Position numbers and translations under genes: made by a program | Part shown: positions 1-47,121 of the stretch, in pieces | Layout of the letters: the number at the start of each line of letters is the position of its first letter | How positions within the stretch are numbered: position 1 is the stretch's first letter | Assembly: GCA_014238525.1 (NCBI GenBank) | Contig: JABAAY010000002.1 | Coordinates: 1-47,121 of the forward strand | Length of the DNA stretch: 47,121 bases | Direction: 5' to 3' | From: Mycoplasmatales bacterium | GTDB lineage: Bacteria > Bacillota_I > Bacilli_A > Mycoplasmatales > JABAAY01 | The notes under the pieces: model-generated | What the model was told of the DNA's origin: nothing | Databases searched by the model: none | Seen by the model: the letters and a program-made list of their open reading frames with translations, nothing else

Positions 1-16075: not shown

Positions 16076-16686
16076 TATTCTTTATTCCCTTCTGGGTTAT
16101 CGTTATTCTCTTCTTTGCCCTCTTCTTCGTCTTCTTTTTCTGTGCCATCCAAATTAATTCCATCATCGGCTGGAGCTGCGGTCGTTTGTGCTTCTTCTAA
16201 AGCAGCTTGATATGCTGCTTCTGCCATTGCTTTTTCTTCTGAAGGAAGTGGAGCTTCAATTAACTCATGCTCAAATCCTTCAACTTCTATACCCATGTTA
16301 CGAGCTGTTCCTTCAATAACTTTAATAGCGGCCTTTATATCGTTCGCATTAAGATCTACTAATTTGTATTCTGCTATTTCTGTGATTTGTTTTTTAGAAA
16401 TTTTTCCCACGTTTTCTCTTCCAGGTAAAGAGGAACCTTTCTTAACTCCTGCTGCTTTCTTTATCAATATAGATGCAGGTGTTGTTTTTAAAACAAATGA
16501 AAAACTCTTGTCTTCGTACGCAGTTATAATAACTGGGACAATGTCACCCATTCTTTCTTTTGTTTTGTCATTAAATTCAACACAAAATTGAGGCATGTTA
16601 ATGCCTAAAGATGCTAGCTCAGCACCTGGTTTTGCCTGCCCTGCGTTAAATTGTATTTTCGCTATTCTTTTTATTTTTTTAGCCAC
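16075..16686 (-). CDS. rplK: 50S ribosomal protein L11 with a ~60-aa acidic C-terminal extension (203 aa)
   Basis: I prefer the GTG at 16686, which is preceded by GGAG 7 nt upstream and gives the canonical N-terminus (M)[20 protein letters not shown]. An upstream GTG at 16719 is possible but has no Shine-Dalgarno. The L11 core ends near [12 protein letters not shown], then the frame continues through ...[18 protein letters not shown]...[19 protein letters not shown]. Confidence 0.88.
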
Positions 16687-16745
16687 GAAACTTCTCCATT
16701 CCTGCGTGGTTAGACCCACTCACTAATTTTATATATTATATATAA

Positions 16746-17300
16746 TTATTTAATTTTTTCTAAGTATATAAATTCTATTTCCATCGGGGTATGACGCCCC
16801 AAAAATTCGATATCAACTGTAGCAACCGCTTTTTTTTCTTCTATTCTTGAGATTTTACCTTGTTGATGTTTAAAAGGTCCAAATAAAATCGTTACATTTT
16901 CACCAATTTCAAAATTATAGTTGTAATCAACATTTTTGTGATTTTCGTGCGAGCTGATTTTTTCTAACATTTCACTCACTTCTTTTTCTGTTAAAGGAAT
17001 TGGTTTGGTGCCCTTTCCGCTAGACCCACTTATCCCTGTTACGCCAGGTGTGTTTCTCACAATGTATCATGCTTCATCATTCATGGTCATGTATACAAAT
17101 AAGTAGCCAGGATATAAATTTCTTTCCTGTTCCTTGCCTGTTTTGTCATGAATTTCACGTTTTTTAACTATACGAACATCTAAAATTAATTGTGCAACTT
17201 CAGCGCTTTCTGCTCTTTTAATTAAGTCGGCTCTGACTTTTTCTTCTTGTCTGCTGTAACAAGTAACTACATACCATCTAGGTTTTTGTGCTTCTTCCAT
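16746..17300 (-). CDS. nusG: Transcription termination/antitermination factor NusG (184 aa)
   Basis: Two ORFs join at TGA 17067 (EAW-YIVRNTPGVTG). It has an NGN domain start (WYVVTCYSRQEEKV) and a KOW region (GENVTILFGPFKHQQGKI). Confidence 0.92.
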
Positions 17301-17318
17301 TATTATCCTTTATTATTT

Positions 17319-17666
17319 TTATTGGGCAAGAACGAGGGCCAGAAATCCAAAATCTACACCGTACAAAATTGCTGCAAGAATAGCACCAAAAATAATAACA
17401 ATTACAAAGTCTTTCACCAATGGTTTGCCCACATGTCATTTTACTCTTCGCAATTCTCTGTTCATGTTGAACAGAAATTCCACAGTTTTTTTTCGAAAAG
17501 ATTGTCAGTAAGTTACTCCGCTGTCCTTTCTTTCTTGTTTTTTTACTCTTTTTTCTTCCGCATACTCGACACGCTCTTTACTTCTAGCTTCAATTTTCTC
17601 TAAACGTATTTTTTTCTTTTGAAGTTGAATTTTCTGTTTTAGCGTTAACTTGTCTTTTTCTTCCAT
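17319..17666 (-). CDS. secE: Preprotein translocase subunit SecE with a Lys/Glu-rich N-terminal extension (115 aa)
   Basis: ATG at 17666 abuts the rpmG stop. The C-terminal part (ELRRVKW(TGA)HVGKPLVKDFVIVIIFGAILAAILYGVDF) is the typical SecE TM segment. It lies between rpmG and nusG, as in Firmicutes. Confidence 0.8.
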
Positions 17667-17807
17667 TTATACGGTTTCTCTATGCTCTTGATAATTATTA
17701 CATTTTTTACAATACTTTTTAATAACAAATAATTTATTATTTGTTATTGACATATTGTAGTTAATGCTATTACAATTGGTGCACTCTACTTTTGTTTTAG
17801 CGGACAT
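17667..17807 (-). CDS. rpmG: 50S ribosomal protein L33 (46 aa)
   Basis: The sequence is MSAKTKVECTNCNSINY...KKYCKKCNNYQEHRETV, with the Cys-x2-Cys...Cys-x2-Cys zinc-ribbon pattern and the HRET end typical of L33. Confidence 0.85.
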   Translation of the reverse strand: MSAKTKVECTNCNSINYNMSITNNKLFVIKKYCKKCNNYQEHRETV

Positions 17808-17822
17808 GTAAATTATTATACA

Positions 17823-18389
17823 TTATGACTTATTGAAAATAGCTCTCACTTTTTTGATCATTTGATAATTTAAGGAATTTAATTTTGGTCGTGAGATACA
17901 CATCTTTTCTTCTATTTCTTTACTCTTGTACCCCTCGACTTTTAATTGACATAGTTCTTTTTCCTTTTCGTTAAGCTTATCCGAGTAAATAATTTTATCA
18001 ATAATCAATTTATTGAATATTTGTTCATGTATATTGGTTTTATTTTGTATAAAAAATTTTAAATTATCATAGTTGCTACTCTTATTAATTGTCTGATGTT
18101 TTAATGTTAAAAACTTTTTAATATAATCATTGCTTAACCCCTTAAGAGTTGTTATAAAAAATTGTACAAAATTAATTTTAAAACTTTTGTCATATCTGTA
18201 AATAGAACGAACAAAAGATTTGTGGATTATAAAGTCAAAATCGTTGATTTCAAGACCTACATTATAAAATTTATTTAATTTGCTCCTCAGAAGAATTTTA
18301 GCTTTTTTATAATGCCTATTTAACAGCAAATTAAATAGCTCACTGCTAAATTCATTTTGTAATAAGTATGCTATTTCATTATCTGTCAT
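17823..18389 (-). CDS. Alternative RNA polymerase sigma factor, SigH/sigma-70 family-like (188 aa)
   Basis: It occupies the sigH slot of the Firmicute cysS-rlmB-sigH-rpmG-secE-nusG cluster. The C-terminal region resembles a region-4 HTH (LNEKEKELCQLKVEGYKSKEIEEKMCISRPKLNSLNYQMIKKVR). The size is typical of group-4-like sigma factors. Confidence 0.6.
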   Translation of the reverse strand: MTDNEIAYLLQNEFSSELFNLLLNRHYKKAKILLRSKLNKFYNVGLEINDFDFIIHKSFVRSIYRYDKSFKINFVQFFITTLKGLSNDYIKKFLTLKHQTINKSSNYDNLKFFIQNKTNIHEQIFNKLIIDKIIYSDKLNEKEKELCQLKVEGYKSKEIEEKMCISRPKLNSLNYQMIKKVRAIFNKS

Positions 18390-19149
18390 TTTTCATTTCA
18401 AAATTTTTACTTAAAATAACTGCAGTTGCACTGCTAACATTTAGACTTTCCACTACAGGATTGGTCTGAATTCAAGAATAGTAATCACAATTCTTTTGCA
18501 AAATAGGTTTCACTCCAACGGCTTCATTGCCAACAATAAATGCTGTATTTTGTCGAGGATCAGTATACTCGAATTTTTGTTCGGCTTTGCCTTTACACAT
18601 ACCTACTGTAACTACATCGTGTTTTTTCAATTTCAATATAGCATCGTGAATGTTTTTTACTCTAATAATTTTAATATTGGTGACGTATCCTGCGGACGTC
18701 TTATAAACTGTTCCGTTAACTTGAGATTGATTTTTGTCACAAATAATTATGTAATTAACTTTAAAAGCTACTGCGTTTCTAATTATTGAGCCAAAATTTT
18801 GCGGATCCTGAATTTGATCTAAAACAAGAAATGTAATTCCGTCATTTGGACGTGTGTTTTCGAGGGTTTTTTTCATATCGTAGTATTGAAATTCACTTTT
18901 CAATTCAGCAATAACGCCTTGGTGATTGACATTCATCATATTTGTCAATGCAGATTTATTTTTATAAACAATTTTCCCATTTAATTCGGGCATTTTTGCA
19001 AACGGAGAATCAAAATAAGTAAAAACTTTTTTTATTGCAATTTTCTCATCTATAATTTTTTGCACTATTTTCTTCCCATAAACAATATTGGAATTTTCCA
19101 ATAAATTTATAGATTTAAAATTATTTTTTTTAAATTTTGGTCTATTCAT
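18379..19149 (-). CDS. rlmB: TrmH/SpoU-family 23S rRNA 2'-O-methyltransferase (RlmB/YacO-like, 256 aa)
   Basis: Track ORF 18472..19149 continues through TGA 18472 to TAA 18379. SpoU motifs present: DQIQDPQNFGSIIRN, AFIVGNEAVG and SLNVSSATAVIL. It lies in the syntenic position after cysS. Confidence 0.85.
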
Positions 19150-20471
19150 TATAAAATACTTTTTTCAATAAGGATTTTCCTTATTTTGTCTGCTTCCTGA
19201 TATTTCTTTTCACTTTTCTTAGTGCATCATTCTTCGTATAGTTTCTTTTCCTCTGTTGTTATTTGTACATCTTCAAAAACAAATCCTAAAATTGTTTTTA
19301 AGCAATATATTGTCTTTGAAAAGCAATCGTTTAACTTTGTGACATTTTTCTCAAAATTTTTATACAGTGTATGTATTTCTGTTATTTTCTTATCCACTTC
19401 GGAAAGGATGTTAGGAAAATTAAAGTCATCTTGAATAGCTTGCTCTATTTCCGAATCAATTTCGTTCTTTTCCTGTAGTCGGATGCCTTGTATTTGAAAA
19501 TTTTTACTGACTTTTTGAAAAAGAGAATCTCACGCTGCCACTTTTGTTTTAGCTTCTGTCAATAAAGAAGAATTTAGATTAATGGGTGCCTCATAAGAGG
19601 ATTTGTAAAAAATATAACGCAAAGTGTTCGGATCATTATTGTTTAAAAAATCTTTAATTTTAAGTATATTTCCTAAAGATTTAGACATTTTTACTCCAAA
19701 AATATTTAAACTTCCGTTGTGCATTCAAATATTGGCTAACGGTTTTTGATCATATGCATATTTTTGAATTATTTCGTTTTCGTGGTGGGGAAATTTTAAA
19801 TCCACTCCCCCGATGTGAATATCGACAAATCCTTGTAAAAATTTTTCAATAAATGCGACACATTGGGTATGTCACCCAGGCCTGCCCTTCCCATATTTAG
19901 AATCCCACTTGATTCCACCATCAGTATTTTTTCACAAGACAAAGTCAGCAAAATATTTTTTATTTTTGTCGTTGTCAAGCGTTTCATTCATTTTTTCTAA
20001 ATTTTGATTGCTTAATTTCCCATACACCTTGGAAAACTTCTTAACATTGAAGTAGACATTTCCACCCGATTTATAAGCCGCATTCAGATCAAAAAGTTTA
20101 TCGATATAATTTAAAATGGTATCTATTTCATTTGTAACTTGCGGTTCACAGGTGGGTGTAAGTAAATTTAATTTTTGTTGATTTTCTCTATAATTTTTAA
20201 TGTTTGTTTCTGAAATATATTTTTCATCAACATTTTGTTGTTTTGCGCTAAGTATAATTTTGTCATCTATGTCAGTAATGTTTACAACTGTTTTAACTTC
20301 GATTTTGTGATGTCTAAAATATCTAGTTAATACATCTGCAAGAATAAGTGGTCGCATGTTTCCTATGTGGAGTTCACTATAAACTGTAGGACCGCAAACA
20401 TATATTTTCAATGTTTGTTTTGATAAATCAATGTTTTCTTTTTTTTGGGTAAGAGTGTTAAATATCTTCAT
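19149..20471 (-). CDS. cysS: Cysteine--tRNA ligase (440 aa)
   Basis: The frame is joined across TGA codons only, and I checked all of 19149..19932. Motifs present: [13 protein letters not shown] (HIGH), GRPGW(TGA)[16 protein letters not shown] and KMSKS. The stop TAA at 19149..19151 overlaps the rlmB ATG. Confidence 0.95.
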
Positions 20472-22560
20472 TTTTTATTGCTCAATGTTTATTAGTTATT
20501 GTACTCATTTTTAACTTTTTTGTACTTGAAATATTTCTATATTTGTCTTCAATTTCCTGTGGAACGGGTTTAGAGGATAAAAAATACTTAGTAAGTTCAT
20601 TGCTCGGGGAGCTTTCTATCTTTTGCTTGTCTCCTTGTTCCACGCAAACACCGTTGAAAAAAAACGAAACTTGTTCTGTTATTGGACTTATATACTTGTA
20701 ATTATTAGGGCTTGAAATAAATACTATTTTTGTATCGCTCTCCTTAATAACGAATTTAAGTTGATTTAAAAAATCTTTGAATTCCTTTTGATTTTTGTGA
20801 AAATTATATTTTTGCAAATTAATAACTAAAAGTCTTGCATTAAAAAATATGGCAAAAATAGCCGTAATTTTATTTAGTCACAGTTCGTTAACCGTGTCTG
20901 CTTTTGTTTGTAGAAAATCACCGTTTATTCCTGCTTTGTTAAAAAGTTCTGTTAGTTTATCGTATTGATCATCTAGTATCTCATAAGCCGAAACTGCGCT
21001 ATTTTCACTATAGAGGTTTTGAGTAGTGGCTTGCGAGTGAAAATTTTCTTTAACTGCTTTGTATCTGCTTTCAAAAGTTCTCTTTTGTTGATTAGAAAAT
21101 AGTTTACTGTTATCTTTATAAAATTCTCCAAATTCCTTTTTACTGTTGTTTTCAAAAGATTTTTTAAAAACAAATCTGTATTGTTTAGGAGGTTTGTTAA
21201 CGTAAAAATGATTTAGAATTTTCTTTTCTCATAAAATTAGACTATTCAGTGCTTGTTTTTTTTTGCTAGTCAACGTTTTTATTTTTTCTTTTCTTTCCGC
21301 CTTACAATTTTTGATTTGCTGTTTGTAGTGAACAACGTTAGTGCGGTAGCGTTCAAATGCATTCCAAGTACTGTTGGAAAACTTTTTATCAATATTTTGA
21401 AGATGTTTCTTGTGATTATACTTCAGCAAACGGTATGGCTGTGTAAAGTGTTTGTCTTTAAAAATTTTAGATTTAAGAAAGAAAGATTCTATTTTGTGTG
21501 TGTATTGATCGTTGTAGTTACGTTCATGTTCTTTTATTTCAAAAAATTCTTTTTCAATAATTTTGTCATATTTTGCTCTAAGTGCATCAATTTCAACAAA
21601 ATTTCTTGCTTCAAACAGACTGATTACTTTCCCTTTTTTTCAACTAGAAATCGAAGCGTTTGGTCCTTGTTCTTCAACTAACTTCTTATCCAAAGCAATA
21701 AAAAATTTTTTGAAGTAATCGGAATTTTTCTTTAATTTTTTGACTTTTTTATGGTTAGTTTTAAGTTGTTTAATCGATAGCATGTCTAATTCATGACGAT
21801 ATTGCTTTTTTTTGTTGCTATAATTTTCCACAAATTCGTTGTTTGTTTTGGTGAGTTTTTCCAAAAAAATGCGCACTTCATGTCAGTTGTGTTCATACAT
21901 TTTCTTGTATTTTGTTTTTAACTCTTTTTTTTGCAAAACAAAAGAATCCACTGCAGCTTCCACAACCGTTTTAAATTCGTTTTTCTCCAAATAATAGTTA
22001 GTGTTTGCAATTTTTACTAAAGACTTTTCTTCACTTATTTTCTTCTTGTAATTGTTAGTGATTGTATTTTTTTTGTCTTCGTAGTACTCTACAAAATTAT
22101 GAAAGTACTCCTTTTCTTTTGTTTCAATGCTTTTTAATTTTTCGTGTTCGTTTTTTGGGACAACTGTTCGTCAATAATCTATTTTGCTTGTTAAGTTTTG
22201 GAGGAATAACCTTTTTCGTTGTTTGGATTGTAACTTTGAATCTTTAAAAAGCTCTGCAAAGAATGTATCAACAATTCTATATCTGTTTTTTAAGATTCTC
22301 CGTTTGATATCAAAAAAATTAACAGAAAATAATTCTTCATCTCAAAAATTTATAGAATTGTCGTTATTGTACGCGTTTATTTCTCCATTAAAAGGCAACT
22401 TTTTATTAAACATTTTTTCTATATCGTTATAGTGAGCGTTTGAAAAAAATGTTCAATATCTAGTTTTATTATCCAGAAGAAACTCTTCGTTTTTGAAAAC
22501 TTCCTTGTGAAAGTTTTCGTTTGTTGAGAACTTAAGCTTGTTGAATTCTATTACACTCAT
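20458..22560 (-). CDS. Lys-rich 700-aa protein; degenerate OppF-like ABC ATPase paralog lacking Walker A, signature, Walker B and H-loop
   Basis: A single code-4 frame runs from ATG 22560 to TAA 20458, with nine TGA and no TAA or TAG. It subsumes track ORFs 21640..21876, 21229..21429 and 20482..20817. The C-terminal ~120 aa are collinear with OppF of this window: LFNKAGINGDF / ITAIFAIFFNARLLVINLQ / TKIVFISSP / VSFFFNGVCVEQGDKQKI / ELTKYFLSS. Confidence 0.65.
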
Positions 22561-22588
22561 AAAATCATTATAAGTATAATATTAAAAT
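22561..22588. promoter_or_regulatory. 28-bp divergent intergenic region with back-to-back TATAAT boxes (probable leaderless transcripts)
   Basis: The plus-strand TATAAT at 22575..22580 lies 8 nt before ATG 22589. The minus-strand TATAAT (complement of 22567..22572) lies 6 nt before ATG 22560. Neither side has a Shine-Dalgarno. Confidence 0.35.
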
Positions 22589-22987
22589 ATGAAAACAAAA
22601 ATAGCGATTATTTTGTCATCGTGGTGAATAATAACAATTATCTTTATGTTTCCTTTGGCTATAGAATTTGGTTCTACGCGTGATGTCCCCGGTGGAGTTG
22701 CTTATGAGGTTATTGCAGTTATTTTTTTGGTTATTGATGGATTGGGGGGAATAATTTCATTTGGTTCTGGAGTTAGATTGCAAAAAGGAAAGGCAATCAA
22801 AAATGCTCATCTAAAAAATACACGTTCAGCCAAAGAAAGTGAGATGGTGGATTCCTTTGCCACTAATCATCTAGGATCTTACAACTATGTTACTTTTATT
22901 GCGAGAGTAAGGTATTCATTCTATATTTTGTTTTTTTGAATGATTAATTTCATAAGTGTTTTGTCAATATTTCTTTTTCTAAGGTAG
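22589..22987 (+). CDS. Small integral membrane protein (132 aa, 3-4 TM)
   Basis: ATG at 22589. The frame joins track ORF 22646..22939 through TGA codons (SSWW, FFW) and ends at TAG 22985..22987. Hydrophobic segments: IAIILSSWWIITIIFMF, VIAVIFLVIDGLGGIISF and FYILFFWMINFISVLSIFLFL. Confidence 0.55.
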
Positions 22988-22997
22988 AGATACTTTT

Positions 22998-24842
22998 TTA
23001 TTCCAACACAAAATGTGTTTCAGATAATTTTCTATATTTTTGGTGGTCTGAAAGAAGCTCATCAAAATAATTAGATTTTTGCTCTTTCAAGTTTTGGATA
23101 GTTGTTAAAGATTTCATTAAATTTTTTGTATATGGGTGTTGTGTATTACTGAATATCTCTTTTGAAGTTCCTTTTTCAACAATTTTACCGTTGTACATAA
23201 CAACTAGTCGATCACAAACATATTCAACAACTCTTAAATCGTGTGCAATTAAAATAATTGTGAACTTGTATTTTTCTTGTAGATCTTTTAATAAATTTAT
23301 AACCTGGGCTTGAACACTAACATCAAGTGCGGATATTGGTTCGTCCGCAATTAGTATGCTAGGGTTAACAACAAGAGCTCTGGCGATACCCACTCTTTGC
23401 ATTTGTCCACCGGATAACTCTGAAGGAAAATTATTGGAAAAAGCAGGATTTAAGCCACAATCACGCATTGAAGTATAAACTTTTTGTCTAATCTGTTTAT
23501 TTCGATTCACAACACTGTGCTTTTCCTTAGTTTTTTTGGTAATTTCCCTAATCTTTTTTTGTGTTGCTGACGAAAGTTTTCCTCTTGTTTGTTTATTGTT
23601 TAATTTTTGCTCACATTTTTTAATAAATTTGTAATGTGTAGCGTGCAATCTTTCTATTTCCTTTTGGCTTTTTTCTATTTTAATCTTAAGGTCGCGAGTG
23701 TGTTTTTGTTTATTTTTATGAAAATAAACAATCTGTTCACGTAATGTTTGTCTAAAAAGAGAGGTGTACTTTGCAATATTGTTAATATATTTTTCTCTAG
23801 CCACTTTTGTTAATGCTTCATGCGCGGAACCATTTTCAGTCAATATCGACTCTTTTGCCTCTATAATTTTTGTTCGTTTTTCAAATTCATACTGTTGTAA
23901 TCAATTAATGTGTTTTTTAAATTCATTTTTTTCAACTTTGGTTGTAATATTGTTTTTTAGTTTTTCAGCTCTTTCTTGATTTCTTTTTCGTTCTTGTTCA
24001 AAACCTTTACTTATGGCGTCAATCGCTTTGCTAATTTTCGCTGTAGTGGTTGCATCTAAGGGTTTTTTCTCAAGATTGTTATCTCGTGTTTTCTCTAATG
24101 ACTCTCTAAACAAAGATCTTTCTTTTTCTCTATAGGCGCTTATGGCTTGTTTGTAATATTTTTTTTCAAGTTTAGGCAGTCTTTTGTGCTGTGTAATTTC
24201 TGCATGCGCGCTTAAAATTTTGTTCTGCTCTATGTCAACATGGAATAGATAATCTTTGTAACTAGAGCGATAATACGATAATAATTCAACGATATTGTTT
24301 TGTGTGTCCTTGCGTTTTTTTTCATCTTTTATCAGGTCTTCGGCTTTCAACAACTCTATTTCTAACTTCAGATATCGATACGCTTTTTTTGCCTTATCTT
24401 TAAAGTCATTTTTATTAAGTAAACCCTCTGCAATTATGTCAAATATTTTTTTACTTGTGTTTACAGAACCAAAAGGGTCTTGAAATATCATTTGCACTGT
24501 GTCAGCCATTCAGGAATTAAATGATCCCTTGATGGCGTTGGAACGGGCAGGAATTGATCGTTGATTTATTCCAATTGATCCGTTTTGTCTATTGTATAAG
24601 CCTAACATTGTTCTTGCTGTTGTTGTTTTTCCGCTACCAGATTCTCCAACTATTCCAAAAAATTCGCCAGTTTTAACAGAAAAACTAATGTCGTCTACGG
24701 CTTTCACTAATTTTCCGTTGCTACTAAAAAAAACAGAAAGATTTTTAACATCCACTGCTTTTTTATGTTCTTGTATGCGAATAACTTTTTCTTGTTTTTC
24801 ATCGACTATTTGTGTAGCAGAGGAAACTTGTTCTTTTTTCAT
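22998..24842 (-). CDS. oppF: Oligopeptide ABC transporter ATP-binding protein OppF with a ~300-aa Lys/Glu-rich insertion (614 aa)
   Basis: Three ORFs in one frame join at TGA 23901 and 24510. Motifs: Walker A GESGSGKT, Q-loop MIFQDP, signature LSGGQMQR, Walker B ILIADEP, H-loop IAHD and QHPYTKNL. The insertion lies between the Q-loop and the signature. As I recall it, a large OppF of this kind is known from M. genitalium and M. pneumoniae. Confidence 0.9.
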
Positions 24843-24843
24843 T

Positions 24844-25947
24844 TTATACTAGCCCTTTTTTAAATTTGTCCCATCTTTCTTTTATTATAGTAGGTGGTAA
24901 ATATTCAGGTGCTTTAGAATCTAACAATCATGTTGCAGCATAATGGGTTTCACTAATTTTTTTTAGATCGGGTTTCTCAACGAAATCAATGTTTAAACTA
25001 TAGTCATTTCTAGGAGCAAAGGCATCACCTTTAATAGTTGCGATATTTAAAGGAACAGAACCGTGTATTGAGTGTAATCGTTTGTTTCCAGAATTAACAT
25101 CTGGCGAGGACATTATTAAACCTCAGGTATAAGGATGCTGAGAATTAAATAGTACTTCTTTTGCTGTACCAATTTCTACAATTCTTCCCGCATACATGAC
25201 AGCAATTCTATTTGCAATAGAACTTACAACTCCCAAATCGTGGGTTATAAAAATCGCACTTTTGTTGAAAGAATTCTGCAATTCTCTTATTATTTTTAGA
25301 ATCTCAGCCTCAACAGTTGGATCAAGCGCTGTAGTGGGTTCATCAAAAATAATAACTTCTGGATTGCACGCCAATGCAGCACAAATAACAATTCTTTGTT
25401 TTTGTCCTCCACTTATTTCATGTGGATATAAATTGTAAACTCTCTCAGGGTTTTTTATTTTTACTTGACGCATAAGATGAAGAGCTTTTTCCTTGGCTAC
25501 TTTTTTGCTTTTAGTAATCTTGTGAATTAAAAAACTTTCCCTAATTTGTTTCCCGACTTTGTAGACGGGGTTCAGAGTACTAAGTGGATTTTGGAAAATT
25601 TTAGTAATAACAGAGCCTCTTAATTTTTGTCACTGTTTTTCTTTATATTTTGTAACATCTTGTTCCATAATTTTAATTGAACCAGTGGTATAAACAGAGC
25701 CTTTAGGTGCCAGTCCCATTAATGTGCTTGTCAAAACCGTTTTACCGCATCCTGATTCTCCAACAAACGCTAACACTTCTTTTTTGTGCAAGCGGAAGCT
25801 AACATTTTCAACAATTTTCTTTCCTTTTCGGGTACTTTTTTTCTTTTTAATTTCTAAAGAAAGATTACTGACATCGATTAACACATCGGATTTTTCTTTA
25901 TTGCTTTGCAATATTGGTGTTGTTTTTTTTAGTGGTTGTTTTTTCAT
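24844..25947 (-). CDS. oppD: Oligopeptide ABC transporter ATP-binding protein OppD (367 aa)
   Basis: Three ORFs plus a C-terminal tail join across TGA codons. Motifs: GESGCGKT, ISGGQKQR, IIFDEPTTALD and ITHDL. TAA at 24844..24846 lies 1 nt before the oppF ATG. Confidence 0.92.
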
Positions 25948-26933
25948 TATCTATTAGCCTTAAATACATTTTGAAACGCATAACCTATCATCTGTATTGA
26001 TAATGTAATTATTAGAATAAATATTATTGGGAAGAGAAGGGTAAGTGGACTTGTTGCAAGTAATTGACTCTGGTTTCCTATTATGTTGCCTAAAGTGACA
26101 TCACCAGCCGCAAAACTTAAACTAAACCCAATCGCTCCGAAAGAAGTTTCGGCTATTATCACACTAGGAATAAGAAAAATAATATTAACTATGACATAAG
26201 GAGTAACCTTTGGTATGTAATCCAAAATAATCTTGTATCTCTTGGTGCCTAATATTCTAGAAGCAACATTGTATTCTAAATTTTTTATTCTTATTACTTG
26301 TGCACGCACATTGAAGTACATTGGAATTCATAACGATATAACGAATATTAGCATAATAAAACCAAAATTAATTTGGTTTCCTCTACTAACAAATTGTGCA
26401 TAAATAATTAAAAATAAAGCAATTAAAGGAAAAAAGGTTAATATTTTTACTATTACTTGTAAGAATTGATCAAATATGCTTTCTGCGCCAGAGGAAAAAG
26501 CTCCTCCTATAATTCCCAAGGTAGTTCCTATAATAGTACACAAAACTGTTACGGCAATGGCAAGGGCCAAAGAAGTTCCGACTCCTACACCAATTAAAAG
26601 TAACATGTTGTTTCCAAAACTATCTGTGCCAAAAATATATTCAGCTGATGGTGTAGCGTTGTTAAGGACGTTTCCATTACTGCCAACAACAGGTGTAAGA
26701 ACATCAATGTTATTGGCTGCTAAGTAAATCGGCACTCCAATGACATAAGCAAGCAATAGTAAGAAAATTATTATACCTATTCAGGCAAATCAACTAGAAA
26801 AAAGCTCTTTAGATACCGTGGCTAATTTGCCGTGGTGTTTGAACTCAGAATCATCAGTTTTACTAACCTCTTTATAGAATTGTAACTGGCCTAGGGGTGT
26901 TATTGTTCTGAAAAAAGTGTTGATTTCTCCCAT
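25947..26933 (-). CDS. oppC: Oligopeptide ABC transporter permease OppC (328 aa)
   Basis: ATG at 26933 lies 1 nt after the oppB stop. The ORFs join through TGA codons. It is polytopic, with a binding-protein-dependent permease core. The stop overlaps the oppD ATG (TAATG). Confidence 0.88.
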
Positions 26934-26934
26934 T

Positions 26935-27888
26935 TTACCCTTTCCTCACTCTTGGATCTAAAACCAAATATAAAATGTCTCGTGCTGCGTACCCTAATAA
27001 AACTATAAGTGAACCAACCAAACTTATTACAAAAGCTACATTATATTCTGTTTGTTGAATGGCTTGTATTAAGTTTTTCCCGGCTCCCGGTATATTAAAA
27101 ATTGTCTCCGTAAAGGCTGCACCACTAATGGCAGCAAATAAACTAATAGGAGCAACAGTCGCAACAGGATATAAAACTTGCTTAATAGAATGCACGCTGG
27201 CAATTCTAAAATTGGATACTCCTTTTGCCTTTGCAAAAGTAATGTATTGTTCCTTGGATTCATTTATAACGGCTGTTCGCACAAGAAAAAAAGATGCTGG
27301 CAAAGATATGAATAAAATGGTAAAGAATGGAAGAATAAGAGAAATGGTTGGTCTTGCACTGTTGTAAGAAGCAGGTAAAATTTCTCCAAAATTAACAGAA
27401 CCCAAATATGAAAAGAATATTGCTAAAATGACAGCCGGGGTGCTTAATAAAACTCCGTGTATCAAAGAAAGAACACTGTCAGATGTTTTACCAACACGGT
27501 TTCCTGCAATAATTCCAAAAATTGTTCCTGCCAAAATAGAAAGAGCAGTTGCTGGCAATGTGTATTGCAATGATGTTAGGAAATAAGAAAAAACAAATTG
27601 AGTTACCTGTAATCCAGGAGAGGACACGTATGATACCCCAAGAGAACCTGTTTGTAAAAAAAGTGAAGCATATCTTATAAATTGTTCGCCAAGTGGCAGA
27701 TCTAACCCTAGTTCCCTTCTTCGAAATTCAATTTGTTCGGGGGTTGTTCCTTGTCCAACTGCTCCAACATTACCGGGAAGGCTTCTGAATAAAAAGAAGA
27801 AAATAATGAAAAGCAAAACGGAAAAAAAGATTATTTCAAAGAAAGTAAGGAGTAGTCTTAATAATATTTTTTTTGAGTGTTCTGACAT
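26935..27888 (-). CDS. oppB: Oligopeptide ABC transporter permease OppB (317 aa)
   Basis: Single ORF. It has the typical OppB N-terminal TM segment followed by LPGNV......ELGLDLPLGEQFIRY, then a permease core. Confidence 0.9.
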   Translation of the reverse strand: MSEHSKKILLRLLLTFFEIIFFSVLLFIIFFFLFRSLPGNVGAVGQGTTPEQIEFRRRELGLDLPLGEQFIRYASLFLQTGSLGVSYVSSPGLQVTQFVFSYFLTSLQYTLPATALSILAGTIFGIIAGNRVGKTSDSVLSLIHGVLLSTPAVILAIFFSYLGSVNFGEILPASYNSARPTISLILPFFTILFISLPASFFLVRTAVINESKEQYITFAKAKGVSNFRIASVHSIKQVLYPVATVAPISLFAAISGAAFTETIFNIPGAGKNLIQAIQQTEYNVAFVISLVGSLIVLLGYAARDILYLVLDPRVRKG

Positions 27889-30695
27889 TAAAATATGTTT
27901 CCTCCATTGGAAGCACTTACAAATTGAGAAACTGTTGGTAATTGATAGGTACGGCCGTTAATTGTAGCTATTGTTCCATCAAGATAACCGTTGTAATAGG
28001 AAAAGAATCCTGTTGAACTTTCTGCTAATCCTGCTATTCTATTCACTGTTGTTTGAGCTTGACTGATGGTGTAACCCATTGCTGGAATATCGTTGTAAAA
28101 AGCCTTAAGAAGCGTGTTGATATATCCTCATTGTGAAGCATCACTATCATAGAAGTTATTAGAAGCATTTGACACGGTTAAATTAGGTAAATCACTAAAT
28201 ACTTGACCAGCAGTTACAGTGGTAGCAGAACCAGAAGAGGAGAAGGGACCCATTCCATTTAAATTTAAATTGTTTTGATTTCTTAAATTTGCTGATCCTT
28301 GTTCAGAACTTGGGTTACTTCAGAAATCATAATATTCTGATGTCGCAAAGGATCAATTTCCACCAGAAGCTAAAGCAAATGTTGGATCTGTTTGCCCGAA
28401 TATTCCACTAAAAAAGTCAAATGGTGTATTTGTATCTGCACCTCATCCACGAATAGATAAATCGAAGTTGTGTGTTGTTCCGAAAATTCCCGTTTGAGAA
28501 AAGAATTGTGATGTCGGTATTATGTTGTCCTGAAATCCAAGATTAAGACGAGGAGACATACTACTAAGTGTATCTAATCCTTCTTGTAGTCACAACACAT
28601 AAGGAGGTACGCCGCCAGTTCCAGATCCCGCACTCCTCGCAAAACTAATTGTCCTCGAAAGCGAAGCAGCACCATCTGGTGTACTTTGTAAAAATTGATT
28701 TAAAAAATATTGAGCAATTTGTAAACTAAACCTTTGGTCTGTTCTAGCTGATTCAGGAATGGTTAATCAAGTGTTTAAATCATACGTATTAGAAGAAAAA
28801 CCTCCTGAATTTAAGATGTTGTCATAAACTGTGCTACCGGCTGAACTAGAAAGGTCTCCTGTAAGAACACTATTCCCTGAACCTGTATATTGGATAACTG
28901 CTCCTGAAGTTTGAAATTCAAATCCTTCGGACTCAACAGGAATTGCTCTTCCGTCATTGTTAATATAATATTCAACTCCGTTCGAATCGGTTACTCTTCC
29001 AGCTGAATAGTCTGTTAAACTTATCGACACATTCCCCTGATTTCCAGTTGTGCCTATAGGAATTGAAACCCTTGAGTCACCACCTAAGTTATAAGGAATG
29101 AATGCTGATTTTGCAGGAATAATGGTTGCAGTTTGAGCAAGTTGGTCAACTCTTTGAGCGTTTAATACTCATGAAAAAGCTCTCCTAAAATTTACATCAA
29201 AAATAGGAGATGTTTGAGCATTTCTAGCCATGGCTCCTGTGTTACTGTTAGGCGCTAAGAAATATGAAAAATAAAATAATGCTGGCGATCCTGTGTTTGT
29301 AATACGATATGGAGCAAGGGCTGCCTCTCTTAGTTCTGGACGATTAGCGTCTGTCACGGTCACGTTGTTAGCTAAACTACCAATAGCTCAATCAAGAGCC
29401 CCAGCGCGAAAATTTTGATAATATCCTCCTGATGCTGCAGTTTGAATAATAACTCCATCATTTAGGGTGTTATCAGCCTTATAATATGCGTCACTTTTTG
29501 CAAATGTCCCACTAAATCCATAAATAACATCACTATATCTGAAGGGGCCGCTTGTAATCGTGCTGAAGGGTGCAGCAAAATAATCGCTGCCTGATTCTGT
29601 TTGTCTAGAATTATAAAATTCCATGTTTGTTGGGAACGAACTTCCGTGTGTTAGTAAAGAAAGAAAAGTTTCGTTAGGAGGAAGAAAATCAAATAAATAT
29701 GTGATTGATTTTGCAGGAACCATTCCTGTGTTTAAGCCTGCAATTTCTGAACTATTAAAATAGTTTCTTATTTCTGAACTGTACTGTGAAGTTCAATTAA
29801 TTTGACCCAGTGATTCAATAGATTGAGGAGAGTCACCGTCATTAAAAATAACTCCGAAACCAGTTGTACAAGAATTCAATCTTCCTCATGCGACGTTTCT
29901 TTCTGATTCGTTCTGGCTATCATCAAAGGAAGTGAAACAAGCATTAGGTCCCGCTAAAGCACCTAAAGGTGCAAGCTGAGTTCATGGTGCAATAGTTCCA
30001 CTGTTTCTAGCCAAAATTATTCTTAAAGTGTTGTAATAATCACTTGGCAAAACATCTGCGGTTTCTCTAGTCGTTATTCCGTTTTCTTCAATTCTATCCA
30101 AAAAGTTATCATTTTGATCTCTTCACCTTGGTGAATTAACTGTCCCGTTTGTTGGATCTGTGTTATCTCCCATTAAAAAGGTAAAACCACGATACGAGGT
30201 TGTTTCTTGTCCATCGGACTGTTCAACATCGTTAATTCAAAGAGGGCGATAATATTCAGCAACTGCGGGGTCTCTTCTTTCTCTTCTCACTAGTCCATTT
30301 TGACCGGGTTGTGCAAATGGAGAAGAAGAGCTTTCAAATACCAAATTGTTTCCTTCTTGGTCTGTAACGTTCCCATTAAAGGCATACGATAATGGTTGAA
30401 TATCAAGTAGTTCATTGAACCCACCTTCCAAGTCAATGTTCCCCACTGGACTATTCATAATATCTAGACTGTTTCTTGGTGTAATTAAAGGTGTTTCGAC
30501 TAGTGAAGCGGCATTTATAGGTGAAGCTAAATTATCAATTAAATAATTAAGGCCATCTCAAGAAAGGTCTCCTAGAGTTAAAAAGCCTCTTGTTGTCTGA
30601 GGTGCACAGGCTTGTGCTACAGTTGTGGCAAATCCTAGTCCTAAAGCGGAAACTACCCCGGCTAATAGGTGCTTTTTGATTCTTTTCTTACTCAA
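27888..30695 (-). CDS. oppA: Oligopeptide-binding lipoprotein OppA-like (935 aa)
   Basis: All five track pieces are in one frame, and I checked every intervening codon (TGA only). TTG start at 30695 has AAGGAAGG upstream. Signal peptide plus lipobox: MSKKRIKKHLLAGVVSALGLGFATTVAQAC. It is the first gene of the opp operon, and its stop overlaps the oppB ATG. Confidence 0.75.
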
Positions 30696-30757
30696 AATAT
30701 CCTTCCTTCTAAGAATGAATGTATACTATTTATTATAATAAATAATGTTACAGGGCG

Positions 30758-31627
30758 CTATTCTACGATTACTTTTTTTAGCAAAGTAAATGCTTTATTG
30801 CTCATGGACGAACCCAAAAAAATCTCAATTGGAAGCAAAATAATGTGTGGTAACAACGAGATTAAAAATGGTATTCCTAGTAAAATTTGGAAATAAAATG
30901 GAGTTGCAAGTAAACTTAATGGGGAAAACAGAAGAACACATACGATGGTAAACTTTAAAACATCGGTGTTTTTTTTATTCGAATAAAAATGGAAAAAAGA
31001 AAATGCAGAAAAAATAGAAGCACCAATTGTTCCCATGAGTAAAATAATAATTCCTTGAAATTCAACAGAGAGAGAGGATAACAAATTAGCGCTTGTGAAT
31101 AATTCATGAATAAAACTATTTCAAAAGTTTATTTGAACAATTTGAAAAATCCATCCCGCCATTAACAAAAGGTATATTGCTACATTGGTGACAATTAAAA
31201 AGTGTGGTTTTATCCCTATTTTTTTATTAAACAAGTGGATTAATAAACCTGGAATAAACCCAATTAAACAAGCATTGAGTAAAAAGCCAGCAAAGAAAAC
31301 TCCTCCAGACAGAGCAAATCCAAGATTATTTGCCGTGAACCCCACCAAAACCCCAAAAAAAGGACCATAAAAGACACTGACAAGAATTATTGTAACATCG
31401 CCGGTAATCCTTAACAAGGATCCTACAAATGGCACAACATAGGCATAATTGGAAGCAATTGTTAGGACAACGTTCATTGCCAAAAGCAAGGCACAGACCG
31501 TAATTTTTTGCTTTGAAAAAGAAAAACTAAACCTCGAATATTTCTTTTGTACGGCAGTAGCCATAGCGAAGACTACTAAGATTAGGAATGCAAATACAAC
31601 ATTAATAACTATCATGTTGGTTGTCAT
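30758..31627 (-). CDS. Polytopic membrane protein (289 aa); N-terminal half resembles an ECF-transporter S component
   Basis: Two ORFs join at TGA 31121. There are 8 or more hydrophobic segments. The motif-like stretch GDVTIILVSVFYGPFFGVLVGFTANNLG parallels the other S-like protein at 32725..33621. The start overlaps the folC 3' end. Confidence 0.55.
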
Positions 31628-32735
31628 TAACGTATTTTAGCACATTTCCAATAAAATAAAAACTACCCGTAAATACAAAAGTTGTTTTTGAGTCAATGGT
31701 TTTTAAGTAATCAGAAAGGGGTGTAAGTGCGATTTTGTGAGTCTTTTGTAAACTCTTAGATGAATCAAACGTAACATACTTTACCGAGAAAAGTTGTTTT
31801 GACAAAAGACTAACCATGGGTTTCCATTTTTTTTCTTTGTTAATTCCTACAACAACAGTACACTTATTTTGAAATGTTTCACTTATTTTAAAAATCAAGT
31901 GTTTTAGCCCTTCTATGTTATGTGCTGGGTCAACATAAATGTTGTTGCTAATTCTACTGAACCGATACTCCACGCTGTGTTTTTTAATTATATTCTTTTC
32001 TTGATTCACTTTTTTAAGAATGAAATTGACAAATGAAATGTTTTTTTTAAAAAAATCTTGTGATTTGGTTTGAAAACAATAATTTTGTATGTCGTTAGTT
32101 AACAAGTGTTTTTCTATAAGCAAATTGATTTTCCTATATGGCGTTCTTGTTCAAAAAAAGACCTTTGTTTTATCAGCAACTCTTTTTTTGTTATTTGTTA
32201 TTTTTGAATAAGAGTGTCCAAGTACTTTTTCATGATCTTTACTAATAGAAGTTAAAGCTGCATATTGATGAGGAATGTAATTTACGCAGTCTCACAAAGC
32301 TCCTATTCCACATTCTAAAATACAGAAGTCAATTTTGTTTTGTCTAAAAAAGAATAAGGCTAGAAGAGTCATGACTTCGAAAAAACCAAAATTTTCAAGA
32401 TTAGTAATTTCACTAACTTTCTTGTATGTTTCAATAAAGGCAAAATCTGATATGTTGTGATTGTTAATTCTTATTCGTTCGTTTACGGTTAATACATGGG
32501 GACTAGTGAATGTTCCTACTTTTTTATAATGTTTAGCGAAAGCTTTCCCCAAAAGTTGTGTTGTGCTGCTCTTCCCGTTTGTGCCTGCAACAGCAAACAC
32601 AGTAAAATCGTTTTCATATATTTCTAGCTTTCGTAATGTTTCTACAAAAGTTTTCTTCCTTTTTTTCTTATTATAATTGCTTCTTTGAGAAAAAATTTTT
32701 TGGGTTAGTTTGGCAAACTCGTCCTTAATAAACAT
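31602..32735 (-). CDS. folC: Folylpolyglutamate synthase/dihydrofolate synthase (Mur ligase family, 377 aa)
   Basis: Two ORFs join through TGA codons. P-loop FAVAGTNGKSST, then FTSPHVLTVNERIRIN and FFEVMTLLALFFF..IDFCILECGIG. Confidence 0.85.
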
Positions 32736-33621
32736 CCTCGGCTTTCCGGAGGAGAGAGGCTAATGTTTTTCAAACAAAATAAATAATTATTGTATTAAAT
32801 GCAAGTTCAAAAGGAGCAATAATTAACCTGCCTAAAAATAGCGAAGAATAGGTTATGGGAATTCCGAGTGCTTGAATATCAGCTCATGGCGTTATCAAAA
32901 CCGCTACAAAATATTCAGTCAGCACACTTAGAAAGAAAATAGGAAGTATTGTTTGGAGTTTAGATTTTCTCTTCGGATGTCTAAAAAATAAAATAATACC
33001 GAAATAAAATAAAGAAACCATAGCAATACTCAAAACTATTAGAACTATGCCTGCTTCTCCAGGAATACTTACTCCTCCTCCTTGGCTGTTTCCTGAAAAT
33101 ATAGGAATCGAACCAGCCAATCCTTGTGGTCCTGTCAACAAAATAATCAAGCCGATTATGGTGAAGATAAATAAAATGGTGGTGGTTCAAAAACTAGTGG
33201 TGGTTTTTAATTTTTTGGAATGGCTCAATATTTTACATAATCCTCCAAACAATCCGTAAAGCAAAATAGCTATTGTATAACCCGGCTGAATAAAATTTGG
33301 CCTTAAAAGAAGAACGAGAATCTCGGTTACAATCCCCATTAATACTCCGACAAGAGGTCCAAAAGCGAACCCACCAATTTTAATTAAAATTCCCTCAAAA
33401 GCAATCCTGAATCCAGGATATGCAACAAGCGGAGTATAGGTGGTGACTAAAATTACAAGCGCAACGCTTATAGACGACAAAATAGCGGTATACGTAATTC
33501 TTTTGGTCGGTATCTTCAGCTCTTTTTTTAAAAAGTGAAGAAATTTACGAAAATTCAACCCACTAATTTTTTGACGAGATTTAATGAATCTACTTAGTGC
33601 GTTCGAATTTTTCTTTTCCAT
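32725..33621 (-). CDS. ECF-transporter S-component-like membrane protein (298 aa)
   Basis: ORFs 33187..33621 and 32884..33150 join in frame through TGA codons and extend to TAA 32725, overlapping the folC ATG by 11 nt. The stretch IKIGGFAFGPLVGVLMGIVTEILVLLL is typical of S components. Confidence 0.6.
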
Positions 33622-33632
33622 TCCTTATGATG

Positions 33633-34304
33633 TTATCAAAGAATAGGAGTTAACTTACTATGTTCGAGAATTTCATTTATTTTTTTAAAAACATTTTTTC
33701 TGTAGAAATTTTTATTGAAAGCAAAAGGTGATGGATGACTTGTCTTAATAATGTAATAAGTACTTAAATTTAATTTTTCGATTATGTTATGTGCATGCGT
33801 TCCCATGGCTAAGAAAACTACCGTTTTTTTTCTTTGGACAATTTCCTTTAAAACATTTTTAGTAAATATTTCTCATCCGAAATTACGATGCGACAATGGA
33901 AGACCTTCTCTAACCGTTAAAATTGTATTTAAAAGAAAAACACCTTGTGTTGCCCACTGTGTTAAATCTGAAGATTTTGGTGTTGTGTGAAATTCAAATT
34001 TTATCTGTTTAAAAATATTTTTCAAACTTGGAGGTGTGACGTTGTTTTTAGTGCTAAAAGCAAAACCATCAGCAAAATTTTTAGTATGGTACGGGTCTTG
34101 CCCTAAAATCACCACTTTAATGTTTTTGAATTCGGCTTTTCTAAATATTCTAAATATGTCATGAAAAAGGGGATAGCATGTTTCCTTACTAAATTCATTT
34201 TGAATTTTATCGGAAAGCCCAACAAAGTATTCTTTCCTACTTTCTTTTTCTAGAAAGGGTCTTCAATCGTTGTCTATTCTGTGAATTTCTTCTATAAGGT
34301 TCAT
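33633..34304 (-). CDS. ung: Uracil-DNA glycosylase (223 aa)
   Basis: ATG at 34304. Motifs: VVILGQDPYH, GVFLLNTILTVREG, and HPSP in the C-terminal part after TGA 33873. TAA at 33633. Confidence 0.92.
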
Positions 34305-34313
34305 TACTTTTTA

Positions 34314-34634
34314 TTAAGAAGGAAAAATTAGTCCTCCAGCAAACAGAACTATAATGATTATTATCACGGCAGCAACAACTAGAGTAACATTGATTATAAA
34401 AAATGTTGAAAATCCAAATGTTTTATCCGGTGTTTTAATTTTTCTTTCTTCAGTATTTAAGACAGGAGATGGTGAAGCATTTTTCTTCTTTTTTATTGTC
34501 TTAGCAAGAATAGGATTTTCGATATTTTTACTTGATGTAAATTCTTCGTGCTCGTTAATCTTGTTTTTGGGTAGTTTTACTATTACAATTTCCCGAGGGT
34601 TTTTTTTATTATTTTGGGCTGTGTGTTTTTTCAA
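34314..34634 (-). CDS. Hypothetical tail-anchored membrane protein (106 aa), TTG start uncertain
   Basis: Lys-rich N-terminal region and one C-terminal TM segment (FFIINVTLVVAAVIIIIIVLFAGGLIF). There is no internal ATG, and the only plausible start is TTG 34634, which lies inside the upstream ORF. Confidence 0.4.
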   Translation of the reverse strand: MKKHTAQNNKKNPREIVIVKLPKNKINEHEEFTSSKNIENPILAKTIKKKKNASPSPVLNTEERKIKTPDKTFGFSTFFIINVTLVVAAVIIIIIVLFAGGLIFPS

Positions 34635-34845
34635 TCTCTTCCCTTATTTTTAAATAGTCAAAATAATTAATGGAACGATATTTATTATTAAATGTTTCAA
34701 TAAATATTTTTGCGCCTTTCGTAATGTATGCTTTTAAACAAAATTTGATAGCTTCTTGTTCACTTGCAAAGCGGCGAATAGTATTGCCTTTTTTACTTTT
34801 TTTTACAATCCACTTTTTGTTTTCTTGCATAATGAAGATGTTCAT
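34609..34845 (-). CDS. Small DUF2188-like protein (78 aa)
   Basis: The pattern KKWIVKKSKKGNTIRRFASEQEAIKFCLKAY...GAKIFIE matches the W-x-V...f-x-t-x-x-E-A pattern I recall for DUF2188 proteins. Confidence 0.45.
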   Translation of the reverse strand: MNIFIMQENKKWIVKKSKKGNTIRRFASEQEAIKFCLKAYITKGAKIFIETFNNKYRSINYFDYLKIREEIEKTHSPK

Positions 34846-34909
34846 AAGAATATTGTAAATAAAAAATTTATTTTTTTAAAATATATTTGGTTTATTATAT
34901 ACTGATATT

Positions 34910-35161
34910 ATGAAACCACAACAAAAAGCAGTGCGCGCAAAAAATCCTGTAAAGAAAACAACCAAACCCGCGAAGAAAAATAAAAAAAATTCCAAAACAC
35001 CAGCAATTAGAAACATTAAACGAATAACCTTTATTAGTGTTGTAAGTTTAGCGGCGTTAGGTATCAACACAGTTGTCAATAAAATAAGATCCATGTTTGC
35101 AAACACACCAAAAAGCAAAAAATCTGATGTTAATGTTGAAGAAGAACACACAAATAAATAA
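34910..35161 (+). CDS. Small basic single-TM protein (83 aa)
   Basis: ATG start, a Lys-rich N-terminus and one TM segment (ITFISVVSLAALGINTVV). I prefer it over the antisense Phe-rich ORF 34876..35151. Confidence 0.4.
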   Translation: MKPQQKAVRAKNPVKKTTKPAKKNKKNSKTPAIRNIKRITFISVVSLAALGINTVVNKIRSMFANTPKSKKSDVNVEEEHTNK

Positions 35162-35194
35162 CTCCTAAATTAAAAATTTGAAAGATTCAATGTC

Positions 35195-35893
35195 TTAGGT
35201 TGGAAGTTGAACATTCGTTACATTAAACAAAAAATTACTAGGATTTAAATAGAATACAGTTTGTGCGCTTGGAGCGTTATCTCCTTGATAAGTAATTTCT
35301 TCCCTTACTACTCCGCCGCCTGGTGTTGTATTTATATTAAGGGCGTTTATTTCAACATCTGCGGTTAATGCTAACGAAGTTCCATCTTGTAAATTAATTT
35401 CACCAATTATTGTCAAATTTATAGGTGATGAGGCGTCGGCTGCTGAATCAAATTTAATGCCTAGATTTGTGCCGGAAACAGAGTTTGAATTTGCAACAGG
35501 ATTGTTGACATCAAAAAAAGAAACTCCGCTTGGTAAAACATTATTTGCAGAAAAAGAAATTGGTGTTATTGTACGAAATAGATATTCGCTTGTGAAACCA
35601 CTAACATTTGTGTCAGCAGAAACAGGACGACAATTACTGCTAAATCCTGCTGTTTGGCAAGATTCATTTAGACTACCCCAAAGACTGCGGTGAGAACTAA
35701 AATTACCATCTGTGTCGTTAGAAATAACATTTCCAAAAACTATACGTCTAAAATAATTACTATTCATATTAGTGACAGTCGCAGTGGAGGGAGGACCGCA
35801 TTGTTGCGCAACAGCCGCAATTGTTCCTATACCTAATATTCCTAAGCTTCCTAAACTGGCAACGATTTTTTTATAATTTCTTTTTTTGTCCAT
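35195..35893 (-). CDS. Surface lipoprotein (232 aa)
   Basis: Signal peptide plus lipobox: MDKKRNYKKIVASLGSLGILGIGTIAAVAQQC. The mature part is Ser/Thr/Asn-rich. Single ORF ending in TAA. Confidence 0.75.
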   Translation of the reverse strand: MDKKRNYKKIVASLGSLGILGIGTIAAVAQQCGPPSTATVTNMNSNYFRRIVFGNVISNDTDGNFSSHRSLWGSLNESCQTAGFSSNCRPVSADTNVSGFTSEYLFRTITPISFSANNVLPSGVSFFDVNNPVANSNSVSGTNLGIKFDSAADASSPINLTIIGEINLQDGTSLALTADVEINALNINTTPGGGVVREEITYQGDNAPSAQTVFYLNPSNFLFNVTNVQLPT

Positions 35894-35902
35894 ATTTGTA
35901 TT

Positions 35903-37282
35903 TTACCCTTTGTTTTTAATATAATCTTCGAATAAACCATATTCTTTTATAAATTTCAGACTTACTGTTTTAGTAGCACCATTTCTGTTTTTTGCGATAA
36001 TTAAATCTGTTGCCACCGCTTTGGCAATTGAGGAACTTTTTTCTTCTTCGTCGTTTTCTTCTCGATTATAATAATCATCGCGATATAAAAACATAATTAA
36101 GTCTGCATCCTGTTCAATGGCTCCTGATTCTCTTAAATCACTCATTAGCGGTCTTTTATCTTCTCTTTTCTCTGGACTACGACTCAATTGTGAAAGCGTC
36201 ATGATTGGAATATTTAAATCCCTTGCGAGAATTTTTAGTCCTCTGGATATAGAGGCAACTTCTTGCTGTCGGTTTTCACCAGGTTTCTGGTGTACCAACA
36301 TTTGCAAGTAATCGATGATAACTAATAATATTTCTTGGTTGTTTTGTTCGAGTATTTTTGCTTCTCTATGCACCTTCGCTTGAATATTAGCCAACGAAAG
36401 ATCAGCAGTATCATCAATTAAAATATTGTAGGAAGACAGTCTATCAATAGAAGTATTAATTTTTTTTCAATCTTCTTCTTTCAGGAAACGGGGCGAATTT
36501 ATTTTTGAGCCATATATAAGTGTTTCTGCAGAAATAATTTTTTTTAGGATTTGTTTTTTAGGCATTTCTATGGAAAAGAAAAGAACTGCTCCTTTGTTTC
36601 GGTTTTGGAAGGCGGCTCTCTGCGCCATGTTTACAGCGAGAGTTGTTTTCCCCATAGATGGTCTTGCCGCGAGAATGGATAGTTCTCCTTTTTGAAATCC
36701 ATTTGTCGTACTATCTAGAAAACGATAACCACTAGTTACTCCGGTTAGTTTATCGGGATTATTTTGTTGATTAATCAAATCTTCTCTTACTTGTTTTCCG
36801 ATTATGAAAGCAGGTTCAAAATCCACTTTTGATTTTGAAATGGTTGCAGATAAAATTTTTTGTTGTATCTGAGAAAAAGAATCTTCGGAGCTAACGGACG
36901 GTTTATTGACAATCTTAATACCTTCTTCAAGCGCATACAGTATTTTTCTCTTTTGTGATCTTTCAATTATAATCCCTAAATAATCAGTCAAAGTACTGTC
37001 GCTAATTCAATAACTTATTATGTTGCTAATATAGTGTTCGCCCCCAACTTTGGCTAAATTACCGTTTTCTTTTAAATTATTCACAAGTGTGTTTGCATCA
37101 ATTTGTTTGCCATTTGCATACAAGGAAACGATTGCGGCAAAAAGAATGTTGTTTTGTCTTGAAGAAAAATCATCAGCCGATATTTTCACAATTGCATCAT
37201 CAAGTCCTTTGTTATCGTTTATCAGTGTCCCAATAACGGCATTTTCAATTTCTCTTAAATTGGCGGAATTATTTATGTCCAT
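35903..37282 (-). CDS. dnaB: Replicative DNA helicase DnaB (459 aa)
   Basis: Three ORFs join at TGA 36467 and 37007. Motifs: GVTSGYRFLD, Walker A AARPSMGKTT, Walker B LVIIDYLQ, SQLSR and IAKNRNG. Confidence 0.95.
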
Positions 37283-37724
37283 CTTCCTTCTCTACAACAA
37301 CATTAATTTTTGCAATAATATCTTTGTGAATTTTTATTTCTATGGTGCTGCTTCCTATTTCCCTAATGTTCTCGTTCTCCGTTATTTGATTGTGTTTTAA
37401 CTGTAAATTATGTAAATTATTAAGCTCATTAACTATTTGTTTAGGCGTTATGCTGCCGTATGTATGATTATTTTCAAAACGAAGTTTAAATTTAATTTGT
37501 TCTTTTTCAAGTAGTTTTTTTATTTCAAGACTTTTTTGGATTTCTTTATTTTCTTTTATTTTTTGAGTGGTTTTCTTAAAGTTTAATTCGGTTATGTTTT
37601 CTGGTGTGTATTCAACCGCAATTTTTTTAGGCAATAAATAATTATAAGCATAGCCGCTATTTACATCAATTATTGAGTCCTTTTTCTGTTTTTTGTTAAG
37701 ATCTTTTATTAAAATAACTTTCAT
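37269..37724 (-). CDS. rplI: 50S ribosomal protein L9 (151 aa)
   Basis: The N-terminus MKVILIKDL......V..GYAYNYLLPKKIA is the canonical L9 N-terminus. It lies between gdpP and dnaB, as in Bacillus. Confidence 0.92.
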   Translation of the reverse strand: MKVILIKDLNKKQKKDSIIDVNSGYAYNYLLPKKIAVEYTPENITELNFKKTTQKIKENKEIQKSLEIKKLLEKEQIKFKLRFENNHTYGSITPKQIVNELNNLHNLQLKHNQITENENIREIGSSTIEIKIHKDIIAKINVVVEKEDGHK

Positions 37725-37804
37725 GAATTTCCTTTATTGTATTTAATGTTACTACAAATTTATACACATATTTATTCCAAAAAACATATTTTAAAAACAA
37801 AGCA

Positions 37805-39775
37805 CTATTTATTAGGAAGTTCAATATCATCAACTATAAGTAAAAGATCATCCAGCATATTTTCTGTTGTAAAGTCGGGTTTCTCAACAGCCGCAGCAGT
37901 AAAATGTCCTCCTCCACCTAATTTTTGTGCTATTGTTTGGACATTTATTTTTCCTGCACTTCTGCAACTCATCGATGAAACATCCAATGAGTCGTAACAT
38001 ATAACAAAGGATAATTCCACACCCTTTAATTTTATTAGCTCTTCCGCTGCCTGTGCAATAATGCTTTTGGGTGCTTTAATATTTGGGTCAGCAACTGCAA
38101 TTGCAATTTTATCTTTGTAAATTTTAAAGCCTTCTATCAATTTGTTTTTAAGAACAAAATCATCGTAGTAAGATTTTAGAAAATTATCGGCTACTTTTGT
38201 GCTTGCACCAAGTTCTTGTAATTTTGCACATGCATCAAATGTTCTGCTAGTTGTTCTTACTTTAAAACTATTGGTGTCAACTATTATTCCGGTCAACAAT
38301 AAATCAAAAACAAACTTGGGAAGCTTCGAAACCAAATTAGAGTAGGTTAATATTTCTGTAAGAATTTCTGCGGTACTTGACGCGCCTGAGTTCACATACG
38401 AGTCAACCACATTTTTAAAAGTTGCACCTGTAGATCTATGGTGATCGATAACAATGGTATCTTTAACAATATCATTCAATGCAGGATTTTGAATTCTTTC
38501 GGGGAAGTTGGTATCAACGACTATCATCAGTGTTTTATCATTTGAAAATTTTTCTGATGCTACATCATTAACATATGCTTCCTTGAAAACGGAAGGAGGA
38601 ACAATTTTTTTAAGACTGTCAATAGTGTTTTTATCTATTTCTTTAAAATTCAGTACAATTTTTACATTTTTATTTAGATTTTTTAAACAAAAATACAAAC
38701 CTAGTTGTGAGGCTAAACAATCAAAGTCAGGAAATTTATGTCCAACAAGCACAACTTTTTCTGCACTCTTCATTCTTTTTATAAGTCTTGTGCTAAACGC
38801 TCTCACATCAATTCTAGAATTACTGGAAGGTGATTCTGTTATACCACCTCTGAATGTTTGTATGTCAGATTCATATTCAGTTAAAACAACCTGGTTTCCA
38901 CCTCTTTGCTGGCTTAATGTTAAATTCTGACTTGCCAAATGATGAATGGCATTTAAATTTCCGTATCCATACCCAAATCCCATGCTTAAGAATAGAGGGT
39001 GTTCAATTTCTCTACTGAATTTTTCAAAAATCCCCAAAACAGGAAAATCCATATCTGAATTTCTTGCTAATGTAACTCTAGTAGTGACAACAAAAAACAA
39101 ACCCTGTTTTAATTCAATAGATAAAATATCGTTATCTTTGAATCATTGATTTAATATCTCGTAAGCTTTTGTTTTCGTTATAAATACCAAGTCTGGGGCA
39201 ATAGAATTTAGTGTTTTATCAAGATTGTCGATAGAAACCATTCCAATAGCTATGTTTTCGTTATACACTTTTTCAATGTAACTTTGAAAAACCGTGTTAT
39301 TGCGTAAAAAGACTAAATTAGTATTAGGGAAAAAATCTACATTAAAGTTGTGACTTCCAATTGATAGATTTTTTATACTTCGTCGTGCATTTAAGTCGAT
39401 GTTTTTTTGAGATAAAATCTTTCTAAAATCAATATCTATTAAACTTGTTGTAAATAAACTTGATAAATAATTGTTTGCTCAAATGATTTTATCACCATCA
39501 TCAAGTATCAAAATTCCAATTTTTCCGAAAGATAAAATTTCTTCAAGCGAAACATTGAATATTTTTGTACTTAGCTTTCGTTCCCTTTTGTTTCTAAAAA
39601 GATAAACAAAATAAAATGAAAACGCTAGAAGAATAACTAAAGACAAAAGGGCAACAGCCAAAACGTTTTCCGTGCTCCTGTCTGTATTTCCAATGAAAAA
39701 AGGAATGGCAAAACCAATTCCTGAAGCCACAGAAATAATAAAGATGATTAAAGGTATGAAAACTCTTTTTTTCAT
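37805..39775 (-). CDS. gdpP: GdpP/YybT-type DHH-DHHA1 phosphodiesterase (probable c-di-AMP phosphodiesterase, 656 aa)
   Basis: ORFs 39479..39775 and 37805..39100 join in one frame, and I checked all intervening codons. It has two N-terminal TM helices, a degenerate PAS/GGDEF-like middle, GHKFPDFDCLAS and VIDHH (DHH), and GGGH (DHHA1). It lies in the syntenic position before rplI-dnaB. Confidence 0.85.
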
Positions 39776-40062
39776 TAATATGTTGTTGTTTTGTTAGTGG
39801 TGGGTCTAGATAATTTACGCTCTTTTTGAACAATATATGGGAATAGGCCCATGAACCTCGCTCTTTTTATTGCCTTGCTTACCATTTTTTGATACTTGGG
39901 TTTCGTACCGGTTATCTGACTTCCTAAAATCCTTCCATTTAATGAAATAAATTTTTTCAATAACTCGGTATCTTTGTAATCTATGTATGTAATATCGTTT
40001 TTTGTAAAGTAACAACTTTTTTGTCTGGTAATTTTTTTCTTTTTTGCTGGTTTTCTATTCAT
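39775..40062 (-). CDS. rpsR: 30S ribosomal protein S18 (95 aa)
   Basis: The pattern C.F.......IDYKD..LL.KFIS..G.IL....TG...K.Q....AIKRAR is present. The stop overlaps the gdpP ATG. Confidence 0.93.
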
Positions 40063-40073
40063 TTCCTACTCCT

Positions 40074-40577
40074 TTATAAATCCCAAATAATTGCATCTTC
40101 TTTGGAAGACGTTTCTTCGGTGGGTTCTTCTCCTGGAACACTTGTGTTAATTTGGGAAAAATCAACACTTTTTTTTCTTAATTCTTCATCTATGTCGATT
40201 GTTCCGCCTGAAAAGTTATTCTCGACGCCTGTTTCAAACGAATTTTCTGTCGTTTGTCGAGCAGTATTTTTTCTTTCTAAAAACTTAACGTTATTAGCGT
40301 ATACATCAGTTGAATATTTATTTTGACCATCAGAAGCTGTATATTTACTAACTCTTATAGAGCCCTCAACAAGAATCATTGAACCTTTGTCCATGTAATT
40401 AACAAGATTTGCCGCAGTTTTTTTGAAACAAACACAATTAATAAAATCAGTTTCATCATTTCGAGAAAAGTCTCTATTTATTGCGATTGAAAACCTGCAC
40501 ATTTCTGTGCCTGTGCTTGTTGGAGTTAATTCAGGTTTTTTTGTTAAACGCCCAATTAAAACTACTTTATTAAACAT
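40074..40577 (-). CDS. ssb: Single-stranded DNA-binding protein (167 aa)
   Basis: I prefer the ATG at 40577 (MFNKVVLIGRLTKKPEL...), which overlaps the rpsF stop (ATGTTTAA). It has an OB-fold core and an acidic tail ending DAIIWDL. The upstream GTG at 40625 would lie in the rpsF coding region. Confidence 0.9.
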   Translation of the reverse strand: MFNKVVLIGRLTKKPELTPTSTGTEMCRFSIAINRDFSRNDETDFINCVCFKKTAANLVNYMDKGSMILVEGSIRVSKYTASDGQNKYSTDVYANNVKFLERKNTARQTTENSFETGVENNFSGGTIDIDEELRKKSVDFSQINTSVPGEEPTEETSSKEDAIIWDL

Positions 40578-40974
40578 TTGTCTCTTTCTTTTTTGAAACG
40601 TATGTTCTTTGTGGTCTTTCGCCACTGTTCATTCTTTCTCTAGCAATGGCTCTTCTCTTGCTTTTCATTTGTTTTCATTTACTTATTTTGCGAACTTTTT
40701 CGTTGTCCAAATTTATCAATAAGTATCTTAAAATATTGTTGTTAAATTTGACATACTCTAAAAAGTCGCTAATTTGTTTGTGACTTGTAGACATAGTAAC
40801 AACAACATATATACCTTGTTTCTGTTTTTGAATGGGATACGCAAAAGTTCTTAATCCTCATCCTTCAACTTCTTTAACTGAACCAAAAAAATTAGCAATT
40901 TTCGTTTTCTCTTTTTTAACATCTGCTTCACTTAAGCTCGCAGAAATTATATACATTAATTCATATTTAGTCAT
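40570..40974 (-). CDS. rpsF: 30S ribosomal protein S6 with a basic C-terminal extension (134 aa)
   Basis: ATG at 40974 follows an AAGAGGAA Shine-Dalgarno. The sequence MTKYELMYII...EGW(TGA)GLRTFAYPI.K...G.Y is typical of S6. The gene is missing from the track because TGA codons split it. Confidence 0.88.
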
Positions 40975-41066
40975 GTTCCTCTTTTCGGTCTTTGGTTATA
41001 TTGATAACAAAGAGTTTTTTATTTATCATACATTATTTATATGACAAAAGTACTTAATTCCTAATT

Positions 41067-42425
41067 TTAAGTTTCAATTTGAATAAAAGTATCCGTATTT
41101 GCGAAACTAAATTCCCCAGTAGCAAGAGTAAAATTAAATGTCGTACCGTCAGCGGTTGCTGATTGTCTAAAACTTACTGTTCGATCTCCACCCTCTGCCA
41201 AGGCAGTTCCACTAATTAATATATCTCTTACATCGTAATTTGTGTCGTTAGTGACGGTAACATCGTTAACTGAAAAATCAGGGTCTGTCGCTGGTGCTAT
41301 TGCAATAGTCTGAACCGCAGCTGTTTGATCATTGTTTAATAGGGATCTTAGTTGCATATTAATGGAGGTGATTATGCTTCCAATAAGAGGCGTTGCAGGA
41401 TCCGAGGAAGGGTTGTAATCATTAATAATTGTAATTTCATTTAGTATGTCGGTTTCAGGTGCAGTAATGTTGCTGATTGCCGATGACGATATAAAAGGAA
41501 TAGAAGATGTAGAAACAGTTATTGTCGGAGGAGCTAAAACATTTTCATCGTAAAAAGGAGTTAAAACTTGAAATACATTAGTATTATTGCTAATTGGAAA
41601 AGAAGCCATTCCACTAAATCCTCTTAACTCAACATCAATCGATGACTGGGAATTAAGACTGCTATCCAAAGAAACTTCATCAAACTGAAGCGAGGAAACT
41701 GATGTATTCATGGTGCTGGAAGAAGAAACAACGGTTGTAATTTCATCAACATCCATATTAAGTTGAGAAATTATTTCTGTTGCTAAAAGTCCATATTCAT
41801 TTGCGGAGTCAAATCCTCTTAAAGAGTTAACCTGTGCACTTATATATTGAGTGTATGAAGATTGCATCATATTAGTATCGGAAAGAGAGGTAGTGTTGAA
41901 ACTTATATTGTTATCTTCAACGGAGAAAGATAATTGAACAACGTAGGAATTCTCATTCCCTACATTTGTTACTACTGGACTCAGCAATCGAGGTACTGGC
42001 GCAGGACCATCCGTGGGGTTTGGAGCAATGTATCTCGCTAATAAATTAACATTTATGGAATATAAGTTAAGTGACTCGTTAATTTGAACTTGTTCAACAG
42101 AAACAGGAGGAATTTCAATAGCAGTAACGGCTAAATTTCCACTATTTCCGTCATTTGCCAGAACATTTAATTGTCCCCATATTTGTCCTGCAACTGTGTT
42201 TTCCAAATCCTGAGGAATGTTTGTGGAAGGTGAAGACGGATCAGCAGTCGGTATGAAAAGAGGTTGCTGTGGCAATAAATTGATTTGATTAACAATGGTT
42301 TGTACGGTAGGGTTTACAACGTCACCGCCACATTGTTGAGCGACAACCGCAAGAGAAATTCCTCCCCCAATAACGCTAGCCATTAATAATGATTTAATTT
42401 GATTTTTTTTGTTTAGTTTTTTCAT
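41067..42425 (-). CDS. Surface lipoprotein (452 aa)
   Basis: Signal peptide plus lipobox: MKKLNKKNQIKSLLMASVIGGGISLAVVAQQC. The mature part is Ser/Thr/Asn/Val-rich. Single uninterrupted ORF. Confidence 0.8.
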   Translation of the reverse strand: MKKLNKKNQIKSLLMASVIGGGISLAVVAQQCGGDVVNPTVQTIVNQINLLPQQPLFIPTADPSSPSTNIPQDLENTVAGQIWGQLNVLANDGNSGNLAVTAIEIPPVSVEQVQINESLNLYSINVNLLARYIAPNPTDGPAPVPRLLSPVVTNVGNENSYVVQLSFSVEDNNISFNTTSLSDTNMMQSSYTQYISAQVNSLRGFDSANEYGLLATEIISQLNMDVDEITTVVSSSSTMNTSVSSLQFDEVSLDSSLNSQSSIDVELRGFSGMASFPISNNTNVFQVLTPFYDENVLAPPTITVSTSSIPFISSSAISNITAPETDILNEITIINDYNPSSDPATPLIGSIITSINMQLRSLLNNDQTAAVQTIAIAPATDPDFSVNDVTVTNDTNYDVRDILISGTALAEGGDRTVSFRQSATADGTTFNFTLATGEFSFANTDTFIQIET

Positions 42426-42492
42426 AGTATCCTTTATATTTTATAATATTTTTTAACATGTGTTGATTTGATTATTTTTTACTTTAAGAAAA

Positions 42493-43494
42493 TTAAACAA
42501 AATTAATTTTTTTCTTTTTGGCTATTGTTTTGAACTTTAAATCAAGGTTTGTGGGACAGATTTCAGCAATATTAACTTTTTGAAGCAACACCATTATTAA
42601 CTCATCAATATTGATTTCTCTTATGCTCCCTTTGACAAGTTTGCCTTCTTTTAACATATCGTAATATACGTTTTGTTTATTTTCAATATTTATAGAAAGT
42701 TTTTTAGTTTGCTCCAAAAAATCCTGAGCATTTACTGCTTCACCAATTTGAAAAAGGGTTAAAGTACTTTTGATTTTAGGATAATAAGAAAAGTATTTGC
42801 CCTGTTCTTTTCAAGACCATTCATCAAAGATTAGTGACTCAACAGGTCTTTTTTTCTCATAAAATGGTCACACACCTTTTAAAAGAACATTTCTTTTCTC
42901 TTGTGTTATTCTCTTAATTCTTTCAAGATATAGTAGATGACTGTAGGATTTGGCCAGTGCATCATCTTCAATGGTAAAAAATTTGCGCATATGTCCAATA
43001 AAACCACTATACTCTTCGCCTACATTCTTTATCGCTTTCTCTATAACATTGATAATGGCATTAGCTTCGAAATCCAATCCTGACTCGCCAGAAATGTTTT
43101 TCCCGACTGTAAAAGTGTTAATTTTAGTTTTTATATTGTTGCCAGTGGGGTCTTTTTCAGAGTCCCTCACACAAAATATATTGCTTGTCACAAGAGTGGT
43201 TCCTTTTGCAATTTCATTGATGGTTGCATAGTAACGCAGCCATTTGTTAACTCCTTGTAAAATTTCACTAATTTCTGAATCGTATAATGTGTCAAAATTT
43301 ATGGCGCGAAAACCTGTTTTTCAATACGAATTTAGTCCTGTGCTGCTATTCGCATATAAAGGTACATGTATATATTGGGAATTTTTGTCACTAAGCAATG
43401 TTTTCTCAATGGAACGAATTATTTTACTTTTAAACAATTGTATGTCTTCAATTGTTGTATCAGTTATGTACTCAGCTGGTAATTTATTTTTCAT
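42493..43494 (-). CDS. AsnA-like (aspartate-ammonia ligase / class II aaRS-core fold) protein, highly divergent (333 aa)
   Basis: ATG at 43494 overlaps the lysS stop by 11 nt. The pieces join through TGA codons to TAA 42493. The length and order of blocks are collinear with E. coli AsnA (330 aa): VPLYANSSTGLN, EILQGVNKWLRY vs EVVHSLAKWKRQ, CVRDSEKD vs ALRPDEDR, and LIMVLLQKVNIAEI vs LTMLLLQLPHIGQV. Several catalytic motifs are not conserved. Confidence 0.45.
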
Positions 43495-44992
43495 TCTTTT
43501 TTCTTGCGTGTGGGAATAAAATCACTTCTCTAATGCTTCTTGTGTTGGTTAACAACATTACTAGTCTATCGACACCAATACCAACCCCAAAAGCAGGGGG
43601 AAGGCCGTATTCCAAGGCATTAATATAATCGCGATCCATGTCTATAGCTTCTGAATTCCCTTTGTTTTTTTCAACTATTTGTTGTTCAAATTTTTCATAT
43701 TGGATGAACGAACTATTTTGTTCACTGAAACCATTAACATATTCTCTTCCTCCCAAAAATAATTCAAACCTGTCAGTGTAATCTGGATTTTCCTTATTTT
43801 GAAGAGACAACGTGCTAACTACAGATGGTAATTGTGTTACAAAGGTAGGATCAATAATAGTGTGTTCTACTTTTTTTTCAAAAAATTCATTTTGAATGTG
43901 GCCAATAGTATTTTGATAATTTTGTAATTCCACATTGTGTTTTTTAGCCAACTCCTTTGCTTCGTTAAAAGTTTTCACCTTTTCAAAGTTGATGCCAGTA
44001 ACTTTTTCAATTAGTTCTGATTGTTTTATTCTTTTCCATGGCGTTGTTGCGTTTATTTCTAAGTCTTGGTATTTGAAAACCTTATTTCCATGAAATTTTT
44101 TAATAAGTTTTGTAAATAAATCTTCCACTAAATTCATCGCATCACTGTAATCTCCATAAGCACAGTACGCCTCTATACTGGTAAATTCAGGGTTGTGTTT
44201 AACAGAAATGCCTTCATTTCTGAATAGGCGTCCTATTTCAAAAACTTTTTCAAATCCTCCTATTAATAACCTTTTTAAATAAAGTTCTGGTGCTATTCTA
44301 AGATACAGGGACATTTTTAAAACATTGTGTTCGGTAATGAAGGGTTAGGCAGCCGCCCCACCAGCGATTGGTTGTAATATCGGTGTGTCCACTTCTAGAT
44401 AACCATCAGCAATAAAGTAGTTTCTTGCAGTCTGAATTATTTCACTTCGAGCAACAAATAATTCCTTAACACCGGGGTTTACAATTAAATCCAAGTATCT
44501 CTTACGTTGTTTTTCTTCGATATCAACTAAACCGTGATATTTATCGGGCAATGGAGAAATGCACTTTACAAGGTGGCGGAATTTAATAGCCCTAATTGAA
44601 AGTTCACCCGTGTTAGTTTTTATTATGTTGCCCTGTACTCAAATAATATCACCCAAGTCCGAATCACTAAAAATCGTAAAATCTTTATCACTTACAGCGT
44701 CTTTTCTTACGTAAATTTGAATCTGTCCTTGTTGATCTTGAATATTTAGAAATCCAGCTTTTCCTTTGGCTCTCTTTGTCATGATTCTACCAGCCAAGGA
44801 TTTAATGGGAATATTCTCTTCAGCCAATTTCTCTTTTGAATAAGAATTAAACATTTTTTTTAATTCTTCTGAATTTTCAGTTCTTTTAACAGCGTGGCCG
44901 TAGAGGTCTATATTTTGGTCACTTAAATTGTTTAATTTGTTTATTCTGTTTGTTTCTTGCTCATTGAATTTTCTATATTTTTTTAATTTCAT
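43484..44992 (-). pseudogene. lysS: Lysine--tRNA ligase (class II) interrupted by a single in-frame TAA at 44345..44347
   Basis: Three track ORFs share one frame. The junction at 44639 is TGA (Trp), but the junction at 44345..44347 is TAA, reading ...[41 protein letters not shown]. This replaces the conserved basic residue of GGAAARPF. Otherwise it is a full-length LysRS: OB domain, motif 2 FRNEG and motif 3 GIGVDRLVMLL. Confidence 0.85.
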
Positions 44993-45000
44993 GTTCTTAC

Positions 45001-46617
45001 CTAACTACTCACAATACTCACTACAGTTGTTTGTGGATTAAGAGTATTACTATCAAAGTTAATTGTTATCGTTGCGGCTCCGCTATACGATGTACTTCCA
45101 TCACTGCTTGTAATGTTAATATCTGGAATAATAACGGTTGCAGTTGTTAGATTGGATACTGACAAATCAGTTATATTTATTGGAGTAGAAAACGTTATTG
45201 TGCTAGCAGTGGTTGAATCAGAAAAAATGTTGGTTCCATTAAAAGAAGCAAATCCATCAGCCGAATTACCATTAATAAAATTCAAAATGTCTGCAGCTGT
45301 ATTGTTTAAAACATTGCCTGTAGATGAATCGTAATTCATAAGGTCATTGATGCCAGAAATTGTTCTAGACTGTATTGTTTCGGAATTAGTTATTAAATTT
45401 GAGACATTAACTATAAAACTTGCTCTCTCGGAGTCTGATATTGTTAGAGTTATTGGTTCAAAAAATCTAGTATAATTATCGATTATTTCTCCATTAGAGA
45501 AAAAATTACCCCCAACACCACTAATGGGGTTTTGAAAAACAGAAACAATGTACTCTCCATTGCTGTATCTAAAATCAGAATTTTCTATATTGTCAATTTG
45601 AAAATTTTGGATTACTGCGCCGGCAGCAGCTTGAGAATTATTAATTCCTGTAATAATTCCTTCAGCTCATGTGTTAATGGGTGGTGTGTTGGTATTGATG
45701 TTATAACCATTATTTAATGATAGTCACTCAATGCCATTTGTCTCGTTAAGTAAAACTGATTGAAATTGAGATGTAAAAGTTACCCCATCTATACCGCTGT
45801 TTTGATTTATTAATCAAGAACCGGTAGAACTAAATACGATGTTAATAATGATATTTTCATTATATTCAAAACTACTGTTAGAGCTTAGATCAGTAACGAT
45901 TTCCACCGAACTGCTGGGAATAACTATTTGTGCCGTTATGCCCGCACTTGTAAAATTAGCGTATCTGATATTGGAGCTGGTGATTGTTGGCATGGTGATA
46001 CTTGTAACAGTTTCGTCCAGTGTTAAAATATTAAAGGCTTCTATGGCTTGTCCTGCTAGTCCTGGCAGTATCGGCGTTGCAACTGAAGAATAATTGGATA
46101 GCAATTGAATGCCGCTATTTTCATTAAAAATAATATCCTCTGTATTTACAAAAGCCTCTTCGCCTATATTAATACCTGTTAATGTTAATCTCCCGTTATT
46201 GTTTAAAATCGTTATTATTAGTGAGTTTGTCACAATGTCGCCGTGCATTAAAATGGTTTGATTGTTCGTATTGTTCGCGATTCCTAAAAAATTAAATATG
46301 GTAACAATATATGTGTTGCTTGACTCATCAAGAAAAATGTTGTTGTTATTCACATCAGAAAACAGTAGTTCTCTTACTACTAACGGTTCATCTCGGTTAG
46401 AAAGTTCACCATTGATGCTATCCAGAAAAGAGGTGGCAAGTGAATTTATTTCTGAACCATCATACGAGCTTAGTTCATTGATTGCTGTGATAATCTGTGG
46501 CAAATCTACATTTTGATCTACCGTAGTACACGCTTGCGCAACAATCGGAATGGCAAGAGAGCCAGTAATTGCGGAACCTATCAGAGACTTTGAAATAATT
46601 TTTTTACCGTGTTTCAT
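45001..46617 (-). CDS. Surface lipoprotein (538 aa)
   Basis: ORFs 45814..46617 and 45001..45339 are in one frame. I translated 45340..45813 codon by codon and found only three TGA codons. Signal peptide plus lipobox: MKHGKKIISKSLIGSAITGSLAIPIVAQAC. It ends at TAG 45001. Confidence 0.75.
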
Positions 46618-46732
46618 TCTTAATGTAAATTATATTATACAAACTTTGTTTTGATTAATCTTTATTTAAATTAAACAGCATTATTTCAACATTTTAAATA
46701 TAAAAACTTAAAATAACTGTACAGGTAATTTC

Positions 46733-47121
46733 TTGGATAATAATAACAATAATAACAACAACACTCCCGAACAAAAGCCTTCTAAAAATGGTTCTTTGCT
46801 AAAAACACTTGGGATAGTTGTTATTCTAGGAATTATTGGTTTTATATTCTTGCTACTTTTTGCGCCTTCTTTATTTAGTGGCTCACAACCAACAACGATA
46901 AGCAGTAGTGAATTTAGAGAAAAGTATTTAACCTGGGACAACGACGATGCTAATGCTGTTACAAATACAGCTAGTGTAGCGATTTCAAATCCCGGCGCTG
47001 TTACTTATTATCAAAATGATTCAGAAATTATCGTTCATTTATCGGGACGATTTGAATTTGCAACCTCAACAGATGGGGTTAATTGAACACCCACTGGCAT
47101 GATACAAAGTATTAATGAAAT
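46733..47121 (+). CDS. Membrane-anchored protein, N-terminal part (3' end cut by the window edge), poly-Asn N-terminus
   Basis: TTG at 46733 is the first plausible start after TAA 46715. The sequence runs D-N8-TPEQKPSK, then a TM segment LLKTLGIVVILGIIGFIFLLLF, then an extracytoplasmic domain. The frame reads through TGA 47084 to the window end. I do not recognise its identity. Confidence 0.5.
46739..46762 (+). repeat. AAT/AAC trinucleotide run encoding eight consecutive Asn residues
   Basis: The run aataataacaataataacaacaac lies in frame, directly after the start codon region. Confidence 0.9.

Follow-up and report, generated by a model that had tools for sequence, protein, structure and literature searches.

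A selectively maintained gene beside oppF in a Mycoplasmatales genome encodes a predicted pseudo-ATPase whose C-terminal region is related to the C-terminal half of Opp/Dpp-class ABC ATPases

The 700-codon gene and its surroundings

The window analysed here, a stretch of 47,121 nucleotides from a Mycoplasmatales genome, carries on its minus strand a complete coding sequence at 20458..22560, which was characterised by translation under genetic code 4, by codon counts and by comparison with an ortholog. The frame runs from an ATG at 22560 to a TAA at 20458. As in the earlier note on this DNA, its 700 sense codons are interrupted by neither TAA nor TAG. The nine TGA codons counted there are corrected to eight, at codons 36, 73, 130, 226, 307, 444, 561, and 693, all read as Trp. 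The gene has a GC content of 28%, and the chance of 700 codons without TAA or TAG, computed from the base composition, is ~4e-23, in agreement with the claim that such an open frame is unlikely to arise by chance; the other five frames across the same stretch contain 17–61 of these stop codons. The ORF is a real gene, with a predicted product of 700 aa, 84.6 kDa, and pI 9.6.

On the upstream side lies oppF, the presumed parent (22998..24842, minus strand), which was assigned from its sequence and Pfam matches and encodes a protein of 614 aa. The 700-codon gene had been described as lying just downstream of the opp operon. It does adjoin oppF, but the two are not contiguous, as a conserved opposite-strand ORF of 132 codons (22589–22987) intervenes. 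A consensus scan detected a promoter-like site, TTTTCA-17 nt-TATAAT, at 22567..22595 on the minus strand (10/12 matches, a consensus match only), which ends 7 nt ahead of the ATG, and the last ~47 nt upstream of the ATG are identical in a sister genome. The position of this putative site implies a very short leader and a transcription start of the gene's own. At the other end, cysS (19149..20471, minus strand) begins with an ATG at 20471 inside the 3′ end of the 700-codon gene, and the previously noted overlap of 14 nt is real. This overlap suggests translational coupling to cysS, not to opp. Downstream of cysS follow genes for a SpoU-family methylase, secE, nusG, rplK, and rplA, as labelled by Pfam on the sister contig.

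The sister genome, a glass-sponge Mycoplasmatales metagenome-assembled genome (MAG), contains a syntenic ortholog with 87% identity, no indels, and all eight TGA codons (8/8) kept; the start, the stop, and the overlap with cysS are also kept. Between these two sequences, dN/dS is 0.057 at a dS of ~1.08, within the range of 0.03–0.085 obtained for oppD, oppF, cysS, and spoU. The conservation patterns described below all come from this one pairwise comparison of two sequences. In a HMMER search of 1.84 billion (1.84e9) cluster representatives, this one ortholog was retrieved, and the other matches were ordinary Opp/Dpp double-NBD proteins only. These results indicate that the gene is selectively maintained and lineage-restricted. 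It is so far known only from two genomes of a sponge-associated, deep-branching clade of Mycoplasmatota, the present one and the sister MAG. A decaying pseudogene or non-coding DNA, that is, a frame left over from a recently inactivated copy of oppF, would fit the loss of all catalytic motifs described below and the lack of any Pfam match, but it is effectively refuted by the low dN/dS, equal to that of essential neighbours, and by the intact ortholog, which at this dS has acquired no indels or stops, as well as by the 700 open codons in 28% GC DNA and the kept start, stop, and overlap. The proposal that the gene is maintained, for which a dN/dS check against an ortholog had been suggested, is thus upheld.

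The C-terminal NBD half and its catalytic motif positions

Residues 531–690 (20491..20970, minus strand) form a relic of the C-terminal half of a nucleotide-binding domain (NBD), as delineated by profile, hhalign, and pairwise matches to the Opp/Dpp class. The relic spans the pre-signature helix, the signature position, the Walker B strand, the D-loop, the H-loop strand, the C-terminal β strands, and the start of oligo_HPY. With the single sequence as the query, the NCBIfam families CntF, CntD, DppF, OppF, and NikD were matched with E values of 1e-5 to 1e-2, and the ortholog matched NF008453 with an E of 6.5e-7 (residues 508–673 to profile positions 113–274). All of the NCBIfam matches are collinear and fall on the last ~75–165 profile positions of Opp/Dpp/Cnt/Nik ATPases, and the matches to more than 10 independent ABC families fall in one and the same register. 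A custom Opp/Dpp NBD profile gave HMMER scores of 24.7 and 34.6 bits, the latter covering profile positions 105–279. The profile alignment by hhalign placed residues 470–698 on OppD 99–341 with a probability of 95.3% and an E of 2e-8, and in pairwise comparisons the C-terminal half reached shuffle z values of 5–6.7, the score against OppF being equalled by 0 of 500–1000 shuffles.

HMMER with the custom profile, hhalign, and MAFFT agree on the register of AGINGDFLQTKADTVNELW, LLVINLQ, KIVFISSP, VSFFFNGVCVEQGDKQKI, and NELTKYFLSS, so that the motif equivalents of the C-terminal half listed in the earlier note were recovered. In peptide/nickel (PepT-family) ABC importers, OppF and DppF serve as ATPase subunits, and residues ~510–690 are in register with the second NBD half of E. 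coli DppF (8z1w_D), E. coli OppF (8z21), and the OppF of the window. The likeness extends through the ‘vmy.GkiVE.G’ strands to the beginning of HPYT/oligo_HPY, where no more than the opening residues of the HPYT block can be recognised (NELTKYFLSSKP versus HPYTkaLLsa.P, with Thr657 invariant). In the AlphaFold model, the C-terminal part has a pLDDT of 80–96, with strands at 577–581, 611–615, 630–635, and 638–644; this model and its Foldseek matches to ABC NBDs are circular, because the supplied alignment consisted of NBD fragments. As judged by the alignments, residues ~510–690 derive from the rear half of an ABC ATPase of the Opp/Dpp class, a relationship that is remote but significant and that agrees with the kinship proposed earlier.

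The scores are low in absolute terms. The best match among the OppF/DppF equivalogs PRK15079, NF043071, and PRK11308 reached 28.9 bits, compared with a cut-off of 408 (range, 408–660), and was not full-length; the scores in general were 25–29 bits, far under curated cut-offs of 380–660. Pfam ABC_tran (PF00005) was not matched by either ortholog even at E ≤ 10, and the single-sequence match in the PDB was modest (E 0.3), as was the best single-sequence match in NCBIfam. These values would be expected if the ABC resemblance were a chance or compositional artefact in an unrelated orphan coiled-coil protein. Such an artefact is highly improbable in view of the collinear, same-register matches obtained with three alignment methods, the hhalign and shuffle statistics, and the unbiased scan, which apart from the ortholog returned Opp/Dpp NBDs only. 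The matched region also differs from the low-complexity helical part of the protein.

All of the catalytic positions in this half are replaced. The position of the ABC signature (20878..20892, minus strand), aligned by HMMER, hhalign, and MAFFT, reads VNELW instead of LSGGQ (ISELW in the ortholog). The same three methods place the Walker B position, LLVINLQ, and the D-loop position, YNFH, at 20797..20832 on the minus strand. The Walker B consensus hhhhDEP now ends in NLQ, with the Asp replaced by Asn581 and the Glu by Leu582, and the D-loop consensus SALD is replaced by YNFH (YNFD in the ortholog). For the H-loop (20701..20718, minus strand; hhalign and MAFFT), the consensus I[ST]HD corresponds to ISSPNN, in which the switch His is absent, Ser being found here and Asn in the ISNPNN of the ortholog, and there is a 2-residue insertion at this point. 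Beyond the aligned region, no [AG]x4GK[ST], GK[ST], or G-x(1-4)-GK pattern occurs in the whole sequence of either ortholog, and neither SGG nor hhhhD[DE] occurs anywhere in the 700-aa protein. The protein contains 8 Gly residues in all, one of them within the first 298 residues. The alignments thus agree with the earlier note that the signature, Walker B, and H-loop are lost, and they add the D-loop; the loss of Walker A that it reported holds in the sense that the 700-aa protein has no P-loop anywhere.

Judged from its sequence, the protein cannot be a canonical ATPase: with all catalytic residues of the C-terminal half replaced and no P-loop, ABC-type ATP binding and hydrolysis would be precluded, and it is therefore a predicted pseudo-ATPase. 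With both Walker A and the signature lost, neither of the two composite ATP sites could be assembled with another NBD. Catalytic substitutions in ABC proteins are known from the degenerate (non-canonical) nucleotide-binding sites of heterodimeric ABC transporters such as CFTR NBD1, TAP1, and TM287/288, in which the Walker B Glu, the H-loop His, or the signature is substituted while the fold is kept in a non-hydrolytic role. These proteins have kept a Walker A and still bind ATP; of their two composite sites just one is degenerate, and they are subunits of working transporters. The 700-aa protein, in contrast, has lost every motif, so that no ATP site of any kind would be possible, and it differs from OppF and DppF in having no identifiable Walker A or Q-loop as well as in the replacement of LSGGQ, Walker B, D-loop, and H-loop.

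The N-terminal region and the helical middle

The N-terminal region, residues 1–135 (22156..22560, minus strand), was examined by family searches, AlphaFold, and pN/pS. Residues 1–80 contain little helix and many aromatic and Asn residues, and two helices follow. The pN/pS of the region is 0.10, indicating that it is coding and constrained, and neither Pfam nor NCBIfam gave a family match for residues 1–135. The earlier note had aligned IEFNKLKFS with the LSVFF of OppF and FSNAHYND with its Walker A, and these pairings scored no better than shuffles in profile, pairwise, and hhalign tests. A profile of the N-terminal NBD half gave −0.8 bits, which was equalled or exceeded by 836 of 1000 shuffles; the pairwise comparison with OppF gave a z of 0.28; hhalign in local and global modes was equal to shuffles; and hydrophobicity threading at the register of the earlier note yielded an r of 0.16 (z 1.3). 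Residues 1–140 therefore have no significant alignment to the N-terminal NBD half, although their length and non-helical character are compatible with it, and the N-terminus has a pLDDT of 25–40 in both AlphaFold runs. The best PDB match of residues 53–115, the RPA70 OB-fold, is non-significant (E 0.22). The N-terminal region may be a degenerate N-lobe of an NBD.

Between the two ends lies a Lys-rich helical middle, residues 136–530 (20971..22155, minus strand), defined by composition and AlphaFold secondary structure. It contains 19% Lys, has a net charge of +37, and is predicted to form helices at 136–184, 195–278, 280–298, 309–363, 370–388, and 397–451. The pLDDT of residues 200–350 is 63–90, where the alignment depth consists of the ortholog alone. 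No match to Pfam, NCBIfam, or the PDB was found for the middle, and no homolog beyond the one ortholog. The description of this region as Lys-rich and helical holds, but its reported resemblance to the large insertion of OppF does not: BLASTP gave an E of 6.8, Smith–Waterman a z of 2.4, and hhalign a score of 14.85, equal to the shuffle mean of 14.81. Likewise, the retained NBD fold proposed in the earlier note stands for the C-terminal half (~510–690), which is homologous, and not for the N-terminal lobe and the insert, which were negative in the sequence tests.

The model secondary structure shows a helix break, GPNASISSWK, at residues 299–308 (21637..21666, minus strand), near the midpoint of the helical region. 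G299 and G310, two of the eight Gly residues, are kept in the ortholog. The break is a candidate apex of an antiparallel helical hairpin, a geometry that would follow from the secondary structure only, the pTM of the model being 0.34. The hydrophobic periodicity of the helical region is ~3.6–3.67, not a clean heptad value of 3.5.

In the comparison with the ortholog, residues 300–413 (21322..21663, minus strand) are the most constrained segment, with 96% identity and a pN of 0.018 versus a pS of 0.65 (ratio, 0.027), and residues 505–556 have a pN/pS of 0.018. Across most of the remaining protein the ratio is 0.10–0.14. The NBD relic, at 0.136, is under purifying selection, but the strongest constraint falls on 300–413 and 505–556 and not on the relic.

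Descent and possible role

The OppF of the window retains intact motifs (Walker A GESGSGKT, signature LSGGQ, Walker B ILIADEP, and H-loop AHD) and carries a helical insert, ~300 residues long, which follows the first helix of the helical subdomain and precedes the pre-signature helix. Pfam accordingly reports ABC_tran in two stretches plus oligo_HPY, and no homolog of the insert was found at E ≤ 1e-3. The 700-aa protein had been called an OppF paralog. In favour of this, it matches the F-type families DppF and OppF and none named DppD or OppD, and the helical insert of OppF lies at the equivalent place. On the other hand, scores are about equal within the CntD/CntF and NikD/NikE pairs, and the C-terminus resembles the OppD of the window about as strongly as the OppF, so that a duplicate of the neighbouring oppF is no more than the most likely source.

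The 700-aa protein is, in our view, probably a basic, cytoplasmic pseudo-ATPase whose NBD-derived tail, the last ~170–190 residues, would come from oppF and for which we propose a structural or adaptor role. The source would be an oppF duplicate with the long helical insertion already at the equivalent position. The relic half-domain, probably completed by the β-rich N-terminal ~80 residues, would form an inert ‘head’. Such a complete dead head is a conjecture, because no test ties the N-terminal lobe to an NBD and AlphaFold left the N-terminus unfolded. The helical region of ~400 residues would double back at the Gly-Pro break conserved at 299–308, and residues 300–413, which start at the break, would be the functional, partner-binding part. 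In this model the protein would have a structural or adaptor role without enzymatic activity and would not energise transport, and its promoter-like site would drive the gene together with cysS and the downstream translation/secretion cluster.

It is possible, although doubtful, that the whole protein is instead a collinear OppF duplicate, consisting of an N-lobe, a homologous insert, and a C-lobe, with a full NBD fold, and that it serves as a regulatory or scaffolding partner of Opp, docking on OppB/C or pairing with OppD/OppF. The homology of the C-lobe, the adjoining oppF, and the OppF-like layout, in which a long helical middle separates an N-terminus of ~130 residues from the C-lobe, are in its favour, as are the non-helical first 80 residues, with a short helix predicted at 41–51, the place expected for the P-loop helix. 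In addition, the C-terminal half of a RecA-like sheet would require partner strands if it stood alone. However, the homology of the N-terminus and the insert is at chance level in every test, the dead Walker A and signature would make canonical ATP-driven pairing impossible, and the NBD relic is under less constraint than the middle. The gene also lies outside the opp transcription unit, separated from it by the opposite-strand gene and coupled to cysS instead. A role of the 700-aa protein together with Opp is pure inference.

Partial capture, in which the 3′ part of an oppF- or oppD-like gene was duplicated and fused to unrelated N-terminal and helical sequence, the protein serving a process linked to its operon (cysS, the rRNA/tRNA methylase gene, and secE-nusG-rplKA), is unlikely. 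The product could be, for example, a basic nucleic-acid- or ribosome-associated helical protein in which the NBD relic is merely a structural remnant. An N-terminus without NBD signal, the basic character of the protein and above all of its middle, the weak likeness of residues 53–115 to an OB-fold, the translational coupling to cysS with a promoter-like site of its own, and the strongest constraint lying outside the relic all point in this direction. Conversely, the OB-fold match is non-significant and Pfam is silent, richness in Lys and Asn is expected at 28% GC, a RecA-like half-domain lacking complementary strands would probably not fold, purifying selection still acts on the relic, and operon membership is a weak guide to function in reduced genomes.

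The proposed head-and-arm layout recalls SMC, Rad50, and RecN, which combine an ABC head with an antiparallel coiled coil and an apex. Similarities include the terminal globular parts, the several hundred residues of long helices between them, and the conserved break near the midpoint, with the reservations about pTM and periodicity given above; the differences are the lack of sequence similarity, the inactive head, and the importer-type (Opp/Dpp) C-lobe. Conversion of an importer ATPase into a Rad50/SMC-like scaffold, with an oppF duplicate losing its nucleotide chemistry, keeping the arm, and binding a partner through the tip-proximal residues 300–413, is rather improbable in our estimate; in this form the protein might associate with OppF through their arms or serve as a tether for another machine. 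Outright membership of the SMC/Rad50/RecN/SbcC group, with ABC head halves split by an antiparallel coiled coil and no transporter ancestry, would account for the small N-terminal region, the ~400 helical residues interrupted by a central break, and the C-terminal signature and Walker B positions, but is scarcely credible, as no SMC_N, AAA_23, or SMC/Rad50/RecN model was matched in Pfam, NCBIfam, PADLOC, or the PDB, the C-terminus is specifically of the Opp/Dpp class, including the oligo_HPY start, and Walker A is absent. In ABC-F proteins such as EttA, a helical hairpin of ~40–50 residues in the α-helical subdomain is an arm for partner contact within an active twin-NBD protein. The helical region described here is ~400 residues long and belongs to a single dead domain, and no homology was detected between it and ABC-F arms such as that of EttA.

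Genomes of ~0.67 Mb shed nearly everything dispensable, and selection on this 85-kDa orphan is as strong as that on cysS and oppF; the protein must therefore be useful. As no use of ATP would be possible, it would be kept for some other, non-enzymatic job. The practical reach of the finding is limited, the family being known from two uncultured sponge-associated genomes. The protein offers a clean natural case of a pseudo-enzyme derived from an ABC transporter ATPase, in which all nucleotide chemistry has been erased, the rear half-fold can still be recognised, and a long helical region has become the place of strongest constraint. The finding also highlights the long, as yet unexplained helical insert of the active OppF in the same lineage. 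If the model of an arm and a dead head is true, a transporter subunit would have been reused as a structural or adaptor protein, and if the Rad50/SMC-like reading is true, the design of head, coiled coil, and apex would have arisen independently from a transporter NBD in a genome of this size.

Gene, surroundings and selection

The gene for the 700-aa protein occupies positions 20458–22560, as the earlier note had placed it, and lies on the minus strand (ATG at 22560, TAA at 20458–20460). Read with genetic code 4, its frame holds 700 sense codons and no internal TAA or TAG, for which the probability from base composition is ~4e-23 (G+C of the stretch, 28%), and the remaining five frames of the stretch carry 17–61 such codons. 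The frame contains eight in-frame TGA codons (codons 36, 73, 130, 226, 307, 444, 561, and 693), rather than the nine counted previously, and one TGG; TGA is read as Trp in the adjoining genes as well.

The oppA, B, C, D, and F genes lie upstream on the same strand, in agreement with the position just downstream of opp described before, but an opposite-strand ORF of 132 codons (22589–22987, plus strand) is situated between oppF and the gene. This ORF encodes three hydrophobic segments, probably representing a small membrane protein, and is kept in the sister genome, the metagenome-assembled genome (MAG) GCA_014238225, with 76% identity and a pN/pS of 0.25. The ORF and oppF are convergent, and only 28 nt separate the start codon of the ORF from that of the 700-aa gene, so both promoters must overlap coding regions. 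A promoter-like TTTTCA-17-TATAAT sequence lies upstream of the 700-aa gene on the minus strand, its 3′ end 7 nt from the ATG, and the ~47 nt directly before the ATG are identical in the sister genome. At the other end, the gene runs past the cysS start codon (20471), giving the 14-nt overlap already noticed.

In a word-indexed search of 5.8e9 proteins, the only matches were the protein itself and an ortholog, likewise of 700 residues and with 87% identity, from 'Mycoplasmatales bacterium bin5p' (GCA_014238225). The locus order there is the same as in the window (oppABCDF, the small opposite-strand ORF, the 700-aa gene, cysS, SpoU methylase, secE, nusG, rplK, and rplA). No further ortholog was found in the word index, in an HMMER scan of all 1.84e9 cluster representatives, or in a scan of GTDB genomes. 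Synteny with the sister genome is unbroken for at least 18 kb. With dS values of 0.7–1.1, synonymous sites are close to saturation, yet no indels occur in the five genes compared. According to a 2026 paper (PMC13599016), the sister genome (~0.67 Mb) belongs to a symbiont of the glass sponge Vazella pourtalesii in a deep-branching Mycoplasmatota clade. The window genome is a second member of this sponge-associated clade, whose genomes measure ~0.67 Mb.

The alignment of the gene with its ortholog contains no indels and all eight TGA codons are conserved. The dN/dS of 0.057 (Nei–Gojobori, dS ~1.08) falls in the purifying range of its neighbors in the same comparison (oppD 0.030, oppF 0.044, cysS 0.085, SpoU methylase 0.055). 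These results show a genuine gene that is maintained by selection, as the earlier note had proposed for a maintained gene, and a decaying pseudogene is effectively excluded, because dN/dS lies in the range of the neighbors, indels are missing, and every TGA is kept.

Two other places in the window are of note. A 195-codon ORF (17823–18410, minus strand) follows the SpoU-family methylase gene and precedes rpmG-like, secE, and nusG genes, a slot that corresponds to that of yacP/sigH in the Bacillus cysS-rlmB-...-secE-nusG cluster. Its counterpart in the sister contig (188 aa) has no Pfam match. The C-terminus of the window ORF (EKEKELCQLKVEGYKSKEIEEKMCISRPKLNSLNYQMIKKV) looks like a sigma-70 region-4 or LuxR-type helix-turn-helix. 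The minus-strand rplA–rplJ ribosomal protein run is broken by two plus-strand genes (13957–15016), encoding an isochorismatase-family protein (~205–211 aa) and an unannotated ORF of ~143–151 codons, and this two-gene arrangement is kept in the sister MAG.

The C-terminal half and the lost catalytic motifs

Pfam gave nothing usable for the whole 700-aa protein, for its three parts, or for the ortholog. NCBIfam returned a consistent series of weak matches (E 1e-5 to 1e-2) that fell in the final ~75 positions of ABC ATPases, mostly of the Opp/Dpp/Cnt/Nik families along with some others, and the matches were longer for the ortholog, which matched the DppF-like profile NF008453 (E 6.5e-7, residues 508–673 to profile positions 113–274 of 334) and OppF PRK15079 (E 6.8e-5). 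A filter-free HMMER scan of the 1.84e9 cluster representatives retrieved only the ortholog and two Opp/Dpp proteins of the ordinary kind with two fused nucleotide-binding domains (NBDs), the latter two matched by residues 535–661 and 595–663. A custom profile, for which 238 Opp/Dpp NBDs were collected with the OppF of the window as query, gave 34.6 bits for the ortholog (positions 105–279 to residues 509–689) and 24.7 bits for the protein of the window. In hhalign, the two-sequence alignment matched the Opp/Dpp NBD family with a probability of 95.3% (E 2e-8, residues 470–698 to OppD 99–341). In pairwise comparison, the C-terminus gave z = 5.0 with the OppF of the window (6.7 for the ortholog), with none of 1000 shuffles as good, and z = 5.1 and 5.3 with OppD. 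These profile, hhalign, and pairwise results show that residues ~510–690 have their origin in the second half of an Opp/Dpp-class NBD, and a chance similarity to ABC proteins is effectively excluded. Membership of the SMC/Rad50 group is likewise effectively excluded, as no profile match to that group was obtained. PADLOC and PHROGs returned nothing, so that a defense-system or phage origin has no support.

As the DppF and OppF families were matched in NCBIfam without any DppD- or OppD-named family, and oppF is adjacent, oppF would be the likeliest parent, a preference over OppD that is not decisive, the CntD/CntF and NikD/NikE pairs scoring about equally.

Three independent alignments agreed on the motif register in this NBD relic. 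The signature (LSGGQ) is replaced by VNELW at residues 557–561 (ISELW in the ortholog), Walker B (hhhhDE) by LLVINL with Asn581 and Leu582 (the same in the ortholog), the D-loop (SALD) by YNFH (YNFD), and the H-loop (I[ST]HD) by ISSPNN (ISNPNN). At the start of the C-terminal extension, HPYT has become NELT in both proteins, with only Thr657 kept. Pattern searches of the 700-aa protein found no Walker A in any relaxed form and no GK[ST], SGG, or hhhhD[DE]; the protein contains eight Gly residues, one of them before residue 299. The loss of Walker A, LSGGQ, Walker B, and the H-loop, read earlier from the sequence, is thus borne out. Judged by these motifs, canonical ATP binding or hydrolysis is impossible, because the signature, Walker B, D-loop, and H-loop are replaced and no Walker A exists. 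Since Walker A and the signature are both lost, neither composite site could presumably arise if the protein dimerized with an active NBD.

Although it descends from ABC NBDs, the protein has none of the catalytic features that define them and stays below all of the curated thresholds, so that it should be classified neither as an ABC ATPase nor as OppF. Degenerate NBDs already known, such as CFTR NBD1, TAP1, and similar domains, still bind ATP and keep one active composite site, whereas the 700-aa protein has no motif left. We know of no description of an NBD derivative that stands alone, has lost every motif, and consists largely of a ~400-residue helical region, and our literature searches yielded no Mollicute OppF insert, dead ABC paralog, or comparable protein.

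The N-terminal and middle regions

The earlier note had read the protein as collinear with OppF at its ends, with a middle that resembles the OppF insertion, and suggested, among other roles, a regulatory or scaffolding partner of a transporter. For the N-terminus, five tests gave results at chance level: the NBD N-half profile scored −0.8 bits, with 836 of 1000 shuffles equal or better; Smith–Waterman against OppF gave z = 0.28; hhalign, local and global, showed no gain over column shuffles; and gap-free hydrophobicity threading at the exact register proposed gave r = 0.16 (z = 1.3). AlphaFold2 with the two orthologs alone reached a mean pLDDT of 35, too low for use. In a second run, in which the alignment held NBD fragments over ~531–690 only and gave the N-terminus no information, so that NBD-like packing there would have counted as independent evidence, residues 1–111 stayed at pLDDT 25–40; Foldseek matches of this model to ABC NBDs were discounted as circular, as NBD fragments were in the alignment. 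The first 80 residues lack helices and have a hydrophobic or aromatic character. This is compatible, but only compatible, with the need for a complement to the C-half sheet, and an N-terminus of NBD nature may be supposed at most.

The best PDB match of residues 1–135 was that of residues 53–115 (22216–22404, minus strand) to the OB-fold DNA-binding domain A of yeast RPA70 (1ynx), with a non-significant phmmer E of 0.22 (GEINAYN...ELFSVNFFD and GEIKTWH...KLFNVNFLD). Pfam showed no OB-fold in the N-terminal region, and this assignment was not adopted; the match is probably due to chance, and is the sole lead for a non-NBD N-terminus.

The middle region (19% Lys, net charge +37) is predicted to be helical, with helices at 136–184, 195–278, 280–298, 309–363, 370–388, and 397–451 in the second AlphaFold2 model; residues 200–350 are at pLDDT 63–90, with the ortholog as the only alignment depth there. 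The break at 299–308 (GPNASISSWK), about halfway along the helical span, suggests a fold-back arm, put forward as a hypothesis because the pTM is 0.34 and the hydrophobic periodicity is 3.6–3.67. Both the hairpin geometry and any partner of the protein are inferred.

The OppF of the window (22998–24842, minus strand) has intact motifs (GESGSGKT, LSGGQ, ILIADEP, and AHD) and carries a Lys/Glu-rich, helical insert of ~300 residues (OppF residues ~150–452) in the helical subdomain, between its first helix and the pre-signature helix. The resemblance of the middle region to this insert, claimed earlier, is compositional, since BLASTP (E 6.8), Smith–Waterman (z = 2.4), and hhalign (14.85, shuffle mean 14.81) were not significant against shuffles. 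Searched alone against 5.8e9 proteins, with an insert profile in view, the insert had no homolog at E ≤ 1e-3. Its evolution is faster than that of the remaining OppF sequence (88.6% and 95.6% identity between the two genomes, respectively).

Constraint along the protein and its interpretation

In a comparison of the protein with its one ortholog by segment, the lowest pN/pS values were found for residues 505–556 (20893–21048, minus strand; 0.018) and residues 300–413 (21322–21663, minus strand; 0.027, with 96% identity and a pS of 0.65), and the values elsewhere were 0.10–0.14 (N-terminus, 0.10; NBD relic, residues 557–700, 0.136). The pS in the two segments is still high (0.44–0.65), and therefore it is the protein sequence that is constrained rather than the DNA. 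Thus, constraint is very uneven, and the best-kept part is the segment beginning at the putative apex rather than the remnant of the ATPase.

Overall, the product is most likely a lineage-restricted pseudo-ATPase: a duplicate of oppF would most probably have lost all nucleotide chemistry and been kept for a non-enzymatic role, with, as proposed here, an inert head and a helical arm of great length. The conserved segment close to the tip of the arm may be the working surface, and the protein would be expressed with cysS, not with opp. The closest rival, a regulator collinear with OppF throughout, shares with this reading the ABC kinship of the C-terminal half, but no such kinship was seen in the above tests of the N-terminus and the middle. 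A second rival, partial capture or fusion with a role linked to the operon, would fit a kinship confined to the C-terminal half.

For this lineage, the pseudo-ATPase would join a strong selection signal to a neat evolutionary story, in a family confined to two uncultured genomes, and next to it stands a working importer ATPase that carries a long arm.

Follow-up and report, generated by a model that had tools for sequence, protein, structure and literature searches.

An in-frame TAA codon in the lysyl-tRNA synthetase gene of a Mycoplasmatales draft genome is private to one assembly and may be a consensus error

The lysS gene of a Mycoplasmatales bacterium, which encodes a class II lysyl-tRNA synthetase (LysRS), is interrupted by an in-frame ochre codon in the draft assembly analysed here; in two further assemblies of this organism the codon specifies lysine. 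On balance, we lean towards a consensus error of the draft assembly as the origin of the TAA. It is most probably not the working genotype of the organism, and its biological significance is most probably nil. The whole stretch of DNA that was analysed, hereafter the window, is 47,121 nucleotides long. It is contig C50 of the draft genome G000, which comprises 665,840 bases in 127 contigs (N50 12.8 kb), has an estimated completeness of 77% and reads UGA as Trp. The features discussed below are listed in Table 1.

Under genetic code 4, lysS of the window contains one TGA (Trp, codon 118) and one internal TAA (codon 216). Its score against TIGR00499 (lysS_bact) is 611.9 bits with a cut-off of 427.6, and the match is full-length over profile positions 2–494. 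The initial annotation had drawn attention to an ochre codon in a gene whose flanks are intact, in the same frame and without other lesions, and this description was borne out. The codon was read directly from the sequence, with the minus-strand context GGG GCG GCT GCC TAA CCC TTC ATT (G-A-A-A-stop-P-F-I), and the two halves of lysS cover positions 1–205 and 207–487 of the 488 positions of the NCBIfam lysS profile. Since one profile position is absent and the frame is unchanged between the halves, exactly one codon is affected. Codon 216 is indeed the conserved Lys/Arg position of GGAAA(K/R)PF, as had been noted; in an alignment of 121 homologues the column contains K (66), R (52) and S (2), and the flanks G-G-A-x-A and P-F-x-T are near-invariant. 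The profile match places the break within the catalytic core and not at a domain boundary. TAA is an ordinary terminator in this genome, the end of lysS itself included, and the first Met in the C-terminal part (ATG, 44314..44312, codon 227) lies 11 codons past the internal TAA, both in agreement with the initial annotation. The variant base is the plus-strand A at 44347, which is T in the other assemblies and gives AAA (Lys) on the coding strand.

In its two-domain layout of OB-fold and class II core, the gene is similar to ordinary bacterial class II LysRS such as 3A74/3E9H (annotated as Lysyl-tRNA synthetase) and E. coli LysU (1E1O), and the GGAAA(K/R)PF motif is common to all of them. Residues 7–499 align with LysRS chains in the PDB at E = 2e-165 to 4e-163, and the Pfam domains PF01336 and PF00152 are on record for the sibling lysS products. 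The difference from these enzymes is that the K/R codon of the motif is TAA in the window assembly alone, whereas the sibling assemblies encode an uninterrupted enzyme. Both G001, the sister species, and ENA scaffold_139 have the uninterrupted frame.

Table 1. Location of the features of lysS, of the related products and of the other lesions in the same draft genome
Feature	Location	Strand	Remarks
lysS, class II lysyl-tRNA synthetase	43484..44992	(-)	502 codons and terminal TAA; TIGR00499 match
In-frame TAA, codon 216 of lysS	44345..44347	(-)	Plus strand TTA
Linked private synonymous change, Phe218 TTC	44339	(-)	8 bases downstream of the TAA change in the coding direction
N-terminal open frame, 215 residues	44348..44992	(-)	OB-fold anticodon-binding domain and start of the catalytic core
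C-terminal part, codons 217–502	43484..44344	(-)	Profile positions 207–487 of 488, 388 bits
Exact read-through product, 502 residues, K216	ENA assembly ERZ23489137, scaffold_139 (38 kb), locus L018		
342-residue product, K216	ENA assembly ERZ26869290, ctg350333, locus L017		A5-to-A6 frameshift further on
215-residue truncated product	The window's own 47,121-base contig		On record from this contig only
rpsM (S13) frameshift	L090:4470 = G000 C116 ~12090		One-base deletion, GGAAGG to GGAGG; intact in ERZ23489137 and G001
ecfA2 (ECF-transporter ATPase) frameshift	L090:7514 = G000 C116 ~15135		One base inserted (A5 to A6); unbroken in ENA and G001
fabD frameshift	L085:9530 = G000 C61 ~10599		One-base deletion, TCAAGGG to TCAGGG; intact in ENA scaffold_59, the SRR11455659 Logan contig and G001
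cdaA-like diadenylate cyclase (DAC domain) frame change	G000 C72 ~16567-16595		T9 run; seen in comparison with G001 only

When the read-through translation was used as query in a protein search, it recovered a protein of 342 residues, 100% identical over the aligned stretch and carrying K216; the 90% cluster of this protein has three members. ERZ23489137 and ERZ26869290 are public assemblies, independent of the draft, of the organism from which the window comes, with 99.4–99.9% identical DNA. Aligned with either ENA contig over the 1509 bases of lysS, the window shows just two differing bases, 8 apart. One is T instead of A (TAA versus AAA); the other, in the codon of Phe218, is C instead of T (TTC versus TTT, synonymous), and TTT is also the codon of the sister species. 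With only these two differences and AAA in both ENA contigs, the TAA is private to the window assembly and lies on an allele otherwise near-identical to the intact ones. A comparison with other isolates had been proposed in the initial annotation, which also derived the TAA from AAA by a single A-to-T change. The comparison returned AAA and not TAA at codon 216, and the codon of G001 is AAA as well, so that a single change suffices.

Searches for further copies of the interrupted allele were negative. Exact look-ups of the truncated products (215 and 276 residues) in a public gene index returned nothing but the window's own record. Exact-pattern scans of the site, in which the variant base was set to N, gave no match in metagenome and genome collections, which may omit near-window records, and protein searches for short Logan fragments across codon 216 found none. 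The sole Logan contig touching lysS covers codons 367–502. Of the two ENA contigs, ctg350333 carries about one homopolymer indel per 600 bases, which is typical of an unpolished long-read assembly, and it folds back on itself, L017:14111-16447 being an inverted copy of window 42402-44753. Because this contig is rich in indels, its frameshifts (A5 to A6 in lysS, and those in dus and an asnA-like gene) are untrustworthy.

Other genes of G000 are broken as well. Three indels were found between the window assembly and ERZ23489137 in the stretches that were compared, which had been partly picked for known lesions and give a local lesion density that is not to be extrapolated. Each of the three breaks a housekeeping gene (rpsM, ecfA2 or fabD) in the window assembly only; on ENA scaffold_203, ecfA2 encodes an intact 402-residue product. 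An unbiased estimate for G000 is approximately 5 lesions per approximately 370 orthologues, and G001 itself shows approximately 5 frameshifts relative to G000. A cell in which the sole LysRS is truncated while S13, the ECF ATPase and FabD are frameshifted at once would not be viable, and therefore the consensus holds positions unlike the working genotype. Three of the four lesions that were checked against ENA sit 8–70 bases from private SNP clusters. Lesions near such clusters would be expected if errors survive on thin strain-variant paths; with a rough p = 0.08 by our own estimate, this association is weak and no more than suggestive.

The same comparison documents the variation between strains. 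In the five stretches that were aligned (41,544 bases in total), the window assembly and ERZ23489137 differ by 108 substitutions, of which 86 are synonymous, 20 non-synonymous, one nonsense and one intergenic. When polarised with G001, 46 synonymous, 8 non-synonymous and one nonsense change are derived in the window assembly, and 31 synonymous and 8 non-synonymous changes in the ENA assembly. Judged by this profile, the substitutions look like real strain divergence that has been filtered by selection. The SNPs are strongly clustered: dus contains 15 within 330 bases (L018:4087-4415), 14 of them synonymous, accC also has dense tracts (L085:5781-6003), and several SNP pairs are 2–14 bases apart. 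Such clusters have the look of tracts brought in by recombination from more diverged strains within the population. In the lysS region, three haplotypes are represented by the window, L017 and L018, and a Logan contig from run SRR11455659 adds a fourth lysS haplotype. These differing haplotypes indicate that the population is a strain mixture and that each assembly is a mosaic.

Two side observations belong to this variation. Of the 13 SNPs that separate the window from L018 in their 13.6-kb overlap, 6 fall in a surface lipoprotein of 538 residues (window 45001-46617). With L017 included, three haplotypes of this lipoprotein are present, and its residue 384 is Arg in the window and G001 and Gly in both ENA assemblies. 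Among the derived substitutions in the 41.5 kb, AT-to-GC transitions predominate (38 of 56 in G000 and 23 of 39 in ENA). This excess is unexpected at 33% G+C and may reflect an artefact of polarising with an outgroup at 10% divergence, or a bias associated with recombination.

A consensus error might have arisen as follows. Several closely related strains are present in the sample, and their haplotypes are combined in the assembly. Where strain variants form bubbles, an assembler can take a path of low coverage and so retain an error of a read, and the TAA, 8 bases from such a private variant, could be an error of this kind. In that case, the organism's actual lysS would encode an ordinary LysRS of class II, intact, essential and carrying Lys at residue 216. 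Between an assembly error and a rare molecule that really exists, we consider the former to be the modestly probable cause of the TAA. Two points count against it. The selection-filtered substitution profile means that the rate of random substitution errors in the window assembly cannot be high. SNP pairs 8–14 bases apart are normal in the real variation of the region, and thus the TAA/TTC pair also fits a real haplotype. We also considered the linked TTC as a means of discriminating between an error and a real mutation and rejected it, since an independent event beside a real SNP is about equally unlikely, and a double event is possible, under both. No gene-conversion donor for the TAACCCTTC patch was found elsewhere in G000.

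Consensus errors of draft metagenome-assembled genomes are familiar as pseudogene calls of the type 'internal stop' or 'frameshifted'. The lysS lesion resembles them in being isolated and private to one fragmented assembly and in affecting an essential gene, and in this assembly, too, other essential genes carry private one-base indels. It differs from the usual errors in that it is a substitution and not a homopolymer indel, and in that the other substitutions of the assembly look real.

Another explanation, which we regard as possible and distinctly less probable than not, is that the TAA belongs to a real null allele that is not fixed. A recent A-to-T change, maybe together with the neighbouring T-to-C change, would have occurred in a strain-mixed or polyploid population and been picked by the assembler by chance. 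At the same tentative level, cells with the TAA allele alone would be dead or dying, and the others would keep AAA. The documented strain diversity, with three haplotypes in the lysS region and a fourth in the Logan contig, is consistent with such an allele, and so are the closely spaced SNP pairs and tracts typical of real variation and the lack of an excess of non-synonymous changes in the window assembly. Since the TAA allele carries just one extra change, a synonymous one, it would have to be very young. However, a lethal allele should be rare and should seldom win a consensus, the TAA is reproduced in no independent assembly, and the private frameshifts in rpsM, ecfA2 and fabD point to an assembly-wide process rather than to one gene. 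There is a slim chance that the TAA allele is real in living cells, whether in polyploid heterozygotes, through sheltering by co-resident strains or by near-cognate decoding at the weak UAA-C context that would yield sufficient full-length enzyme for a very slow-growing symbiont.

The relatives of the organism bear on whether lysS could be dispensable. In all 30 relatives searched, lysS is intact, single-copy and interrupted by nothing but TGA, and a single class II lysS was counted in each of 31 genomes. No class I LysRS was found in any of the 13 genomes searched, G000 and the sister genome among them. One lysS per genome and no class I enzyme imply that the lineage depends on lysS. The sister species G001 (88% complete) has a syntenic, intact lysS of 502 residues with GCT AAA CCT at the site. 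Relative to G001, dN/dS is 0.065 for codons 1–215 and 0.054 for codons 217–502, and by this measure both halves are under strong purifying selection. The features of an established pseudogene, namely more lesions and relaxed constraint, were not seen, and an old pseudogene was rejected because lysS shows no decay beyond the TAA, its only other private change being synonymous.

A fresh, true pseudogene would require another LysRS encoded in the missing ~23% of the genome. The initial annotation had suggested looking for a second lysS or a class I lysK. G000 contains a single class II lysS, namely that of the window, its only class I matches are two weak ones below threshold, and a functional replacement was found neither in this 77%-complete assembly nor in the relatives. 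The aspS and asnS genes also have no match in G000 although they are present in every relative searched; their absence from a 77%-complete assembly means that absence from it proves little. The missing part includes core translation genes, and 16 tRNA genes were found. While this incompleteness, with the missing aspS and asnS, leaves room for a second enzyme, G001 and 29 other relatives have exactly one class II lysS, the class I enzyme is absent from the 13 genomes, and the sibling assemblies keep lysS intact. The dN/dS of approximately 0.06 on both halves indicates selection until now. A fresh pseudogene is therefore very unlikely.

It is also highly improbable that the TAA is fixed and that full-length LysRS is made by readthrough, either with a suppressor tRNA or with near-cognate tRNA-Lys, tRNA-Gln or tRNA-Tyr at UAA-C. 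UAA followed by C is a comparatively weak termination context, and this context is present here (TAA CCC), the flanks are intact in frame, and no other LysRS was found. Against this, the stop is absent from two assemblies of the same organism, from the sister species and from 30 relatives. Basal readthrough would yield only a tiny fraction of the normal amount of enzyme, and TAA terminates genes in the ordinary way, lysS among them. No UUA-anticodon (suppressor) tRNA is among the 16 tRNAs found in the incomplete G000. On the 514-base contig C24 of G000 (C24:255-341), ARAGORN predicted a tRNA of 87 bases whose anticodon has four bases ('taat') and whose anticodon stem is poor. This tRNA is not a UAA suppressor; probably it is a tRNA-Leu(UAA) that an indel, or the fold, has distorted.

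Programmed recoding, as in selenocysteine, pyrrolysine, reassigned stops or programmed readthrough, likewise places an in-frame stop in an otherwise intact essential gene. In contrast to those systems, the lysS stop is not conserved at any of the phylogenetic depths tested, the search for a dedicated tRNA was negative, and TAA serves as the ordinary terminator. In a genome-wide tblastn comparison of the open frames of G001 with G000, which covered approximately 320 long and 48 short orthologues, lysS alone has a credible interior TAA or TAG. A codon reassignment was rejected, since lysS holds the sole credible case among these approximately 370 orthologues. A second nonsense candidate on contig C62 proved to be untranslated leader upstream of the real start and not a lesion.

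Least likely of all, with hardly any chance of being right, is a split LysRS in which residues 1–215 and a product re-initiated at Met227 would assemble together. Split aminoacyl-tRNA synthetases exist in some other organisms, and an in-frame ATG does follow 11 codons after the stop; however, around Met227 the DNA does not differ from the intact alleles, no Shine-Dalgarno-like motif precedes this Met (GAACACAATGTTTTAAAAATG), the split is common to no relative, the break falls within the catalytic core, and residues 216–226 would be lost, including P, F and T (each in 120 of 121 homologues) and a position that is Glu here and His in 117 of 121.

The initial annotation had offered four options without choosing among them. 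A sequencing or assembly error and a very recent inactivating change are the two that the results favour, given AAA in the sibling assemblies and the sister species and a gene otherwise without decay. The two-fragment option found no support, the stop being not conserved, the surroundings of Met227 being those of intact alleles without a ribosome-binding site, and KPFxTxH being lost. Readthrough likewise found no support, with a stop that is conserved among neither assemblies nor relatives and no UUA-anticodon tRNA among the 16 tRNAs found.

Our analysis is a caution, in that an eye-catching ochre codon in an essential gene vanished once other public assemblies of the organism were examined. 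Other observations of broken genes from G000 need checking against the sibling assemblies before they are given a biological interpretation. If reads proved the TAA allele to be real and abundant, it would be of modest interest as a null allele that is sheltered, or read through, in a minimal genome.
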